In this document: positions 1 to 64,000 of the stretch, piece by piece
Layout of the letters: every line of letters begins with the position of its first letter
How positions within the stretch are numbered: the first letter of the stretch is position 1
NCBI GenBank assembly: GCA_026388665.1
Contig: JAPLJJ010000052.1
Coordinates: 1,780 to 65,779 of the forward strand
Source of the DNA: Deltaproteobacteria bacterium
Lineage (GTDB): Bacteria > Desulfobacterota > Desulfomonilia > Desulfomonilales > Desulfomonilaceae
Direction: 5' to 3'
DNA length: 64,000 bases
Position numbers and translations under genes: made by a program
The notes under the pieces: generated by a model
Seen by the model: the letters and a program-made list of their open reading frames with translations, nothing else
Databases searched by the model: none
What the model was told of the DNA's origin: nothing

Positions 1-1547
1 TCCAGGCCCCCGTCACCCGGCCATAAAGCAATATCATGAGACGCGTTCTGTGTCCGCTGCCTAAACAACTCCATCGTCTCAGATTTGACTTCAGTGTCGA
101 TCCCAACTTTTTTCAGGTTGGACGCTACTATTTCAGCGGTATCTACCCACCCCGGCATTGTTGCAACTACATCCAGAGAAATCTGCAAATGTTTGCCGTC
201 CGGGCGAAGGCGCCTTCCGTCCTTTGTGGTTGTAAGGCCCATCTCGTCCAATAGCGCGTTAGCCTTGGTCAAATCGAAATCCGTGTAAGCGTTTTCATAA
301 GAAGCACTGTGATACCCTGACTCCTTAAGTGGGGCTGCCTGCCTGGGGATTCCTTTACCACGGCACACTATTTTGTTGATCTCAGATCGGTTCACCGCGT
401 GAGAAAGGGCGATCCTAAAACGTTTGTCCGAAAGAATCGACCTCATGACAGGGTCCTTATGATTGATATTCGGGGCAAGCAAAATCCCGACTGACGCTGA
501 TAATGTTTTTGGAACAAGACGGAAATTCCCATTACCCGCGCTTGCGAGCAACAGAACCGTGTTCTGCATACTACCCAGGTGACGGCCTTGCATGTCGATC
601 TCGCCGGCAATGGCCTTGAGCACTATTGTCTTAGCTTCCGCAACCAATTCATGGACAACGGCGTCAATGTACGGCAACTGGTTTCCATCCGGATCAACCT
701 TCCAGTAATACGGGTTACGCTCTAGAACAAATCGCTTTGAAGGGGCCGGGATCCTGGTGATCCACGCGCAAAGAGACGGGAACTTTGAACTAACATACAT
801 CGCGTGCCTGAGATTGGACACGTCATGGAAAAGCTTTACCCATGTGGCCACATTTCGTTCTTTCATTAATTGTTCGAGCCGAGCGGGATCAGCATATTTC
901 TTGTGGAAGTTTTTCAGATAATGTCTTGGCTTGGTCACTAATTCCATGGCGTAAGGACACGCCAACTCTTGTAAGAAAATACTGTATGGCTTAGGAAACT
1001 CAATTCTAAAAGTGTAGTCGTCCAACTTCTCCACTTTTGGAGGAATACCGTCAGGGGACAACCAGTTAGGGATCGCTGTCGTGAGTTCTTTGTTAAATAA
1101 GATGTCGTCAAAATAAAATATGATGTCGTCAGCGGTAAACGGTTCACCGTCCGACCATTTCACTCCCTTGACCAGGTAGAAGGTATAAATTTTACCCGCT
1201 TCGTCTACTTCCCATTTCTCTGCCAGATTCGGGACAACCTGAAATTCCGGGCTCCAACGAACGAGTGGTTCATACAGGATCCTTCTGACACCGACCAAAT
1301 CAGAGAGCCCTGTGTAAGCGCGACGCCACACACCACCGTAGTTCCCGGTCCTGTCAACGGGTTTTACTACTACGGGATCAGGGGGCAGTCGGTTTTCGAT
1401 TGGCGGTAAGGTCCCAGACTTAACCGCTTTGGTCAGAACTGGAGCTTCATTGAATGCATGTGTCTGAAGCGTAAAGACCAGCGAAAAAAATACCAACGTG
1501 AAGGGTAGCAATCCGGCTAACTTTTCTCTGTTCAACCAATCCGGCAT
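1..1547 (-). CDS. ABC transporter substrate-binding protein, family 5 (peptide/nickel type); C-terminus runs off the left window edge
   Basis: Absent from the ORF track because it is open to the window edge. My own translation from the ATG at 1547 gives MPDWLNREKLAGLLPFTLVFFSLVFTLQTHA (signal peptide), then GNYGGVWRRAY, EKWEVDEAGKIYTFYLVKGVKWSDGEPFTADDIIFYFDD and ERNPYYWKVDPDGNQLPYID, which are typical SBP family-5 blocks. I saw no in-frame stop down to position 1. Confidence 0.8.
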   Translation of the reverse strand, partial: MPDWLNREKLAGLLPFTLVFFSLVFTLQTHAFNEAPVLTKAVKSGTLPPIENRLPPDPVVVKPVDRTGNYGGVWRRAYTGLSDLVGVRRILYEPLVRWSPEFQVVPNLAEKWEVDEAGKIYTFYLVKGVKWSDGEPFTADDIIFYFDDILFNKELTTAIPNWLSPDGIPPKVEKLDDYTFRIEFPKPYSIFLQELACPYAMELVTKPRHYLKNFHKKYADPARLEQLMKERNVATWVKLFHDVSNLRHAMYVSSKFPSLCAWITRIPAPSKRFVLERNPYYWKVDPDGNQLPYIDAVVHELVAEAKTIVLKAIAGEIDMQGRHLGSMQNTVLLLASAGNGNFRLVPKTLSASVGILLAPNINHKDPVMRSILSDKRFRIALSHAVNRSEINKIVCRGKGIPRQAAPLKESGYHSASYENAYTDFDLTKANALLDEMGLTTTKDGRRLRPDGKHLQISLDVVATMPGWVDTAEIVASNLKKVGIDTEVKSETMELFRQRTQNASHDIALWPGDGGL

Positions 1548-1601
1548 AAACCCTCCTAACGCTGAAGACTCGCAAGGCAAAAGAAAGATATAACACTATG
1601 C

Positions 1602-2078
1602 CTAAAACGGAATGTCATCATCTGGCGTGGGCGGATAGTGTCCTCCCTTGTCATCGGCTTTGGGTTTGGCCACCTGCTGAGCCTGGCCTCCTGATGAGGC
1701 GCTTTTCTTTGCGCCTTCTTCCGATAAACGTGAAGACGCGCCGACATTGCCGAGCAAGATCATGTCATTGGCAACGATTTCGACTGTGGCTCGCTTGTTG
1801 CCGTCTTGATCTTCCCATTCTCTACTCTGTATTCGGCCTTCAATATAAACCTGTTTGCCCTTGCTCAGGAACTCTCCGCAGATTTCTCCCAGGCGCCCCC
1901 ACGCGACAATTCGATGCCACTCTGTTTTTTCTTGATCGTTCCCTTCCTGATCCTTCCATCTTTGAGAAGTTGCAAGAGAAAAAGTAGCCACTGCCCTGCC
2001 GGACGCGGTGTATCGCACTTCAGGGTCCTTCCCGACATTTCCTAGGAGAAGCACCTTGTTTAAAGACCTCTGGGCCAT
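1602..2078 (-). CDS. ssb: single-stranded DNA-binding protein
   Basis: OB-fold block NKVLLLGNVGKDPEVRYTASGRAVATFSLATS, then a Gly/Gln/Ala-rich linker and the hallmark acidic tail DDDIPF. I moved the start to the internal ATG at 2078 (MAQRSLNKV), which follows a GGAGGGAGG Shine-Dalgarno. The 32-aa extension in the ORF track looks spurious. Confidence 0.9.
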   Translation of the reverse strand: MAQRSLNKVLLLGNVGKDPEVRYTASGRAVATFSLATSQRWKDQEGNDQEKTEWHRIVAWGRLGEICGEFLSKGKQVYIEGRIQSREWEDQDGNKRATVEIVANDMILLGNVGASSRLSEEGAKKSASSGGQAQQVAKPKADDKGGHYPPTPDDDIPF

Positions 2079-2194
2079 AATCGCCTCCCTCCTTGTAGTT
2101 AAGAAACAAAGGAAAAAATTTGCCGTAGGCTCGCCAGAAAGGTTATCCTCTATGAAATGAAGCACGCTTGTCAAGCTTAAACGCTTAATAAAGC

Positions 2195-3556
2195 TTGATA
2201 AGGAGGCGCGTCCTGACCATAAGGAAACGAATCATTGAATTACTTCAGGAAAGGCCCATGACGGCTCGAGATCTGTCCCGATTCCTGGGCGTGTCCGAGA
2301 AAGAAGTCTACGATCATCTTCCTCATATAGAGAAATCTCTGGGACTAGCGGGTGGTGTAATATTGGAACCGGCGCGTTGTCTTAGCTGCGGGTTCAGTTT
2401 TAAAAAAAGAAGCCGATTTACGACGCCCGGCCGTTGCCCTATTTGCCGTTCAGAGTCAATATCTCCTCCTGCCTATTATTACTCGGGAAAAAATACAAAG
2501 AAGTTTGGTCCGCCAACCGACGCGGATGAAAGTTTAACAGCTATTAATAACGGTCTAGAAAGGTGTCGTGAAATGGATGAAGCCAATTTTCACAATAGTG
2601 ACTCCGAGAGCGTCTGTGAGTTCAAAGAGGATCAGTTGATTCCCGCCCAGGAAGAACGCATACGCAAGGTAATCAAGGCAATGGTTCAGTCATGTAGCGA
2701 TGATAAGACGGTGGACCATGTGGGAGCAGCGTTAATTCCTTCCAAAGATGAGATCATTCGGATTCTAGGGATACTCCAGGATGTCCTTTTCCCTGGTTTT
2801 TTCGGCAGGCAGGAACTAACCCCATCAACTCTGGAATATCACCTCGGCAATGAATTGGTGAATTTGTATGAGGCCCTTTCAGTCCAATTAGCCAAGAGTA
2901 TTAGGCACGAATGCCGTCGAACGGATAGCCTGTGCGTCAAATGTGTTCAAAAGGGACGAGAGGAAGCTGTTCTGTTCATGGAGAAAATGCCTGAATTAAG
3001 ACGCATCCTGGCTCTTGACGTTAAAGCTCACTATGACGGCGATCCCGCAGCCAAGAGCCTGGATGAAATTGTTTTTTCGTACCCCGGTCTGTACGCTATT
3101 TTTGTTTACAGGGTGGCGCATGAGTTGTTCATACGGAACATTCCCCTGATGCCCAGAATAATGACGGAACATGCTCACTCATTAACAGGAATAGACATCA
3201 ACCCCGGAGCGGTAATAGGTAAGGAATTCTTTATAGATCATGGGACAGGAGTGGTTGTAGGTGAAACTACAAATATAGGCGACCGTGTCCGGATCTACCA
3301 GGGCGTGACGCTTGGCGCATTATCCGTTCCCCGTGGATCGAAAGGGGGAAACCCTTTAAGAGGTCATAAGCGGCATCCTACAATAGAGGATGACGTGACT
3401 ATATATGCTCAAGCTACTATTCTAGGAGGAGAAACCGTAATCGGCGCTCGTTCGATTATCGGCGGTAACGTGTGGCTCACGTCGTCGGTGCCGCCTGACA
3501 CGACGGTCCTCATTGAACCTCCCAGACATGTATTCAAGGACGAGCGCAACAGATGA
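2195..3556 (+). CDS. cysE: serine O-acetyltransferase fused to an N-terminal HTH + Zn-ribbon (COG3357-like) module
   Basis: The C-terminal half has DPAAKSLDEIVFSYPGLYAIFVYRVAHEL, GIDINPGAVIGKEFFIDHGTGVVVGETTNIGDRVRIYQGVTLG and hexapeptide repeats. The N-terminus has RKRIIELLQERPMTARDLSRFLGVSEKEVYDHLPHIEKSL followed by CLSCGF...CPICRS (four-Cys ribbon). The start is uncertain: TTG at 2195, with an AAGGAGG just downstream of it. Confidence 0.8.
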   Translation: MIRRRVLTIRKRIIELLQERPMTARDLSRFLGVSEKEVYDHLPHIEKSLGLAGGVILEPARCLSCGFSFKKRSRFTTPGRCPICRSESISPPAYYYSGKNTKKFGPPTDADESLTAINNGLERCREMDEANFHNSDSESVCEFKEDQLIPAQEERIRKVIKAMVQSCSDDKTVDHVGAALIPSKDEIIRILGILQDVLFPGFFGRQELTPSTLEYHLGNELVNLYEALSVQLAKSIRHECRRTDSLCVKCVQKGREEAVLFMEKMPELRRILALDVKAHYDGDPAAKSLDEIVFSYPGLYAIFVYRVAHELFIRNIPLMPRIMTEHAHSLTGIDINPGAVIGKEFFIDHGTGVVVGETTNIGDRVRIYQGVTLGALSVPRGSKGGNPLRGHKRHPTIEDDVTIYAQATILGGETVIGARSIIGGNVWLTSSVPPDTTVLIEPPRHVFKDERNR

Positions 3557-3608
3557 AAAGCTATTGTTATTTCGAGTTTAGTCTAAAAGAGTAATTTGCC
3601 GCATAGTA

Positions 3609-3637
3609 TTGATGATGAGTGACGTTTTTGTTAGAAT
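3609..3637 (+). promoter_or_regulatory. candidate sigma70-type promoter for ilvC
   Basis: TTGATG, a 17-nt spacer, then TAGAAT, about 45 nt upstream of the ilvC ATG. Pattern match only. Confidence 0.35.
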
Positions 3638-3680
3638 GAATTGATCACGTTTTTTCTAAAATAATTTATTAAGTTGGAGA

Positions 3681-4694
3681 ATGAATTTGCCAAAAATTTT
3701 TTATGATCATGATGCTGATCCGTCATTTTTACAGGGAAAAACGGTAGCCATCATAGGTTATGGTAGCCAGGGACATGCCCACGCTCTTAATTTGCTTGAT
3801 TCTGGTGTAAAGGTCATTGTTGGTCTTCACAGGTCGAGCCGCCGTTGGGATAAAGTTACTGAGGATGGCCTGGAAGTCATGGAAGTAGACGCTGCGACTA
3901 AGCACGCAGATATAGTGATGATTCTGGTTCCCGATGAAGTTCAGGCAAGCTTGTACCGCGAGAAGATTCGCCCATATTTGGAAGAAGGCAAAACGCTAGC
4001 TTTTGCTCATGGATTCAACATTCATTTTGGACAAATAGAGCCCCCCGCAAACGTTGACGTTTTTATGATAGCGCCTAAGGGGCCCGGTCATCTAGTGCGC
4101 CGCATGTATAAGACAGGTTTCGGAGTGCCCGCTTTGCTGGCGGTTCATCAAAACGCGAGCGGTCAATGTAAAGAAATAGGGATGGCCTATGCCAGGGCCC
4201 TCGGAGCTACCAGGGCCGGTCTTATTGAAACAACTTTCGCTGAAGAAACTGAAACGGACCTGTTTGGAGAACAAGCCGTATTGTGTGGCGGAGTGACCGC
4301 ATTGATCCAAGCAGGATTCGATACATTGGTGGAAGCCGGCTATCAACCCGAGATAGCGTACTTTGAGTGTCTCCATGAATTGAAACTTATCGTGGATTTG
4401 ATCTATGAGGGCGGTATAGGTCGAATGCGGTATTCGGTAAGTAATACCGCTGAATACGGTGATTTGACAAGAGGCCCTAGAATTATAACTGAGCAGACAC
4501 GACAGGAAATGAAGACAATGTTGAATGAGATTCGTTCGGGTGAATTCGCCAAGGAATGGATTCTAGAAAACGCTGCCGGTCGCCCGGTTTTTAGAGCTAA
4601 GGAGAGGCTGGCTGCGGAACATCCGATCGAAAAGGTAGGCCAGGAATTAAGATCGATGATGAGTTGGATTTCCTCGGGCCTAGAAGAGAAATGA
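3681..4694 (+). CDS. ilvC: ketol-acid reductoisomerase (class I)
   Basis: [24 protein letters not shown] Rossmann motif, then [11 protein letters not shown] and ISNTAEYGD-type blocks (here [15 protein letters not shown]). The 337-aa length is typical of class I IlvC. Confidence 0.95.
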
Positions 4695-4735
4695 TTTATT
4701 ATTTGTACCAGTCGTGAATGTCAGATACATAATGC

Positions 4736-4766
4736 GGGGCAAAGAATCAGAATTAGACTTTGCCCC
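4736..4766 (+). terminator. hairpin downstream of ilvC (weak terminator candidate)
   Basis: GGGGCAAAG / CTTTGCCCC 9-bp stem with a 13-nt loop. There is no clear T-tract after it, hence the low confidence. Confidence 0.3.
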
Positions 4767-4997
4767 GTTCCTAACAAAGGATTTAGCAAGAACCGAAAAT
4801 ATGGCCATGGCTCGTGCAACCTGACTTTTTACGATCAGGACTCGAGGCTTTTAAAAACGCGTTATCGAGGGATGTCTTTGAACCCCGTCCGCTTTTCGGC
4901 GAATTTCGCGTCATCAGTTCGTGTTTTTCCAGAGCTATCGGGACAACTGCGTTCTGACGCGAGAGGCGATACTTTTTAAGAAAGGCTCTTTCCGGTT

Positions 4998-6242
4998 ATG
5001 ATCAAGAGTATTCGTGTCAAAAATTTCAAAAACTTCAGGGAAGCCAAATTTGAAGTTAGGCCTCTCAATATTTTTATCGGGCCCAATGGAACGGGAAAGT
5101 CAAATTTGGGTAATTTCCTCCTTATGCTGAGTTTTCTCGCCTCAGGCCCTTTCAGTAGCGCTTTTGGTCCCGGTCCTTTTACGTTTCGTCAAACATTGAG
5201 TCGTAAAGCCAGAGACTTGGGAGATAGTCAAGACCTCGATCTTCATTTTGAAATAACTCTGGAAGTAGAAGAAACCAATTATAGTTACTGTCTGGTGTTC
5301 ACGGAAATCAGGAGAAATGAATATCTGATTAAAGAGGAAACACTGCAAGAGATTCAAGGTGAAATTCTCTTTACCATAAACGATATCAAGGCACGTGAGT
5401 CCAAGATGGCTCAGATGCGGAAAGGTCACGCATGGAATGATTCAGAGAAAAGGATTCGATCGGTTGCTCAGTATCTGTCTAAAATAAAGAGATATCGGTT
5501 TGTGCCGGATTTGATAAAGAAACCGGCCCAAATTCAGGATTCATTCTTGTTGGATCACACCGGTGAAAACCTCGCTGCCGTGATTCACTTTATAGAAAAG
5601 AATTACCCGGAAAATTTTTACAAGATCGTTCAAGAGGTAAAACGTGCAATTCCAGGGACTAAAAGGATTTTCACCCCGCATTTGGGAGATCCGGGGCAGG
5701 TGGGAATTGGCGTGGAGGAAGAAAACAAAACAGGTTATTTTGTAGGCCCACAATTATCAGATGGTTTTCTTGTTTTCTTGGCTCTTTGCACCTTGTTCAA
5801 TTTACCGGATCAACCCCGTATATTCTTTATCGAAGAGCCCGAGACTTATCTCAATCCGAATCGCTTGCGGGTGCTCTATGGTTTGATGCATCGGTACGCC
5901 GCCAATAATCCCAACAAACAAATCCTTATGAGTTCTCATTCACCCTATTTTTTAGACTGGTCGGACAAGGCGCCGGAGGAACTGACTCTAATGCTTGACC
6001 GAGACGGATGGGTGGAATTTCGTAACTTGCAGGGAATTAACGACTTGAGGTATTTTCTCGAAGAAGATTCATGGGGTCGCGATTGGGTGACAAAATTCTT
6101 CAGAGCTGATTTCGCTGATGACCCTCTGCCGGAAATTCAGCTCAACAACTTCTGCAAATCCGAAAACAGCGATCAGGACCCGGAAGTGGAAGGGATTGAT
6201 CAGCAGGCAGGTGAATCACGGCACTTCGGTGAAAACCACTGA
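4998..6242 (+). CDS. AAA15/AAA21-type (ABC/SMC-like) ATPase, stand-alone
   Basis: IRVKNFKNF start, Walker A GPNGTGKSN, signature-like QLSDGF, Walker B RIFFIEEPETYLNP and H-loop MSSHSP. The C-terminal tail is acidic. Confidence 0.75.
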   Translation: MIKSIRVKNFKNFREAKFEVRPLNIFIGPNGTGKSNLGNFLLMLSFLASGPFSSAFGPGPFTFRQTLSRKARDLGDSQDLDLHFEITLEVEETNYSYCLVFTEIRRNEYLIKEETLQEIQGEILFTINDIKARESKMAQMRKGHAWNDSEKRIRSVAQYLSKIKRYRFVPDLIKKPAQIQDSFLLDHTGENLAAVIHFIEKNYPENFYKIVQEVKRAIPGTKRIFTPHLGDPGQVGIGVEEENKTGYFVGPQLSDGFLVFLALCTLFNLPDQPRIFFIEEPETYLNPNRLRVLYGLMHRYAANNPNKQILMSSHSPYFLDWSDKAPEELTLMLDRDGWVEFRNLQGINDLRYFLEEDSWGRDWVTKFFRADFADDPLPEIQLNNFCKSENSDQDPEVEGIDQQAGESRHFGENH

Positions 6243-6466
6243 TCTCGTGTTTATTAGCCTAGCTGAATATCTGATCTGATTCAATTTGTTGATTCCGAGA
6301 TACGCTGTGTTTCAAGAATGAACTATGAATTCCTTCACGAAAAATTGTTCGGTTGAAACTGAAACATCTAGCGGAATAATAAGTAACGTGCTAATTAATA
6401 AAATGATATCTTTCTAAACCGTCACCCGGCAAAGATAAAATCATCATCATAAAAAGGAGCGCTGAG

Positions 6467-7396
6467 ATGGGCTTTTTGCAGTTCTTGACTTACTTAAGTG
6501 GCCTGGTTTTCGTGATCGCGTTCGCCGCAAAACTCTTAAAGTATGCGACGATGCCGATGCATGTGCGGTGGGAACTATATCCAATACCTCATGAGGGCAA
6601 GGAATGGGGTGGTTCCTTTTATGAGGAAGTGGACCACTGGAAAAAGACTCGCCATAAGGACCACATGGCGCAGTATAGGTTTATGGTTCCGGAAATACTT
6701 TTTATCAGAGCTTTGCATGAGGATAACAAGCCATTATGGTACTGGTCTTTTCCTTTCCATATGGGGCTTTACCTCTGTATTGGCGGCCTGGTTTTTCTTG
6801 GGCTGGGAGCAGTCTTACAGATCTTCGGTATGGTTCCCGAAAATTCTGCCCTAGCGAGTCTTGTTCAATCATTTACAATTGTTTTCGCCGTACCTGGTTT
6901 CATTTTAGGAGCATTAGGCTCTATAGGTTTGATCGTGAAACGAATGACCGATGCGAACCTGACCGATGTTACAGCAGGGATAGATTATATGAATCTGATA
7001 TGGCTTGGACTGCTGTTTCTAACGGGTTTCATCGTTTGGCTTCAGGATCCGGGTTTTGGAGTTTCCAGGGCATATTTAAAAAGTCTCATCACTTTCGGTC
7101 CGATGACCGAATCCATGGGTGGGGTGCACATAGTCAATCTGCTACTGTTCATTGGCTTCTGGGCATACTTCCCATTTACCCATATGACGCATATGGTTTC
7201 AAAGTATTTCATGTGGGACAAAGTGAAGTGGGACGATGATCCCAACAGGGGTGACGCTGGTATGGATTCCAGAATAAAGACTTATCTTTCGTACCCGGTT
7301 ACCTGGGCAGCGGCTCATGTTGACGCTCAAGGAGGCAAAAAGAGTTGGGCCGAGGTTGCCACCACTAATCCTTGGGAAACTAAAGAACAGAAATAA
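6467..7396 (+). CDS. NarI-family polytopic membrane protein, DsrM/HmeC-like (putative heme-b quinol-interacting subunit)
   Basis: About 5-6 hydrophobic helices with conserved His residues (MHVRWELYPIPHE, FPFHMG, PFTHMTHM). It lies immediately upstream (14-nt gap) of an HdrD/DsrK-like protein. Confidence 0.6.
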   Translation: MGFLQFLTYLSGLVFVIAFAAKLLKYATMPMHVRWELYPIPHEGKEWGGSFYEEVDHWKKTRHKDHMAQYRFMVPEILFIRALHEDNKPLWYWSFPFHMGLYLCIGGLVFLGLGAVLQIFGMVPENSALASLVQSFTIVFAVPGFILGALGSIGLIVKRMTDANLTDVTAGIDYMNLIWLGLLFLTGFIVWLQDPGFGVSRAYLKSLITFGPMTESMGGVHIVNLLLFIGFWAYFPFTHMTHMVSKYFMWDKVKWDDDPNRGDAGMDSRIKTYLSYPVTWAAAHVDAQGGKKSWAEVATTNPWETKEQK

Positions 7397-7410
7397 CTGG
7401 AGGATCCGAT

Positions 7411-9021
7411 ATGAGACCCGAAGAAATATCAAAGAAGACAGATCAACTTGTCAACATAAGGCCTGAGGATTTAGCTCCTTTACCTTTCCCTTACGAAACG
7501 TATGAGGAAACTCCGATAACTCCTCTTAAAGAAGATCAGAAAAAGAAATGGGAACACTCCCTGGATGGAGTAAGCGCTCTGACTCTGCCTAAACCCGAAT
7601 CGCCTGAAGAAGAGGAGCGTCTTGTAAAGGCATTTCTTAGTGGTTTAGAGAAATTACTGACCAGGGAGAACAACTGGACATTTCTCCAACCCCTGTCGTT
7701 ATCCCTCGAATATTGCGCAAAATGCCAGACATGCGCAGACGCGTGCCCGGCCTTTGAGATGAGTGGTCGGAAGGATATCTACAGACCGACCTTTCGTGCT
7801 GATGTGTTACGCAAGATAGCCAAGAAATATTTGAGTAAAGGTGGAAAAATTCTCGCGGGCTTCCGAGGACATGACATTGACCTGAATTGGGATACCATCG
7901 CAAGGTTGGCCGAACTCGCTTACAGATGCACATTGTGTCGACGCTGCGCTTCTGTATGCCCTGTAGGAGTCGACAATGGCTTGATAACTCACGAACTGCG
8001 TAAGATTTTTAGTCAGGAAATGGGAATTGCTGCGGTCGAAATTCACGAAAAGGGATCCGTTAAGCACCTGAAATTCGGATCGAGCACAGGAATGACAAAG
8101 GCGGCGATTGGCGATATTATTGAATACCTCGAAGACGATATAGAAGAAAAAACCGGCAAGAAGATTAAGATGCCTTTGAACAAAAAAGGGGCTGAAATTC
8201 TTCTCGTTCATAATGCTGGTGAGTTCATGGCTTGGCCGGAGAACCCGATGGCCTTCGCCATACTTTTTGACGCTGCCGGGATAGATTACACTTTGTCTAC
8301 GGAATTGACAGGATATGACGCCGTAAACTATGGGCTTTGGTACGACGATGTCCAGTTTGCCCGTGTAGCGCTAAAACATCTGGAAATAGCTCGAGAACTG
8401 GGAGTTAAAAAGATCGTTATCGGCGAGTGCGGACACGCTCACAAAGCCCTATCCGTGATAGCGGACAGACTACTGCCCGGTGGACAGATGATTCCCCGTG
8501 AAAGCTCTTATACTCTGCTTAATGATATTGTGAAATCCGGAAAAATAAAGTTTGACCCATCGAAAAATGACTTCCCCGTAACATTGCATGACCCTTGCAA
8601 TGTCGTCAGATTGATGGGTATCGTTAAGCCTCAGAGAGAGGTCCTTGAAGCAATATTGCCTCCGGGTCGATTTCGCGAAATGGAACCACATGGTGTCAAA
8701 AACTATTGCTGTGGTGGTGGGTCCGGTTTTGCGATCATGAGTTCGGGGAACTTTACGGATTGGAAACGTCTCGTCTCAGGCCGAAAGAAATTGAGCCAAA
8801 TATTGAACGCCTTCCAAGGAGAAATGGACCCGTCCATCAGGAAAATGGTGTGCGCTCCATGTTCTAACTGTAAAGGTATGATCAGGGATATGCTTGAAAG
8901 TTATGAAGTCTTTGAAAAGACTGGAATCTGGTACACCGGTCTGGTCGAACTGATGGTCAACGCCATGGTTGATCAGGAGAAACCATTCCTGGAATGGCCA
9001 GGTGATGATGATGACATGTAG
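7411..9021 (+). CDS. HdrD/DsrK-like iron-sulfur protein with CCG domains
   Basis: Two ferredoxin-type motifs, CAKCQTCADACP and CTLCRRCASVCP. CCG-domain signatures are ECGHAHK, LHDPCNVVR, NYCCGGGSGF and CAPCSNCKG. Confidence 0.7.
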   Translation: MRPEEISKKTDQLVNIRPEDLAPLPFPYETYEETPITPLKEDQKKKWEHSLDGVSALTLPKPESPEEEERLVKAFLSGLEKLLTRENNWTFLQPLSLSLEYCAKCQTCADACPAFEMSGRKDIYRPTFRADVLRKIAKKYLSKGGKILAGFRGHDIDLNWDTIARLAELAYRCTLCRRCASVCPVGVDNGLITHELRKIFSQEMGIAAVEIHEKGSVKHLKFGSSTGMTKAAIGDIIEYLEDDIEEKTGKKIKMPLNKKGAEILLVHNAGEFMAWPENPMAFAILFDAAGIDYTLSTELTGYDAVNYGLWYDDVQFARVALKHLEIARELGVKKIVIGECGHAHKALSVIADRLLPGGQMIPRESSYTLLNDIVKSGKIKFDPSKNDFPVTLHDPCNVVRLMGIVKPQREVLEAILPPGRFREMEPHGVKNYCCGGGSGFAIMSSGNFTDWKRLVSGRKKLSQILNAFQGEMDPSIRKMVCAPCSNCKGMIRDMLESYEVFEKTGIWYTGLVELMVNAMVDQEKPFLEWPGDDDDM

Positions 9022-9044
9022 GTAAACTTAGCAAAAATAAAAAA

Positions 9045-9076
9045 GGTCGGTTCATTCCCGAACCGACCTTTTTTTG
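9045..9076. terminator. bidirectional rho-independent terminator between convergent dsrK-like and porB
   Basis: AAAAAA-GGTCGGTTC-attcc-GAACCGACC-TTTTTTT: a perfect 9-bp GC-rich stem flanked by an A-tract and a T-tract. Confidence 0.7.
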
Positions 9077-9092
9077 TTTCATGTTCCAGAAA

Positions 9093-10043
9093 TTACTTCT
9101 CGCTTTTTTTTTCGCAAAGCTTCAAGAGTTTATTCCATCTCTCAGTTATCTTATCCTGAATTTCCGCTGTCAGATGTTCATCAAGATGCCTGTACCGCCC
9201 CTGACCTTTAAAATATTCAGACACGGGCTTCAGTTCTTTTGGTTTCCGGTTGAGTTTCCACACACCGTTTTCGACCTCATAGAGCGGAAACACCCCGGTA
9301 TCAACCGCTAGCTGCCCGTATTCGATCGCTTTGTTAGGGGGAACTCTCCAACCGGTGGGGCAAACGGACAAGATATGAATGTATGACGGCCCGTTCACTT
9401 CCTTTGCCTTTTGAATCTTTTTCTGGAGATCAGCAAAGAAAGTTGGGCACGCTGTCGCGGTATACGGTATTCCATGAGCGGCCGCTATCGCAACCATGTC
9501 CTTTTTTGCGGTCATTTGACCGGCAGGTTGTCGTTTTCCGGCCGGAGTTGTAGTTGTCGTGGCGCCAAAAGGTGTGGATGAAGACCTCTGAACACCCGTG
9601 TTCATATAGGCTTCATTGTCCACACACACGTATATCACTTTGTGACCACGCTCCATCATTCCTGATAAGGCCTGAAAACCGATATCCGTAGTTCCTCCAT
9701 CGCCTCCCATTGCCACTATTGTGACGTCCTTGTCAGGGACCCGACCTTTTCGGCGCAAGGCTTTGAGCCCGGATTCCACGCCTGATGCAACCGCAGCGGC
9801 ATTCTCGAACGCTATGTGAATCCATGGCACGTTCCATGAAGTCAGGGGGTAGGGTGAGGAAATTATCTCCATGCATCCCGTAGCCATGGCCATGATCATG
9901 TCGGGTCCGATGGCCTTTAACACATGTCTGACTGCGAGAACCTCGGCGCAGCCCTGGCAAGCGCGATGCCCGGAACTTATGTATTCTTCCATCGCGAAAT
10001 TCTTTATCGGTTTAATGACCTTCTTTTTTTCAGTCTCAGCCAT
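9093..10043 (-). CDS. porB: 2-oxoacid:ferredoxin oxidoreductase, beta (TPP-binding) subunit
   Basis: ACQGCAEVLAVRH and GGDGGTTDIGFQALSGMMERGHKVIYVCVDNEAYMNTG (TPP motif). The start is placed at ATG 10043, preceded by GGAGAA. Confidence 0.85.
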   Translation of the reverse strand: MAETEKKKVIKPIKNFAMEEYISSGHRACQGCAEVLAVRHVLKAIGPDMIMAMATGCMEIISSPYPLTSWNVPWIHIAFENAAAVASGVESGLKALRRKGRVPDKDVTIVAMGGDGGTTDIGFQALSGMMERGHKVIYVCVDNEAYMNTGVQRSSSTPFGATTTTTPAGKRQPAGQMTAKKDMVAIAAAHGIPYTATACPTFFADLQKKIQKAKEVNGPSYIHILSVCPTGWRVPPNKAIEYGQLAVDTGVFPLYEVENGVWKLNRKPKELKPVSEYFKGQGRYRHLDEHLTAEIQDKITERWNKLLKLCEKKSEK

Positions 10044-10066
10044 ATCGTTCTCCAATCAGGCGGCGG

Positions 10067-11230
10067 TCAACCTCGCACACCAAAAATGTTGTATCCGTGA
10101 TTCTTGTCTGCCAGAGCATTCTGAACCATTCTGGTTATGTCGTCCGGAGTAACATCTCTACCGCCCAACCCTGCGATAGTGTTGTAAACATTGGGCCTAT
10201 TGGGTTCGTGATACATAATGGATCTAATTTCAGACGTCACTGGAGCATTCGCAGCTCCGAAAGAGACGGCGCGATCCAACACCAACACGTTCTTGGCTCC
10301 CGATAGCGCTTTTTTGATGTCATCCACCGGGAGTGGCCTCCACAATCTTAATTTCACGAGACCAACTTTCTTGCCTTGTTCCCGCATCTGATCGACTGCC
10401 ATAGAAGCTGTCTCACAGATTGATCCCATTGCTAAAATAATTGTTTCAGCGCCTTCCGTTCTGTAGAGTTCAACCGGTGAATATTTTCTTCCAGTCAGTT
10501 GCGCCAACTCGTCCCAACCCTGTTTAATTACTGGGAAAGAGTTCCAGAGAGCTTTGTCCTGAGACATTTTAGCCTCAGCGTAGATCTCCGGCATTCCAAA
10601 GGCCCCCATTGTTACGACCTTATCAGGGTCCAACCTATGAAGCGGTTTGAATGGAGGAAGATATTTTTGAACCATTTCTTTTGTCCAAAATTCGATTGGC
10701 TCTATAACATGAGTCAGGTTGAAACCATCTACATTGATCATTACCGGTAACGACACTGTGGGGTCTTCCGCGATTCTGAACGCGTGGAAGATAGAATCAT
10801 ATACCTCTTGTCCATTTTCACAGAAAATCTGAATCCAGCCGGAATCCCTCACCATCATTGTATCGGAATGATCATTCCATATAGATAATGGAGCGCTGAG
10901 GGCGCGATTCGCCAAAAACATGACGATTGGAAATCTCATAGATGAGGCTATGAAAACAATTTCCGCCATGAGAGCCAATCCCTGAGATGATGTTGCTGTG
11001 AAAGTCCTGGCTCCAGCGGCCGAGGACCCACAACAAACACTCATAGCCGAATGTTCGGACTCCACAGGCACAAATTCCGCATCAAGCTTACCAGAGGCGC
11101 ATAATTCCGCTAAGTGCTCCACAACATGAGTTTGAGGGGTTATAGGATAGGCCGCTACAACATCAACATCACAAAGACCAACTGCATCGGAGGCAGCGAT
11201 TGAAACCTCTATACCTACTTTTTGGCCCAT
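10067..11230 (-). CDS. porA: 2-oxoacid:ferredoxin oxidoreductase, alpha subunit
   Basis: VAAYPITPQTHVVE and VESEHSAMSVCCGSSAAGARTFTATSSQGL blocks. The start is placed at ATG 11230 (MGQKVG) after GGAGGAGG, which avoids a 37-nt overlap with porD. Confidence 0.85.
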   Translation of the reverse strand: MGQKVGIEVSIAASDAVGLCDVDVVAAYPITPQTHVVEHLAELCASGKLDAEFVPVESEHSAMSVCCGSSAAGARTFTATSSQGLALMAEIVFIASSMRFPIVMFLANRALSAPLSIWNDHSDTMMVRDSGWIQIFCENGQEVYDSIFHAFRIAEDPTVSLPVMINVDGFNLTHVIEPIEFWTKEMVQKYLPPFKPLHRLDPDKVVTMGAFGMPEIYAEAKMSQDKALWNSFPVIKQGWDELAQLTGRKYSPVELYRTEGAETIILAMGSICETASMAVDQMREQGKKVGLVKLRLWRPLPVDDIKKALSGAKNVLVLDRAVSFGAANAPVTSEIRSIMYHEPNRPNVYNTIAGLGGRDVTPDDITRMVQNALADKNHGYNIFGVRG

Positions 11231-11232
11231 CT

Positions 11233-11523
11233 CTAGTCCTCCTCCATAGTTATGGCATTGACTGGGCATTCATGAGCGCAAATGCCGCACCCTTTACAAT
11301 AATCGTAATTCCAAACGAAAAGATTTTTGTCGAAATTCGGGGAAATTGCAGCATCAGGACACATCACAAAACATCTCCAGCAACGAATACACAAATTTTC
11401 ATCATAGTTGGGTTTTTGTGAACGCCATGTTCCCGTATGGTAACAAGACGCGTTTCCCGGTTCAGTTATAACGGCGCCGGCTTCTATCTCCTGCCAGCTT
11501 ATTTGTTCCATGGGTTTAGTCAC
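11233..11523 (-). CDS. porD: 2-oxoacid:ferredoxin oxidoreductase, delta (2x[4Fe-4S] ferredoxin) subunit
   Basis: CIRCWRCFVMCP and CKGCGICAHECP. I prefer the GTG at 11523 because it sits 5 nt after AGGGAGG. The ATG at 11547 has no Shine-Dalgarno. Confidence 0.8.
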   Translation of the reverse strand: MTKPMEQISWQEIEAGAVITEPGNASCYHTGTWRSQKPNYDENLCIRCWRCFVMCPDAAISPNFDKNLFVWNYDYCKGCGICAHECPVNAITMEED

Positions 11524-11587
11524 AATTGCCTCCCTTAGTAGACGCATAGCTTCGATTCATGTTTAGTTTCATTGAATCTACCGTCAA

Positions 11588-12139
11588 TTACTGTTCGTAA
11601 ATCTTCGTTTCCTCAAAAGCTCTTTTCATAGCCTCAATATTTCTGGCAGCAATCTTACCAAAACGTCTTTTAAAAGGTTCAATCAAAGAATCTACAGTGA
11701 CAGCCTCGGTAGCTTTGACAAGAGCGCCAATCATGGTTGTGTTGGTTATGGGTAGGCCAATGACTTCTCTAGCGATTTTCGTCGCGTCAGTCACAGCCAG
11801 GCGCCCTTTAAAAGAAATCTGTTTTCTAATAGCCTCAGGCCCCTCAGCGGAATTGATAACAAGAATTCCATCCTTACTAAGACCCTCGGTCGGATTTGCG
11901 ATTTCGAGCAACGAGGGATCCAGAACAATAACAACATCAGGATTATAAACCTTTGATCTTATACGAACCGGCTTCTCATCCAGACGAGCAAAAGCTACAA
12001 CCGGGGCCCCTCGACGTTCAGGACCGAAACTTGGGAAAGCCGTCGCGAATTTTCCAGTGTCGATAGCAGCCTGGGCAACTAATTCGGCGGACGTTACCGC
12101 GCCCTGTCCCCCTCTGCCATGGAATCTCATCTCGATCAT
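11588..12139 (-). CDS. porG: 2-oxoacid:ferredoxin oxidoreductase, gamma subunit
   Basis: IEMRFHGRGGQGAVTSAELVAQAA and SFGPERRGAPV blocks, with AAGGAG upstream. The gamma-delta-alpha-beta order matches four-subunit POR/VOR enzymes. Substrate (pyruvate, isovalerate or other) is not decidable by eye. Confidence 0.85.
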   Translation of the reverse strand: MIEMRFHGRGGQGAVTSAELVAQAAIDTGKFATAFPSFGPERRGAPVVAFARLDEKPVRIRSKVYNPDVVIVLDPSLLEIANPTEGLSKDGILVINSAEGPEAIRKQISFKGRLAVTDATKIAREVIGLPITNTTMIGALVKATEAVTVDSLIEPFKRRFGKIAARNIEAMKRAFEETKIYEQ

Positions 12140-12151
12140 AATTTCTCCTTC

Positions 12152-12556
12152 TTAATCAAACTCAGGCTCTTCTCGAAGTTGCGCTTCTCTTACATCAGAA
12201 TACTTAAATTGGTCATTTAGAATTTCAATACAACTTATTATATTTAATTTAGCCTGTGATAACTCCAATATCTCAGAGCTTAACAACTCTTTCTTTTGAA
12301 GATAGGTTTCTATCCTATCGTTTAGCAGATTCAAGTGCCTCATATCTATTTTGAAGAAATCTTCCTCACCAGAATCCGAGTCATTAGGATCCGTTATCGT
12401 TTGAACTAATTTGAGATCCCATTCATCGTTTTTTTTCCAGCGAGCGATAGTGGCAGGATGCACCCCCAATTTTTTTGCCATTTCTTTATTGGTAATTCTT
12501 CCGCGATCTTTTAGGAATGTTTTTTCTGCATTCTTGCGATCCTGGTTTTTTTTCAT
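12152..12556 (-). CDS. small HTH protein resembling phage terminase small subunit / YjcR (Terminase_5-like)
   Basis: ITNKEMAKKLGVHPATIARWKKNDEWD is the HTH signature I associate with PBSX/YjcR-type terminase small subunits. The C-terminal half is a predicted coiled coil. It ends 12 nt before porG. Confidence 0.55.
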   Translation of the reverse strand: MKKNQDRKNAEKTFLKDRGRITNKEMAKKLGVHPATIARWKKNDEWDLKLVQTITDPNDSDSGEEDFFKIDMRHLNLLNDRIETYLQKKELLSSEILELSQAKLNIISCIEILNDQFKYSDVREAQLREEPEFD

Positions 12557-12763
12557 ATTGGCTCCACAAGCCTGTGTTCAGCCTTAATTTTATTCGCGAA
12601 ATGTTAATTATTATCAAAGAACCGGGTATTCGATCAATCAATAATATTTTATATTTGAGCAATATATGGATTTTCAGGTTTTAGCCAGACAATCGTTTGT
12701 GTTTTTTTGTGTTCTCATGACAAAATATCGCTCAATTTTTTGTTACAGGTTGATCAAATCTCC

Positions 12764-14593
12764 ATGTCAATAGATGAGACTTTTCTCAAGAACCTTCCTA
12801 CCGGTCCAGGCGTGTACATTATGGAAGACCGGCAAGGAAAAGTTATTTACGTCGGCAAGGCCGCAAACATTAGGAATCGCGTTAGAAATTATTTTTCAAA
12901 GGGTGGAGACGAACGGCTAAAAGTAAGGTTACTCGTTCAACGGATCGCAAACATAAAAACTATCTTGACTGAAACGGAAAAGGAAGCGCTCCTCCTTGAG
13001 AACAATCTCATCAAAGAACATAGACCGAAATACAATGTTAATTTAAGAGACGACAAGTCTTTCTTTTCCCTCAGATTGAACGTGTCACACACTTACCCCC
13101 GCCTAACATTGATCAGGACCCAGAAGATCAAAATCAATGGCGCCAAGTATTTCGGTCCGTACTCTTCGGCGCGTGACGCACGGATCACACTGAACCTTAT
13201 TCGTAGGATATTTCCCCTTAGACAATGTTCGGATCGCCAGATCGCTCGAGTGAAGCGACCCTGCCTTAACTGTCAAATGAATCGATGCCTGTGTCCGTGC
13301 GCGGGGACGGTGGATCCAAAAGAATACCGCAGAATGGTTGAAAATGTTTCCCTCCTCCTGGAAGGCAGGAATGAGGAATTAATAAAAACCCTAAAGAGGG
13401 AAATGCTGGATGCTTCTGAGAACCTGCGATTCGAGGAGGCTGCCCGAATAAGAGACAGGCTTTACGCCGTTGATCGGACTCTGCAAAAACAAAATGTCTC
13501 TTTTTTCCACTTTAAGGATCAAGATGTTGTCGCTGTCTTGGAAGACCCTCCGGATACCTATGTTGTTGAAATTTTGTCATTTAGAAGAGGAAATCTTCTG
13601 GCTGAGGAATCCTATATAGTGAAAAATTCCACACTTGAGCCAAATGAGATTTTAACTTCTGCAATCAAACAATTTTATCATAACGCCGTTTTGATTCCTG
13701 CGGAAGTTCTTGTGCCTATGAGCTTGGAACGTCAGGAAGTTATAGAATCATGGCTATCCGATATGCGAGGGGCAAAGGTAAATATCAGAGTGGCCCTTAG
13801 AGGACCAGGCGCTCTACTGATTCGGTTGGCGTTAAAAAATGCTGAAATGGCGCTAGAAAGGGGAAAACAGAAAAGCCTCGCGGACAATGCGTTGGACGAA
13901 CTCTCGGTGAAATTGAAAATAGACTCATCCCTTAAATTGATTGAATGTTACGATATCTCTAATATTAGTGGTGTCGAACCGGTCGGAGTGAAAGTCGCCT
14001 TTCTGGACGGGGTACCGTTTAAATCCCTATATCGAAAATTCAAGATACGTAACTTCGAAAATCAAGATGATCCAGGAATGCTTAATCAGGTAATTTCAAG
14101 GCGAATCAAACACTTGGCGGAAGATCCATTAGGAGATCTATTGATTATTGATGGAGGCAAATCTCAATTAAACGCCGCTGTAGCGGCTTTACAGGAGGTA
14201 GATCCTGATCATCGGCCTCCGGTAATTTCGATCGCGAAAGCTCAATCCCAGGATGACACTGACAGAATATATGCTCCCAACAGGAAAAACCCTCTTTCAT
14301 TTTCTAAAGGGGACGCATGTCTCTTGACAATTATGAGGATTCGCGACGAAGCGCACAGGTATGCTCTTTCATTCCACACGGGTAGGAGGGCAAAAACAGT
14401 CATTCGTTCAAATCTGGACAACATAGCGGGAATTGGACCAAAAAAACGAAATGTTTTGCTAAAAACCCTTGGGAGCCTTAAGGGAGTTTTAGAAGCAACG
14501 GACGATCAACTTCTAGGGCTATCAAGTATAACTTCTAAAGACATTCAAAGGATCAGGGAATGTTTTAAAGACTTTGATTTCACGGAATCGTGA
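12764..14593 (+). CDS. uvrC: excinuclease ABC subunit C
   Basis: GIY-YIG (GPGVYIMEDRQGKVIYVGKAANIRNRVRNYF), UVR domain (LRFEEAARIRDR), RNase H-like endonuclease region (IECYDISN) and a C-terminal HhH (IAGIGPKKRNVLL). The start is placed at ATG 12764; the track starts at TTG 12707. Confidence 0.95.
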   Translation: MSIDETFLKNLPTGPGVYIMEDRQGKVIYVGKAANIRNRVRNYFSKGGDERLKVRLLVQRIANIKTILTETEKEALLLENNLIKEHRPKYNVNLRDDKSFFSLRLNVSHTYPRLTLIRTQKIKINGAKYFGPYSSARDARITLNLIRRIFPLRQCSDRQIARVKRPCLNCQMNRCLCPCAGTVDPKEYRRMVENVSLLLEGRNEELIKTLKREMLDASENLRFEEAARIRDRLYAVDRTLQKQNVSFFHFKDQDVVAVLEDPPDTYVVEILSFRRGNLLAEESYIVKNSTLEPNEILTSAIKQFYHNAVLIPAEVLVPMSLERQEVIESWLSDMRGAKVNIRVALRGPGALLIRLALKNAEMALERGKQKSLADNALDELSVKLKIDSSLKLIECYDISNISGVEPVGVKVAFLDGVPFKSLYRKFKIRNFENQDDPGMLNQVISRRIKHLAEDPLGDLLIIDGGKSQLNAAVAALQEVDPDHRPPVISIAKAQSQDDTDRIYAPNRKNPLSFSKGDACLLTIMRIRDEAHRYALSFHTGRRAKTVIRSNLDNIAGIGPKKRNVLLKTLGSLKGVLEATDDQLLGLSSITSKDIQRIRECFKDFDFTES

Positions 14594-14703
14594 GCAAATA
14601 TGCCAGAAATTATGGATAGTATTCTGAATACTCTTCCCAATTTTTGAATTGTGATTTATCCTTCGCGGTAACGAAAAATTGAATTTACCAGGAGACAAAT
14701 ACG

Positions 14704-15642
14704 TTGAGAATTCTACTAGCTGAGGACGACCTCATAACGAGGCGCCTTCTCGAGGCTCAACTGAAAAACTGGGGGCACGATCTTGTCGTGTGCTCTGACG
14801 GGCAACAGGCATGGGAAGAATTAAAACGCGAAACGTCTCCGAAGCTTGTAGTGCTGGATTGGATGATGCCCGGCATGGATGGCCTTACACTCAGCCGGGA
14901 AATACGGAAACTGGAAACCAAACCTTATACCTATATAATCTTATTGACCGCAAAAAGCAGAAAAGAAGACGTTATAGAAGGCCTGGAAGCAGGCGCCGAT
15001 GATTACATCACAAAACCTTTCGATCCACAGGAACTTCGTGTAAGAATAAGAGCCGCTACCAGGATTGTTCAACTCCAGGAAGAACTATTGGCGGCTTTGA
15101 GGGCTTCCGAGTTTCAGGCCACTCATGACTCCCTTACAGGCCTTTGGAATAGATACGCAATACTTGGGATTCTTCAGAAGGAATTGTCAAGATCAGATCG
15201 TGAACATTTGTCAATTGCGGTCATCATGGCGGACGTGGATCACTTCAAGAAAATTAACGATACTTATGGTCATCTTGCAGGCGATGAAGTGTTAAGACAA
15301 ACTGCCGGTAGAATTGTCTCATCGCTAAGACCTTATGATTCTGTTGGACGGTATGGTGGCGAAGAATTCCTCATGGTCATGCCGAGTTGCAGTACCACCA
15401 ACGCCCTGAATATCGCTGAACGATTAAGATCAACATTTGAGAAAAACCCTATTAGTAACGCTGAAGGAACTTTCCCCGTAACTCTGAGTTTTGGCTTGGT
15501 CGTGGTAAACGGAAAAGATTGTCAAAACACTGACATTATTATTGGCCGGGCTGATGAATCGCTTTACAAGGCAAAAAATTCAGGACGAAATCGAGTAGAA
15601 TTTGGAGGGGAAATCCCCTCTCACTGTTCAGATTGCGCCTAG
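14704..15642 (+). CDS. response regulator receiver + GGDEF diguanylate cyclase
   Basis: REC domain (ILLAEDD, VLDWMMPGMDG, KPF). The GGDEF domain has an intact GGEEF, an RPYD (RxxD) I-site five residues upstream, and NDTYGH. Confidence 0.9.
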   Translation: MRILLAEDDLITRRLLEAQLKNWGHDLVVCSDGQQAWEELKRETSPKLVVLDWMMPGMDGLTLSREIRKLETKPYTYIILLTAKSRKEDVIEGLEAGADDYITKPFDPQELRVRIRAATRIVQLQEELLAALRASEFQATHDSLTGLWNRYAILGILQKELSRSDREHLSIAVIMADVDHFKKINDTYGHLAGDEVLRQTAGRIVSSLRPYDSVGRYGGEEFLMVMPSCSTTNALNIAERLRSTFEKNPISNAEGTFPVTLSFGLVVVNGKDCQNTDIIIGRADESLYKAKNSGRNRVEFGGEIPSHCSDCA

Positions 15643-15689
15643 CCTCCCTTGACACGCTCCATTTATCTCGGAGCGAACTAAACTAATTA

Positions 15690-16472
15690 TCAAACCGATT
15701 TTTCGAGACTATCCACAAATTCTTGGATAGCCGCATTGAACTCATCCGGTTTTTCCATCATCACAAGGTGACCTGCGCCTGGGATTGTCACCAAACTTGA
15801 TGGCTTTATTTTCTCGCTCAAGTATTTGGAATATTTTACCGGTGTAAGCGCATCTTCTGCACCGACTACAACGAGAGTTGGGACACAAATTTCTTGAAGT
15901 CGATTCATGACATCAAATTTGTCACACGCGCTAAGATCTCCATGAATAGTCATTGGATCAGATTTTCCATATTTTTCTCTGATCGTGTTTCTTAATAGAT
16001 CCGGACTTGAATTTGACAAACAATAGTCGGCCAAGGTTTGCAATGTTTTTGAAGGCTCTTTAATGAGTCCTTCGAGTATAAAAGGATGGACCCGAAGTCT
16101 GGCTCCCGAGCCAATTAGCCCGACGCCAAATAACCAGGGCTTGTGGCCAAAGGCTATCCACTGTGTGATAGCGCTACCAAGCGAACAGCCCACAAGTACG
16201 ACTCTCTTTAGCCCAAGTGTCTCGACAAACCCTTTGACCCATTCCGCATAGGCCGAAACGGTTGTTTCGCCGGGTGGGTCTGATATGCCGTGACCCGGAA
16301 GTTCCATGGCTATGACAGACCCAGGAACAGAGAGATCGTCAAGTTGACTACGCCAGTCATCTCTATCCCCGCCAGTTCCATGAACGAACAATATGACCGT
16401 CTTGGTGACGTCGAAGTCCGCAGGGTTGGATTCATGTCCGATTCGCCGACCCCGGACAAATAACTCAGGCAT
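15690..16472 (-). CDS. alpha/beta-fold hydrolase
   Basis: HGTGGD oxyanion region, nucleophile elbow GCSLG, and a late PGAGHLVMMEKPDEF His block. Confidence 0.8.
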   Translation of the reverse strand: MPELFVRGRRIGHESNPADFDVTKTVILFVHGTGGDRDDWRSQLDDLSVPGSVIAMELPGHGISDPPGETTVSAYAEWVKGFVETLGLKRVVLVGCSLGSAITQWIAFGHKPWLFGVGLIGSGARLRVHPFILEGLIKEPSKTLQTLADYCLSNSSPDLLRNTIREKYGKSDPMTIHGDLSACDKFDVMNRLQEICVPTLVVVGAEDALTPVKYSKYLSEKIKPSSLVTIPGAGHLVMMEKPDEFNAAIQEFVDSLEKSV

Positions 16473-16553
16473 ACAGTAACCCTTCTCAGCCCTTTATTGA
16501 CTGTCGTTTATCATTGAACGCGTACACGTTGAGTCCTTGGTTAATAGACCAGA

Positions 16554-17804
16554 CTACTTGAGACTGATACCTTTCGGGACTACTACAACACCGCCGGGTG
16601 AAATGGTGAAACGCCGTTTATCGTCTTCCTGGTTGTAACCAATTGTGACTCCGTCAGGAATACTCACCTCATGATCAATGATAGCTCTTTTTACTTTGAC
16701 ATTCTTACCAATACGGCATTCGTCCAATAGCACGGCATCTTCAACTACGCTGCCCTCACCAACCACAACACTGTGAGAAAGAACCGATCGGACAATTTTC
16801 GCTCCCGATACCACACATCCCCCGGAAATTATGCAGTTTACAGTTTCCAGACCACCTGAGACAGAACAGTTAGAGCCATAAGAAGCGACAATTTTTGCCG
16901 GCGGAACCTGCTCCTGGTAGGTCCTGATAGGCCAATCCCGGTCGTAAAGGTTGCATAGAGGGGTTTCAGAACATAGGTCCATGTTTGCCTGCCAGTACGC
17001 GTCCAAAGTTCCAATATCTCTCCAATAGGCGTTGGATTCTTTGTTGGCCTCTCTGAAACTATGCACATATACTCTGTTAGACTTAATCATTTTATGGACT
17101 ATGTCTTTGCCGAAATCATGTGAAGAATTCGAGTCCTTGGCATCCCCAATCACATTCTTCACTAGAGCTTCCGTATCAAAAATGTAGACACCCATTGAGA
17201 CAAAAGACTTGTCTGGTTTGCCTGGAATAGTTTTCGGTTCGGCCGGCTTTTCTTCCCAGTCAACTATACGAAAATCATCGTCACAACCGATAACCCCAAA
17301 TCCCTTAGCTTCATCTTTCGGGGCTTCAACTCCAGCAACTGTCAGATCAGCCTGTTTTTCAATGTGAAAGGCCAACATATCATTGTAATTCATCTTGTAT
17401 ACGTGGTCACCGGAAAGTATCAAAACTCGTTTCGGGCGTTCTCTCTGAAGAATATAGATATTTTGATAGATGCTGTCCGCCGTTCCCCTGTACCAACGGT
17501 CAACATTCCTCTGTTGAGGCGGTACGCATTCAATAAATTCATCCAACTCATGATTAAAAATGTTCCATCCAAGTCGGATATGTCGATCCAAAGAAAGCGA
17601 ACGATACTGTGTCAAAACATAGATTCTTCTTATGTCCGAATTCAGGCAATTTGAGAGCGTAAAATCGACTATCCTGTAAATGCCTCCGAATCTGACGGAG
17701 GGTTTGGCTCTAGCTTTAGTCAAAGGATAGAGACGTTCGCCTTTCCCACCAGCCATCAATATGCATAGAGTGCCCCGCATTTCGTTCTTTAAGTTCATTT
17801 GCAC
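16554..17804 (-). CDS. glgC: glucose-1-phosphate adenylyltransferase
   Basis: ILMAGGKGERLYPLTKARAKPSVRFGGIYRIVDFTLSNCLNS, WYRGTADSIYQN and a C-terminal left-handed beta-helix. The exact start is uncertain (three in-frame Met within 9 codons). Confidence 0.9.
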   Translation of the reverse strand: MQMNLKNEMRGTLCILMAGGKGERLYPLTKARAKPSVRFGGIYRIVDFTLSNCLNSDIRRIYVLTQYRSLSLDRHIRLGWNIFNHELDEFIECVPPQQRNVDRWYRGTADSIYQNIYILQRERPKRVLILSGDHVYKMNYNDMLAFHIEKQADLTVAGVEAPKDEAKGFGVIGCDDDFRIVDWEEKPAEPKTIPGKPDKSFVSMGVYIFDTEALVKNVIGDAKDSNSSHDFGKDIVHKMIKSNRVYVHSFREANKESNAYWRDIGTLDAYWQANMDLCSETPLCNLYDRDWPIRTYQEQVPPAKIVASYGSNCSVSGGLETVNCIISGGCVVSGAKIVRSVLSHSVVVGEGSVVEDAVLLDECRIGKNVKVKRAIIDHEVSIPDGVTIGYNQEDDKRRFTISPGGVVVVPKGISLK

Positions 17805-18166
17805 AATAACCTTTTGATTTCGGCTTTGAGTTTCGATGTGTCGGAAGACTTAACAACGTACGCGTCTGCTCCCCATGTTGTGAAATCATCCTTGTAATGG
17901 CTGTAGGCTGTGTTGAGGATTATTGGGATCCCTTTGTCTTTTCCCAGAAGCTTTTCTAGTGTTTCAATGCCGTCCATTCCGGGCATTTGTATGTCCAACA
18001 CTATCAGGTCAGGCGGATTTCGATCCACTTGCTGTAGGGCTTCTGCTCCAGAGTGAGCCAGGGTTACGGAATACCCTTCTTCCTCGAGTTCCATTCTATA
18101 CAACTCACAAATGTGCATTTCATCATCAACGACAAGGATGCGTTTCATTTTCAGCCTCTCGCTCAA
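17795..18166 (-). CDS. single-domain CheY-like response regulator
   Basis: ILVVDDE, LIVLDIQMPGMDG, and a T/K pair in ILNTAY...VVKS. The stop overlaps the longest glgC ORF by 10 nt. Confidence 0.85.
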   Translation of the reverse strand: MSERLKMKRILVVDDEMHICELYRMELEEEGYSVTLAHSGAEALQQVDRNPPDLIVLDIQMPGMDGIETLEKLLGKDKGIPIILNTAYSHYKDDFTTWGADAYVVKSSDTSKLKAEIKRLLCK

Positions 18167-18273
18167 ACTTGAAACCCGATTAAAATGCTTTCAACTCGAT
18201 CACCAAGCGCTTCCAGGTCTTAAATTCAATCGTATCACAAAAAGTAAGGGAATTCCGTAGGCTCGAAACATTA

Positions 18274-18957
18274 TCAATATGTACCCTTGGTCAGAGACAG
18301 CTTTGCGTCATTCCGTATTTTTTCAGATAGTTCTCTTACACCTGCGTTTAGGGCTTTGACCAACGATTCCGGGTTCGTATCTGTGCTCGGAGTTTTTATC
18401 GTGTAGACCTTCTTTATCAGTTCTTTTTGCCCTACGGATTCAGGTTCAAAATCGATTAATTTAACTTCTGATTCAATCAAACTGGAACCGTTACCGTTAT
18501 TAATCTCTCCCTCGAATTTTCTTATAGTGCCCTCGAGCGCGTACCTATATGGCACGTTGCTTGTCTGATCCACGGCCTTTTGAAACAATCCTGAAGATTC
18601 TATATCTCGAGTGACCAGTTCGGTAACCATTTCAGATGGATCCTGAACCCATGCGTGGTGACTTACAGCCTTTGTTTTAGTTTTTGAATCGGAAATCAGA
18701 AGATAATGTGTATCAACGGAAGAATCCATTAAAAAACGATATACCATTATAGTATCAGAGATTGGGGATTCCCTATGCGGTTTCGGGGCAGGATAATTTA
18801 TTGCGTGAAAAACAACAGCTTCTTTGTTCCAAAACGCGCAACCGCAAAAAGCAATGGTAGACGCCAATAATAAAACAGCTATTATTCTATCTAGTATTTT
18901 CTTTCGCGCGGAAAATGTTATCTGATCTCGTTTTAGACTAACTTCAGCTTTAACCAT
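18274..18957 (-). CDS. putative ABC-transport auxiliary lipoprotein (Mla/Mce-associated)
   Basis: Signal/lipobox-like LLLASTIAFCGC. Its position directly downstream of an MlaD-like gene matches the auxiliary-lipoprotein context. I recognise no diagnostic motif beyond context. Confidence 0.45.
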   Translation of the reverse strand: MVKAEVSLKRDQITFSARKKILDRIIAVLLLASTIAFCGCAFWNKEAVVFHAINYPAPKPHRESPISDTIMVYRFLMDSSVDTHYLLISDSKTKTKAVSHHAWVQDPSEMVTELVTRDIESSGLFQKAVDQTSNVPYRYALEGTIRKFEGEINNGNGSSLIESEVKLIDFEPESVGQKELIKKVYTIKTPSTDTNPESLVKALNAGVRELSEKIRNDAKLSLTKGTY

Positions 18958-19100
18958 ACTTGGAACATAATCTCCAGGCTAGCCGAGCGAGAAAAAATTT
19001 TGACCTGCTAAACAAATCCCGATCACGTTATGTTTATAGGCTAAGATCAACTAAAATAGAACAACTACTTGATTGATCCTAAATTAGAGAAAACCCCTTT

Positions 19101-19973
19101 TTATCTGCTCTCGCCAGCTTTTTCCCCAGGGCCAAAAATTATGCTGGACGGTTTATTTTTTATCATTCTAGTAAAATCAATTAGATTGTCTGCGCTCCTG
19201 TCCAATTTTTGCGTTAATAGACTAATATTATTATCGGTACGTCGAATCATCCTGTCTGCGCTCCGTACGGTTTCCGTGCCGGCTTGCAAGAATTCATTGG
19301 TTTTTTCAATCGTTTTGGCCAATGACTTGCCGATTTGAGCCTTTGAGAGGTCATCATTAATCTTTTTCGCGGCTTCCTTTATCTCCCGAACAGCCTCGGC
19401 AGCGTCAACCCCCATCGAATCAACCTTAGAGTCCGCCAAAATTTTGTCCAACTTGGAGGAAACCCGCAGGAAATGATTTGATATCCTCTCTATGTCCAGC
19501 GCTCTCAGTTTTTGAAATACATTCTCCAACGCTGCCCCAATCTCCTTGATGTCTGACGCATACGTCGGTATGACGCGGTAACGCGACTGGAAATTCAACT
19601 CGATTGGTTCCCTATAAAGATCGGGTTTGAAAGTGTCTAATTCCAAATACTTTAGACCTGTCAGACCGAGCAAATTAATCTTGACTCCCAGGTCATCAGT
19701 AATCTGAAAGCTCCGATTAAGCCCCATGACGACCTCTATGAGCTTACCGTCAGGCGCCATTCGAATCTGCTTCACCCGCCCGACAGGAACTCCCCTGTAC
19801 TTGACCGGACTATCCGACTCCAGACCTTGTACACTCTCGGTGAAATACGCCACCACGGTTTGTGAATCTTCAAAGTATCTTGAAGCCCCCAGCCAGATTA
19901 GTATGGAGACAATCAACAACAAACTTGCGATCAAAAACAGGCCTATCTTAAATTTTGTTGACTGCTCATACAT
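19101..19973 (-). CDS. MlaD/Mce-domain protein
   Basis: N-terminal TM (IGLFLIASLLLIVSILIWL), then the MCE block VVAYFTESVQGLESDSPVKYRGVPVGRVKQI and a long helical C-terminus. The start is placed at ATG 19973 after GGGAGAA. Confidence 0.75.
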   Translation of the reverse strand: MYEQSTKFKIGLFLIASLLLIVSILIWLGASRYFEDSQTVVAYFTESVQGLESDSPVKYRGVPVGRVKQIRMAPDGKLIEVVMGLNRSFQITDDLGVKINLLGLTGLKYLELDTFKPDLYREPIELNFQSRYRVIPTYASDIKEIGAALENVFQKLRALDIERISNHFLRVSSKLDKILADSKVDSMGVDAAEAVREIKEAAKKINDDLSKAQIGKSLAKTIEKTNEFLQAGTETVRSADRMIRRTDNNISLLTQKLDRSADNLIDFTRMIKNKPSSIIFGPGEKAGESR

Positions 19974-20162
19974 CTTGTTCTCCCGCCTGCAATCAAGTCC
20001 CCAAGACTTCATAGTTAAGAACAAATCAAACTGTGTCTAACGCTAATTAGCACACTATTGGATTTGTTTCAGCATCCTTCCTGTTTATCTTTTTAAGAAA
20101 TTTTCCGACTCTCGTCATGCAAAAACGCCTCAAGGGTTGTTGATAGAATTCAGAAGTTGGTT

Positions 20163-20924
20163 CTAGTCGACATGCCCTCGAAAAAAGTCCCTTATTCGAG
20201 GATCTGAAGTGTTTTTTCGTAGTTCCTCCGGGGGGCCCTCAGCTATTATTGTCTTTTCTGACGGATCCAGTAAAATTGCCCGGTCGGCGACAGTAAACAC
20301 GCTCCTGAGTTCGTGTGTTATGACAACAATTGTAGTTCCCATGGACGAATTTATGCTTAGGATAGTTTCGTCAAGTTCTGCGCTTGTCAGCGGATCAAGG
20401 CCGGCAGAGGGCTCATCAAAAAAAAGTATTTCCGGGTCAAGCGCCATTGCTCTGGCTAGCGCGGCTCTTTTTTGCATACCTCCACTCAACTCTACGGGTA
20501 ATTTCCTTGCCGAATCCAGCAATCCGACCAATTCCAACTTCAAACAGACCAGTTCTTCTATCACACTTTGAGGTAAGGGAGTGAACTGGCGAAGCGGCAA
20601 CGCAACATTTTCGGCTACAGTCATGGAGCTGAAGAGAGCGCCTGACTGAAATAATACCCCTAATTTTCTCAGTATATGTAATTGTGGCCGTTCCGATATC
20701 GGCTGCATCTTTTCATCGCCATAATAGATTTCACCCGAAAATGGTCTGAGCAGACCCACCATTGCTCTAAAAAGGGTGGTTTTCCCACATCCGGAACGGC
20801 CCATAACAGCAAAGACTTCACCTTTCACAACCTCTAAAGAAACATCGCGAATCACTATTTCGCCTACGTAACCGGCCGAGACATTCCTTACAGAAATCGC
20901 CGGAATTGAATGATTCTTGGTCAA
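20163..20924 (-). CDS. ABC transporter ATP-binding protein (MlaF-like)
   Basis: Walker A GRSGCGKTT, signature LSGGMQKR, Walker B ILFFDEP, H-loop ITHEL. Confidence 0.9.
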   Translation of the reverse strand: MTKNHSIPAISVRNVSAGYVGEIVIRDVSLEVVKGEVFAVMGRSGCGKTTLFRAMVGLLRPFSGEIYYGDEKMQPISERPQLHILRKLGVLFQSGALFSSMTVAENVALPLRQFTPLPQSVIEELVCLKLELVGLLDSARKLPVELSGGMQKRAALARAMALDPEILFFDEPSAGLDPLTSAELDETILSINSSMGTTIVVITHELRSVFTVADRAILLDPSEKTIIAEGPPEELRKNTSDPRIRDFFRGHVD

Positions 20925-20995
20925 TACTATTCCTTAAAAGTAACAACAATTAATTGTGCGAACTCTTCAAATTGGGCTTCGGGTCGTTTCGACGT

Positions 20996-22132
20996 CTAAA
21001 AAGTCCAAATGCGTGGAAAATAATAAAATAGAACAGAAAATAGCGCATTAGTTGCGGTTAGAACGAATATACATGTCACAACAGCAGAGGTAGTGGCAGA
21101 ACCAACACTTTCCGCTCCACCTCTGACTTGAAAACCGCGAAAGCAACCTATACTCGCGATTTCAACACCAAAGACAAGGCTCTTGATTAATCCCTTCATA
21201 ACATCACTTATTTCCAGGACCTTTTGAACCTGATTGAAATAAGCAGTGGGGGTGATATCCAGTGAGGACCCAGCCACCGCGCACCCACCTATTATACCTA
21301 CAACATCTGCAATTACCGTCAAACAGGGGGCTGCAAGGGCCACTGCTATAATCCTTGGAGAAACGAGGTATAAAACCGGATCTATCCCCAAAACCCGTAA
21401 AGCGTCAATTTCTTCCGAAACTTGCATAGAGCCCACGTGGGCAGCGTAACCGGCGCCGGAACGACCTGATATTATGAGCGCAGTCAGCAGTGGTCCCATC
21501 TCCAAACAGATTGAAACACTCACAAGGTCTGCAACGAAAATATTGGCTCCAAACTTACGCAACTGTATCGCCGCCTGAAAAGCTAGTATGGCCCCCATGA
21601 GGAAACTTAAGACCACCACGATTGGAACTGCGTCTACCCCTGCTCTTTCAAAAAGCTTTGTGAATCCGTCCCATTTTATTGAGATCGAACGACGGAACCC
21701 CGACCAAAAAGCGTCAACTATGCCTCCAATAAAAGTTATGATGTCGAAAGCGTTGCGCCTTAGTTGGTCTATTCCCTCTACTATCTGGACGACGAGATCC
21801 GCCCCCTCGACTCCCTTGAGAATGTTTTTGCTATTGTCGATGTCAATATGGGGCGCGTCGAGAAAACGTTTTGCGCTCTTGGGAATGTTCGACAAAGTGA
21901 CCATGTTTTGACGTTTGGCGCAATTCCGGGCAAAATTTCGGATTACGGCTATGCCTGCGCCATCCAAATAATGGAGACCTCCGAGATCAACTTCAACGTT
22001 TTTGAGAGGCTGAGATTCCAGTATGCCTGATAATTCCTTATTGACGGAAACAGCGTTTTCTATGGAAATATCTCCCTTAATTTCAATTAAGAGTTCATCA
22101 AAAGACTTCTGTTTAAATTTTATTTCAAACAT
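20996..22132 (-). CDS. MlaE-family permease with N-terminal STAS domain
   Basis: The first ~110 aa resemble an anti-sigma-antagonist/STAS fold (VEVDLGGLHYLDGAGIAVIRNF). The remainder is a multi-TM MlaE-like permease (GANIFVADLVSVSICLEMGPLLTALIISGRSGAGYAA). Confidence 0.8.
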   Translation of the reverse strand: MFEIKFKQKSFDELLIEIKGDISIENAVSVNKELSGILESQPLKNVEVDLGGLHYLDGAGIAVIRNFARNCAKRQNMVTLSNIPKSAKRFLDAPHIDIDNSKNILKGVEGADLVVQIVEGIDQLRRNAFDIITFIGGIVDAFWSGFRRSISIKWDGFTKLFERAGVDAVPIVVVLSFLMGAILAFQAAIQLRKFGANIFVADLVSVSICLEMGPLLTALIISGRSGAGYAAHVGSMQVSEEIDALRVLGIDPVLYLVSPRIIAVALAAPCLTVIADVVGIIGGCAVAGSSLDITPTAYFNQVQKVLEISDVMKGLIKSLVFGVEIASIGCFRGFQVRGGAESVGSATTSAVVTCIFVLTATNALFSVLFYYFPRIWTF

Positions 22133-22209
22133 TTAGAATAATTTAGGATAAGCCTAATTCTAGAGTTAACCGTCGAATGACGCAGCCAATAATGCTTGAA
22201 AGAGGGTTT

Positions 22210-24168
22210 CTAATTTCTCGATTCGAAAAAGGCTTTTAGAGCTTTTAGCGATCGAGTCAACGGACTTTTATGAAGACTTTCGAAGAAAAATTTTCCGTAG
22301 TTTTTCGATAGAATCCGAGTATCCATAACGCACAGAGCGCCCTTATCGTTTCTCGCTCTTATTAACCTTCCCAACCCTTGTTTCAGCGCAATAACAGCCA
22401 TTGGAACCTGCAGGAGGAAAAAAGGATTCTTTCCGGCGGATCTCAATAGATCAACTCGTGTGGACAGGATCGGATCATCCGGGGGAGCAAACGGTAAACG
22501 ATCTATAATGACACATGACAACGCTTCCCCTTGAACATCAACCCCTTCCCAAAAGGAGGAGGTTGCAAAAAGGACTGCTCCTTTGTTGCTTTTGAATTCT
22601 TCGATAAGTCTTGTTTTCGGTTTCGTGCCCTGAAGCAAGAGAGGAAAAGGCAAAGTTCCCTTCAACCTCTCAAAAACAGTTTCCATGTTCCTTGTGGAGG
22701 TGAACAGCACAAAAGCCCGGCCTCCAGTTACAGAGAGGATCTCGCCTATTTTGTCGGTTATGACCTCAACAAACTGATTTGAATTAGGTTCAGGAATTGA
22801 TTCAGGAACGTAGAAAAGAGTTTGTTTATTATAATCGAAGGGGCTATCCAGGATTTCTTCTTTAGGAGAGAGATTGCCGTTAAGCCCCACACTCGACTTA
22901 AAATATTTAAAAGAGCCGCTTGTCGCCAAAGTAGCAGATGTAAACACTACTGCAGGCACTTTCTCGTAAAGCCTTGTTTGGAGAGCATGACTTATCTCTA
23001 TCGGACAGGCGTGAGCGGTCACCGCCCTATCTCTTTTTTCAACCCAACGTGCATAATCGTTCTCGGAAATAGCTCCAAAAATCGTTTCTATTTCAAGTAT
23101 TAAGTCCTGGGCGCGCTGAGCCGTATTTTTTAGTTCCTCGTTAACCTTTGCAATCCCAGCTATCATCGAAAGAAAACTACTGAGAACTTGGGATAGATTT
23201 GTTTGAGCTTCCATTACCCGACGGTCATTTGGATCTATCTTTATTTTCTGAAGTGGCGCCTCTTCGAAAATCCCGAATAGAGTCTTTGCTTGTTCCTCTG
23301 TCTTTCGCAGGGCCTTCTCAAATTTATCATCATTCACCCCTGCTTCCGCTAATCCGAAACGGCAGTCTCTAACGAATTTTCTGAATTTATAAACTCCTGA
23401 ATGGAACCCGAAATGTTGAGTCACGGCTTCCTCAAAACCATGGGCCTCGTCGACGATCAGCGCGTCAAAGCGGGGTATAACTTCCCCTCGTCCACTTGCG
23501 CGAACTGCCATATCAGACGCCAGCAAACTGTGATTAACGACCACCAGATCAACATCGGTCGCCTTAGACCTCATTTTTTGCACGAAACATCGGTCAAAAT
23601 CCAAACAGTTTCGTCCTAGACATGTTTCTGCGGTAGAACATATCTCGGACCACAGGAGGCTGTCATCCGGAAGAGTTTCTATTTCAGCTCGATCACCATC
23701 TCCTTTAATAGCAGTGACCTGGTACCATTTGATTATCCGTTCCAGAAGCTTCTCTTCCCATTGCTCATAGAAGCTGGGTTGGCGCAAATAATTCTTGAAC
23801 CTCTGGTGACATACAAAATTTCCTCGCCCTTTTAGAAGAGCGCCCTTTAAATCAGGAAACACGGTGTTTTTTACAAACGGTATGTCTTTGAAAAAAAGCT
23901 GCTCCTGAAGGTTTTTTGTGCCGGTAGAGATCACGACTTTCTTTCGACTCAAGGCGGCGGCTACCAGATAGGCCAAAGTTTTTCCCGTCCCGGTCGGCGC
24001 CTCAATAATCAAGGCATCTTCCTCCGTCAGCGCGGAAAGAACCGATTCTGCCATGATGATTTGTTGTTCTCGGAATTCATACTCTGGAATCGCTTCGGCC
24101 ATAATTCCTTCGGGACCAAGGATGGTTCTAATCTTGTTTCTTAATGAAATTTTAGAATTGTCCGACAC
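22210..24168 (-). CDS. dinG: ATP-dependent DNA helicase, DinG/XPD (Rad3) family with Fe-S domain
   Basis: Walker A APTGTGKT, DEAH box (VDEAH), and Cys cluster CHQRF...C..ETC...NC...C between motifs I and II. C-terminal helicase motifs are FWEGVD and QGLGRLIR. Confidence 0.85.
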   Translation of the reverse strand: MSDNSKISLRNKIRTILGPEGIMAEAIPEYEFREQQIIMAESVLSALTEEDALIIEAPTGTGKTLAYLVAAALSRKKVVISTGTKNLQEQLFFKDIPFVKNTVFPDLKGALLKGRGNFVCHQRFKNYLRQPSFYEQWEEKLLERIIKWYQVTAIKGDGDRAEIETLPDDSLLWSEICSTAETCLGRNCLDFDRCFVQKMRSKATDVDLVVVNHSLLASDMAVRASGRGEVIPRFDALIVDEAHGFEEAVTQHFGFHSGVYKFRKFVRDCRFGLAEAGVNDDKFEKALRKTEEQAKTLFGIFEEAPLQKIKIDPNDRRVMEAQTNLSQVLSSFLSMIAGIAKVNEELKNTAQRAQDLILEIETIFGAISENDYARWVEKRDRAVTAHACPIEISHALQTRLYEKVPAVVFTSATLATSGSFKYFKSSVGLNGNLSPKEEILDSPFDYNKQTLFYVPESIPEPNSNQFVEVITDKIGEILSVTGGRAFVLFTSTRNMETVFERLKGTLPFPLLLQGTKPKTRLIEEFKSNKGAVLFATSSFWEGVDVQGEALSCVIIDRLPFAPPDDPILSTRVDLLRSAGKNPFFLLQVPMAVIALKQGLGRLIRARNDKGALCVMDTRILSKNYGKFFFESLHKSPLTRSLKALKAFFESRN

Positions 24169-24217
24169 TTAATTGTTTCCCATCAGCAATTTTTGCAGAT
24201 AATTAATTCGGCTAAAT

Positions 24218-25627
24218 TTAGTCGTCTTTCTCCCTTGCTAAGCAAGTCTTATGGTATTTTGCGGCCTGGATCAAAATTGCGGTTGACCACTGCGGCGTGC
24301 CCAACGCGTGTAAATGCAGATATGTTCCTAGCGCATTGTATCTAAAAATCCCATCGTAAGCGCCATTTATTCCATGACCCCGCGTCACCCTGAACGCATA
24401 AGAGCTTGATTCGACCTTGTCGGAGCGAATATACGAATAATGAAATTCATGACCTTTGAGAATGGATCCGACAGCAAAAAACGGATTTTGAGCGACCACA
24501 TCAACCATCATATAACCGTGACCTTGTGGTCTCCTTTCCAGAACCGTATCAACTTCAAAAACCCCCACCATTGGATACGTAGTCTCATCAATAGTCAATT
24601 GTCTCGCAAGATACATTAATCCGCCGCATTCGGCGTAAACAGGCAGCCCTTTTTGCACAGCCTCAAGTAAGGATTTCTTGAAAATGGTGTTTTCAGCTAA
24701 ACGCTCCGCGTGTGTCTCGGGAAAACCGCCGCCAATGTAGAGAGCGTCCATGGCAGGTATGGAGCGGGCTTCAAGGGCTGTAATTTCGACCAACTCAGCT
24801 CCCGTCCTGGTTAATGCGTCCAAATTCTCGGGATAATAAAACTGAAAAGCAGAGTCTCTCAGGACGCCGATCTTAAGCCTCATATGATCTCTATTTGATT
24901 GATGTTCATCCCTAGGCGGGCAATCATCGAAAGGCTCAGCCGAATTTGCGAGATTTAACAAATTATCGAGGTCCAGCGATTGTTCGACAACGTGCGCTGC
25001 CTGTTGAATCAAATCGTTCGCCCCGGAATGCTCATACAATGGGAGAAGACCAAGATGTCTTTGTGGAAAATTGTCGAGCGATAGTTTGTTTACCGATCCG
25101 ATCACCGGAATGGAACAATATTCTTCAATAGACTCTCGAAGGGTCTTTTCGTGACGGGAACCAGCGACCCTGTTCAACACTACCGCTTTTATGGAGACTG
25201 AAGGATCCAGCATTTTGCATCCTAGCACCAGGGCCGCCGCGGTACGAGTCATCTTTGACGCGTCAACAACTAAAACTACCGGGGTTTTTAGAAGCTTGGC
25301 CAGCTCGGCGGAACTATATTCACCGGAGGCATTGACGCCATCGAATAACCCTCTGTTTCCTTCAATCATAGAGACCTCGTGGTTCATCGCCCCGGCGCAA
25401 AAGGACCTCGTCAGTGTGTCCGCGTCAAACAGGTATGAATCAAGATTCCGACATTCAGTCCGAGCGGCCTTACCCAGCCACCCGGCGTCAATATAATCGG
25501 GCCCCTTTTTAAATACCGCGACAGACAGGCCCCGGTTCATAAATGCCGCAGCTATACCGATCGTAAGTAAAGTCTTACCAGCGCCGCCTTTGAGCGCGCC
25601 AATCATTAACCTGGGAATTTTTTGCAT
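24218..25627 (-). CDS. cobyrinate a,c-diamide synthase family amidotransferase (CbiA/DsrN-like), copy 2
   Basis: P-loop-like GALKGGAGKT, VFKKGPDYIDAGWL, NFPQRHLGLLP, and a GATase domain with YAECGGLMYL and GHEFHYS. The start is placed at ATG 25627, 1 nt after the stop of copy 1. Confidence 0.8.
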   Translation of the reverse strand: MQKIPRLMIGALKGGAGKTLLTIGIAAAFMNRGLSVAVFKKGPDYIDAGWLGKAARTECRNLDSYLFDADTLTRSFCAGAMNHEVSMIEGNRGLFDGVNASGEYSSAELAKLLKTPVVLVVDASKMTRTAAALVLGCKMLDPSVSIKAVVLNRVAGSRHEKTLRESIEEYCSIPVIGSVNKLSLDNFPQRHLGLLPLYEHSGANDLIQQAAHVVEQSLDLDNLLNLANSAEPFDDCPPRDEHQSNRDHMRLKIGVLRDSAFQFYYPENLDALTRTGAELVEITALEARSIPAMDALYIGGGFPETHAERLAENTIFKKSLLEAVQKGLPVYAECGGLMYLARQLTIDETTYPMVGVFEVDTVLERRPQGHGYMMVDVVAQNPFFAVGSILKGHEFHYSYIRSDKVESSSYAFRVTRGHGINGAYDGIFRYNALGTYLHLHALGTPQWSTAILIQAAKYHKTCLAREKDD

Positions 25628-25628
25628 T

Positions 25629-27044
25629 TTACAAGTTTTCGTCTTGAACAATTTTATTTATTCGAAACTCTTGTGCCTTTCGAACGAGCGAATCCGCCCA
25701 TCGAGGCTCTCCCAACGTGTGAACATGCGCGTACATTCCAAGCGCATTCTTGAAGCACAGACCGTCATGAGCGCCGTCTATTCCGTGCCCTCTCAAAACA
25801 TCGAAAGGCCACGAATGCGGCTCAGGCTCATCTAGTATCATGGTTGAATAATGGAATTCATGTCCTCGCAGCACTTCGCCTGCCTTAAAAAATGGGTTTG
25901 GCGTCAGGGCTTTGAGTTCAACGTATCCCAACCCCTGTGGTCTTTTGTTTAGTACCGAATGAGCATTAAAGACACCGACCATTGGAAATATCCGGTCATC
26001 AATGACCAGACTCCTGGCCAGGAACATGAGACCGCCACATTCAGCGTATACAGGACCACCCGATTCAACGAACGACCTTATGGAATCTCTAAATGAACTA
26101 TTGTTTGCAAGTCTCTCAGCGTTTGTCTCCGGAAAGCCTCCTCCTATGTACAAAGCGTCTACATCTGGAAGTAATTTTGATTCAAGAGCGTTTATTTCAA
26201 TCATGTGGGCACCTCGACAAACTAGAGCTTCAATGTTTTCAGGGTAGTAAAACTGAAAGGCGGAGTCGCGAAGAATTCCTATCCTGAGATTGCTATTAAT
26301 TGGTTCACTCTGTGGCTCTTTCTCTTGTTCCGACGGGGAAACGGGATAGATTTCTTTCGCCAGTTTTGCGGCTTTTTGGATTTCGTTCAAATCTACACTT
26401 TTTTCCACAATTTCCCGAGCCTCGTCTACAAATTCAATAGCCGCAGGGTGTTCCTGGATGGGTAACAGACCAAGATGCCTCTGGGGAAAATTCTTCAATG
26501 TCATTCCGGGCACTACCCCCACCACCGGAATATTACTGATCCTTTTGATAGACTCTATTACTACGTGCTCATGTCTTGCGCCTTTAACTCTGTTTAGAAT
26601 AATACCGGCAATATGGAGATCAGGGTCAAATTCTTGGCAACCTTTGACCAGCGCGGCGGCTGTTCCTGTCATTTTTCCACAATCGATGATCATCATTGTG
26701 GGGCTTTTTAGAAGCTTCGATAGTTCCGCACTACTGAATGAACCCTGGTTGTCGACCCCATCGAAGATGCCTCTATTTCCTTCGATAATAGCTATGTCGG
26801 TATTTACGGATCGTCTCGCGAATGAACTCAGGATAATCTCCCGAGAGAACAGATATTGGTCAAGATTGTGGCACGGTCGACCGGCGGCAATGCTTAACCA
26901 TCCGGCGTCTATGTAATCCGGTCCTTTCTTGAAAACGCTAAGGATCAAGCCCCGGTTGCGTAAAGCAGCAGTCAGCCCTACAGATATGAGGGTCTTACCG
27001 GAACCTCCGTTGAGCGCAGCAATCAGTAGACTGGGAATGCTCAT
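25629..27044 (-). CDS. cobyrinate a,c-diamide synthase family amidotransferase (CbiA/DsrN-like), copy 1
   Basis: Same architecture as copy 2: AALNGGSGKT, VFKKGPDYIDAGWL, NFPQRHLGLLP, YAECGGLMFL, GHEFHYS. Confidence 0.8.
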   Translation of the reverse strand: MSIPSLLIAALNGGSGKTLISVGLTAALRNRGLILSVFKKGPDYIDAGWLSIAAGRPCHNLDQYLFSREIILSSFARRSVNTDIAIIEGNRGIFDGVDNQGSFSSAELSKLLKSPTMMIIDCGKMTGTAAALVKGCQEFDPDLHIAGIILNRVKGARHEHVVIESIKRISNIPVVGVVPGMTLKNFPQRHLGLLPIQEHPAAIEFVDEAREIVEKSVDLNEIQKAAKLAKEIYPVSPSEQEKEPQSEPINSNLRIGILRDSAFQFYYPENIEALVCRGAHMIEINALESKLLPDVDALYIGGGFPETNAERLANNSSFRDSIRSFVESGGPVYAECGGLMFLARSLVIDDRIFPMVGVFNAHSVLNKRPQGLGYVELKALTPNPFFKAGEVLRGHEFHYSTMILDEPEPHSWPFDVLRGHGIDGAHDGLCFKNALGMYAHVHTLGEPRWADSLVRKAQEFRINKIVQDENL

Positions 27045-27066
27045 CGCTTAATATTTGGGGTTTTCA

Positions 27067-28266
27067 TCATAGGTGGATTTCATCAACGAACGTTAAGGAT
27101 TGACAATTCTGGTACACATAAAAAATGTGATCAACCAAGTGATCCTTGATTATTTGAAAATCCGGGGCCCTTTCATCATGCGATTCCAATACTTGAACGA
27201 AAAGTCCGGCCCATTCTTCTATACTTTGATTGCCAAGCATTTTTATAAACCTACCTGAGAATTTTTGGTTATGGTCTCTTTCGCGCTCTTTGCTCATCAT
27301 GGCTTTAAGGAATCCATGAATGACCGGCCTTACAAATTTCTTGTCCATCCATACTAATTCTCCAACACCATTGATCCGGTCAACCCTAGCACGAACGCTC
27401 AGGTTCGCGAAAAAAATCAATAGCGCTTCATTCCTATTTTCAGTTGAGTTTTCAGGAAAGCTGACCCTACTTTGGTACTGCCTTACAGTGATCAGTTTTA
27501 CATCAGAAGCAGGATGTAACTTTGCAATAAAATCTCCGGCTGCGTGGTGCCAGGGGTAGATCTCTCGAAAGTCGGCCGGATCAAAGAAGTAGCTCAGGAT
27601 ATAAGCAATCTTTTCAATTACCTGGACAGCGAGCGTTTCAGAAAACTCATAATAACCATTGTCAGTATCCCACAGAGTGAAAACACATTGATTTTCGGTC
27701 GTCGAACTTGAGACATGGAATTCGTGATATCCTCTAAACCACTCAGCTAAGAAAATTATATTGGGAAGCTCCATAATTGAGGCGCTTGGGTCTGGTGGTT
27801 TATTGATGAAAAAGACTTCAGGCACAAAATTCTCGCTACCCATGCTCCCTAGAAACTTCAGCAGATCATAATCCTGCCTGATTCTTGATAAACCCCGCTC
27901 AGTTAACGCTACGTTAGCTGCGAACCAGATCTGGTCATTGCCTGCATGCGCCCGAACCGATGATGGATAATAATCAGCCCCCCTTTTTTCGGCCACCAGG
28001 TCTATTAGTGCTATTTCTCCGGAACTATCGATTCTCTCAAGAACCAGATTTCTAAATTCCTCGAAATTCTCAAGAATGAAAACCTTGATAGCCGCCATAT
28101 ATGCCCCATATGTGACAGAATGACTCGTGGTTTGATTAGGCTCATCCCTGGACATAAGAATAGGGGTTTCCAGATCTGCCGAATTCAGAACTCGGGTTTT
28201 GCCATCATCAGAGGAATACAAGAAACGAAAGTCTGGAATTTTAGCTGACATTTTTCTGAAGATCAC
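27067..28266 (-). CDS. hypothetical protein (no family recognised), first gene of the operon divergent from dsrABD
   Basis: Long uninterrupted ORF with ordinary composition, 22 nt upstream of CbiA-like copy 1. Start is GTG 28266 or ATG 28251. It has no TM segments and no motif I can name with confidence. Confidence 0.6.
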   Translation of the reverse strand: MIFRKMSAKIPDFRFLYSSDDGKTRVLNSADLETPILMSRDEPNQTTSHSVTYGAYMAAIKVFILENFEEFRNLVLERIDSSGEIALIDLVAEKRGADYYPSSVRAHAGNDQIWFAANVALTERGLSRIRQDYDLLKFLGSMGSENFVPEVFFINKPPDPSASIMELPNIIFLAEWFRGYHEFHVSSSTTENQCVFTLWDTDNGYYEFSETLAVQVIEKIAYILSYFFDPADFREIYPWHHAAGDFIAKLHPASDVKLITVRQYQSRVSFPENSTENRNEALLIFFANLSVRARVDRINGVGELVWMDKKFVRPVIHGFLKAMMSKERERDHNQKFSGRFIKMLGNQSIEEWAGLFVQVLESHDERAPDFQIIKDHLVDHIFYVYQNCQSLTFVDEIHL

Positions 28267-28523
28267 CGTCGTTGACTTTGGTGTTCCAAAGTATAAGGTG
28301 TCGGTCTCCCAATATTAAATATTAGGACATACTAATCCGTATGAAACCGAATGTGAATCCATTTGGCGATATTTGCCTGTAGAATAAGGTATAATCTAAG
28401 ATACAAGGGTAGTTGTTATTGACCCTTCAACCAGGAAACCTATTTGCCTGAAGCCAGCGTCACGAACCTAAATAGGACCCAATCCGAGAAGATGTTATTT
28501 ACCAAAACTGTTGGATTTTTTTC

Positions 28524-28552
28524 TTGACTTGAGCAACTCTTTTGAATTAAAT
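28524..28552 (+). promoter_or_regulatory. candidate sigma70-type promoter in the dsrA upstream region
   Basis: TTGACT, a 17-nt spacer, then TTAAAT. This would give a ~180-nt leader. Pattern match only. Confidence 0.25.
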
Positions 28553-28602
28553 TTTTAAGAATCTTCAATTCGGTGGCCTTTTTCATTCATGCTCAATAAA
28601 TT

Positions 28603-28669
28603 CGCCGGTTTGACTAAATTCTAATCAGTTCAAGAAGCTTGAACAGTCGGGTATACCGGCGTTTTATTT
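28603..28669 (+). promoter_or_regulatory. structured, terminator-like element in the dsrA 5' leader
   Basis: Outer stem CGCCGGT (28603-28609) / ACCGGCG (28655-28661). It encloses an inner hairpin GTTCAAG-aag-CTTGAAC and is followed directly by TTTTATTT, about 70 nt before the dsrA ATG. Confidence 0.35.
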
Positions 28670-28736
28670 CTGGTCACTTGAATAGATCACGATTACTCGA
28701 ATCGCAGAAGACCTAAGTAGAGAGGAGGAACCTTTA

Positions 28737-30026
28737 ATGGGAAAACACAATACCCCTATGCTTGATGAATTAGAAAAGGGGCCGTGGCCTAGTTTTGTGT
28801 CTGATATCAAGCAGCAGGTGGAAAACGGAAAACAAATTCTCAAAGACGCTCCGGAAGACTTGTTAGGGGTGATGGAATTATCTTATGATGACAAGGTCAC
28901 TCACTGGAAACATGGTGGTATCGTTGGCGTATTCGGTTACGGCGGTGGCATCATTGGACGTTATTGCGACCAACCGAAGATGTTCCCTGGTGTGGCCCAT
29001 TTCCACACCGTCCGGGTTAATCAACCATCTAGCAAATTTTATACCGCAAAATATCTGAGAAGCCTATGTGATCTTTGGGAACGTCATGGTAGCGGTCTCA
29101 CCAATATGCATGGATCCACAGGTGATATCGTATTCTTAGGCACAACCACGGATCATCTTGAGCCTCTATTCTTCGAAATGACTCATGAATTGAATCAGGA
29201 CCTTGGTGGCTCCGGATCAAACCTGAGAACTCCTTCGGCCTGTTTGGGTCAGTCTCGGTGTGAATTCGCTTGCTATGACACCCAGGAAGCCTGCGATAAC
29301 ATGACTCATCAATACCAGGATGAACTCCATCGACCGGCTTTCCCATACAAGTTCAAGTTCAAGTTTGACGGCTGCCCCAACGGTTGCGTGGCATCCATCG
29401 CCCGCTCCGACATGTCCGTTATCGGGACATGGAGAGATGATATCCGTATAGATCAGGCTGCCGTGAAGGCGTATGTGGGCGGAGAATTCGCCCCTAACGC
29501 AGGGGCATATTCAGGTAGAGATTGGGGAAAATTCGACATTCAAAAAGAGGTTATTGACCTTTGCCCCACGGGCTGTATGTGTTGGGACGGTTCCAAGCTC
29601 GAAATCAACAACAAGGAATGTGTCCGCTGCATGCATTGTCTGAATGTTATGCCACGCGCCCTCAGAAAAGGTTTGGAGACCGGCGCGTCCGTACTCTTCG
29701 GCGCAAAAGCCCCGATTTTGGAAGGCGCTCAGATGTCCACTCTGACGGTCCCCTTCTTGCCGATGGAGTCCCCCTTCTCTGAACTGAAAGAGCTTATAGA
29801 GAAAGTTTGGGATTGGTGGATGGAAGAAGGCAAAAACCGTGAACGTCTCGGCGAGCTGATTCAAAGGAAATCCTTCCAGGAATTTCTAAGAGTTATCGAG
29901 TTGGGTCCTGATCCAAGAATGGTTGATGAGCCGAGATCCAATCCGTACATTTTCTGGAAAGAGGAAGAAGTTGAGGGTGGATGGACCCGAGACATCGACG
30001 CTTTCCGAGCGAAACATCAGAGGTAA
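28737..30026 (+). CDS. dsrA: dissimilatory sulfite reductase alpha subunit
   Basis: [21 protein letters not shown]-terminus, siroheme/[4Fe-4S] Cys motifs ([16 protein letters not shown]), ferredoxin insert CPTGC...CVRCMHC. Strong SD AGAGGAGGA. Confidence 0.95.
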
Positions 30027-30041
30027 AGGGAGGTCAACAAG

Positions 30042-31160
30042 ATGCCATACGATCCCAGCGAACCGTTGAAAGATAGAATTACTGATATTGGGCCCAGACA
30101 TTATGGGGAGTTTTTGCCACCTGTCATTAAGAAGAACAAGGGCAAATGGCTGTATCATGAGATTACACAACCCGGCGTGCTCGTTCACGTAGCCGAATCA
30201 GGAGACAAAATCTTCTCTGTACGCGTAGGCGGCTGCCGTTTAATGAGTATCGAGCATATCAGAGAAATCTGCGACATCGCCGACAAATACTGCGGTGGGT
30301 ATTTAAGATTCACTACAAGAAACAACATTGAGTTCCTACTGGAAGACGAATCCAAACTCAAACCCTTAATTGTCGATCTTAAGAGTCGTAAGTTCGCAGG
30401 CGGTTCCAACAAGTTCCCCATCGGTGGGACCGGCGCGGGCGTGACCAACATAGTTCATACCCAAGGTTGGGCTCACTGCCACACCCCGGCGATTGACGCT
30501 TCCGGTGTCGTGAAAGCCGTCATGGATGGTATTTACGACCAGTTCGGCAGCATGAAATTACCTGCCCCTGTTCGAGTCTCTCTTGCTTGCTGCCTCAACA
30601 TGTGTGGCGCAGTCCATTGCTCTGACATCGCCATCCTTGGTATCCATCGTAAACCACCTATGGTTGACGCAGAATGGATCGATAAACTCTGCGAATTGCC
30701 TCTTGCTATCGCCGCATGTCCTACCGGCGCCATCAAGCCCGCAAAGACCGCTGATGGGAAGAAGTCGTTGGAAGTCAACGCTGAACGATGCATGTTCTGT
30801 GGAAACTGCTACACCATGTGCGCCGCAATGCCGTTGGCCGATGAACTTGGAAGTGGAATCGCCATCTTGGTCGGTGGGAAATTGTCCAACCGAATCAGCA
30901 AGCCTAAATTCTCCAAGGTCGTTATTCCGTTCATACCGAACGAGCCACCGAGATGGCCTTCAACAGTCGCGGCGGTCAAGAACATCCTTGATGTTTACGC
31001 CAAAGACGCCCGTAAGTATGAGAGGCTCGGTGACTGGGCGGAGAGAATCGGTTGGGAAAGGTTCTTTGAGAAAACCAATATCCCATTCACCCACCACCTG
31101 ATTGATGATTATCGTTTTGCTTATACCACGTGGCGGCAGTCTACCCAGTTTAAGTTTTAG
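30042..31160 (+). CDS. dsrB: dissimilatory sulfite reductase beta subunit
   Basis: [52 protein letters not shown], and ferredoxin domain CPTGA...[11 protein letters not shown]. It starts 15 nt after dsrA. Confidence 0.95.
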
Positions 31161-31180
31161 TCGGTGGAAAGGAGCTTTTC

Positions 31181-31423
31181 ATGACCGAGGAAGAAGCAAA
31201 AAAATTAATTCTTGAGACGTTGCAAGGCAAATCAAAGGCCAAGTCTAAATTCTATCTCAAAGATTTTTACGCTATCATCCCTGACATGAAGCCGAGGGAA
31301 GTAAAAAACATTGTGAATAGGATGGTTTCCGAAAGTCTACTGGAATATTGGTCCAGCGGAAGCACGACTTTAATCGGTTTGAAAGGCATGGGCAAACAGC
31401 ACAGTGAGGAAGACGAAGCTTAG
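31181..31423 (+). CDS. dsrD: DsrD (small winged-helix protein of the dsr operon)
   Basis: KSKFYLKDFY and LEYWSSGSTTLIGLKG are the conserved DsrD blocks. It is 80 aa and lies directly after dsrB. Confidence 0.9.
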   Translation: MTEEEAKKLILETLQGKSKAKSKFYLKDFYAIIPDMKPREVKNIVNRMVSESLLEYWSSGSTTLIGLKGMGKQHSEEDEA

Positions 31424-31465
31424 TCCTTTAAACTTGATAACGAAATAGTAATAGACTCCAATAAA

Positions 31466-31499
31466 GGGAGGTCACTTTTTGTGATCTCCCTTTTCTTTT
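31466..31499 (+). terminator. rho-independent terminator after dsrD
   Basis: GGGAGGTCAC-tttttg... pairing with GTGATCTCCC (one G-U pair), followed by TTTTCTTTT. Confidence 0.7.
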
Positions 31500-31510
31500 A
31501 GATTTTACCT

Positions 31511-32173
31511 TCATGATGTTCGAAAGATGAACCCATTCCACTCTCTTAAACGAATTGTCCGCTCCAACCAGGTGCACGCTAAAGAAAACTCCTTCTTGAC
31601 AAGATCGAACATCGAGTCCGGTATTCCTGACAGAATCAGATAAGATCCGGAACAAGCGACAAGATCTCTTTTCAGTCTGAGCAAAACAGGCGCTGCCAGA
31701 TTTGCGACAACAATATCAAAGACTGATCCTACCACCTGCACCGGTCCAACATAAAGGTTCACCCCGTTTTCCTTTAATTCAGGGTGAATAGTCGAATTGA
31801 GTCGTATATTTCGTTGGACTAAATAGATGGCTGAAGGGTCCAAGTCGCAGGCGACCACAAAATTGCACCCTATAGCCCTAGCCGCTAAGGATATTACGCC
31901 GGTCCCGGTCCCTACGTCCAATAGTGAAATTGTCTTATCAGTAATGAACTCGTCGTTTACAGTCTTTTCAAGTAGTTCTAACGCTATTATTGTTGTGGGG
32001 TGATCGCCGGCTCCAAAAGAAGCGCCAGGATCAATTATCACGTCGTGTCGATTAGATCTGGGACGCCAACTCTCCCAATACGGCACAATCCGTAAGGATC
32101 GTCCAACATCAATGGGAACTATCCCTCCTGTCCACCATTTTTCCGCAGATCTCCATTTGCTCGGTCTTTTCAA
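31511..32173 (-). CDS. prmA: PrmA-like class I SAM-dependent methyltransferase (short form)
   Basis: IIDPGASFGAGDHPTTIIALELLEK and LLDVGTGTGVISLAARAIGCNFVVACDLDPSAI match the PrmA catalytic domain. At 220 aa it lacks the usual N-terminal L11-binding domain. Confidence 0.65.
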   Translation of the reverse strand: MKRPSKWRSAEKWWTGGIVPIDVGRSLRIVPYWESWRPRSNRHDVIIDPGASFGAGDHPTTIIALELLEKTVNDEFITDKTISLLDVGTGTGVISLAARAIGCNFVVACDLDPSAIYLVQRNIRLNSTIHPELKENGVNLYVGPVQVVGSVFDIVVANLAAPVLLRLKRDLVACSGSYLILSGIPDSMFDLVKKEFSLACTWLERTIRLREWNGFIFRTS

Positions 32174-32232
32174 CGAACGTCCTTTATTTGAGGATTTGGT
32201 TTGAGTTGTAAAAAAAATGATGGGCCGAGGGC

Positions 32233-33777
32233 TCAGCCGTTCGAAATCTCATACTGTTCTTGATGTAGATTTGGGTCAGGGTTGAGCTGTACGGTAGCTC
32301 GATGTTTCTTTTGTATATTTTCAAGTTTTTCGCTTTCCTGCTCAAAAAGCAATTTCACGACCTCTGGATGTGCGGTAACCTTAATATTAGAGCATCCATC
32401 AGCTATTTGCCGTGCGATCGCTCTCAGTATCTCATAACACACGGTCATCTGGGATTTGAGAAAACCTTTGCCTTCACAGTAAGGACAATGTTCGCAGAGT
32501 GTTCTAGTAAGACTCTCACGAGTCCTCTTCCGGGTCATTTGAACCAAACCGAGTTCTGAAATCTTCAGTATGTTGGTTTTTTGTTTGTCTTTTTTCAGAG
32601 CTTCTTGCAGCGCGTTTGTGACCTTTTCACGATCTGCCGGCCGATCCATGTCTATAAAATCTACGATAATAATTCCGCCTATATTTCGTAAACGAAGTTG
32701 ATAGGCTATTTCTTTCGCAGCTTCAAGATTGGTTTTGAGTATTGTTTCCTGTAAATTACGTTTCCCGACGAATCTTCCTGTATTCACATCGATAGCGACT
32801 AAAGCTTCTGTAAAATCTATGTTGATGTATCCCCCGGATTTCAACCAGACCTTTCTACCGAGTGCCTTGTTTAGCTCCATCTCAATTCCGAAATGATCAA
32901 AGATTGGCTCTTCTCCGTCATAAGGCTCTACGCACGGCTTCAGAGACGGCATAAACGTGTCCATAAAATCAAGGATTCTCTGGCTCGTTTCAGCCGAATC
33001 AACCACAAGTCTTGTCACATTTTCAGTGAAAAGATCGCGGACTCCCCGTAGGCAAAGATCCAGGTCCTCATATATCAACGATGGCGCTGGGGCCTGTTTC
33101 TCTTTTTCGACAATCTGCTGCCATGTTCCTTCGAGAAAGGTAAGGTCGTCCTTCAGTTTGTCCTCGTTTTCATGCTCACTAACCGTTCGTACGATTAGCC
33201 CACACGAGGGTGGTTTAATGTTGACAATGATATCTTTGAGTCTTTGCCTTTCAGCCTCATTTTCGATTCGACGAGAAATCCCTATGTGATCAACGGTCGG
33301 CATAAATACGAGGTGTCTTCCAGGGATGGAAATGTGTGAAGTTACTCGAGCGCCTTTACTTCCCAATGGCTCCTTGGAAATCTGAACCAGGATGTCCTCT
33401 CCTTCATTGATAAGCTCCTCTATTGGAGTAGTGAATTCGAGACCTTCACCCAGTCCTTCTCCTAACGACATATTATCTTGTTTTTCAGGCTCTTCTTCTC
33501 TCTCTTCATGCACCACCAGACCCAGGTCCTGCGGATGATGGTGAACATCCCCAACATACAAGAAAGCAGCCCGTGGTAAACCAATATCCACGAATGCAGC
33601 CTGCATTCCAGGTAACACTTTAATGACCCGACCTTTGTAAATGTTACCTACTATTCCTCTCTCGCCCCTACGTTCTAGGTGGATTTCCGCAACCTGGCCA
33701 TCCTCTATAAGCGCAAGCCGAGTCTCCCGATCCGTAACATTCATTACTATTTCGTTCCCCATACCGGTTCCCTTCAC
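32233..33777 (-). CDS. rng: ribonuclease G/E family endoribonuclease
   Basis: S1 domain (GNIYKGRVIKVLPGMQAAFVDIG), the catalytic region IDVNTGRFVG and DFIDM, and the Zn-link CEHCPYCEGKG. Confidence 0.85.
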   Translation of the reverse strand: MKGTGMGNEIVMNVTDRETRLALIEDGQVAEIHLERRGERGIVGNIYKGRVIKVLPGMQAAFVDIGLPRAAFLYVGDVHHHPQDLGLVVHEEREEEPEKQDNMSLGEGLGEGLEFTTPIEELINEGEDILVQISKEPLGSKGARVTSHISIPGRHLVFMPTVDHIGISRRIENEAERQRLKDIIVNIKPPSCGLIVRTVSEHENEDKLKDDLTFLEGTWQQIVEKEKQAPAPSLIYEDLDLCLRGVRDLFTENVTRLVVDSAETSQRILDFMDTFMPSLKPCVEPYDGEEPIFDHFGIEMELNKALGRKVWLKSGGYINIDFTEALVAIDVNTGRFVGKRNLQETILKTNLEAAKEIAYQLRLRNIGGIIIVDFIDMDRPADREKVTNALQEALKKDKQKTNILKISELGLVQMTRKRTRESLTRTLCEHCPYCEGKGFLKSQMTVCYEILRAIARQIADGCSNIKVTAHPEVVKLLFEQESEKLENIQKKHRATVQLNPDPNLHQEQYEISNG

Positions 33778-33787
33778 CTAAAATGGA

Positions 33788-36262
33788 TCACGATTCATAT
33801 TCGACTAATTTCTTTGTTATTCTTAATGACCTCGTATCTTCATCAGGCAATCCCAGAATCGCTCCGACGGCTTGATAAGGATTGACCGATCCGGACGGAG
33901 CCATCTTAATTTTCATCGTGAGAGTTTGGTCCGAGAGAAAAATCGAGGAAATGTATTGCTTAAGGTCCCGAACTTTTCTTTTTCTTTCAGGACCAAAGGT
34001 TATGATCAAACTTTCCTTTTCAAAAAATTCACCTAATTTATCTTTTACATGTTTTTTATTGAAAGCGTCAGTGAAAAGTATTTCGTAGACTACCGTCTGA
34101 ATTTTAGCAGACAAAGGGACCTCATTCAATGAAGTTTCGCATCCTTCCAATGGTTTCATGCCTCTTGGGAGGGTTTTTTCGAGAGAAGCAAGAATTTCCT
34201 CCACTTTTAAAGGGCAATTCTTTAGATCGAAGTCCAGATATTCTGAGAAACTTTCCACACCTACTGCCACGGGTGGCGAAAATCGCAGTTTCGCGTGAGG
34301 ATGGAATCCGCAGGAATAATCGAGTTTGAGACCAGCCCGACGAAACGCCCTTTCAAAACATCTAACGACATCGTGATGCCCAAGAAACTTCATGGGACCG
34401 GATTTCGCATAGCAAACTCTGAACCTTCTGACCTTGGGGTCGGTTTCCGTTTCTCGAGATGGTTCGTGTTCGATCGACGTTTTCTCTATTGAAGGTTTTT
34501 GAATTAAAGGAGATATATTCTCAAAATCACAAACACCACAGCCGGAACAATTTCCGGATCGACAATCGGATGTTAGTTCTCCACAAAAGGCCCTACTCAA
34601 TTCATCCAACAGATATGATTTCTCTATTCCAGTCTGAATGAATTCCCATGGCAGGGGCTCATTTGTGGGTCTTTCTTCCAAAAAGTGGTTGGGATCTACG
34701 CCGAACTCCTCGAATGAATCCATCCACAATTGAAAATTCAGTTGCTCGTCCCATCCATCGAATCTGGCCCCTCTCTTGAAAGCCCCTTCAATAACCGGAC
34801 TTAGGTCGCTGTTACCTCGTGCCAGGACACCCTCGAGAAAACTGACTTTTGGGTTATGAAATTTGAGAGTAACGGATTTCTTTCCCATGAGGTTTCTAAC
34901 AAGAGCCTGACGCCTTGAAGTTTCTTCGAGTGAGATTTGCGCGGCCCACTGAAATGGGGTGTGTGATTTTGGCACAAACGTGGAAATTGAAACCCTTATC
35001 TGTCCTGCTCTCCCCCAACGAGCGGTTTTGAAAATTAGATCCACGATCCCTTTTAGATCTTCTTCGGTTTCTGTTGGTAGTCCTACCATGAAATATAACT
35101 TAACCGCTTTCCAACCCTCTCTGAAAGCTGACACAACGGCATTTTTCAAATCTTCTTCCGAATTACCTTTGTTTATGACTCTACGAAGTCGTTCAGTACC
35201 AGCCTCGGGCGCAAGAGTGAAACCGGTTTTCCTTACTTTTCGTATTTCTGTTGCCAGTTCAGAATCAAATGTATCGGTTCTAAGAGATGGGAGTGAAATA
35301 GCTACCTTTTGAGTCGAGAACTCGCGGGTTAGTCCCTTCACCAAAAAACCGATTGAAGAATAATCTCCGGATGACAGTGACAACAATCCAATTTCGTCCC
35401 AGCCCGTGGATTTCAGTAGGTCATGACTAATATTTAGGAGATTTTCCGCTTTACGCTCTCGAACTGGTCGGTAAACCATCCCGGCCTGACAGAAACGGCA
35501 GCCACGTGTGCAACCGCGAGCAATTTCCAATCCAACCCTGTCATGGGTGATATCGCAGAAAGGCACAACCATCTCTCGGGGAAAGTCAGTTTTATCCAAA
35601 TCCGAAACTACTCTTCTAAACACCATCTCCCCATCCTTGTGAAGGGAAGGCACAAATACACCTTGTATCTTCTTGAGTTCTCTTAGTAAATCTATCCTGT
35701 CGCCCCCTTCGATTTTCCATGACTTACATATATTTGCTATTTCCAAAATCGCTTCCTCTCCGTCTCCTATCAGAAACGCGTCAAAAAAATCCGACAAAGG
35801 CATTGGATTGAAACACACCGGCCCGCCGGCTATGATCAAGGGGTCACTGTCTCCTCTATCGCCGGATCGAAGTGGTATGCCGGCTAGATCCAGCATTTGT
35901 AATGTGATGGACGCACATAGCTCGTATTGTAAGGAAAATCCGACTATGTCCATTTTCCGGACTTCGTGATTCGTCTCCAACGTCAACAGAGGTATACCTC
36001 TTTTTCGCATCTCGTGTTCCATGTCGGGCCACGGGGCAAAAACCCTTTCTGCGTAAATATCTTCTTGAGCATTAAGAATGTGGTAAAGGATCTTTAGCCC
36101 AAGATGAGACATCCCCACTTCGTATACATCGGGAAAAGCCAGGGCAATCCTGATTTGGGCCCGATCCGGATTCTTCATTACAGCGTTAATTTCTCCACCA
36201 ATGTAGCGCGCCGGCTTCTTCACTGCCGACAGAACTTCACAATTGACTCCACAATCAATCAT
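33788..36262 (-). CDS. radical SAM protein (B12-binding-like N-domain + radical SAM core) fused to a DUF2344-like C-terminal domain
   Basis: CTRGCRFCQAG is the CxxxCxxC motif. The N-terminus KKPARYIGGEINAV is typical of the TIGR03960-type family. The C-terminal ~220 aa (RFRVCYAKSGPMKFLGHHDVVRCFERAFRRAG) is typical of DUF2344. Confidence 0.8.
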   Translation of the reverse strand: MIDCGVNCEVLSAVKKPARYIGGEINAVMKNPDRAQIRIALAFPDVYEVGMSHLGLKILYHILNAQEDIYAERVFAPWPDMEHEMRKRGIPLLTLETNHEVRKMDIVGFSLQYELCASITLQMLDLAGIPLRSGDRGDSDPLIIAGGPVCFNPMPLSDFFDAFLIGDGEEAILEIANICKSWKIEGGDRIDLLRELKKIQGVFVPSLHKDGEMVFRRVVSDLDKTDFPREMVVPFCDITHDRVGLEIARGCTRGCRFCQAGMVYRPVRERKAENLLNISHDLLKSTGWDEIGLLSLSSGDYSSIGFLVKGLTREFSTQKVAISLPSLRTDTFDSELATEIRKVRKTGFTLAPEAGTERLRRVINKGNSEEDLKNAVVSAFREGWKAVKLYFMVGLPTETEEDLKGIVDLIFKTARWGRAGQIRVSISTFVPKSHTPFQWAAQISLEETSRRQALVRNLMGKKSVTLKFHNPKVSFLEGVLARGNSDLSPVIEGAFKRGARFDGWDEQLNFQLWMDSFEEFGVDPNHFLEERPTNEPLPWEFIQTGIEKSYLLDELSRAFCGELTSDCRSGNCSGCGVCDFENISPLIQKPSIEKTSIEHEPSRETETDPKVRRFRVCYAKSGPMKFLGHHDVVRCFERAFRRAGLKLDYSCGFHPHAKLRFSPPVAVGVESFSEYLDFDLKNCPLKVEEILASLEKTLPRGMKPLEGCETSLNEVPLSAKIQTVVYEILFTDAFNKKHVKDKLGEFFEKESLIITFGPERKRKVRDLKQYISSIFLSDQTLTMKIKMAPSGSVNPYQAVGAILGLPDEDTRSLRITKKLVEYES

Positions 36263-36369
36263 ATTACCTACTTATCATATTGTGATCATTATTGTTTATG
36301 ACATTTTAGTTAATTCATGAGTCTGACAAAATTGTTACTTTCTCATCAAAAAATGTTAACATACTATTT

Positions 36370-36636
36370 ATGAGAAATGACCTTTCGGTTTCTACGATGG
36401 TTGGCGCAATGGTAGCGATAGTTTCATTCATTGCGGCCATGTCCAGCCTAGTTTCTGAAAATTCTACCGGCCAAGGCTATCAAATTTTCTGGGGTTTTCT
36501 GATTTTGGGACCAACGGCCATGATATCAAGTATGTTGGGTTTTTCCGCGTGGTGGTTGACGAAGTTTCTCACAACCCTTTTTTCAAAGGGAAACGCGACC
36601 AAGCGAGATGAGTCAGGTCCTTCTCAAAATGACTAA
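36370..36636 (+). CDS. small hypothetical membrane protein
   Basis: Two predicted TM helices (MVGAMVAIVSFIAAMSSLV; FWGFLILGPTAMISSMLGFSAWWL). No recognisable family. Confidence 0.4.
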   Translation: MRNDLSVSTMVGAMVAIVSFIAAMSSLVSENSTGQGYQIFWGFLILGPTAMISSMLGFSAWWLTKFLTTLFSKGNATKRDESGPSQND

Positions 36637-36698
36637 CTTGAAATGATGGAAGAATCCCAGTCCAAACCTTACGAAATTATTGTATTTTCAAGGAGCAA

Positions 36699-38153
36699 TT
36701 GATGAAGGATTTCGAAAATCATCCCTTGTACAAGATAATGCATCCGAAAAGTATTGCGTTTTGGGGCGCGTCAAGCAACTCCCTGTCAATGGGAAGCATT
36801 CAGTTGGGAAGTCTGCTGATGCTGGGATATGAAGGTCAAGTATACCCGATCCACCCGACAGACAAAGAGATCAAAGGATTAAAGGCTTATTCCAGAATCG
36901 GAGATGTGCCTGAAAAAGTAGACCTGGCAATACTTGTGATCCCTACATCTGTAGTGGCCGAGGTTCTTCAAGAATGTGGAGAAGCCGGTGTTACCAGAGC
37001 AATAATTGTTTCAGCGGGTTTTTCTGAAAAAGAGGGATCGGAAGGGAAAGAACTCCAAAAAAAGATCGTAGATATAGCTGAGAAATATGGAATTAAATTT
37101 ATAGGCCCGAACTGTATAGGTGTCGTCAATTCGTATTTCAAGCTCAACACCACCTTCAATCCGTATGACGCCTCCCCTGGTTTTGTTGGTATGGCTTCTG
37201 AAAGTGGAAGCTTTATAACCCAAATGTTTGGTCACCTCACAAAATTCGGCCTAGGGTTCAGTCAGGCATTCAGTCTCGGCAATGAAGCTATGGTCGACTT
37301 ATCCGACTGTCTTGAATACTTGGCCTTCTGTCCAAGGACAAAAGTAATAGCGCTTTACATCGAAGGAATCAAACGAGGCGCGCATTTTGTGCGGGTCGCT
37401 CGCGAAGTGTCGAAAATCAAGCCGATCGTGGCCTTCTATATAGGCGGATCTGAGGCAGGCAGACGAGCGGGATTATCTCACACTGGGGCAATGGCGGGTC
37501 CTGATCGACTTTATGATGGAATATTCCATCAGTGTGGAATTATTCGAGCGCGCTCAATAGAAGAACTCTTCGATTTCTGTTATGTGCTTGGAACTCAACC
37601 GCTGCCCCGTGGTAACCGCTTGGGAATCCTGACACACTCAGGAGGACCTGGGGCCGCTGCGGCAGATAGCGCAGAAAGAGCCGGCCTGGAATTGGCTGAC
37701 TTGACACCCGTGACATTAGAAGCTCTAGCACCAATGCTTCCGCATACCGCTAGTGTCAAGAACCCGGTAGATTTGACATTTGCGAAGAATTTGAGTGATT
37801 ACATGGCAACTCTCCCACGAATACTCCTCAAAGATGACCATATAGACTCGCTATTCCTTTACTGTCTGATGCCTCACCAACGTGTCATGACGGGAGTGTT
37901 GGGATCCGGACAAAACCTGGAACAGGCCAAAAAAATCGTAGCCGACTTCGTTAAAGAACAAAGCGTTGCGGCAGCTAACTTATCTCTGGAATTCGGGAAA
38001 CCGGTTGTTGGTGGTACATTTTGTGATCGGTCTGAATTGTTTGTTCGAGAATTACAGGATCGGGGCATGACTGTATTACCGAGTCCGGAAAGGGCTGTAG
38101 CGGGTCTTGGGGCCTTATCCAGATATGCAAAATGGAGACAGACCTTTTCTTGA
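36699..38153 (+). CDS. ADP-forming acetyl-CoA synthetase alpha-type / CoA-binding + succinyl-CoA-ligase-like protein
   Basis: PKSIAFWGAS and AILVIPTSVVAEVLQECGEAGVTRAIIVSAGF (CoA-binding), GPNCIGVVN, and a His loop (GLSHTGAMAG). No ATP-grasp domain is present. Confidence 0.75.
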   Translation: MMKDFENHPLYKIMHPKSIAFWGASSNSLSMGSIQLGSLLMLGYEGQVYPIHPTDKEIKGLKAYSRIGDVPEKVDLAILVIPTSVVAEVLQECGEAGVTRAIIVSAGFSEKEGSEGKELQKKIVDIAEKYGIKFIGPNCIGVVNSYFKLNTTFNPYDASPGFVGMASESGSFITQMFGHLTKFGLGFSQAFSLGNEAMVDLSDCLEYLAFCPRTKVIALYIEGIKRGAHFVRVAREVSKIKPIVAFYIGGSEAGRRAGLSHTGAMAGPDRLYDGIFHQCGIIRARSIEELFDFCYVLGTQPLPRGNRLGILTHSGGPGAAAADSAERAGLELADLTPVTLEALAPMLPHTASVKNPVDLTFAKNLSDYMATLPRILLKDDHIDSLFLYCLMPHQRVMTGVLGSGQNLEQAKKIVADFVKEQSVAAANLSLEFGKPVVGGTFCDRSELFVRELQDRGMTVLPSPERAVAGLGALSRYAKWRQTFS

Positions 38154-38199
38154 TACTCCCATACTTCAAATCGAGTTGAGCGCTCCTGATTTCTCCTGA

Positions 38200-39177
38200 T
38201 CAGTTACGAGGAAGTCCATAACCGTCTGGGCATCCCCTAAGATGCCACATCCAGAGAGCGCTCCACACTTCGAGCTTTTCCCGTATTTCTTTCGAAAAAC
38301 CTAGTGTGACAAAATTTATCGTCCCATAAATTATTACATTTAGGCCCAAATTGAACATCACGACGGTCTTGAGAAGATTCTTAGAGACGGGACCATAAAG
38401 CTTGTCAAAAAAAATGTAACGGGAACGATAGAATTCTATACGCGCTGCAGCCCGGGATGATTTGGCGGACCCTCCCTGAAGATGCGTTGCCCTAGCGGTA
38501 GGTTCGTGGACCACCCTCCAACCTGCCAGACGAAACCTCACAGCAAGGTCCGTCTCCTCAAAAAAGAAAAAATATCTGGGATCAAACCCCCCTGCCTGAT
38601 CAAACGCTTTCCGTCTTATAAGCATAACCGCGCCGATCAGCGTTTCAACATCCGTTGGCCCACACAGGCGCTCATGCTTGCCTGGGTAACGTTTTGGAAA
38701 CAACCGCTTTAGCAGACTACGACTGGTTGTTTCTGTTAACAGAGTCGGGGTAGCCTCGTAAGATGTTTGATTAGTGCCATCTCTGTTGAGTAGTTGCGGC
38801 CCGATAAGCGCTATTCGATCGTCAGACCTCGCCAGATCAAGCATCTTCGACACACAGTCTTTTTCAAGAAGAGCGTCCGTGTTTATCAATAAAACAAACT
38901 CTGCGCTACTCATGGTAAAGCCAAGATTGTTTGCGGCGGCGAACCCAAGATTTTTACCGGCCTCAAAAGCGATAACCTCTGGAAAAAGATCCCGGATCAC
39001 AGCAATCGAGCCGTCTGTTGAACCATTGTCGATAACAATGACTTGAGGCCTGTTGTCAAGTTCTGATTCAAAAATTTTGCTGAGACACCCAATTAATAGA
39101 TCAGAAGTGTTTCTGTTCACAATTATAATTGAGAGTTGCATTTTATGGATATTTTCAGCCATTGAAAAGACTATCAA
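38200..39177 (-). CDS. family 2 glycosyltransferase
   Basis: LSIIIVNRNTSDLL, VIVIDNGSTDGS, LLINTDA (DxD-like) and a FFFFEETDLAVR block. Confidence 0.85.
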   Translation of the reverse strand: MIVFSMAENIHKMQLSIIIVNRNTSDLLIGCLSKIFESELDNRPQVIVIDNGSTDGSIAVIRDLFPEVIAFEAGKNLGFAAANNLGFTMSSAEFVLLINTDALLEKDCVSKMLDLARSDDRIALIGPQLLNRDGTNQTSYEATPTLLTETTSRSLLKRLFPKRYPGKHERLCGPTDVETLIGAVMLIRRKAFDQAGGFDPRYFFFFEETDLAVRFRLAGWRVVHEPTARATHLQGGSAKSSRAAARIEFYRSRYIFFDKLYGPVSKNLLKTVVMFNLGLNVIIYGTINFVTLGFSKEIREKLEVWSALWMWHLRGCPDGYGLPRN

Positions 39178-39200
39178 CTAAGAAACCGCAATTTTGAGAT

Positions 39201-40190
39201 TTAACCACCTATGGAATTCATTCCAATGTTGATCTTCTTAATGCTGGAAAAACGGCTGGCTGGTTTAGCCAAGACCGCTGTTCTGATGTACATTTCGATT
39301 TGTTCATCATCCGGCAAGGCCCTTAAGAACGATTTCATGTCAATTTCCGTGGGGCTCAATAAACATGGACGTAAGGAGCCTCGAGCCGTCAACCTCAATC
39401 GATTGCAGGTTGCGCAAAAGTGCCCGGTTACTGGATCAATTACACCAATTCTTCCTTGCGCTCCGTCGATTTTGTACATCCTGGCCGGACCATCCTGTCG
39501 AGACCGCTCTGTCGGGGTCAAGTTTCCAAAAGCCCGCTCAACAATCTTGATCGCATCTAATGCGCTAAAAGAGTCCGGGGAATCGGCCGGAGGCATATCC
39601 ACGCCAAAAGGCATCCTTTCTATGAATCTCACATCAATGGGTTTTGACAAGGTTAGCTTGGCAAATTCCGGAATATCCGCTTCATTCACCCCCTTGAGTA
39701 GCACTACGTTAAGCTTAATAGGATCAAAGCCCACTTCAAAACAGGAATCAATTCCTCTCAATACCTTTTCCAGCTCGTCGGTGCCCGTTATCGCCACGAA
39801 GCTGTCTCGCCTAAGAGTGTCCAAACTGATGTTGACCCTTCTCAGTCCAGCCTGACTTAGACCCATGGCCATTTCAGACAACCTCGAGCCGTTAGTGGTT
39901 AACGCTACGTCTTCAAATCCGATCTCAGAGGTTAATCTCGAAATAAAATCCAGGACACCTCGCCTGACCAGTGGTTCACCGCCAGTGACGCGGACTTTAC
40001 GAATTCCTAAATTGCCGGCTGCTGACGCAATCCTCAAAATCTCTTCATATCTGAGGATATCCGAGTGAGGAACCAGTTTCACGCCTTGTGGAGGCCTACA
40101 ATAAACGCATCTAAAATTGCATAGGTCAGTAATTGAGATACGTAAGTAATCAATTATTCGACCGTGATGATCAACAAGATTTCGGCGCAT
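39201..40190 (-). CDS. moaA: GTP 3',8-cyclase (molybdenum cofactor biosynthesis protein A)
   Basis: YLRISITDLCNFRCVYCRP radical SAM motif, VRVTGGEPLVRR, the C-terminal cluster CATCNRLRLTARGSLRPCL, and a GG tail. Confidence 0.9.
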   Translation of the reverse strand: MRRNLVDHHGRIIDYLRISITDLCNFRCVYCRPPQGVKLVPHSDILRYEEILRIASAAGNLGIRKVRVTGGEPLVRRGVLDFISRLTSEIGFEDVALTTNGSRLSEMAMGLSQAGLRRVNISLDTLRRDSFVAITGTDELEKVLRGIDSCFEVGFDPIKLNVVLLKGVNEADIPEFAKLTLSKPIDVRFIERMPFGVDMPPADSPDSFSALDAIKIVERAFGNLTPTERSRQDGPARMYKIDGAQGRIGVIDPVTGHFCATCNRLRLTARGSLRPCLLSPTEIDMKSFLRALPDDEQIEMYIRTAVLAKPASRFSSIKKINIGMNSIGG

Positions 40191-40346
40191 ACTTTAGACC
40201 ATGAGTTCAATAAAAGGAGGCCGGCCTTTGACTAGCCTCGGGGTTGTTTAAAAATAAGCCGTTTTAGTGTCTTAGGCAAATCGAAGGAGCCATTTGCCAT
40301 TAAACAAAACTTATCGCGCTGCATGGACAGTGTTCTCTACAGCGGC

Positions 40347-41669
40347 TCACAATCTCGCTATGAGATCAACTATGGACGAAGGATCCTTGCCGAATAGTCT
40401 TATCAAAGGGACCTTGCCCATTGATCCCCTGTCGAATATTGCGTCCGGCACTCTACCAAGTTCCTCCATAACATCTTGGACCCCCCATGCTAAAGTGCTG
40501 CCCTCTTCTTTTTCAAGGTCCGGCGGGGTCCTGTTTCTGTCGAACTCGGCAACTGAAAATCCGAGGGTACGTATCCTCTTAACCAATGTGTCGGAATAAA
40601 CAATATTCATGGCAGCGCGCCTGTGGGGATCATAGTCCATTGCAGCTAGAACCAGGTGATGGATCTGACGGGACGCGCCGAATTTCGCGCCTCGCAATGT
40701 TTCGATTGTATTCACCAGTCTAATTATACGACCCGGGAATGACGCTACGTCGTTAACTGTTTCAGCGTATGGGATAGCATAGGCTAAATTCGATTGAACC
40801 TCCGGAATCAGATGCCCTATGTTCAGGCGTTTCAACCTCTCCAGAGCTTTGTCGAGTTCTTCTATAACCTGGGTCCTGGCAATCTCCCGAGCGATAGACG
40901 CGTAATGATTTAGAGGCCCTATTCCTTTACCGATACCCAAAGAAAATCTCAAGGCTCGATACAAGTGCCTTTTCGCCTTGTCAATGGACTCCATCACCGG
41001 CATTCCACCGGCCAGCAGGGTCGAGATAGCAGCAGACAAGGTGCAACCCGTCCCGTGAGTGTGACGGGTCCGAACACGTTGTGTTTGAAATTCATAGTCC
41101 TGTAATCCGTCATGGAGCACGTCTACAGGAGTGTCCTTCAAATGTCCCCCTTTTATCAAAACGTATCTCGGCCCCATCTTTTGTAATTTTTTCGCAGCCT
41201 TCTTCATGTCGGGAACGTCATTAATTTTCCGTCCAAAAAAGATCTCAGCCTCAGGAATGTTGGGGGTCAGTAGGTAACAAATAGGAAACAGCTTTTCGAC
41301 CATAGTTTTTCTGCCTGACTCGTCTAAAAGTATGGAACCTGTTTTCGACAAAATGACAGGATCAACAACTAACTTCTCAATTCTATATCTTGTTAGCTGA
41401 TCAGCCACAACTGCAACTATTTCTCCATTGCCCAGCATACCGGTTTTTACGCAATCGGCCCCTATATCACTAAGAACAACATCGATCTGCTTGGCTACAA
41501 AATCCGGCTCTACGAGTTTTATCCCTTGCACGCCCAAGGTATTCTGAGCGGTCAAGGCCGTGATCACGCTCATGCCGTAACCACCAAGAGATAAAATGGT
41601 TTTGAGATCGGCCTGTATGCCTGCCCCGCCCCCTGAATCCGAACCAGCTATTGAAAGAACCTTGTTCAT
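40347..41669 (-). CDS. thiD: bifunctional hydroxymethylpyrimidine/phosphomethylpyrimidine kinase with C-terminal ThiN-like domain (ThiDN-type)
   Basis: VLSIAGSDSGGGAGIQADLKT, VKTGML and HGTGCTLSAAI are ThiD motifs. An extra ~175-aa C-terminal domain follows, consistent with the ThiN fusion known from archaeal ThiDN. The start is placed at ATG 41669. Confidence 0.75.
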   Translation of the reverse strand: MNKVLSIAGSDSGGGAGIQADLKTILSLGGYGMSVITALTAQNTLGVQGIKLVEPDFVAKQIDVVLSDIGADCVKTGMLGNGEIVAVVADQLTRYRIEKLVVDPVILSKTGSILLDESGRKTMVEKLFPICYLLTPNIPEAEIFFGRKINDVPDMKKAAKKLQKMGPRYVLIKGGHLKDTPVDVLHDGLQDYEFQTQRVRTRHTHGTGCTLSAAISTLLAGGMPVMESIDKAKRHLYRALRFSLGIGKGIGPLNHYASIAREIARTQVIEELDKALERLKRLNIGHLIPEVQSNLAYAIPYAETVNDVASFPGRIIRLVNTIETLRGAKFGASRQIHHLVLAAMDYDPHRRAAMNIVYSDTLVKRIRTLGFSVAEFDRNRTPPDLEKEEGSTLAWGVQDVMEELGRVPDAIFDRGSMGKVPLIRLFGKDPSSIVDLIARL

Positions 41670-41862
41670 GACCTTCCCCAAAATCCAAATTAAAACCGGT
41701 CAATCTTTTTATCCCGAGTATAATTCATCATTGTAACAACTACCCAAGTATTTTCCAAACAATCAACAATCAAATATGTTGTTGTATGAACCCCTGAGAT
41801 TCTATACTACCGTCGTATGGCTCCTTGAGCTAAGTGGAGATTTGAAGATGGGAGGCTAAGAT

Positions 41863-43311
41863 TTGAACGAGAATTTGATATCCAGAATGAAACCAGCGCC
41901 TGTTCTCGTCGCTGGGGATGTAATGGTTGATGAATACGTAATAGGTGACGTTGAAAGAATTTCCCCTGAATCGCCAGTACCCGTCTTATTGGCAAAGGAT
42001 CGACACAGGCGTCTTGGAGGGGCGGGAAACGTCGTCAGAAATGTCGTTTCCATGGGAGGCGCCGTAGCCTTGTTCGCTACGATCGGCGGAGACGCGGCTG
42101 GAGAATGGTTCAAACGGCACTGCTCTGAAATTGGAGTGGATACTTTCTGGTTAAGATCTGAGAGATCGAGACCTACAACAATAAAGACTAGAGTTGTAGC
42201 TCGAAACCAGCAGATAGTTCGGATTGATGAGGAGTACGTTGGCGATATACCCTTTGACCTCGAAAAAAAAGTTCTAGATGACATAAGGTCAGTGACTCCT
42301 CAAGTGAAGGCCGTAATAGTATCCGACTATGGTAAGGGGTTCCTATCAAACACTATTTTGAATGGGTTATTTGCGACAGCCCGATCAGAAGGAGTCCCTT
42401 CTCTTGTAGATCCTAAAGGTATGGATTTTAGTCGATATCGTGGCGCGACTTATATAACTCCGAATGTACGTGAAGCTTCTCTGGCTTCCGGTATAGAAAT
42501 AAAGAACAAGGAAACACTTGAAAAAGCTGGCCGAATTTTGCTCGAACAAACGCAAGCTGAAGGAATAATTGTAACTCGCGGAAAAGACGGAATTACTCTG
42601 GTAACCAGAACCAAAATTCAGGATTTCCTGGTAAAACCTGTTGAAATTGTTGATGTTACTGGAGCTGGAGATACGGTGATCGCTACCCTTGCTCTCGCAG
42701 TGGCGAGTGGGCTTTCTATCGAAGAAGCCGCGCAAATGGCAAACCTGGCGGCTTCACTGGTTGTCGCGCGCTTCGGGGCGGCCTCTGTAACCCTTGACGA
42801 AATGCTAAACTCTCTCAAGAATTGGCCGCAGGGTCGAAAGGTTATCACTCGGGACGAGCTAGGTAGGGTTATCAGAAATCATAGACTGCAGGGCCAATTC
42901 ATAGTTTTCACTAACGGCTGTTTTGATCTGTTCCATGTGGGACATCTTGAACTTCTCCGCAAGGCATCCGCTTTGGGAGACATTTTAATTGTAGCTGTCA
43001 ACTCTGATGAATCAGTTCAAAAAATAAAAGGCTCAGGAAGACCGATTGTGGATGAAAAAGATAGGCTGGAACTAGTTTCAGCCTTAAATTGTGTAGATTA
43101 TGTTGTGTCTTTTGATGAAGACACTCCTTATAACCTTATAAAAGAAATTAAACCGGATATCCTGGTAAAAGGAGAAGATTGGAAAGGGAAAAAAGTTGTC
43201 GGGGAAGACATTGTAAACGAGCGGGGGGGTAAAGTTCAATTTGTACAGCTTGTGGGCGATGTTTCGACAAGTTCTCTTATTAATAAAGTCCTTTCCAATA
43301 GGAAAAATTAG
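41863..43311 (+). CDS. hldE: bifunctional D-beta-D-heptose 7-phosphate kinase / D-beta-D-heptose 1-phosphate adenylyltransferase
   Basis: N-terminal PfkB-type kinase (VLVAGDVMVDEY, DVTGAGDTV). C-terminal cytidylyltransferase (VFTNGCFDLFHVGHLELL). TTG start 6 nt after GGAGG. Confidence 0.9.
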   Translation: MNENLISRMKPAPVLVAGDVMVDEYVIGDVERISPESPVPVLLAKDRHRRLGGAGNVVRNVVSMGGAVALFATIGGDAAGEWFKRHCSEIGVDTFWLRSERSRPTTIKTRVVARNQQIVRIDEEYVGDIPFDLEKKVLDDIRSVTPQVKAVIVSDYGKGFLSNTILNGLFATARSEGVPSLVDPKGMDFSRYRGATYITPNVREASLASGIEIKNKETLEKAGRILLEQTQAEGIIVTRGKDGITLVTRTKIQDFLVKPVEIVDVTGAGDTVIATLALAVASGLSIEEAAQMANLAASLVVARFGAASVTLDEMLNSLKNWPQGRKVITRDELGRVIRNHRLQGQFIVFTNGCFDLFHVGHLELLRKASALGDILIVAVNSDESVQKIKGSGRPIVDEKDRLELVSALNCVDYVVSFDEDTPYNLIKEIKPDILVKGEDWKGKKVVGEDIVNERGGKVQFVQLVGDVSTSSLINKVLSNRKN

Positions 43312-43350
43312 GCCTCGTTACAAAGCCGTTTCTTTTTGGCCACGCTGAAA

Positions 43351-45594
43351 TTATCTTCTATCCCGGCGCGGTCTCACATTTCTTCTTTCTCTTTGATTAT
43401 CCGGTTCCGGCGGTCTGTTTGGGCGCGGAGGACGCTTGATGTCTTCGAGCGCTACACCGAGTGGTCCGCCGGACACGACTGTTGTAGTTATTTCATTATT
43501 GTTCATAATACTTAATGTTACTTGAGGAGTCCTCGTGTATTCCTCAACCAATTTCTTGAGGCTTGTCACTCTCAGTCCTGTCTCACCGGCGTATTCAACC
43601 AATACATCACCGGGGATTATTCCAACACGGTCCGCAATACTTCCCTTTTGAACTTCGACCACTTTTACACCGGGAGATGTTTCTAATTCTTGTAAACGAG
43701 CAAGAATTATTCGCGCATTAATGGTGTCTCCCATTTTTCGGAATTCCGACAAGGCTTGAGTGTAAAGCTCCTTACTCTTAAAGGTCCGGTTTCTTTCCGC
43801 GTATATTCCGGCAAGGGTCGCTTTCACGCGGGCTACCCATTTTGGATCTTCCCGCTGTTCGTAAAGCTTCAACGCTTTTTCAAGGTCCTCAATTGCGTTG
43901 TCCCACTGCTGTTGCTGCGCGGCGAACATGGCCTGACGGAAAAGCCTGATCCCATCTTCCTCGCTAGGCGGCAGCGTGGAGTTCGATGTGGATTCATAGG
44001 ATGAGCCACCATCAGAAGAACTTTTCCTAGCGGTTTTCGTGTCCAAGTCCTCCGCATCATCTTCCATTACCACGCGAAAACCAAGGTTCCAGAAACTCAT
44101 TGTGTCGCCTGAAAAACCTCTGAAAGCGCATCTGCAGTCGGCTGGGCTAGCGAACCAATTTCCACCCTTGTTAACTCGCGATGTTCCCGTTGGGGGCCCC
44201 TTTGGATCCTCAATAGCCGAGGTTTCAAAGTAATTTCGATCATAATAATCCTGTACCCACTCCATGACGTTGCCCTCAATATCATAGAGCCCAAAACTAT
44301 TGGGAGGATAGCTGCCTACAGGAGCTACATATTCATATCCATCATTGACGGTGGTCAGACTGTCGGGCAATTTTGAGTTACCATCCCCGAAATTTGTGTC
44401 TTTGTCTCCAGGGAGTTTATTCCCCCATGGATATCGTGCCCAGACAGCGCCTCCGCGACACGCCATTTCCCACTCAGCTTCCGTCGGTAACCTATAATTT
44501 CGTTTTTCCTTACGACTCAACCATTTGCAGAAAGCCTGAGCGTCGTTCCACGAAACAAAAACCACTGGTTGATCATCAGCCAACTTCCAGGGGACCAAAT
44601 CCCACTTCATGTTCTTCTGTGGTACCCATCGTTCTTCTTTGTTGCTAAATATCATCCCCCCGTCGCCCTTTTCCGCGTCAGTTTTATATTTGGTCTCGTT
44701 TATAAAATCCCTGAACTGGCGGATGGTTACCTCATACGCGCCCAGATAGAACGGTCGAGTTATACGAACAGGATGCAACGGTGTCTCATCCTGAAACCAT
44801 TGTTTATGGCCTTCTCTCCATGTCCTGCGGAAGGTAAGCCTCAGCCAGTCCAACTCTTGTTTAGGACTCCCCATCATGTATTCCATGGCCGGTATCCTCA
44901 CCAATTTCATGCTGACTGAATTGGTATGTGTAATTTGCTTCTTTGGGGATTCGAACAATACATTTAGGCCCTGCAAAGATCTCAGCCAGTCAGCACAGTC
45001 ACGGCTCTCTCCCTGTCCTCCCTGACAGTCCTTCAACGTCTGCCGGAGTATTTCAGCAGCCCTTACAGAATCCCCGGAAAGGACAAGTTCTCCTGCCTTT
45101 CTAATTTTTTCAGAAGGAGACTCGGATGTATGGGTGTTGTTGCCCGTGTTGGAATTCTTAGATGTATCAGAAGTGTTCTGGGCGAACAGGGTGTTGTAGG
45201 GTTGGTGTTGATTGGAGGCTGAACCGGAACCCGGTCCTATCAGATAGGTTGGTGGTGTGGTTTTCATAGCCAAAATATTTGCTTGTTTTTTTTCTGTGCC
45301 AACGTGAGAGCTTTGACTCGCGTGGCACGTCAAATTTCGGGAAGGTAGAGACATTAGCGCGGCCACTAGAGCAACGACAATCGGAGCAATAACGATCCGT
45401 TCGAGTTTAGTTTGGTTGATGGGACCTTGATTAGCGGAAAAAAGCTTCTCGCTGATCCCCTTATGATCATGAACAATAATGTTATTTCTTTTGGCGAGAT
45501 GATATGTTTTAGCGATACTTGAAGTAATATATCGTGAATAGTAAACGTTAACTAGTATCATTATGCCATTGAAATTAATTTTTAAAATATTCAT
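43351..45594 (-). CDS. membrane-anchored FGE-sulfatase (SUMF1) domain protein with TPR-like region and C-terminal PDZ domain
   Basis: One TM segment (IVIAPIVVALVAALMSL). SUMF1 blocks are MKLVRIPAMEYMMGSP, PLHPVRITRPFYLGAYEVT, VSWNDAQAFCKWLS, YRLPTEAEWEMACRGG, FGLYDIEGNVMEWVQD and RVNKGGNWF...CRCAFRG. The helical repeat region is WDNAIEDLEKALKLYE... and the PDZ-like region is GVKVVEVQKGSIADRVGIIPGDVLVEYAG. The tail is Arg/Pro-rich. The start codon is uncertain. Confidence 0.8.
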   Translation of the reverse strand: MNILKINFNGIMILVNVYYSRYITSSIAKTYHLAKRNNIIVHDHKGISEKLFSANQGPINQTKLERIVIAPIVVALVAALMSLPSRNLTCHASQSSHVGTEKKQANILAMKTTPPTYLIGPGSGSASNQHQPYNTLFAQNTSDTSKNSNTGNNTHTSESPSEKIRKAGELVLSGDSVRAAEILRQTLKDCQGGQGESRDCADWLRSLQGLNVLFESPKKQITHTNSVSMKLVRIPAMEYMMGSPKQELDWLRLTFRRTWREGHKQWFQDETPLHPVRITRPFYLGAYEVTIRQFRDFINETKYKTDAEKGDGGMIFSNKEERWVPQKNMKWDLVPWKLADDQPVVFVSWNDAQAFCKWLSRKEKRNYRLPTEAEWEMACRGGAVWARYPWGNKLPGDKDTNFGDGNSKLPDSLTTVNDGYEYVAPVGSYPPNSFGLYDIEGNVMEWVQDYYDRNYFETSAIEDPKGPPTGTSRVNKGGNWFASPADCRCAFRGFSGDTMSFWNLGFRVVMEDDAEDLDTKTARKSSSDGGSSYESTSNSTLPPSEEDGIRLFRQAMFAAQQQQWDNAIEDLEKALKLYEQREDPKWVARVKATLAGIYAERNRTFKSKELYTQALSEFRKMGDTINARIILARLQELETSPGVKVVEVQKGSIADRVGIIPGDVLVEYAGETGLRVTSLKKLVEEYTRTPQVTLSIMNNNEITTTVVSGGPLGVALEDIKRPPRPNRPPEPDNQRERRNVRPRRDRR

Positions 45595-45843
45595 ATCAAA
45601 AATTCCTTGACAAAAAATACAATCAAGGGAATTGTAGCAGAGAAAAGGGGTGAGTCAAGTGTGGACTTTAGAGATGGGACTCATGCTTTATCGGTATCAG
45701 GTGATAACTTAGAAAAAGATTGACAACACCCAGTAAACATGGTACCGATTAACAAACGTTTTTTGGTTTTTCTATAGGGAGCAACTGTTTTCGGTTAGAG
45801 AACAGCGAATTTATTCTCGTTTAATGAGGAGGTAACGATTTCA

Positions 45844-46236
45844 ATGAGAAGATTTGCAGTGACGCTCGCGGTTGTAGGTATGGTTATGTTGTTCGCTTCA
45901 TACGGCTTTGGATTCTATGCGTGGGCTCCATATTCTTCATGGGGCAACGCGTCATCCAGCAGTAGCAGCGGAAACTATACAGCCAGTTCATCAAGTAGTG
46001 GCTATTATTGGCCGGCAAGCTCCTCAAGCAGCAGTGGAACAGTAGCTTATTGCTGTGTTCCTGCTTCCAGCAGCAGCAGCGGCTCATATTGGCCTGCTTC
46101 TTCAAGCAGCAGTGGAACAGTAGCTTATTGCTGTGTTCCTGCTTCCAGCAGCAGCAGTGGCAATTATTATTGGCCGGCAAGCTCCTCAAGCAGCGGTTAC
46201 TATCCTGCGAGCAGCTCTTCAAGTGGCTGGTTCTAA
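45844..46236 (+). CDS. small signal-peptide-bearing Ser-rich repeat protein (8 x (P)ASSSSSG with aromatic/Cys-Cys linkers)
   Basis: GAGGAGG lies 11 nt upstream of the ATG. The N-terminus MRRFAVTLAVVGMVMLFASYGFGFYAWA is hydrophobic. The gene has its own downstream hairpin + T-tract. The repeat architecture is preserved only in this frame; the other two overlapping ORFs translate the same CAG/AGC-rich repeats into low-complexity junk. Confidence 0.65.
   Translation: MRRFAVTLAVVGMVMLFASYGFGFYAWAPYSSWGNASSSSSSGNYTASSSSSGYYWPASSSSSSGTVAYCCVPASSSSSGSYWPASSSSSGTVAYCCVPASSSSSGNYYWPASSSSSGYYPASSSSSGWF
46004..46194 (+). repeat. intragenic perfect direct repeats (56 nt x2 with a 78-nt period; 29 nt x2)
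   Basis: 46024-46079 is identical to 46102-46157, and the next base differs only synonymously (AGC/AGT). 46004-46032 is identical to 46166-46194. Checked base by base in the given sequence. Confidence 0.9.
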
Positions 46237-46290
46237 GATCAATTTGTGAAACGGCATTATCCTAGCTTTTTAACTTAGAAAGCTTAGTGG

Positions 46291-46327
46291 AAAAAGGCGA
46301 TCTTTCATGTGAGGATCGCTTTTTTTG
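46291..46327 (+). terminator. rho-independent terminator after the repeat-protein gene
   Basis: AAAAAGGCGATC-(11-nt loop)-GATCGCTTTTTTTG. The stem is extended by A/T pairing and followed by a T-tract. Confidence 0.5.
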
Positions 46328-46350
46328 TTTTCATTGGGTTTGTTTTTGCC

Positions 46351-46824
46351 ATGAGGAAAAATCTCTACAATTTCGTTTTTTGCTCGTTATGTTTTATCAG
46401 CCTCGCCTGCTTCAGTGCGTGCCAGGAACATAGGGCGCAAACCAAAACAAAAGAAGCTCCTCCTGAATTACTGGGAACTTGGGTGCTGACCAATCGAATT
46501 ATTGATGGACAGGACACTCCGGTACAGGAGCGCCTGATAAAACTTACTTTCAAAAAGGAGGGGGTATTTCAGGCAAGCTACAAGGGTGAGCCTCGTCAGG
46601 CATGGATCTCCGCCGGGCGAGGAGCTTTTTTGTGCAATCCCCCAATGTTATCTTTGTTTTGGGATTCTGGGAGAGTCGTGCCTCTTCTGATTGGTGAATT
46701 AACGTCTGAGAGATTGCGCGTACACCACGGAAGAAACACTGTCCCAATAAAGGACCAGGAACCCGATGAAATTTTCCAAAAGGCACCTCAAGAAAAGGGA
46801 CCTACCAAAGGCGGCGCGTCCTAA
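46351..46824 (+). CDS. hypothetical lipoprotein
   Basis: MRKNLYNFVFCSLCFISLACFSAC is a signal peptide with a lipobox-like LACFSAC. The start is moved to ATG 46351 because the GTG-46309 extension would overlap the upstream terminator. Confidence 0.55.
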   Translation: MRKNLYNFVFCSLCFISLACFSACQEHRAQTKTKEAPPELLGTWVLTNRIIDGQDTPVQERLIKLTFKKEGVFQASYKGEPRQAWISAGRGAFLCNPPMLSLFWDSGRVVPLLIGELTSERLRVHHGRNTVPIKDQEPDEIFQKAPQEKGPTKGGAS

Positions 46825-46891
46825 CAAGACTTGGAACACATCCTAGCTACAATCCTTGATCATTCCGACTCCAAGCCTTTTTTCGTCTCAA

Positions 46892-48814
46892 TTAATTCTT
46901 GGCTAAGTTTATCAGACCACCGGCCAATAGAATCTTTAGTTCCCTAGGTGTCGCTTCAAGCCTGACACGAATTGATTTGCCTGAAGAAAGCTCCCTGGCT
47001 TCCAGTGAATCAGTTCCTTGTTCTAAGGATTTCCTTATCCCCGAAATCTTTAACCGATCTCCAAGTTTTAGAAGATCATAATCTTCCGGATTTTCAAATC
47101 TCAGGGGCAGAATACCAAAATTTATTAGATTGGCTTTGTGTATTCGTGCGAAGCTCTTGGCAAACTTGGCTCGTACCCCCAGGAATCTTGGGGCGATAGC
47201 CGCATGTTCACGAGACGACCCCTGACCATAATTTTCCCCTGCTACCACAAATACCGATCCGGCCTGTTTTGCTCTACCAGGGAAATCTTGGTCAACATTG
47301 TTGAAAACAAACTCGCTGATGGCCGGAATATTGCTTCTCAAGGGCAATACTTTGCTTCCGGCAGGCATAATATGATCGGTTGTGATGTTGTCGTTCACCT
47401 TCAAACCAATAACACCTTCAAGGTCATCGCCCAATGGAGCAAATTCTGGAAACGGTTTGATGTTCGGTCCCATTATCACTTCTACGGATTCCCCGGACTC
47501 AGGCGGGTAAATCAGATTCTCGTCATTAACCACGTATTTTTCAGGATTAGAAACCGCCGGATAATCACCTAGTTTCCTTGGGTCCGTTATTTTCCCGAAG
47601 ATCGCCGAGGCTACAGCAGTTTCCGGAGAACACAAATAAACGCTGTCCGGGAAGCTTCCGCTTCGACCAAGGAAATTCCTGGGGAAAGTCCTAAGCGATA
47701 CGGCCCCTGTCCCCGGGGCCTGTCCCATTCCTATACATCCCAAACACCCCGACTGATGAATACGCGCTCCACCTGTGATCAAATTGGTCAGACCGCCAAA
47801 AGACGCTACATTCAAAAGAGCCTGATTACTTCCAGGATTGATTTCAAAACTGATATCAGGGTGACAGTGACGGCCCTCCATGACTTTGGCCGTAATCATT
47901 AGATCTCGGAATGACGAATTAGCTGACGATCCCACTATTACTTGATTAACAGGAAGACCTTCGATTTCTGAGACCTTCTTCACATTATCAGGAGAACTTG
48001 GGCAGGCAATCATGGGTTCAAGAGTGGACAGATCAATTTCAATTATTTCGTAATATTTAGCATCAGGGTCCGCCAGTATTTCAGTCCACGCAGAATCCCT
48101 ACCCTGGCTCTTCAAAAACTCCTTGGTTCTGTGATCAGAGGGGAAAATACTCGTTGTCGCGCCTAATTCCGCCCCCATATTCCCAATCACGGCCCTGTCC
48201 GTCGATGACAAATCTGCAACGCCGGGACCAAAATATTCATAAATCTTGCCTACCCCTCCCTTGACCGACTGTCTCCGGAGAAGTTCCAGGATCACATCCT
48301 TTGCGGAAACCCATGGCTGCAATTTACCAAGAAGTCTGACACCCACGATCCTGGGCATATTCAAGTAGAACGGTTCACCGGCCATAGCCATAGCAACATC
48401 CAATCCTCCTGCTCCAATAGCCAACATACACATACCGCCATTGGTTGGTGTGTGGCTGTCCGATCCCAGTAGGGTTTTTCCTGGAACGCTAAACCGCTCC
48501 ATATGCACCTGGTGAGATACACCGTTACCGGGGCGGCTGAATACGACTCCAAACTTCGCTGCAGCGGTCCTTAGAAACCTATGATCGTCCGCGTTCTTGA
48601 AATCTGTCTGGAGAAGGTTGTGATCGACATAACTCACGGACAATTCTGTTCTCACCTGAGGAAGCTTCATTGCTATGAATTCCAAGACGACCATAGTTCC
48701 AGTCGCGTCTTGGGTTAGAGTATGATCAATTTTTATGGCTATTTCCGATCCAACTTCTATTTTACCTTTAACGAGGTGGGATTCTATGATTTTTTCCGCT
48801 ACCGTTTTACCCAT
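46892..48814 (-). CDS. aconitate hydratase family protein (short ~640-aa, 'Aquifex-type')
   Basis: IDHTLTQDATG, GSDSHTPTNGG, Fe-S ligand region SGCLGCIGMG, and a C-terminal swivel domain with GENYGQGSSREHAA. Confidence 0.85.
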   Translation of the reverse strand: MGKTVAEKIIESHLVKGKIEVGSEIAIKIDHTLTQDATGTMVVLEFIAMKLPQVRTELSVSYVDHNLLQTDFKNADDHRFLRTAAAKFGVVFSRPGNGVSHQVHMERFSVPGKTLLGSDSHTPTNGGMCMLAIGAGGLDVAMAMAGEPFYLNMPRIVGVRLLGKLQPWVSAKDVILELLRRQSVKGGVGKIYEYFGPGVADLSSTDRAVIGNMGAELGATTSIFPSDHRTKEFLKSQGRDSAWTEILADPDAKYYEIIEIDLSTLEPMIACPSSPDNVKKVSEIEGLPVNQVIVGSSANSSFRDLMITAKVMEGRHCHPDISFEINPGSNQALLNVASFGGLTNLITGGARIHQSGCLGCIGMGQAPGTGAVSLRTFPRNFLGRSGSFPDSVYLCSPETAVASAIFGKITDPRKLGDYPAVSNPEKYVVNDENLIYPPESGESVEVIMGPNIKPFPEFAPLGDDLEGVIGLKVNDNITTDHIMPAGSKVLPLRSNIPAISEFVFNNVDQDFPGRAKQAGSVFVVAGENYGQGSSREHAAIAPRFLGVRAKFAKSFARIHKANLINFGILPLRFENPEDYDLLKLGDRLKISGIRKSLEQGTDSLEARELSSGKSIRVRLEATPRELKILLAGGLINLAKN

Positions 48815-48878
48815 CTTTGACTTCCTCTATATTCCCGAACACTTTTTTATGTCATCCTGTTTTTTGATGAGACACCTT

Positions 48879-49607
48879 TTACCGCAATAACGGGATCCAA
48901 TACTGAACTGTGTTCTTCACCATCTGGTCTGCTCCCCCTTTGACTATTCTGTTGTGGCACGGCAATAGAATATCTATTTGAAGATTTGAAATAACTTCCA
49001 GAGATTCTTTCAATTTTTCGGCATCGGCTGAGAACAAGTCGTATCGGCCTACAGCGCCATCAGCATAAATGGTGTCACCGGATATAAAAATCCTTCTGGC
49101 CTCATCGTACAACCCAATGCTACCAATACTATGACCAGGAATGTGGACCACTCGAAAACTGTTTCCGTCTACGTCCAGAATCTCCTCTCCTTCGAGTTTT
49201 TTATCCACCTTGAACTCAAAGAAGCCAGCAGGAATGGCATATTGCGACCTAATCATGGATTCAAACATCTTGTTTCCATAAACAATCCTGTCATCACCCT
49301 GTTCAAGGTACATGGCTTCGTCTTTATGGACCCAAAGCTCTATGTGCGGACCTTGTTTCAGGAACTCACCTAGACAGCCTATGTGATCAAGGTGAGTATG
49401 AGTCATTATTATTCTTTTGACTTGTTTTATGGAGATCCCGTAGCTCTCTAGCTCACCCAGCTTGTAATCCCCCATCTCAACAATTCCACAATCAATTATT
49501 GTGAGATCGTCAGAGCCGACATTCCCCAAGACAAATATATGAGAATCCGGCATAAATCGGTCGCGCCCGGCTACCCACAGGATCCCTTCCGCCACTTTTT
49601 CTATCAC
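48879..49607 (-). CDS. MBL-fold metallo-hydrolase
   Basis: THTHLDHIG (HxHxDH motif), a later HIPGHS and a terminal CHN. Confidence 0.85.
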   Translation of the reverse strand: MIEKVAEGILWVAGRDRFMPDSHIFVLGNVGSDDLTIIDCGIVEMGDYKLGELESYGISIKQVKRIIMTHTHLDHIGCLGEFLKQGPHIELWVHKDEAMYLEQGDDRIVYGNKMFESMIRSQYAIPAGFFEFKVDKKLEGEEILDVDGNSFRVVHIPGHSIGSIGLYDEARRIFISGDTIYADGAVGRYDLFSADAEKLKESLEVISNLQIDILLPCHNRIVKGGADQMVKNTVQYWIPLLR

Positions 49608-49651
49608 TTTCTAACTCCATTCGATCTAATTGGTCATCTCTGAAAAAAATT

Positions 49652-50587
49652 CTACAGAAAAACCCATTTCCAGTCATTTTCCGGAAGAAGATTCTTTTTA
49701 ATCTGGTCCGTATATTGTTGCATTATAATCCACTCGCCCCGACCAAAAGCCACAGGATCCGGATTTGAACCATTTAGCGAAAATATGGTCCCCTGAGCAG
49801 TGAAGAATCGAGGAGCCGCCGGATTCCCTCTTATACCGGTTGGTTCTCCGATGAAAATGAGCTTCTCATTCCTAACGACCGGCCTGAGCAATGTGAACTC
49901 CAATCTCACCGAGAGACCTGCTGCTTTAGTCAGCATGAATCCCGCCCAAGCGGTGTTTTCATCGAAAATGGATATTAGCGCCGCTGGATGTAATTCCTCT
50001 TTCGAAATCAGGAATAACGCCGCCCTATCGAAATCGTCCGAATTGAAACCCCAAGGAACAGTGACCTGTACTATTGAGTCGGTTTGGTGTAATCTGAATC
50101 TGCGCTGTAGCCCTGGATCGGTTCTCGCGTGTCCACACACAAAACAATTCCTATAATATGGTAGGGCTCGGAAATTATCATAATCCGTCAATAGGGTGGT
50201 CGGGACTGACTCTAGCGGTTGATTACCGGTTATCTCTGCTCTAAGATAAGGTTTTTTGTCCCCATTCTTGGTAATTTTCATGTCTAAACCGGACTGAGAA
50301 GTAGTGAGCCGCTCAATTTGAAAGAGGGCCTCATCACCAATACGTATGCCGGATCCACCAAACTTGAAATTCACGGTAACAGGATAGTCGGGCTTCCCTA
50401 TTTTCCTCCAGGCGTCCAAACACAATCCCATGCCTATTCCGCCATGAGGAATTCCGACAAAACCTTCGTGTTTAAGTTCGAAACAAATTTTCGAAACATA
50501 GTTACTATCCGATATTGTCTGCAACTCCATCGGCACAAAGGGATCATTCCCGGTAAGAAATGAATAAGGATTATCTTTGAACAGCAT
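49652..50587 (-). CDS. hypothetical protein, possibly double hotdog-fold (PaaI-type thioesterase-like)
   Basis: GFVGIPHGGIGMGLCLDAW in the N-half and CFVCGHARTDPGLQRRFRL in the C-half resemble PaaI/hotdog signatures. It lies downstream of a thiolase gene. Weak, motif-level only. Confidence 0.4.
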   Translation of the reverse strand: MLFKDNPYSFLTGNDPFVPMELQTISDSNYVSKICFELKHEGFVGIPHGGIGMGLCLDAWRKIGKPDYPVTVNFKFGGSGIRIGDEALFQIERLTTSQSGLDMKITKNGDKKPYLRAEITGNQPLESVPTTLLTDYDNFRALPYYRNCFVCGHARTDPGLQRRFRLHQTDSIVQVTVPWGFNSDDFDRAALFLISKEELHPAALISIFDENTAWAGFMLTKAAGLSVRLEFTLLRPVVRNEKLIFIGEPTGIRGNPAAPRFFTAQGTIFSLNGSNPDPVAFGRGEWIIMQQYTDQIKKNLLPENDWKWVFL

Positions 50588-50624
50588 AGTCCAACCCTAC
50601 TTGAAATTATTCTATGAAACTAAA

Positions 50625-50658
50625 CAGGGGCCGACAATTCAATCAAGCTCGGCCCCTG
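50625..50658 (-). terminator. rho-independent terminator after the thiolase gene
   Basis: CAGGGGCCGA / TCGGCCCCTG 10-bp GC-rich stem with a 14-nt loop. On the minus strand it is followed by TTTAGTTTCAT. Confidence 0.55.
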
Positions 50659-50682
50659 TAATTGTATGCGTTCAGCAAATAT

Positions 50683-51867
50683 CTAACGATCGATGAACAG
50701 AGATACGGCTTCCCCACCCCCTAGACATAGCGAAGCCATTCCTGTTTTAGCGTTTCGAGCCCGCATTGCATATATTAATGTCGTTAACACTCGCGCGCCA
50801 CTTGCGCCAATCGGGTGGCCAAGCGAAACTGATCCTCCATTAACATTGCATTTCTGAATGTCCAATCCTAATTCTCGGATTACCCCAATAGTCGAACCGG
50901 CAAAAGCTTCGTTAATTTCCATCAGGTCGATAGATTTGTAATCTATACCTTCTTTAGCTGCGACTTTCGGTATGGAAAGCATAGGCGCCATTAAGACATA
51001 TTTCATGTCCAGACCAGCGCTTCCCTGAGCGCCGACTCGGGCAAGGATTTCCAAGCCTTTGCGCTTGGCGACTTCCTCAGCCATAACACACAGTGCGCTA
51101 GCGCCATCAGATATTACCGACGCGTTCCCTGCCGTGGCGACACCGTTCTTTTGAAATGCCGGCTTCATGCGGCTAAGAACCTCATATGAGGTTTCCTTGG
51201 CGCACTCGTCAGTGTCAAAGACTTTGGGGTCACCCTTTTTTTGCGGGATGATTACCGGCATGATTTCTTCTTTGAATCTTCCCGTCTTGATTGATTCAAT
51301 GGAACGCTCGTAACTCAATGCCGCGTACTTGTCTTGATCTTCTCTGGAAATGTTATATTTTTCACTGCAAAGATCGTTGCTTATTCCCATGTGAAAATCA
51401 TTAACTATGTCCCAAAGACCATCGTGAACCATGTGATCGAAAAGCACGCCGTTATTCATACGGTACCCGAACCGAGCCTTCTCAAGATAATATGGGGCAG
51501 CGCTCATGTTTTCCATGCCACCGGCAACAACAACATCAGCATCCCCGAGTTGAATGGCCTGGGCGGCAAGCATCACGGCTTTAAGACCTGATCCACAAAC
51601 CTTGTTAATTGTGAAGCACTGGGTCTCGAAAGGAAGACCTCCTTGAAGTGACGCCTGTCTGGCTGGATTTTGACCATAACCACAGGGCAAAACTTGCCCC
51701 ATGATCACTTCGTCTACCTCAGTTTTTTCGATTCCCGCCCGTTTCACAGCTTCTTCGATAACCAGTCCACCGAGTTTAGTCGTGCCTATCCCGCCTAAAG
51801 TCCCGTTAAAGACGCCTAAGGGAGTCCTAGTAGCGCTTACGATCACTGCCTCACGTAGCGATTTCAT
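50683..51867 (-). CDS. acetyl-CoA C-acetyltransferase (thiolase II)
   Basis: Active-site Cys block [28 protein letters not shown], and terminal CLGGGEAVS. Confidence 0.9.
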
Positions 51868-51986
51868 ACATACTTCCTTTCAGTTTATTTTGTATGGCGC
51901 AGATATGTTTCAGAATAACAAGCGTTAGCAGCAAAAGATCTACTCCAATTAAACCTGACTTCATGGATTCAAAACGCGGGTCACAA

Positions 51987-53063
51987 CTAAAGATACCGTT
52001 CAATCAAGATCTCTGCGATTTGAACAGCGTTCAGGGCTGCTCCTTTAAGAATATTATCAGACACGATCCACAAATTGAGCCCTTTATCTATGGATTCATC
52101 CTCCCGAATTCGTCCTACGAGGGTAAAGTCTTCACCCATAGCTAATGCGGTCAAGGGGTATTCATTCTTGGATGGATCGTCCAAAACTTTTACTCCAGGA
52201 GCGTTTCGCAACAAATCTCGCGCCTCTTGAGCGCTAAGTTTTTTCTCTGTTTCTATGTTAACGGATTCCGAATGCCCAAAAAATGTGGGTACTCTGACCG
52301 CAGTAGCAGTTACTTTAATTTTGGGATCCAGGATCTTCCCTGTCTCCCAAACCATTTTCATTTCTTCTTTTGTGTAATTATTAGGCAAAAATACATCGAT
52401 GTGCGGCAAACATTCAAAAGCAATACGGTGTGGGTAAACATTTGTTTCCACTTTTCGGAACGGCTTCAACCCTTCCCAAAGCTTGTTCAAGCCGGTGTTT
52501 TTGTTCCAATCAAGCTTATTAGATATTTCGCGAGATTGAACAAGCATTTCTTCCAATGCGTCTTTGCCTGTTCCTGAAACGGATTGATATGTAGAAACAA
52601 CAATTCGTTTGATTGTCGCGGCATCGTGAATAGGCTTTAGAGCCACCAACATCTGGATTGTAGAACAATTGGGGTTTGCAATGATGTTCTTGACAGTATA
52701 ATTAGCGATCTGCTCAGGATTTACTTCAGGGACTACAAGGGGCACTTCCGGATCCATCCTGAAATGAGCTGTATTGTCCACCACCACACAACCGGCTCGA
52801 GCGGCTACGGGTGCGAACTTGGCGCTTATGGATCCGCCCGCCGAGAATAATCCGATGTCTACACCTTCAAAAGACGATTCCTTTAGCTCCAGCACTGGAT
52901 GTTCTTCTCCACTAAATCGCAACGTCCTCCCCGATGAACGACCTGAAGCCAACAAGACTATATCTTTTACTGGAAATGACCGTCGCTCCAGGACTGAGAT
53001 CATCATGTTTCCCACAGCCCCAGTCGCTCCGACTACTGCAACTTTATAACCATCTTTTTTCAT
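51987..53063 (-). CDS. asd: aspartate-semialdehyde dehydrogenase
   Basis: VAVVGATGAVG, active-site IANPNCSTI, YQSVSGTG, and a typical length of 358 aa. Confidence 0.95.
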   Translation of the reverse strand: MKKDGYKVAVVGATGAVGNMMISVLERRSFPVKDIVLLASGRSSGRTLRFSGEEHPVLELKESSFEGVDIGLFSAGGSISAKFAPVAARAGCVVVDNTAHFRMDPEVPLVVPEVNPEQIANYTVKNIIANPNCSTIQMLVALKPIHDAATIKRIVVSTYQSVSGTGKDALEEMLVQSREISNKLDWNKNTGLNKLWEGLKPFRKVETNVYPHRIAFECLPHIDVFLPNNYTKEEMKMVWETGKILDPKIKVTATAVRVPTFFGHSESVNIETEKKLSAQEARDLLRNAPGVKVLDDPSKNEYPLTALAMGEDFTLVGRIREDESIDKGLNLWIVSDNILKGAALNAVQIAEILIERYL

Positions 53064-53123
53064 TTCTACCTCAACTACGGTAAGTTTTCATGAATTTCAC
53101 ATAATAGAACCGAATCAACGAAT

Positions 53124-53456
53124 CTAGTTCTTTGGACGAGTCGTTCCCTGGACCTGTCCGTCGTTGAGTTGATCCACTGGGATTCGTTGTATTGATATGT
53201 CGCCTGATGCGTTGTCCTTTTTAAAGATCCAGACTCTCCCGGTTTCAGAGTCCAACATAAACGTGTGACCTTTTATGTTTGGTGAGACAAATACCTGAAA
53301 TCGTCCCGAGCCCGTCAGATAACCCCCGGATTCCCCAGTCTTTGTCGATCCGGGAGGCAGCTCCTTGCCCAGAGGCCATTGCGCCAATACCGGGACATCC
53401 CAAGCGGTTAACAGGACAAAAAGCATACAGGTCATGGACAGAAAGCGCTTTATCAT
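53124..53456 (-). CDS. small secreted hypothetical protein
   Basis: MIKRFLSMTCMLFVLLTAWDVPVLAQ is signal-peptide-like. No recognisable family. Confidence 0.4.
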   Translation of the reverse strand: MIKRFLSMTCMLFVLLTAWDVPVLAQWPLGKELPPGSTKTGESGGYLTGSGRFQVFVSPNIKGHTFMLDSETGRVWIFKKDNASGDISIQRIPVDQLNDGQVQGTTRPKN

Positions 53457-53709
53457 GTGTGTCTCTCTCATGTCACTATTTCTCTTTAGTTATACTCATC
53501 AAGTTCCAAAGCGTCAAAGTGATTTGATTGGGATTCAATAAATCAAATGGACATCTGGGCGAGACAAGCTTGACCTAACATATCTTTCTGTGCTATTATT
53601 GATCTATTAATTCCATAGCGTTATGTCTGTAATAATAACTATTCTTTTAACTTTTTAAGTGGTTGTTCTGACTTCAAAGCGCCGTCTTTTTTGATAAAGA
53701 TTTAATATT

Positions 53710-54492
53710 ATGAGAAAAAATATTCTTATTATAACCAGTTTAGTTTTTTTATTGACATGTTTTATTACAACCGGATTTTGCGGCATAACCGCGGACGATA
53801 TAATCAAGAGGGTTGCGGAACGGAATTTCAAAGACAGCTTTCGAGTAGCTTTGACAATTGAGACGTTCAAGGGCCAAAAACCTCCTTCAATGCAAGCCCT
53901 CTGGGTATCCGGCAAACTACAGAGAGGGGTGGCTGATTTCTTTTTTGATTTCGATGAACCCAAGGAATCCAAAGGACTTCGTTTCTTACTCCAGATTCGG
54001 CCAAATCAGGACCCCAAAGTGTATATGCATTTGCCTGCCACGGGGAAAACTCTGCCGGTCGTTAGTGATGACGCCTCATTCGATATTGGAGGGACAGGAC
54101 TAAATACGGAAGACATCCTTGGTTTTGTGCCACGAGCTGGAGAAAAGCACTCCATCGTCCGGGAAGAAAAGTTCGACGGCCAAGACTGTTGGGTGATCCA
54201 AACACTCAAGACCGGAAAGAAGGGTGAACACCATGCATGGGTTCGCAAGAGTGACTTTACCGTTGTCAAATCCGAAGACTTAGACGCAAACAATCAAACC
54301 ACAAGATCTTACCGTGTAATCAAGTTCTTCAAGACACAAGATGGTCGAGAATTCTCAAGAGAAGAAGAAATTAAGATACCTAAAAAGAATACTCGTATTT
54401 TGGTAAGGCAGGATCATGCGGTTTTTGGAATTGAGCTTGCGAACGAATTATTTGATCCTGAAAAATTTGGGACATTCAAGTGGAAAGACTAA
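53710..54492 (+). CDS. LolA-like outer-membrane lipoprotein-sorting family protein
   Basis: Signal peptide, then TADDIIKRVAERNFKDSF and a beta-rich body (DCWVIQTLK...). This resembles the LolA_like / outer-membrane lipoprotein-sorting family as I remember it. Confidence 0.55.
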   Translation: MRKNILIITSLVFLLTCFITTGFCGITADDIIKRVAERNFKDSFRVALTIETFKGQKPPSMQALWVSGKLQRGVADFFFDFDEPKESKGLRFLLQIRPNQDPKVYMHLPATGKTLPVVSDDASFDIGGTGLNTEDILGFVPRAGEKHSIVREEKFDGQDCWVIQTLKTGKKGEHHAWVRKSDFTVVKSEDLDANNQTTRSYRVIKFFKTQDGREFSREEEIKIPKKNTRILVRQDHAVFGIELANELFDPEKFGTFKWKD

Positions 54493-54560
54493 CAAATCAT
54501 AATCTTTCTAGCAACATGAGAAGTTCTATATTCACATTCCGATTGGTAAGTTTCAAGGCC

Positions 54561-55058
54561 ATGCGATTTTTCGGAATTTTTTTTGCCATGATCCTGTTAA
54601 CCGGTTCACTCTCAGGTTGCGCTTCAATAACTCGGATGCAGAACAGCATGGAGCAGATGACCTATTACATGGGCGTAGTGGCCTCATCCATGCCGCAAAT
54701 GGCCTTCAGCACAAAGCGTATGGCAGATACCGCTGACGGGCTTCAACATAAATCCGACGGAATAATGAGCGAGTTTCAAAAGAAGGGGGCTGTAACAGAA
54801 AAAGCTGTTCAAAATTACGCTCAAACGTTCATAGACAATGAGAGGGCTGTCATCAAGAATTTGCAAGGAATCAAACAGGAATTGGCCGATTTGAAGCAAA
54901 CACAACCCAAAATCGGACCAGGCGAGTTGTCATCGAAGAACCAGGAAAAAGTCAACGCAGCCATAATGGAGCGAGTGGGTAAACTTGAAGCTCAAATTCA
55001 GACTCTGGTTTCAAAACTTAACAAGACAAGCGAGTCAGGGACAAGTCCGAGCCGTTAA
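54561..55058 (+). CDS. hypothetical lipoprotein with coiled-coil C-terminus
   Basis: MRFFGIFFAMILLTGSLSGC is a canonical lipoprotein signal (LSGC lipobox). The longer GTG-54480 start would overlap the previous gene. Confidence 0.5.
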   Translation: MRFFGIFFAMILLTGSLSGCASITRMQNSMEQMTYYMGVVASSMPQMAFSTKRMADTADGLQHKSDGIMSEFQKKGAVTEKAVQNYAQTFIDNERAVIKNLQGIKQELADLKQTQPKIGPGELSSKNQEKVNAAIMERVGKLEAQIQTLVSKLNKTSESGTSPSR

Positions 55059-55099
55059 CCAAAAACATACCTCACAATTTCCGCTCTTCCAATTCAGCA

Positions 55100-56257
55100 T
55101 CAATGAATTTCAAGATGAACTTCTTTTCCCATACTGCGCAGCATCGAAGCTATAGATTTGACGCTACGGCTCTTGAATCCCATTTCCTGGGGTAAATTAG
55201 GGTTCAGGTGAGCCGGGTTTATGGCTTGTCCCAGAAAGATATTGATACAATCAGAAACCAGAAATTCTCTGGCAAGTAAGCTCGCTCCGTCACGCAACCC
55301 AGATAATTCATCAATATCTTTAATCTTACGAAGAATCTCCAGGGAATGGTTAACGGTGTGGACCCCTTCGGTGACCAGATCAAGTCCTTCCATTTTTCCG
55401 GTCGGTGGAATTTTATTTGTCATTGTTGACAGATCAACAGTCACGTCTTTACCCAAGACCTTTGCGAGAATGCCTGCCGTGGTTCCACCGCTAACAATCT
55501 TACGACCCGGTAAAGAAAGAAAGCGTTTCGCGACCTCTTCGTCATCATCACGTCTGACGGGTGGTCCTATCATGAATGCGCCAAATCGCTTTAGCCTTAT
55601 TTTTAGCACACCTACGGTAGTGTCATCTCCTGGACGATCCTCGTAAAGCTGTTTGGCTTGATCGACCAGCACCTGAGCCACCTTCTGGGCGGAAACGTCT
55701 TCATACACCTGAGTTTCCAGGAACTTGGCTATTTTCTCCCAATCCCAACCAAGATTCAGAAGACCGCCAATGCCAGCGTGGATCTCCCCGTCACTAACAG
55801 TAACCAGCCAATCTCCTGCCTCGGCGTGAACATGAGCTTCGCGTATTTTTCGTGATCCTATAGTTCTATCTCTATAGTTTAATTTACTTACATATCCTCT
55901 CTTGAAATAAAAGGTCGGAGGATTATCAAACTCAGCGAGATAAACCCTGCCGTCTTCCTTCACTTTCAACAATGTAAAAGTGCTATACGCTATCTTCCTA
56001 ACCTTGCATTCCGGCAAAGTGTCGGTGAGCGTTTCTACGACTTCTTCCAGAGGAAGGCCCCTTTCCAGCAATCTCGTAGCTATTTTCGTAGTTAAGGTCG
56101 CCAGGATATTCGCCTTCACCCCACTCCCCAAGCCATCGGACAGAACCATTAATTTCCCATCGCCTATAGGAGCCACGGACAGGGAGTCACCGCAAAGAAT
56201 TTCACCATGTTTGCAAACAGATGCGCCCCCTGATTCAATGTACAGAGGTTGACTCAT
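55100..56257 (-). CDS. PP2C/SpoIIE-family protein phosphatase with an uncharacterised ~170-aa C-terminal domain
   Basis: CGDS, MVLSDGLGSGVKANILA and RPGDDTTVGVL are the metal-binding Asp blocks of SpoIIE-type PP2C. The C-terminal part (IVSGGTTAGILAKVLG...) is not recognised. The ATG overlaps the upstream stop (ATGA). Confidence 0.75.
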   Translation of the reverse strand: MSQPLYIESGGASVCKHGEILCGDSLSVAPIGDGKLMVLSDGLGSGVKANILATLTTKIATRLLERGLPLEEVVETLTDTLPECKVRKIAYSTFTLLKVKEDGRVYLAEFDNPPTFYFKRGYVSKLNYRDRTIGSRKIREAHVHAEAGDWLVTVSDGEIHAGIGGLLNLGWDWEKIAKFLETQVYEDVSAQKVAQVLVDQAKQLYEDRPGDDTTVGVLKIRLKRFGAFMIGPPVRRDDDEEVAKRFLSLPGRKIVSGGTTAGILAKVLGKDVTVDLSTMTNKIPPTGKMEGLDLVTEGVHTVNHSLEILRKIKDIDELSGLRDGASLLAREFLVSDCINIFLGQAINPAHLNPNLPQEMGFKSRSVKSIASMLRSMGKEVHLEIH

Positions 56258-58554
56258 CTGGTCGCTCCCCTTTCTCCAGCCAGCTTTATAAGCTCAAACA
56301 GCGCGGCCTTGGTTTCTGCTGTCGTTTCGCCCAGCAAACCGGCAATTTCCTGAGCTACGCGCATCTGCTCGTGAATAACCTGCTGAGCCTTGTTAATGGT
56401 TTCAGTCCTAAAAACATCCGCTTGTTGGTCCTTGATCACAGTCTCAGTTATGTCGAGCAGCATTAGGACCCTTAGATCCTCTTCCGGGAGACTGAAGTTG
56501 TAGAGCTTGGCGGTTCTACCTACCTTTTCCAGCTTCAGCCACTGGGACCCCCCGGATTCCTCAGCTTTATCTAAAGGATCGATACCGAAAAGGTCCTTAA
56601 AACTTTTACCGTGAACTTCTTCCTGTGATTCTTTGGATGCGAGTTCAAGGAAAGCTCGATTATTATAAACTACTCTGTGCGCGTCATCTGCCAGAGCTAT
56701 GGCTACCGGTAATTGCTGGAAAATTGTTTCTGCCCTCTGATCCGCGTGTTCGCGTCTCGTTTTCGCCAACATTAGCCTGGCTTGCAATGCGGTGTAGACC
56801 ATCAGGAGTATTTGATGCGGGCCAAATGGTTTAGGGATGTAGTCGTACGCGCCAAGTTTTACCGTCTCTACAGCTTCCTCGGTTGCTTTGAATGAGGCCG
56901 TGAGCATAACCAGGATTTCAGGTTGTCGTATTTTAATTTCTTTGAGAAGTTCTTTGCCCCCCATCTCCGGCATCTCTATGTCTGTGACGATAACGTCGTA
57001 AATTTCCTTTTCCAGCTCGGAAAGAGCTTCGGTAACCGATTGTGTTGTCTTCACCTCGAATCCGTCATTCTCAAGTATGCGTTGACAAATCTCCAAAACC
57101 TTATCATCGGTATCCACCAACAAAATCCTGGAATTAGCTAGACTTCCTTCTTCCCCGGCTGGAAGCTCTATTAACGGGTCGGAAATATGGGCCATTATGT
57201 GGGCCATTCCGTCAGCCATTTTTTCTAACGAAGCGAGCTTTTTAACTCGCTCCACCTGTTCTCGAGCCTGGTCAAGTTGTCCTGTCTGTTCAGCGACTTT
57301 TGAAGCAAGCTGGGTCCCCCATTCCTCTAATTTCTTTCTCGACTCAGCGAGATTCCTTATCATCAAATTAAACGTTGCGGCTAGTTCACCGACCTCATCC
57401 CTGGAGACTACAGGAACTTCAAGCGTCAAATCCCCTTCAGCAGCTCTCTTTGCCGCATTAAGCATTTGCTCAAGAGGGCGATTGATCCAATTAACAAGGA
57501 AATAGGATATCCCGCCCATTAAGATTACTCCGCAAAGAGCAATTATCAAGAAAGCGCCGACAAGACGATCAATAACGGAGAGAATCGGCTTTTCGAGAAT
57601 GCCTACCTGAATAGCGCCGACAACTTTGCCATCGTAATCCCGAATTGGTTCAGTAGCTGTCAAGTAGTCGTCCTCGAACTCCCTTACAGGCCTGACGACT
57701 ATTTCTCCGGCTGTCGTAACTTGATCCCTGAGACTTTGGTTAATTCGAAAACCGACAGCAGGAAGTTTGTCCCGCCCCCGCAGTGAGGAGCTTACAGCCA
57801 AGTCTCCTTGAAAAATCGCTACAAACCCGAGTTCCTTTCCTTCATACGCCTGGTCCTTGAACAAACGTTGGGAAATACGCTCCACAATCAAATGGTTATT
57901 ATTTATTAGAATTCCACCATAAATTACCGCTATCACCTTAGAATCCAACATGATAGGATAAGCGGCCTCTAATATCAGGCCCTCTTTGGGAAGGCTTGAT
58001 CCAAAACGCTGAACCAGCGTTGGGTTGTCGTCCACGAGTCTGTCAACCCTTGTGATCGTAAACCCGGAGGCGCCCTTTCCTAACAAGGCGGCTTTCACCA
58101 AAGAATTTTGTCCCAAATCACCGCCCTTAGATTCCAATTGAAAAGCTCGCGCAACCAGCTTGCCTTCAGGGTCCAAAACAGACAGGAAGTCGAGGTCGTT
58201 TTCCAGATGCATCATGGCCAAGCGGTTTCGAATCGAGGGAAAATCGCCGCGAGTCAGCGATTCTTTTATCCTGTCTGAGCCCCCAATCATCCTGATTTTA
58301 AGTTCGAGATTTTCTTGATAGCTCTTAACAATGAAAGCGGCTGTAGCCAGGTCACTGGAAACCTTTTTCTGGGCTTCTTCAATGATTGTATGCCTGGCAA
58401 GGCGCATACCCAGGATGAGGGTAAGCAAGCCCACAAACACCGCCACACCGAGAAAGCCTCCCAAAACTTTCTGTTTTAAAGAAAAATCCTGAGCCCAACT
58501 TGTAAAATGGTCCCAGTTTTTCCAAGGCACGCGTATGGTCTTTTTTGGGTCCAT
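56254..58554 (-). CDS. TM - double Cache-like sensor - TM - HAMP - degenerate DHp-like helix - REC - PAS protein (no HATPase domain)
   Basis: Two TM segments flank a ~290-aa extracytoplasmic domain. HAMP is INRPLEQML...VGELAATFNLMIRNL. The H-box-like segment is LASLEKMADGMAHIMAHISDPL. REC is ILLVDTDD...VIVTDIEMPEMGG...KPF. The PAS domain ends in LLDITE. A ~70-aa helical tail follows, with no N/G1/G2 ATP-binding boxes. Confidence 0.8.
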   Translation of the reverse strand: MDPKKTIRVPWKNWDHFTSWAQDFSLKQKVLGGFLGVAVFVGLLTLILGMRLARHTIIEEAQKKVSSDLATAAFIVKSYQENLELKIRMIGGSDRIKESLTRGDFPSIRNRLAMMHLENDLDFLSVLDPEGKLVARAFQLESKGGDLGQNSLVKAALLGKGASGFTITRVDRLVDDNPTLVQRFGSSLPKEGLILEAAYPIMLDSKVIAVIYGGILINNNHLIVERISQRLFKDQAYEGKELGFVAIFQGDLAVSSSLRGRDKLPAVGFRINQSLRDQVTTAGEIVVRPVREFEDDYLTATEPIRDYDGKVVGAIQVGILEKPILSVIDRLVGAFLIIALCGVILMGGISYFLVNWINRPLEQMLNAAKRAAEGDLTLEVPVVSRDEVGELAATFNLMIRNLAESRKKLEEWGTQLASKVAEQTGQLDQAREQVERVKKLASLEKMADGMAHIMAHISDPLIELPAGEEGSLANSRILLVDTDDKVLEICQRILENDGFEVKTTQSVTEALSELEKEIYDVIVTDIEMPEMGGKELLKEIKIRQPEILVMLTASFKATEEAVETVKLGAYDYIPKPFGPHQILLMVYTALQARLMLAKTRREHADQRAETIFQQLPVAIALADDAHRVVYNNRAFLELASKESQEEVHGKSFKDLFGIDPLDKAEESGGSQWLKLEKVGRTAKLYNFSLPEEDLRVLMLLDITETVIKDQQADVFRTETINKAQQVIHEQMRVAQEIAGLLGETTAETKAALFELIKLAGERGATR

Positions 58555-58568
58555 GTCCCGGCACCTTC

Positions 58569-58814
58569 TTAAATTTTTTCGAGTATCTCCGTTTGAAAGA
58601 TTGCCCTGACATCATCAACTGAAGTGGCGTGGAACAATGTTTCATCTATCAAAAGGTTGGCCCCGTCCGTGCATTGATCCATGCAAAAGGTACCTTTCAG
58701 TTCAACCTTATTTTCCAGTCCGGCATCTTTAATCGCATCTTTAAAATAATTGATAATCTCGTGAGATCCCTTGAGGTGGCAGGCGCTTCCCACGCAAACA
58801 GTGATCACATGCAT
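58569..58814 (-). CDS. thioredoxin-like [2Fe-2S] ferredoxin (NuoE/HydC-type small protein)
   Basis: CVGSAC (Cx4C) and CMDQC (Cx3C) about 30 residues apart, in an 81-aa protein. AAAGGAG Shine-Dalgarno. Confidence 0.75.
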   Translation of the reverse strand: MHVITVCVGSACHLKGSHEIINYFKDAIKDAGLENKVELKGTFCMDQCTDGANLLIDETLFHATSVDDVRAIFQTEILEKI

Positions 58815-58880
58815 AAGGGTTAACTCCTTTCGTGATCTACATAAAGTAGTAAAATTCCCAGAAAAAGTCTCATCTGAAAA

Positions 58881-59771
58881 TCACAAAGCTCGTAAGAACT
58901 CAGGCCGAAGCAATCGAGAATCTCGAGAACTCAGAACAGCGTCTATTGCTGAAAGGATCTTTTCTTTTTCTCCTGGAAGTGTTGCCCTGATCGGAAGATA
59001 ATTCGAAGCATGGTTCGATCTGAACACACAATTCGTAAAAGAAGACTCGGCGACCATTATTCGTAGTTCCTCAATCAGCCCAAAAGGATCAGGCAGCCTG
59101 AATTCACCTCTGGAAAATTCCTCGTGTAGAGGAGTTCCCGGCACTATGATCACGCTAAGGGCCCCGACATAGTCGGGATCCATATCTGTCAATATTTTTG
59201 CGGTTCCTTTTGCGTGTTCCTTACTACCGTCAATTCCTCCAATTCCCAAGAGCACGGTAACGGACAATGTAATCCCGGCTTCCTTGACCCTGTGGGCAGC
59301 CTCCACAAGCTGATTGTAATCCGCTCCCTTGCAAATCTTTTTCAAGAGCCTTTCATCGCCTGTTTCGACTCCCAAATATATGATACCAAGCTTTAGTTGA
59401 TTTAGCCGTTTTAGATCATCAACAGACTTGCGCAGAATATCTTTAGCGCTAGCGTAAATCCCTATTCTTTCAGCTTCAGGATGATAACGATTTACCAGAT
59501 CGAATATTTCTATTAAACGTTTTTGTGGGATACATAGGGCATCGCCGTCTGCCAGGAATATTCGACGCACATCTCCCATGTATGTTGATTCAGCTAAATC
59601 TTCACTGATGTCCTTGATGCTTCTCACGGAAAAAGGCTTGTCAAGGTAACTACCGCAAAATGAGCATTTGTTATGACTGCAACCTAATGTCACCTGTATT
59701 ATTAGGCTTTCCGCTTCACTGGGCGGCCTGTATACGCTTCCGATATATCTCAACAAAAAATTCCTCCGCAA
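58881..59771 (-). CDS. radical SAM protein, function unknown
   Basis: VTLGCSHNKCSFCGSY is the CxxxCxxC motif, preceded by YRPPSEAESL. There is a GGE-like IFLADGDAL and an Elp3-like TIM-barrel length (296 aa). Confidence 0.8.
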   Translation of the reverse strand: MRRNFLLRYIGSVYRPPSEAESLIIQVTLGCSHNKCSFCGSYLDKPFSVRSIKDISEDLAESTYMGDVRRIFLADGDALCIPQKRLIEIFDLVNRYHPEAERIGIYASAKDILRKSVDDLKRLNQLKLGIIYLGVETGDERLLKKICKGADYNQLVEAAHRVKEAGITLSVTVLLGIGGIDGSKEHAKGTAKILTDMDPDYVGALSVIIVPGTPLHEEFSRGEFRLPDPFGLIEELRIMVAESSFTNCVFRSNHASNYLPIRATLPGEKEKILSAIDAVLSSRDSRLLRPEFLRAL

Positions 59772-59779
59772 CTTTCGAC

Positions 59780-60385
59780 TTAGCGATAATCGATGCCTTC
59801 TTTGACAAATTTGTCAAAGTCCTTTATAGCATCTTCATTGTTTGTTCCGTCTAATTTAAGTAAGATATAGTACACATTTTGGGAGCCGGGAACCAGGTAG
59901 AGTATTTTCCTTTCTGGAACTACGGGGCCCACTAAAACAGGCGTCATCTTACCAGAAACCGGGTCTTCCAAGGTCGATTCAGTCCAGCCAGGTGGTATAT
60001 CCTGGTCGCTTTTCCCGGCTTTTTCGTTCAAACGTTTTCGTTTCCGTATATATTTCGTGCTGAAAACTACCTTGTAGGCGTTCTTGCCTCCTATGGTAAC
60101 ATATTCCTCGCGATCTCCAGGTCTTATTGTCACACCGCCAGGGAAAAGAGCCGGATAATGAATAGCCAGGTTTTCCATCGGTTTCGAAACCGGAGCTTTC
60201 CGTAGTTCAATGGAGACATCGTCACCTGCATCTGTAAATCTGGCCAGGCTACTCTCTTCATAAATTAACGGGATGGGCTTATATTTAATTTCGGACATGC
60301 CAGCGGGGCCGAAACAGCTCTGCACTAGGACCGTAACGATCCCCGCGGAAAGAACCGTAAAAAGAATCCTCATGATGATTGACAT
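59780..60385 (-). CDS. hypothetical lipoprotein
   Basis: MRILFTVLSAGIVTVLVQSC is a signal with a lipobox-like VQSC. It ends 8 nt before the radical SAM gene. Confidence 0.5.
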   Translation of the reverse strand: MSIIMRILFTVLSAGIVTVLVQSCFGPAGMSEIKYKPIPLIYEESSLARFTDAGDDVSIELRKAPVSKPMENLAIHYPALFPGGVTIRPGDREEYVTIGGKNAYKVVFSTKYIRKRKRLNEKAGKSDQDIPPGWTESTLEDPVSGKMTPVLVGPVVPERKILYLVPGSQNVYYILLKLDGTNNEDAIKDFDKFVKEGIDYR

Positions 60386-60453
60386 TTGTTGTTACGGGCT
60401 GACATCCATTCACTCGATATCCGATTACTTTTAGGATGTCGCCGCAATTCGTT

Positions 60454-61002
60454 CTACTCTGTTATTATATCCGCTACCATTAAGAAAAGATCGGATTCTC
60501 TCAGAACTCCTATCAATTCTTCTTTGTCGTACACCGGCAACACAGTGATCTTGTTCGCATACATAAGTTTGAGAGCTTTCAGAAGGTCATCTTCAGCCTG
60601 TATGACCCCTTTCACTTGTAGCATCACATGGCCCACCTTTGTGTCAGCGTTTTTTATAACTCTTGCGCGGAAACTGAGGCGAGATTCGTCAAGTTCCGCG
60701 CTGTCCGCCTGAGCAAAAGCTACGGATACCCCTAGAGCCTCAAGTCGTGCCGTTAGCCCGCCTGCGATTTCAGGAATCAAAGTCCTTAGAATAGTTCTAA
60801 AATCCAGGATTCCAACGAGCCGCCCCTTGGAGTCCAGCACCAATATGTTACGGTGCCCGGCTTCAGTGCATTTCCCGATTTCTACCTGGCAATACAATTT
60901 TCTCAAGGCCAAAATTGCTTCAGAAAGAGGGCTGTCCTCACTCACTAAAGCGTAGTCGTTTATGGGTACAATTAGGTCGGCAACTTTTCTTGTTAATGGC
61001 AT
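60454..61002 (-). CDS. CBS-domain pair protein
   Basis: Two CBS-like units (HRNILVLDSKGRLVGILDFRTIL; ITVLPVYDKEELIGVLRESDLF). Confidence 0.75.
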   Translation of the reverse strand: MPLTRKVADLIVPINDYALVSEDSPLSEAILALRKLYCQVEIGKCTEAGHRNILVLDSKGRLVGILDFRTILRTLIPEIAGGLTARLEALGVSVAFAQADSAELDESRLSFRARVIKNADTKVGHVMLQVKGVIQAEDDLLKALKLMYANKITVLPVYDKEELIGVLRESDLFLMVADIITE

Positions 61003-61077
61003 CGCAATTCCCTCATTTAAGTCAAGAATGTGGCAAAAAATAATCGAATTGGATGATTATTGTGATTTGGCTCTCGT

Positions 61078-61506
61078 TCAGTGTCCTCCCGATCCCAACA
61101 TACCACTGGCTGCCAAGCTAAGAATTACGGCTTCCAGTAACGAAAAGAGAGCATACAATTTATCATTGTTTTTCCAGAGAACCGGGATAACCACAAGGAA
61201 ACAAAAGATCGTAACACCTCCAAGGAGTGCTATCCCTATAAAATTTAGGAAGTCCCCGTATCCCAACATTCCAACCCACCACCAACCCTGGTGAATTCTA
61301 GTGGTGTGCAAGTATTCCCCAACACTTAGCGACCAATATTGGGATATCTCTGAAACAGGTATGTATGGTTTTATAATCCCGAGGACATAAAGAACGAACG
61401 TGAGTAAAAGCAAAGCCAAGCCGAGTAACATCCCTTTTTCCAATACTGCCGCATACACAATCTGTTCATGAGAAGCCTGTAATGATTTATGAGGATCGCC
61501 TGTCAT
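61078..61506 (-). CDS. small polytopic membrane protein, DUF1634-like
   Basis: Three to four TM helices and ~140 aa, directly downstream of a TauE/SafE gene. That is the usual DUF1634 context. The call rests on context and topology only. Confidence 0.45.
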   Translation of the reverse strand: MTGDPHKSLQASHEQIVYAAVLEKGMLLGLALLLLTFVLYVLGIIKPYIPVSEISQYWSLSVGEYLHTTRIHQGWWWVGMLGYGDFLNFIGIALLGGVTIFCFLVVIPVLWKNNDKLYALFSLLEAVILSLAASGMLGSGGH

Positions 61507-61564
61507 TTAGATCACTCCTCTATTTCGTTTTTATCTTGAACAATTGAATTCTACACATTCATGC

Positions 61565-62461
61565 CTAAATCAATACCAGACCTGGCTTCGCCACTTTCAA
61601 TAGACGCACGCCCACAAAGGAGCCGGCCATGATCCCAATCAAAGATGGGACAACGATCATTGGAATTACACAGCCCTGGTTAAGGTATATCCAGGCGGCT
61701 GAAGTATCTGTAATGGATAACAGGAACTTGCTGGTTGCGACGCTTATTTTAAGGGGCGCGCCCATAAGCAAATTTAGGACAGGCACGTTAGCCCAACCCG
61801 CCCCCAATCCAAACATTCCTGCCATGATTCCGATAGCCACGAACAACAAGAGTCCCTGCCATGTGCGATGAATTTTCCAATCTATTATTTCGCCCGTGCT
61901 GGCTTCCTGATAAACTCCGTAAATTCTTAGGACAGATGATATCGTATCCGCCTTTGGAACATCCGGGACTGTCGACTTCTTGGCTATTAGCATCAACACG
62001 CAAATACCCAGAATTGTCACCCCTAGGGCAATTTGAACCACCTGGGTAGGAAGGGCTAAGCCTACCATCGCTCCAAGAATAGCGAAAGAACTGGCAATCA
62101 GGGCCACCGGCATAGCGAGCCTTAAACTGGCCAGATTCATCTTTAACAGACCGGGTCCAGCGGCTAATGCGCCTGACAAGGCCACGAGCAAGCCGGCCCC
62201 ACGTACAAAATCCAAATGGAATGGGAAAAAACCACTGATAATAGGAACAAACAAAACACCACCACCTACTCCCCCGAGTACAGCCGCAACCCCCATGACG
62301 AAAGTGACCACCAAGAGAAGTAGCGGCCACATCCACCACGGAGCGGATGACGTGGCGTCCGCTGCCATCACGCCTTCGCCGGCCAAACCATTTCCGGCTA
62401 AGAGAGTAACCGACAATAGGAGCGCTAAACATAAAACGCCCATTTTACCGGTCCTTGTCAT
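61565..62461 (-). CDS. TauE/SafE family anion (sulfite/organosulfonate) exporter
   Basis: Multi-TM protein with a duplicated Gly-rich motif, LGGVGGGVLFVPII and GMFGLGAGWANVPVLNLL, typical of TauE/SafE. Confidence 0.8.
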   Translation of the reverse strand: MTRTGKMGVLCLALLLSVTLLAGNGLAGEGVMAADATSSAPWWMWPLLLLVVTFVMGVAAVLGGVGGGVLFVPIISGFFPFHLDFVRGAGLLVALSGALAAGPGLLKMNLASLRLAMPVALIASSFAILGAMVGLALPTQVVQIALGVTILGICVLMLIAKKSTVPDVPKADTISSVLRIYGVYQEASTGEIIDWKIHRTWQGLLLFVAIGIMAGMFGLGAGWANVPVLNLLMGAPLKISVATSKFLLSITDTSAAWIYLNQGCVIPMIVVPSLIGIMAGSFVGVRLLKVAKPGLVLI

Positions 62462-62604
62462 ATTTCACCTCATGATTAACCATAATTTTATTGCCTGGTC
62501 TTCCCTCAATAAGACCAACCCCAACCATTATTAAAGACATAATGATTTAAAACTTTTTCAAGAAAGGGGTGGAATCAAATCGGCATTCTAGCCTTATCCA
62601 ACCA

Positions 62605-63030
62605 TTACCATCCCTTATGTTCAATTATTTTATTTATTTCAGCCTGTCGGATCCGTTCCTCATGATCTGATTTTCTCTGGTAGGCGTTCTTGATCTTTTG
62701 AGAAAGATCCTCGGTCCCCGTCGGTTTAAGCAGGAAGTCGTACGCCCCCAGCTTCATTCCTTCTATCGCTGTTTCTACTGTGCCATGGCCTGTCAACATG
62801 ATAACCTCCGTGATGGGCCATGAGTTCTTGATCTCTTTGAGAATCTCCACACCACTTTTCCCCGGCATCAAGACATCCAATAAAACTACGTCAGCACTTT
62901 CTTCTTTGAGTCTCAAAATAGCTTCAGCCCCATCAAAAGCCATTCTGGTTTTGAACCCTCGCGCTTCAAGACGCTCAGAAAGCAGTTCGGTAAAATCTTT
63001 TTCGTCATCCACTATAAGGACTTTAATCAT
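62605..63030 (-). CDS. single-domain response regulator
   Basis: VLIVDDE, VVLLDVLMPGKSG, MLTGHG, and KP in LLKPT. Confidence 0.85.
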   Translation of the reverse strand: MIKVLIVDDEKDFTELLSERLEARGFKTRMAFDGAEAILRLKEESADVVLLDVLMPGKSGVEILKEIKNSWPITEVIMLTGHGTVETAIEGMKLGAYDFLLKPTGTEDLSQKIKNAYQRKSDHEERIRQAEINKIIEHKGW

Positions 63031-63044
63031 GGAATTAACTCCTC

Positions 63045-63503
63045 TTACTTCTTTTTTGTGTTTCCAGTCATGATTTCTCTGGCAGATTCAAAATCCCCTT
63101 CTTCAGCGAACGAGGCCGCGACCATCGCTTGTTCTATTTTCTTCTTATAAGCGGCCTTCAAGGTTCGCATGAGCTGATCCAACGGAACTGGTTTTCTCAA
63201 ATAGTCAAACACACCTAAACGCCGTGCTTCAGCCTCATCAGCCTCGGAACCATGGCCCGTGAGCATGACAACTTGAACACCCGGATAAGCTTCTCTCGCT
63301 CTTCTTAGAACTTCCATCCCGTCCATACCGGGCATCTTTAAGTCAACCAAGAGAACATCGGGAGGATCTTCCTCCAGTTTTTTCATAGCTTCCTCGCCAC
63401 TGAGAGCGACAGATGTGTCCACATTGCGCATCTGCATTCGCTCGTCCAGTGTACGAACGAAATCCTCCTCGTCATCTACCATCAATACTTTGAATTCCTT
63501 CAT
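63045..63503 (-). CDS. single-domain response regulator
   Basis: VLMVDDEED, VLLVDLKMPGMDG, MLTGHGS, LRKPV. It has a short C-terminal tail. Confidence 0.85.
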   Translation of the reverse strand: MKEFKVLMVDDEEDFVRTLDERMQMRNVDTSVALSGEEAMKKLEEDPPDVLLVDLKMPGMDGMEVLRRAREAYPGVQVVMLTGHGSEADEAEARRLGVFDYLRKPVPLDQLMRTLKAAYKKKIEQAMVAASFAEEGDFESAREIMTGNTKKK

Positions 63504-63618
63504 TATGTTCCTCCAGCCACCAAAAAAGTCATTGTCACGCGCTCCTACGGCATCAGCCAGTTATAATCGTATTCTTCGCTTTAAACTTATGAATGACTAT
63601 CCTATCCGCATAACATCA

Positions 63619-64000
63619 TTAGACAAAGTGTATTACAAATGAGTCTCTCTCTGGTGATGGTTCTATTGCGGCGTTCTCGGAACCAAATTCCATCTCTAGA
63701 GAATTCCACTCAGGGTCGGCTAGAATTCCATCGATGCAAAAGTTTTCCAGACTTGCGGTCTTGATAATAAGACCTAATGAGGGTAATCCATGTGAGTTTT
63801 TCATGGCCTTTAATTGAATTTCCGACCCTTTTCCCACTAATGGAGTTAAAAACTCCAGAAGTCGGTAAATTGTCATCCGGGTTTTCATGGGGTCCGCTTC
63901 CAAAACCACTGAAGTCGAACCTTTTCCCACTGTAAAATTGACCCCGCTTAATCGGCTCAACTTATGAGACAAGATCAGCATTTCATCTAAAACGGAGCTT
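63619..64000 (-). CDS. C-terminal part of a histidine-kinase-like protein (N-terminus beyond the right edge), apparently degenerate catalytic domain
   Basis: The frame stays open to base 64000 (..SSVLDEMLILSHKLSRLSG, like the end of a DHp helix: LDDLLxLSRxxxG). The following ~105 aa occupy the place of the HATPase domain, but I cannot find the N-box Asn or DxGxG. Confidence 0.45.
   Translation of the reverse strand, partial: SSVLDEMLILSHKLSRLSGVNFTVGKGSTSVVLEADPMKTRMTIYRLLEFLTPLVGKGSEIQLKAMKNSHGLPSLGLIIKTASLENFCIDGILADPEWNSLEMEFGSENAAIEPSPERDSFVIHFV

Follow-up and report, generated by a model that had tools for sequence, protein, structure and literature searches.

The groove of true FGE holds the motif C-x-P-x-R. 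pFGE (SUMF2) is an inactive paralogue of FGE (SUMF1). PDZ domains of the HtrA, DegP and RseP kind bind hydrophobic C-termini, and those of DegS and RseP monitor the C-termini of OMPs, which end in YxF. The activity of FGE involves residues S333, C336, H337, Y340 and C341 (human numbering); the C336/C341 pair binds Cu(I), and the enzyme requires both O2 and copper (PMC4505483).

Here we describe a locus where a gene for a protein with an FGE-sulfatase domain lies next to a gene for a small repeat peptide. The window, which is the whole stretch of DNA analysed, is 64,000 nucleotides long and comes from a member of the Desulfomonilaceae. In this family the two genes are part of a trio: a pseudo-FGE, an uncharged repeat peptide and a lipoprotein, all exported and always encoded together. 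The trio resembles a set of periplasmic partners of a kind not yet described, and not a sulfatase-type pair of Cys-modifying enzyme and substrate. The module carries no annotation, and no literature on it was found.

Genes, promoters and terminator

The FGE-like gene (43351–45594, minus strand, 747 aa) is based on the list of open reading frames and on Pfam domains, and the peptide gene (45844–46236, plus strand, 130 aa) on the same list, its orthologues and dN/dS. The two genes stand back to back with divergent promoters, and a spacer of 249 bp (45595–45843) lies between them. The original prediction had described this pair and its spacer correctly, as well as two TTGACA boxes, at 45607–45612 and 45720–45725. 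It had missed the third member, a gene for a lipocalin-like lipoprotein (46351–46824, plus strand, about 157 aa, lipobox ...FSAC), which is based on orthologues, AF2 and Foldseek.

Lipobox-bearing orthologues of this lipoprotein are found at all 52 informative loci. The AF2 model is a lipocalin-like barrel of eight strands (pLDDT 76), and the best Foldseek matches are the Bacteroides lipocalin-family structures 4gzv, 4iab and 4i95 (E 2e-4, TM about 0.5). The match to Lipocalin_4 is weak (Pfam E 0.069); PF13648 is precomputed for the orthologue P0126. Going by its lipobox and modelled barrel, the protein fits the bacterial lipocalin-like lipoproteins of the PF13648 type.

The peptide and the lipoprotein are present at 52 of 52 orthologous genome loci whose upstream DNA reaches far enough, a count that is inflated by shared ancestry because all loci come from one order (Desulfomonilaceae or Desulfomonilales). 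The pairing also holds when a metagenome scan starts from the peptide side. Co-occurrence of FGE-like and Ser-rich repeat genes in other genomes was the test that the original prediction had set itself, and the proposed functional link between the two genes is borne out by it.

For the FGE-like gene, a scan picked out a promoter-like site that reads TTGACT-16-TACAAT with a TG (45631–45658, minus strand, 10 of 12 matches). Both of its hexamers fall in invariant blocks of the intergenic alignment. All of about 55 distinct upstream regions of orthologues keep the second TTGACA (45720–45725). An A-tract stands upstream of it and, 17 nt downstream, a TGn-TA.... element (45743–45748); given the conservation of the box and these two neighbours, it is very probably the −35 element of the peptide promoter. 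This probable promoter, recognised by conservation, consists of the A-tract, TTGACA, a 17-nt spacer ending in TGG, and TACCGA (45720–45748, plus strand). The consensus promoter scan did not call it.

The 5' UTR of the peptide gene contains a hairpin, CTGTTTTC-loop-GAGAACAG (45785–45805, plus strand; scan and alignment). Distant loci also have a hairpin at this place, of differing sequence; RNAalifold, run on a MAFFT alignment, found no consensus structure for the 5' UTR. The Shine-Dalgarno sequence AGGAGG (45827–45832, plus strand) lies 11 nt before the ATG and does not vary in any of the aligned upstream regions. A terminator-like hairpin, with a stem of 16 pairs and then seven T (46290–46326, plus strand), separates the peptide gene from the lipoprotein gene. 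The conserved promoter, the Shine-Dalgarno sequence and this terminator-like hairpin of its own are consistent with a highly expressed structural peptide product.

The repeat peptide and its paralogues

Residues 1–34 of the peptide (45844–45945, plus strand) form a conserved N-terminus by consensus, with a signal/TM segment and a FYAWAPYxSWG motif, of which WAP is invariant even among distant paralogues. Then comes a variable repeat region (45946–46161, plus strand) of [Y/W/C]-x-P-A-S5-G blocks with aromatic/Cys linkers. The last 24 residues, ...YYWPASSSSSGYYPASSSSSGWF (46162–46233, plus strand), are near-invariant in the consensus and are a candidate docking element. Across the peptides this end reads ...YYWPASSSSSGYYPASSSSSGW[F/Y], and SSSGW[F/Y] closes 46 of the 49 intact peptides from genome loci. 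The C-terminus of around 10% of the trio peptides is instead ...GWR, ...GWYR or ...GWFR (L030, L045, L058, L096–98, L113, L114 and P0139); an Arg-terminal end is not a classical PDZ ligand end.

The GWF end and the two CVPAS motifs are as the original prediction had them. The further xPAS sites number four and not six, for a total of six P-A-S sites; the remaining two Ser blocks read N-A-S and T-A-S. Over 358 Ser blocks, Gly follows in all, exactly five Ser are found in 62%, Ala stands before 89% and Pro-Ala before 61%. The peptide is 41% Ser, and its mature part is essentially without charged residues. A 70-nt direct repeat lies inside the gene (46021–46090 and 46099–46168, 93% identical). 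Conservation is concentrated in the xPAS-S5-G unit and the closing 24 residues, and the linkers of the interior are free to vary; some orthologues have Gly/Tyr/Trp-rich inserts. CVPAS or CTPAS motifs occur in many orthologous peptides, and nine orthologous loci encode peptides free of Cys.

No Pfam or NCBIfam family matches the peptide. The gene can be taken as genuine because it is under purifying selection, with a median dN/dS of 0.16 over its first 34 codons (1,121 pairs), and because promoter, AGGAGG, start and stop are conserved. Purifying selection, mixed Ser codons (AGY 28, TCN 18) and recurrence beside the FGE-like gene argue against a chance reading frame.

Some peptide paralogues, among them those at L066, L120, L121 and L067, have no adjacent FGE-like gene, which the original prediction had not noticed. 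A peptide of this type thus need not have a partner gene next to it. These four all adjoin genes for an ArsP_1 permease and for ArsR/MarR. Thioredoxin_3 or thioredoxin genes are found at L066, L120 and L121, rhodanese and PF13801 at L121 and DsbD at L066, while L067 has RND efflux genes. This ArsR/ArsP/thioredoxin setting hints at a tie to envelope stress of the metal(loid), thiol or sulfur kind.

The FGE-like/TPR/PDZ protein

Orthologues of the FGE-like protein are 60–90% identical across the Desulfomonilaceae. Among 1.84 billion representatives, the full-length FGE-like/TPR/PDZ architecture comes down to a single cluster at 50% identity. The FGE-sulfatase domain, which is C-type-lectin-like, spans residues 263–509 (44068–44808, minus strand; Pfam PF03781, E 5e-58; human FGE, E 3e-40). 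It is nearer in sequence to true FGEs, whose PDB chains match at E about 3e-40, than to PvdO, EgtB and PorK. NCBIfam scores stay below the curated cut-offs (PvdO 119 bits against 500, GldK 108 against 350, SenA 72 against 420, EgtB 58 against 360), and OvoA, also of the FGE fold, is likewise matched only below threshold. The protein is therefore not assigned to PvdO, GldK-PorK, EgtB, SenA or OvoA, none of which scored above its cut-off; a DinB-type domain was not found by Pfam or NCBIfam. The sequences closest to the domain belong to proteins of 1,000–4,400 aa with 2–18 FGE-domain stretches. Such multi-copy arrangements are typical of binding modules, less so of enzymes.

The FGE-like domain is followed by TPR helices at residues 545–636 or so (43687–43962, minus strand; Pfam TPR_12 at 553–616 and TPR_2; model pLDDT 75–87) and by an HtrA/RseP-like PDZ domain at about 637–718 (43441–43686, minus strand). 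PDZ_6 (645–680) scores 26.8 bits, just below its 27-bit cut-off, PDZ_2 also matches in Pfam, and there are matches to the NCBIfam DegP/HtrA PDZ and to the PDZ of an RseP homologue in the PDB. The domain is strongly conserved across orthologous loci. The idea that it meets the end of the peptide gains from the PDZ being of the C-terminus-binding HtrA/RseP type and from the peptide's aromatic C-terminus being nearly invariant; covariation between the two across loci was not obvious. The protein closes with a disordered Arg/Pro-rich tail, KRPPRPNRPP...RRNVRPRRDRR (43354–43440, minus strand, pLDDT below 50), with 12 K/R among the last 32 residues, a character kept in all orthologues. Protease or output domains were not found.

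There is one hydrophobic signal-anchor/TM segment at about residues 62–86 (45337–45411, minus strand; Kyte-Doolittle, modelled helix 62–81), in line with the single TM helix claimed earlier. A clade-specific extension of 61 aa precedes it, with no alternative start codon just before the TM segment. AF2 predicts a long N-terminal helix at residues 2–52, in a full-length model that is poor (pLDDT 49). Most orthologues lack a cytoplasmic part and start with just a short signal peptide that looks cleavable; P0020 and P0024, for example, begin with ordinary signal peptides. C379 and C489, invariant in orthologues, are the equivalent of the structural disulfide C235–C346 of human FGE. The signal peptides and this disulfide pair agree with the claim that the FGE/TPR/PDZ part is exported.

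At residues 477–492 lies a degenerate 'active-site' loop, GGNWFASPADCRCAFR (44119–44166, minus strand; alignment to human FGE). S333 is replaced by N479, C336 by A482, H337 by S483 and Y340 by D486; of the five catalytic residues only C341 is left, as C487. Across orthologues the C336 equivalent is Ala or Ser. The C487 position is C at 36 loci, G at 12, D at 2 and A at 3 (n = 53), and the 17 loci without Cys here include both of those with the most Cys-rich peptides. Apart from this position the loop GGNW[FY][AS]SP.D.RCAFRGFSG is invariant. No covariation of C487 with peptide Cys content was found over the orthologous loci. Judged by the alignment, the domain has lost the copper/Cys catalytic site. 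Desulfomonilaceae are strict anaerobes.

The original prediction had cautioned that the canonical FGE Cys pair was not evident; this was right, and the replacement of S333, C336, H337 and Y340 makes it stronger. Its CxPxS motifs do not stand as a conserved target, given nine loci with Cys-free peptides and a C487 that is uncoupled from peptide Cys. That an enzyme modifies the peptide is not supported either, and the proteins closest to the domain are multi-copy and binding-module-like. The protein has the fold of FGE (PF03781) and lacks the active-site Cys pair and S333, H337 and Y340, so that it is not classed as an FGE. Nor is the partner an FGE-type substrate, which would be C-x-P-x-R in a sulfatase: it is a Ser-block repeat peptide with C-x-P-A-S at best.

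Possible roles and known systems

We tentatively favour a lineage-specific periplasmic module in which the large protein binds the repeat protein and serves it as a non-catalytic scaffold or chaperone, and regard this as not quite probable. It draws on the co-occurrence of the trio, the lost catalytic residues, the dispensable Cys, the multi-copy relatives, the PDZ type, the conserved end and xPAS-S5-G unit of the peptide and the shared export. The large protein would be membrane-tethered and tri-modular. Its PDZ would dock the aromatic end ...SSSGW[F/Y], the FGE-fold groove would hold the repeated [Y/W/C]-x-P-A-S units, and the TPR and the Arg/Pro-rich tail would add contacts, possibly of the Arg-aromatic cation-pi kind. 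The repeat protein would be a structural or protective low-complexity periplasmic polymer of aromatic 'stickers' and Ser5 'spacers', with the lipoprotein as third partner, for example as an acceptor on the outer-membrane side. It counts against the scaffold that some trio peptides end in Arg, that PDZ and peptide end show no obvious covariation, that one order accounts for all loci, that paralogues of the peptide stand alone, and that the near-invariant 'active-site' loop would also fit a new catalytic site.

Such a site would make the pair an enzyme and its substrate after all, with non-formylglycine chemistry that needs neither O2 nor copper. The FGE-fold domain would act on the [Y/W/C]-x-P-A-S units, for example by modifying or cross-linking Ser or aromatic residues, while PDZ and TPR recruit the substrate. 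This is possible, if doubtful. The strict gene pairing, the almost invariant loop in a domain that is 60–90% conserved and the closeness to true FGEs all suit it. So do the x-P-A-S sites, which recall C-x-P-x-R with Pro at the same spacing, and the non-FGE chemistry to which PvdO, EgtB, OvoA and SenA (sub-threshold matches), of the same fold, contribute. However, the domain yielded no candidates for catalytic residues or for a cofactor site, and its nearest relatives are multi-copy proteins. The interior of the peptide evolves as a structural low-complexity protein, unlike a defined core peptide. The trio is a core syntenic set among housekeeping genes and no patchy biosynthetic cluster, and stand-alone paralogues do without an adjacent enzyme.

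More speculatively, the FGE fold may have been repurposed in an anaerobe upon loss of the copper site, either as a new O2-independent protein-modifying enzyme that works processively along the [Y/W/C]-x-P-A-S5-G units of the uncharged repeat protein, or as the organiser of a periplasmic 'sticker-and-spacer' polymer or condensate. We consider this unlikely. Such a material, with the Arg-rich tail as cation-pi partner, would serve to coat metal(loid) or sulfur species or to buffer them, at which the surroundings of the paralogues hint. In either version the envelope system would be of a kind not known before.

The three genes may also be neighbours by descent only, a block inherited within one order whose members have unrelated functions. 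The restriction of all loci to this order suits that idea, as do the flanking housekeeping genes hldE, thiD, moaA and aconitase, which are often syntenic too, and the paralogues without partner. Yet the flanks change on one or both sides at about 25 loci, and the trio is never split. It is retained where the aconitase and hldE sides both differ (L027, L045, L048, L058), and where MreB/tRNA-synthetase genes stand in place of hldE (L068, L069). Orientation, spacing and the divergent promoter region are conserved, and all three products are sent to the same compartment, which leaves mere descent quite improbable.

Still more of a stretch is envelope-stress sensing, in which the PDZ of the anchored protein would monitor free aromatic peptide C-termini, as DegS and RseP do with OMP ends, and in this clade pass a signal through the 61-aa cytoplasmic N-terminal helix. 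The HtrA/RseP-like PDZ, the OMP-like aromatic end, the single TM segment with its predicted long helix and the place of the paralogues in ArsR/MarR-regulated stress islands would agree with this. But the cytoplasmic part is missing from most orthologues, with their short cleavable-looking signal peptides, the protein has no protease or output domain, and the conserved trio holds no regulator gene.

Classical FGE action, the oxidation of the CVPAS Cys to formylglycine or a related aldehyde that was the core of the original prediction, can point to the FGE-sulfatase domain and the CVPAS/CTPAS motifs of many orthologues, but with four catalytic residues replaced, C341 also gone at 17 of 53 loci, nine loci with Cys-free peptides and strictly anaerobic hosts for an O2- and copper-dependent reaction, it is scarcely credible.

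With FGE/SUMF1 and pFGE/SUMF2 the protein has in common the fold family (PF03781) and one structural disulfide pair. Like pFGE (1Y4J, matched in the search), it lacks the catalytic Cys pair and yet has the fold, and the x-P-x motifs of its partner recall the C-x-P-x-R of FGE substrates. Unlike FGE, it carries TPR and PDZ parts and an Arg-rich tail on the same chain, has a signal anchor as its tether and occurs in an anaerobic host; its partner is not a sulfatase and can lack Cys, and four of five catalytic residues are replaced.

A RiPP precursor with its tailoring enzyme is similar in that a short peptide gene with promoter, terminator and repeated motifs lies beside an enzyme-family gene. 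The gene set here is core, syntenic and lineage-wide, unlike a RiPP cluster, and the interior of the peptide is freely variable. A RiPP cluster was rejected, since the conserved trio shows neither leader/core organisation nor a protease, a transporter or any known RiPP enzyme.

Sulfur-globule proteins (Sgp) are an example of Sec-exported structural proteins of the periplasm. They are small and repetitive, with a signal peptide and regularly spaced Pro (PMC10386293). The repeat peptide resembles SgpA–D in signal peptide, size and regular Pro, by analogy only and with no homology claimed. The Gly/Tyr/Trp-rich inserts of some orthologues and the rhodanese and thioredoxins near paralogues add to the likeness. 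Unlike SgpA–D, the peptide is 41% Ser with no charged residues, and its lineage is not known to form sulfur globules.

DegS, DegP/HtrA, RseP and Tsp have the same PDZ sequence type, and the candidate ligand end is aromatic like the YxF of OMPs. Unlike them, the protein has no protease domain, its ligand is a dedicated, co-encoded repeat protein, and some ligands end in Arg.

Non-catalytic or ligand-binding FGE domains are found in PorK/GldK, GldJ, TvpA of T. denticola and giant FGE-domain proteins, and the structures of PorK, GldK and TvpA were matched. In none of these proteins is the FGE domain joined to TPR-PDZ, and none has a Ser-block peptide as its partner. As in these proteins, we infer, the FGE fold may be used here as a binding module.

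The peptide gene and its upstream region

An ORF scan recovers the FGE-like gene as a 747-aa ORF on the minus strand (43351..45594) and the peptide gene as a 130-aa ORF on the plus strand (45844..46236). As originally described, they form a divergent pair with a 249-bp spacer, and both TTGACA boxes (45607-45612 and 45720-45725) are found in the sequence.

The probable peptide promoter elements, on the plus strand, are an A-tract, the TTGACA at 45720-45725, a 17-nt spacer and TGn-TA, and these are kept in about 55 distinct upstream sequences. A consensus promoter scan missed this promoter because its -10 is non-canonical. The scan gave TTGACT-16-TACAAT for the FGE-like gene (45658..45631, minus strand), which lies within invariant alignment blocks. 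The AGGAGG site of the peptide gene is invariant in the aligned upstream regions. On the 3' side of its stop codon there is a terminator-like 16-bp hairpin followed by seven T (46290-46326, plus strand).

The first TTGACA box (CTTGACAAA, 45606-45614) is invariant across 11 aligned close relatives. It sits downstream of the FGE-like gene's own -10, only 13 nt from the FGE-like ATG, and resembles an operator, or a second promoter facing outward, more than it does the main promoter of the peptide gene.

The 5' UTR of the peptide gene holds a hairpin at 45785-45805, some 40-60 nt before the ATG. It recurs at equivalent positions (L004-L068), in distant loci with differing stems (L042, for instance, has CCGTTTT/AGAACGG), and there is a possible competing pairing, GAGAA/TTCTC. 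When 24 sequences were aligned with MAFFT, RNAalifold found no consensus structure here, so the hairpin is best described as an eye-level observation. Rfam had no match in the whole window.

The peptide gene is real: at every orthologous locus a homologous ORF shares its start, signal segment and stop, and the median dN/dS over the first 34 codons is 0.16 (1,121 gene pairs). Its Ser codons are a mixture of 28 AGY and 18 TCN. The repeat protein is probably highly expressed. ORFs on the opposite strand or in other frames across the repeat were set aside as artefacts of low-complexity DNA: the conserved start, signal peptide and stop occur in the Ser frame only.

The product reads MRRFAVTLAVVGMVMLFASYGFGFYA-WAPYSSWG, then eight A-S5/6-G blocks with aromatic or Cys linkers, then a -GWF end. 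Two CVPAS sites are there as first counted, with four further P-A-S sites and not six (the total is six); the remaining two Ser blocks are NAS and TAS. Among 358 blocks from 47 unique peptides, 62% have exactly five Ser. Ala precedes 89% of them and Pro-Ala 61%, 58% fit [Y/W/C/F]-x-P-A-S, and every one (358/358) has Gly after it, usually with Tyr or Trp next. Ser makes up 41% of the mature peptide, followed by Gly (13%), Ala and Tyr (11% each), Pro and Trp (6% each) and Cys (3%). K, D, E and H are essentially absent, and R stands at 0.4%.

Conservation is highest in the N-terminal FYAWAPYxSWG and in the last 24 residues, ...YYWPASSSSSGYYPASSSSSGW[F/Y]. Between them the interior is variable in both copy number and type: it may be Cys-rich or Gly/Tyr-rich, or carry GWGRRAARGWG inserts. 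In one subclade (L021, L024, L028, L056, L110, L111) a Gly/Tyr/Trp-rich GWGRRAARGWG insert replaces the Cys-containing middle repeats; GWGRRAARGWG is the sole charged stretch in any family member seen.

Pfam and NCBIfam have no family matching the peptide, sources call it 'hypothetical', and no called gene on record has exactly this 130-aa product. Logan short-read contigs of the exact locus (L001:1-189, L002:1-210) stop inside the repeat, and three MAG assemblies carry apparent frameshifts in it (L013:4900-6000, L017:4900-6000, L064:4850-6000). Since the repeat breaks short-read assemblies and frameshifts long-read ones, the gene is systematically missed, truncated or mis-called.

A conserved three-gene module

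A scan of one genome per species gave 61 orthologous loci; 52 are informative, their sequence reaching 1.5 kb or more beyond the conserved core on the upstream side. The proposed pairing holds in all of these: the peptide motif is on the strand opposite the FGE-like gene in 52/52. A homologue of the ORF next downstream of the peptide, encoding a lipocalin-like lipoprotein, is likewise found in 52/52, and this is why the unit is a trio rather than a pair. The nine loci lacking the peptide and lipoprotein genes are truncated. A metagenome scan with the peptide motif [AG]WAP[YF][AS]xWG returned 49 loci; where there was enough flank, the lipoprotein gene was downstream and the FGE-like gene upstream in all except two paralogue classes described below. 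The three-gene module is strictly conserved, divergently transcribed and exported.

The lipoprotein gene (plus strand, ending at 46824) probably starts at the ATG at 46351; the GTG at 46309 is disfavoured by its position within the terminator-like hairpin. The lipobox Cys is present in all orthologues. An AF2 model shows an eight-strand barrel (pLDDT 76), and its best PDB matches are the Bacteroides lipocalin-family structures 4gzv, 4iab and 4i95 (E 2e-4, TM ~0.5).

The surroundings are more fluid. An aconitase/MBL block is missing in about 13 loci, an hldE/thiD/moaA block is also missing in about 13, and L027, L045, L048 and L058 lack both. In L068 and L069, hldE gives way to MreB and a tRNA synthetase.

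In the window, hldE (41863-43311, plus strand) converges on the FGE-like gene with a gap of 39 bp. Its product has PfkB and CTP_transf_like domains, of the bifunctional heptose kinase/adenylyltransferase type. HldE makes ADP-heptose, and O-heptosylation of the Ser blocks was considered. The idea was rejected because about 13 loci lack the hldE adjacency, a heptosyltransferase is absent and the two genes are convergent. Adjacency being common and not universal, hldE is treated as synteny, outside the module.

The FGE-like protein and what it may do

Pfam finds FGE-sulfatase at residues 263-509 (E 5e-58), TPR_12 at 553-616 and PDZ_6 at 645-680. A single hydrophobic segment begins around residue 62. 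The full-length AF2 model, built with 30 orthologues, is poor (pLDDT 49) and was used solely for secondary-structure and disorder boundaries; it places a helix at 62-81.

A 61-aa N-terminal extension before this segment (45412-45594, residues 1-61) is predicted to be a single long helix. It is limited to this clade and its closest relatives (P0001-P0003, P0009, P0014, P0018); most orthologues start with a short signal peptide instead. A downstream alternative start that would give a plain signal peptide was discarded, as there is no ATG, GTG or TTG just before the hydrophobic segment.

Orthologues are 60-90% identical, and the named ones are Desulfomonilaceae, Desulfomonile or 'Syntrophaceae' MAGs. 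The full-length architecture forms one cluster (P0028) plus fragments among 1.84 billion representatives at 50% identity, and is therefore lineage-specific. The remaining matches, about 180,000, cover the FGE domain alone, the best being proteins of 1,000-4,400 aa with 2-18 FGE-domain stretches. This places the domain in a large non-FGE radiation. Database names are generic only: 'SUMF1/EgtB/PvdO family nonheme iron enzyme' or 'formylglycine-generating enzyme'.

Mutation of S333, C336, H337, Y340 or C341 alters FGE activity, and the two Cys among them are the active-site pair of this copper enzyme (PMC4505483). Aligned to human FGE, these positions are N479, A482, S483, D486 and C487 in the FGE-like protein. 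Residue 487 itself varies among 53 loci (C 36, G 12, D 2, A 3). C379 and C489, equivalent to the human structural disulfide C235-C346, are invariant, which fits what would be expected of an exported protein. Judged by this alignment, the domain keeps the FGE fold but not the catalytic site of FGE, and the protein is not an FGE. Its scores fall far under the family cut-offs of the PvdO, GldK, SenA and EgtB models.

At nine orthologous loci (L021, L024, L028, L031, L033, L039, L043, L044, L056) the peptide has no Cys at all. Covariation between C487 and peptide Cys content was looked for and none was found; the pair of loci with D487 encode the peptides richest in Cys (10 apiece), so that the Cys of the enzyme and those of the peptide are not coupled. 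On these comparisons the Cys motif of the peptide is dispensable. The idea of its CxPx Cys as a formylglycine-type target is contradicted by the replaced catalytic residues and the Cys-free loci.

The reading preferred here, tentatively and at somewhat below even chances, is that the three modules of the large protein make it a binding scaffold for the peptide. The PDZ domain would take the aromatic C-terminus of the peptide and the FGE-fold groove its xPAS units. The TPR and the Arg-rich tail would add avidity, and the lipoprotein would be a third partner. In about 10% of trio peptides the C-terminus is GWR, GWYR or GWFR. No covariation is evident between PDZ residues and the last peptide residue (F/Y/R), the PDZ being too conserved to inform.

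All orthologues have an Arg/Pro-rich C-terminal tail, KRPPRPNRPP...RPRRDRR (43354-43440 in the window). Cation-pi contacts could link it to the uncharged aromatic repeat protein.

The FGE-like domain might instead perform a new, non-FGE chemistry, an option rated unlikely while keeping appreciable weight. That the three genes are unrelated neighbours is quite improbable, with the trio kept together in all 52 informative loci and the flanking blocks coming and going.

A PDZ-based stress sensor is rated very unlikely.

Some peptide paralogues stand alone. These divergent members (P0135, P0144, P0148, P0149) have no adjoining FGE-like gene, so FGE-like adjacency is not obligatory for every peptide family member. 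Five positions have neither an FGE-like nor a lipoprotein gene adjacent: L066:6001-6528, L120:4959-5315, L121:7001-7507, L067:3130-3441 and L070:340-648. L066 and L120 have ArsR (HTH_5), an ArsP_1 permease, Thioredoxin_3 and thioredoxin as neighbours, with DsbD also at L066. L121 has two ArsR genes, ArsP_1, Thioredoxin_3, rhodanese and thioredoxin; upstream are a MamS/MamX-like gene and one PF13801 'Metal_resist' gene, along with a second PF13801 match that is weak and sub-threshold. L067 has MarR and ArsP_1, then an OEP/MFP/RND efflux set, and L070 an ankyrin-repeat-like protein and a PAS sensor. An ArsR or MarR regulator and a PF03773 (ArsP_1) permease thus stand beside four of the five, L070 being the exception. 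The setting points to metal(loid), thiol or sulfur envelope stress, and suggests that the stand-alone paralogues belong to a metal(loid)/thiol stress regulon.

Magnetosome-associated Pfams occur within a few kb of two loci: MamF_MmsF at a trio locus (L069:11173-11532) and MamS_MamX at a stand-alone locus (L121:5017-5478). This is possibly coincidental.

Classical formylglycine formation has next to no probability with four of the five catalytic positions replaced.

Significance and relation to known systems

Few poorly understood domain radiations in bacteria are as large as that of the FGE-sulfatase domain, for which about 180,000 representative clusters matched here; most copies are misleadingly annotated 'formylglycine-generating enzyme' or 'nonheme iron enzyme'. 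A testable ligand candidate for a degenerate FGE-fold domain is rare. A catalytically degenerate copy with a genetically fixed candidate ligand offers a tractable route to what such domains bind.

The peptide is unusual in itself: uncharged, with regularly spaced Tyr and Trp, and conserved across the order, with stress-island paralogues. The host order is environmentally abundant and includes sulfate reducers and dehalogenators. If the peptide does form periplasmic material or a particle coat, this would be new envelope biology.

Full-text literature searches on FGE-sulfatase with PDZ or RiPP, on Desulfomonile FGE-sulfatase and on the motif PASSSSSG found nothing relevant. The combination of domains, the dedicated repeat partner and the peptide family are undescribed. 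The component domain types are known, and the C-terminal tail of the FGE-like protein resembles proline-arginine-rich peptides.

Follow-up and report, generated by a model that had tools for sequence, protein, structure and literature searches.

A serine-run repeat mini-protein of Desulfomonilales and its conserved gene neighbourhood

What could be encoded by an open reading frame that consists, beyond its N-terminus, almost entirely of short serine runs? Such a frame lies in the window, the 64,000-nucleotide stretch of DNA analysed here. A preliminary description had read it as a 130-aa protein of eight Ser-run units, with the separators NYT / YYW / TVAYCCV / SYW / TVAYCCV / NYYW / YY and the protein end GWF, and our translation is identical (Table 1). 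The family was not recognised at that stage, and no model in Pfam or NCBIfam matches the mini-protein either. It is an exported low-complexity repeat protein that belongs to no described family.

Table 1. Features of the mini-gene locus, in coordinates of the window
Feature	Coordinates	Strand	Remarks
Divergent partner gene, periplasmic FGE-fold + TPR + PDZ protein	43351..45594	-	PF03781 at 5e-58, TPR_12, PDZ_6
-35-like box TTGACA, 5' of mini-gene	45720..45725	+	Conserved, alignment of 48 upstream regions
5'-UTR hairpin, CTGTTTTCG / loop / AGAACAG	45785..45805	+	Conserved
Shine-Dalgarno GAGGAGG	45826..45832	+	11 nt 5' of ATG
Ser-rich repeat mini-protein CDS, stop codon included	45844..46236	+	ATG start, 130 aa, ORF and translation
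Export signal or membrane anchor at N-terminus, residues 1-28, MRRFAVTLAVVGMVMLFASYGFGFYAWA, then invariant Pro29	45844..45927	+	
Disordered, almost uncharged tail, eight [aromatic/Cys linker]-(P)A-S5/6-G units	45928..46233	+	
30-nt exact repeat, copy 1 (YYWPASSSSS)	46003..46032	+	
56-nt exact repeat, copy 1 (SSSSG-TVAYCCVPA-SSSS unit)	46024..46079	+	
56-nt exact repeat, copy 2	46102..46157	+	78-nt, 26-codon period
30-nt exact repeat, copy 2	46165..46194	+	
Conserved aromatic C-terminus G-W-F-COOH (...GYYPASSSSSGWF-COOH)	46225..46233	+	Candidate PDZ ligand
Intrinsic-terminator-like hairpin with T-run, 3' of mini-gene	46290..46326	+	
Downstream partner gene, lipocalin-fold lipoprotein, 157 aa	46351..46824	+	

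A protein-coding gene built from internal repeats

Homologues of the mini-gene were found in 59 species-level genomes of Desulfomonilales, the order to which the gene is restricted (Desulfomonile-type sulfate reducers); the preliminary description had guessed Desulfobacterota, correctly. Its reading frame is intact in 51 of the 54 distinct homologous sequences, with conserved ends despite many indels. A codon-aware comparison places selection on this frame, in which 0.58 of differing codons are synonymous versus 0.09 and 0.125 in the other two. Of 378 Ser runs, 373 combine AGY with TCN codons, which argues for selection on Ser at the protein level. Indels are all multiples of 3, and so are the repeat periods, save in two frameshifted assemblies. 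These sequence comparisons identify the mini-gene as a real gene on which purifying selection acts.

At the mini-gene every sense frame, and one antisense frame, is open over part of its length, and certain database entries translate homologues in Gln- or Ala-rich frames. Both observations would suit a non-coding, microsatellite-like AGC/CAG tract with a spurious ORF, but the frame-specific synonymous excess, the mixed Ser codon families, the periods in multiples of 3 and the conserved start, Shine-Dalgarno and C-terminus reduce the probability of that reading to almost nothing. A non-coding RNA is likewise ruled out by the codon evidence, and an Rfam search returned a single sub-threshold chance match.

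The Shine-Dalgarno and the gene's own terminator, both part of the preliminary description, were located. AGGAGGT of the Shine-Dalgarno is unchanged across 34 species in the upstream alignment, and of the 7 pairs predicted for the 5'-UTR hairpin 4 show compensatory changes (RNAalifold, alignment of 34 species). About 28 of the 44 orthologous loci have a hairpin with a T-run after the gene, with stems that differ in sequence. The strong Shine-Dalgarno, the conserved 5'-UTR hairpin and the dedicated terminator suggest that the mini-gene may be strongly expressed. The TTGACA box is a putative promoter element of the mini-gene that a simple sigma-70 scan did not call.

The internal DNA repeats were found much as first reported: the 56-nt repeat and its period are exact, and the second repeat is present, with two further independent detections, at a length of 30 nt and not 29. 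Exact repeats this long with mixed codons far exceed chance. The same repeat architecture is seen in dozens of genomes, and across genomes the two 56-nt copies show concerted evolution, in agreement with the recent intragenic duplication or conversion proposed from the single sequence. The repeat DNA changes by unequal recombination or gene conversion, recent and ongoing, and these processes homogenise the units inside each genome and alter their number. The expected variation in unit number is evident between species, whose homologues have 6-9 units and 98-142 aa. In a metagenome scan, 104-aa and 131-aa forms were recovered with flanks 99.8-100% identical, and unit number apparently differs between near-identical populations too, although collapse of repeats in short-read assembly could mimic this.

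All five same-species contigs end inside the mini-gene repeat, and short-read contigs of close relatives start exactly within copy 2 of the 56-nt repeat. Internal exact repeats break short-read assemblies and frameshift gene calls, and for this reason the mini-protein family is badly under-represented in protein databases. It has 22 database homologues (22 clusters among 1.84 billion representatives), all labelled hypothetical, versus more than 1,400 clusters for its neighbour. Distant members of the family are Gly/Tyr-rich.

N-terminus, repeat tail and C-terminus of the protein

The signal-like N-terminus and non-globular body described earlier reappear in the AF2 model, where residues 2-22 form a helix and the remainder, residues 23-130, has a pLDDT of 31-49. 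Kyte-Doolittle analysis places a hydrophobic segment at residues 3-26, directly followed by W-A-P, and A18, W27, A28 and P29 are invariant in homologues. Residues 2-3 are KR (24 sequences), RR (19) or KK (2); Tat export was rejected for want of a conserved twin-arginine. The N-terminus is predicted to be a Sec-type hydrophobic segment, serving either as a cleaved signal or as an uncleaved anchor. Proline at +1 blocks signal peptidase I, and the invariant Pro that follows A-W-A in the homologues argues against cleavage at that site. Other candidate sites lie between LFA and S and between G and F.

The extracytoplasmic tail of about 100 residues is, according to the model, intrinsically disordered and non-globular. 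Family composition is dominated by Ser (42.8%), followed by Gly (13%), Tyr (11.5%), Ala (10.4%), Pro (5.6%), Trp (4.9%) and Cys (3.3%), with charged residues below 1%. Tyr and Trp together make up about 16% of the tail, and carboxylates and His are absent from the mini-protein. Lys and Arg do not occur in the tail. The unit grammar is very regular: each of the 343 Ser runs counted in the homologues is followed by Gly, 311 of them are preceded by Ala and none contains Thr. Internal units read YWPASSSSSG and YCCVPASSSSSG.

The core role first given to the vicinal Cys does not hold across the family. Proteins carry from 0 to 10 Cys; the residue is missing altogether from 7 of 47 orthologues and from most of the paralogues. 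Where Cys occurs it is nearly always within C-[VMAT]-P-A-S. The C-terminus is SSSGW[FY] in 43 of the 46 distinct sequences that have a PDZ-encoding neighbour, and the paralogues, which lie in another genomic context, end in YY, YYY or YYYR.

A conserved three-gene module

A gene for an FGE/TPR/PDZ protein is adjacent to the mini-gene and divergent from it in 53 of 63 loci (median -257 bp), and a lipocalin-fold gene lies directly 3' of it in 50 of 63 (median +106 bp). Loci without this adjacency are contig ends, seven paralogue loci in that other context and six without a detected gene of about 158 aa. The arrangement is kept where genes farther upstream differ, and the mini-gene, the FGE/TPR/PDZ gene and the lipocalin lipoprotein gene form a conserved three-gene extracytoplasmic module. 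This module was not part of the preliminary description, nor were the conservation of the aromatic C-terminus and the invariant W-A-P. Other conserved neighbours include aconitase, an MBL-fold protein, thiolase, HldE and ThiDN.

In the window, the true start of the FGE/TPR/PDZ gene is probably 3' of the longest ORF start. Its product is predicted to be extracytoplasmic: of 48 orthologues, 44 have one hydrophobic segment, at the N-terminus. Conservation of the FGE, TPR and PDZ domains is 67-81%. The match to PF03781 reaches 5.2e-58, and PDB structures of human FGE were matched at about 3e-40 over residues 270-510 (phmmer). The PDZ domain is closest to those of the HtrA/DegS type, and a domain search of the partner found no trypsin-like protease domain. 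When distant homologues of the FGE/TPR/PDZ protein were sought outside the order, the 120 matches listed were solely close orthologues, at identities of at least 59%.

The lipocalin-fold lipoprotein has a lipobox-like Cys and a GTW motif. Weak PF13648 matches were obtained for 6 of 7 proteins tested, one of them above threshold. Its AF2 model has a pLDDT of 76, and the best Foldseek matches are bacterial lipocalin-family proteins (E about 2e-4).

Possible roles and comparison with known systems

We tentatively favour a role for the mini-protein as an abundant envelope scaffold or brush, neither enzyme nor globular binder, whose units and C-terminus dock onto the peptide-binding domains of the partner. 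The evenly spaced aromatics would be its 'stickers', with the Ser5-Gly runs for 'spacers'. The x-P-A-S units and the aromatic C-terminus would dock on the PDZ, TPR and FGE-fold groove of the FGE/TPR/PDZ protein, and the mini-protein would tether or organise this partner in the periplasm. A link to the PDZ domain is suggested because the GW[FY] end tracks the PDZ neighbour and differs in paralogues from the other context, and because HtrA/DegS-type PDZs, the nearest to the partner's, read aromatic C-termini. Examples are WVF of MucE, read by AlgW, and YxF of OMPs, read by DegS, with aromatics at positions 0 and -2 (PMC8545111). Docking is weakened by the placement of the mini-protein aromatics at 0 and -1, with Gly at -2, unlike the DegS/AlgW pattern, and by the existence of paralogues that work without an FGE/TPR/PDZ neighbour. 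The scaffold reading as a whole is weakened because gene adjacency inside one bacterial order may simply be vertical inheritance; aconitase, too, is adjacent in 42 of 63 loci.

If the scaffold reading is true, the mini-protein would be a rare bacterial case of a disordered sticker-and-spacer protein that is uncharged, extracytoplasmic and stands alone, with a grammar under very tight selection. It would open a way to study how the envelope is organised in Desulfomonilales, environmentally widespread and poorly studied anaerobes, and a non-enzymatic role for one of the many FGE-fold proteins without catalytic cysteines.

The strictness of A-S5-G exceeds what a passive spacer needs and hints at some modification or recognition event. 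Dense modification of the Ser5 runs, by O-glycosylation, phosphorylation or similar, is possible if rather unlikely, and would make the mini-protein a modified matrix or protective coat protein with A-S5-G as the acceptor motif. The very strict grammar with its Thr-free runs, the protein-level selection on Ser and the predicted extracytoplasmic location all point this way, as does the precedent of O-glycosylated streptococcal Ser/Thr-rich regions (PMC12041528), and such modification is compatible with the scaffold explanation. However, no glycosyltransferase or kinase is conserved beside the gene, the closest GT2 being 6.6 kb away and present in 10 of 63 flanks. Heptosylation of Ser, hinted at by the upstream HldE (ADP-heptose synthesis), was rejected as a candidate: HldE is probably housekeeping and is missing from the P0008 context.

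A more doubtful reading is a periplasmic protein associated with metal(loid)s, sulfide or minerals, in which Cys-Cys, Tyr and Ser hydroxyls would bind or shield, for instance to counter the precipitation of metal sulfides. Vicinal Cys occurs in many members, and paralogue loci contain CpxP/Spy-like Metal_resist genes, ArsR regulators, ArsP_1 permeases, thioredoxins/DsbD, MamS_MamX-like genes and RND efflux genes. Nevertheless, Cys is dispensable in orthologues and paralogues alike, the protein offers neither carboxylates nor His, and the window's own mini-gene locus has no metal genes.

There is also a small chance that the mini-protein represents a new class of envelope component specific to Desulfomonilales. 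It could be a periplasmic sticker-and-spacer polymer, tethered to the membrane, that forms a cohesive layer, gel- or condensate-like, or A-S5-G could be the acceptor of an undescribed serine modification that the non-canonical partner installs or reads. The cultured member of the order has an unusual envelope 'collar'.

It is improbable that the mini-protein is a small MucE-like signalling ligand for envelope stress, its aromatic C-terminus being shown to a PDZ sensor. That C-terminus is conserved, the neighbour's PDZ is HtrA-like, paralogues occur beside ECF sigma/anti-sigma as well as the Metal_resist genes, and AlgW is activated by WVF of MucE via its PDZ (PMC8545111). Yet the PDZ partner is without a protease domain, position -2 is Gly and not aromatic, and a C-terminal signal has no need of a strict 100-residue repeat tail.

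The neighbouring FGE-family protein might turn the Cys of C-x-P-A-S into formylglycine, the change known from the sulfatase motif C-x-P-x-R. The near-constant setting of the Cys and the full-length FGE fold of the neighbour, with its match to human FGE, would fit, but the partner is without the catalytic cysteines, and we therefore reject the conversion as very unlikely. In the window it reads F-A-SPAD-C, versus M-C-HRSY-C in human FGE. The position of human C336 is always Ala or Ser in the orthologues scored, and that of C341 is Cys, Gly, Ala or Asp, with no correlation to the number of Cys in the mini-protein. The motif contains no Arg, and the 7 Cys-less orthologues retain the FGE neighbour. 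The dependence of FGE on O2 and copper also counts against formylglycine, since those Desulfomonile that have been cultured are anaerobes. A 'substrate-trap' mixed disulfide, formed via the Cys equivalent to C341, was weakened as a candidate, since this residue is Gly, Ala or Asp in 13 of 49 scored orthologues.

The multi-core RiPP precursor suggested earlier, with repeats excised and modified, has a core-like repeated architecture with Cys and Ser and a highly conserved N-terminus in its favour, but is highly improbable: that N-terminus is a basic-then-hydrophobic Sec-type signal or anchor and not a cytoplasmic leader, no lanthipeptide, YcaO, peptide-modifying radical-SAM or peptidase/transporter gene is conserved nearby as a maturase, and the sole nearby radical-SAM gene, about 4 kb off, is MoaA.

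Several known systems share features with the mini-protein. In PrsA, PBP1a and other streptococcal membrane proteins, extracytoplasmic Ser/Thr-rich disordered regions are O-glycosylated, which shields them from proteolysis (PMC12041528). The mini-protein is, by prediction, likewise membrane-associated, extracytoplasmic, Ser-rich and disordered, and by analogy O-glycosylation could plausibly protect or functionalise it. Unlike the streptococcal regions, which are appendages of folded proteins, it stands alone, and its runs are Ser-only and constant in length, with Ala and Gly at their borders and aromatic/Cys linkers between them. Its host is a Gram-negative member of Desulfobacterota with no linked GtrB/GT-C pair.

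MucE of Pseudomonas is also small, with an export signal, a conserved aromatic C-terminus and a PDZ protein encoded alongside, like the mini-protein, a candidate PDZ ligand. Whereas MucE and OMPs end in W-V-F and Y-x-F, the mini-protein ends in G-W-F/Y. Its PDZ partner, unlike AlgW and DegS, combines an FGE fold and TPR with no protease domain, and MucE has nothing that corresponds to the long repeat tail of the mini-protein. With the FGE/sulfatase system it shares a neighbouring FGE fold and, in C-x-P-A-S, the Cys, the Pro and a small residue at +3. It differs from that pair in that the neighbour has no catalytic Cys pair, the motif has no Arg and the Cys is dispensable.

SgpA/B/C of purple sulfur bacteria are small exported repetitive low-complexity structural proteins, and secreted glycoside hydrolases have polyserine linkers, that is, Ser runs outside the cytoplasm. 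Polyserine linkers are also mentioned in PMC2386152. The mini-protein resembles Sgp in being small, exported, repetitive and of low complexity, with Gly/Tyr-rich distant members. It comes from a different lineage and is Ser-dominated, with no flanking catalytic or binding domains. Our literature search found nothing on Ser-rich proteins of Desulfomonile, nor on sulfur globule protein composition. In contrast to the very large SRRP adhesins of Gram-positive bacteria, the mini-protein has 130 aa, no LPXTG and no SecA2/Y2 glycosylation locus.

FUS-type [G/S]Y[G/S] domains and FG-nucleoporins are sticker-and-spacer low-complexity domains. The mini-protein is similar to these in its uncharged Ser/Gly-rich composition, regularly spaced aromatics and predicted disorder. 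It differs in being bacterial, extracytoplasmic and only about 100 residues in its repeat region, with a far stricter repeat grammar.

Coding status and expression signals

The Ser-rich mini-protein is encoded by an open reading frame whose reported translation was recovered exactly (see table). It begins MRRFAVTLAVVGMVMLFASYGFGFYAWA, continues with eight (P/N/T)A-S5/6-G units separated by the linkers NYT, YYW, TVAYCCV, SYW, TVAYCCV, NYYW and YY, and ends in GWF. A protein search returned 22 relatives, every one unnamed or annotated as hypothetical, with a common N-terminus (MKRFAVTLAVVGMVMLFA..GFYAWAPY.SWGG) and C-terminus (GYWPASSSSSGW[YF]). Only 22 clusters were recovered when 1.84 billion representative proteins were searched with a profile; the most divergent of these retain the N-terminal module and an aromatic end, and their tails are of a more general Gly/Ser/Tyr type. 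Neither Pfam nor NCBIfam holds a model for the family, which the preliminary description had also failed to recognize, and literature searches found nothing on it. The family is undescribed and narrowly distributed. Scanning one genome per species yielded 59 mini-gene loci, essentially all in Desulfomonile, Desulfomonilaceae or Desulfomonilales MAGs.

Features in and around the mini-gene (window positions)
Feature	Position	Strand	Basis or remark
Ser-rich mini-protein CDS	45844-46236	+	translated ORF
56-nt exact repeat	46024-46079 = 46102-46157	+	78-nt period
30-nt exact repeat	46003-46032 = 46165-46194	+	sequence comparison
Shine-Dalgarno GAGGAGG	11 nt 5' of mini-gene ATG	+	sequence
Terminator-like hairpin with T-run	46290-46326	+	3' of mini-gene
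5'-UTR hairpin	45785-45805	+	conserved; ~40 nt 5' of mini-gene ATG
-35-like TTGACA box	45720-45725	+	conserved, 5' of mini-gene
Inverted pair CTTGAC ... GTCAAG	45605-45658		conserved
FGE-fold/TPR/PDZ gene	43351-45594	-	domain matches
Bifunctional HldE-type gene	41863-43311	+	PfkB kinase and cytidylyltransferase-like domain; ADP-heptose synthesis
Overlapping ORFs, 45-112 aa	45884-46222; 46008-46265; 45908-46045	-; +; +	AGC/CAG-rich repeat

The alternative that the locus is a microsatellite or a spurious ORF is refuted by several lines of evidence. Of 54 distinct sequences (98-142 aa), 51 keep the frame unbroken between their conserved start and end, and internal repeat periods are all multiples of three, bar two obviously frameshifted assemblies. 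Codon alignment between species, a check proposed in the preliminary description, gave a synonymous share of 58% of differing codons in this frame vs. 9% and 12.5% in the two shifted frames. AGY and TCN codons are mixed in 373 of 378 Ser runs across the family; because these codon families cannot be interconverted by a single synonymous step, selection acts on serine in the protein itself. Expression signals are conserved as well. The Shine-Dalgarno core AGGAGGT does not vary among 34 species, and the predicted terminator has a counterpart, with differing stem sequence, in about 28 of 44 orthologous loci. The overlapping ORFs are by-products of the repeat, and the shifted sense frames, at only 9-12% synonymous changes, show no selection.

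Rfam searches returned nothing for structured RNA at the mini-gene and no match to the 5'-UTR hairpin. This hairpin, with compensatory changes in four of seven pairs (34 species), may be an mRNA-stabilizing or regulatory stem-loop. The inverted pair lies in the divergent intergenic region between the mini-gene and the FGE-like gene, and its right arm overlaps a minus-strand promoter match for the latter (TTGACT-16-TACAAT). Together with the TTGACA box, it may represent divergent promoters or a shared operator.

Repeat dynamics and assembly

Both internal DNA repeats reported earlier are present and exact; the longer is as described, and the shorter measures 30 nt rather than 29. The two Cys units of any one genome are the same down to their synonymous sites, and they differ between genomes: ...TGCTGTGTTCCT (V,V) in the window, ...TGCTGCACCCCA (T,T) in a second locus (L013) and A,A in a third (L016). 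This pattern indicates concerted evolution via gene conversion or unequal recombination, in agreement with the proposed intragenic duplication or conversion. Unit number, which was suggested to vary between strains, varies between species (six to nine units). In metagenome populations with flanks 99.8-100% identical, mini-proteins of 131-132 aa or of 104 aa occur, the latter shorter by precisely one 81-nt unit, and an extra AGC codon is present in one variant; these forms fit strain-level variation, and short-read collapse of the repeat would give the same picture.

Assemblies break systematically at the mini-gene, which is hence under-represented in protein databases: five independent short-read contigs (L072-L076), derived from the same or a close species, all begin exactly within the 56-nt repeat, at about window position 46118. 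Such breaks help explain why the mini-protein forms 22 database clusters vs. more than 1,400 for its FGE-like neighbor. Some entries (P0015, P0017, P0018, P0019, P0022) and loci (L024, L060) shift partway into Gln-rich or Ala/Arg-rich frames, sometimes back. Most likely the AGC-rich tract was frameshifted during sequencing or assembly, which the effect of the repeat on assemblers may explain; real slippage is conceivable.

Protein properties and gene neighborhood

A strict repeat grammar characterizes the mini-protein, which is disordered, uncharged and either exported or anchored. The signal-peptide-like N-terminus noted earlier corresponds to a single hydrophobic segment (residues 3-26), and AlphaFold2 with the family alignment models a helix at 2-22 and no confident structure over 23-130 (pLDDT 31-49), as expected of a non-globular protein. 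Positions 2-3 are KR in 24 species, RR in 19 and KK in two; as a twin-Arg is not conserved, export is predicted to be Sec-type rather than Tat. A18, W27, A28 and P29 are unvarying, so Pro always directly follows the candidate A-W-A cleavage site. Signal peptidase I is blocked by Pro at +1, and the segment may thus be an uncleaved anchor or be cut at another site.

Across the family, the mature region is 42.8% Ser, 13% Gly, 11.5% Tyr, 10.4% Ala, 5.6% Pro, 4.9% Trp and 3.3% Cys, with <1% charged residues. We counted 343 Ser runs in 45 species: every run is followed by Gly, 91% are preceded by Ala and 64% by Pro-Ala, 64% are exactly five residues long and 19% six, and none contains Thr. Cys occurs almost without exception as C-[VMAT]-P-A-S. 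Its number ranges from 0 to 10, with none in seven of 47 orthologues; the function therefore does not center on Cys, contrary to the weight first given to the vicinal pairs.

The mini-gene belongs to a conserved extracytoplasmic three-gene module. Clustering of neighboring ORFs over 63 loci revealed a divergent, adjacent gene for a 690-750-aa FGE-sulfatase/TPR/PDZ protein in 53 (median -257 bp) and a gene for a ~158-aa protein directly downstream in 50 (median +106 bp). Exceptions are contig ends and seven paralogue loci; the ~158-aa gene additionally went undetected in six loci. The adjacency is kept even where genes farther upstream vary; aconitase is likewise adjacent in 42 of 63 loci, so vertical inheritance contributes to the synteny. 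The ~158-aa protein is predicted to be a lipoprotein with a lipocalin fold, given a lipobox-like Cys, a GTW motif, weak but recurrent PF13648 matches, an eight-stranded AF2 model (pLDDT 76) and best Foldseek matches to bacterial lipocalin-family proteins. In 33 of 63 loci the FGE-like gene is flanked by an HldE-type gene, probably a housekeeping LPS gene, although ADP-heptose also serves as donor when serines of some autotransporters are heptosylated.

The FGE-like protein has a single hydrophobic segment at its N-terminus in 44 of 48 orthologues, which indicates that it is extracytoplasmic. Conservation is 80% in the FGE, 81% in the TPR and 67% in the PDZ domain, and 20% in the N-terminal linker. 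The first 225 residues are poorly conserved and orthologues have ~695-705 aa; translation probably begins 3' of the longest-ORF start. The protein aligns with human FGE at ~3e-40, and M-C336-HRSY-C341 of the human enzyme corresponds to F-A-SPAD-C. Orthologues carry only Ala or Ser at the first catalytic position, and the residue at the second (Cys, Gly, Ala or Asp) shows no correlation with mini-protein Cys content. We therefore rejected the possibility that an FGE acts on C-x-P-A-S of the mini-protein (cf. sulfatase C-x-P-x-R). With the catalytic pair absent, the database names "formylglycine-generating enzyme" and "SUMF1/EgtB/PvdO family nonheme iron enzyme" are probably misleading.

Possible roles and comparison with known systems

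We tentatively propose, at somewhat less than even confidence, that the mini-protein is abundant and forms an envelope scaffold or brush. Aromatic residues would act as stickers and Ser5-Gly runs as spacers between them, and the stickers and aromatic C-terminus could dock onto the peptide-binding PDZ, TPR and FGE-fold domains of the partner. Dense modification of the serines, a rival reading for which there is precedent (PMC12041528), is compatible with a scaffold. The exclusion of Thr and the unvarying Gly after each run are not explained by a passive spacer, and mainly for this reason a modification or recognition hypothesis is kept. On the other hand, no conserved glycosyltransferase, kinase, radical-SAM peptide maturase or other RiPP enzyme was found near the mini-gene, which also disfavors the earlier idea of a RiPP-like precursor.

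A further rival, a metal- or sulfide-related role, is suggested by the gene context of a second paralogue group (P0007, P0014, P0016, P0021, L071), a recurrent locus also listed at L007, L008/L059, L009 and L010. Here a CpxP/Spy-like Metal_resist gene is divergently adjacent, with two ArsR regulators, ArsP_1 permeases, thioredoxin/DsbD, ankyrin proteins, a MamS_MamX-like protein, ECF sigma/anti-sigma genes and RND efflux genes nearby. Most of these paralogues have no Cys, and their C-termini are YY, YYY or YYYR in place of GW[FY]. At least two genomes carry one copy per context (L016 with L059; L062 with L071).

Of the mini-protein sequences with a PDZ neighbor, 43 of 46 end in SSSGW[FY]. The neighbor's PDZ resembles those of HtrA/DegS type, which read aromatic C-termini such as WVF of MucE and YxF of OMPs (PMC8545111). 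A MucE-like stress signal is nevertheless disfavored, because aromatics occupy positions 0 and -2 in those ligands vs. 0 and -1 in the mini-protein, and the partner, unlike HtrA/DegS, has no protease domain. As a putative PDZ ligand, the mini-protein would resemble MucE-type ligands in function, without membership among them. Its partner is one of many non-catalytic FGE-fold proteins; among the database matches of the partner, PvdO and PorK/GldK are comparable. The family falls within a known general kind, exported low-complexity repeat proteins, and has an unusually strict grammar and a conserved gene module.
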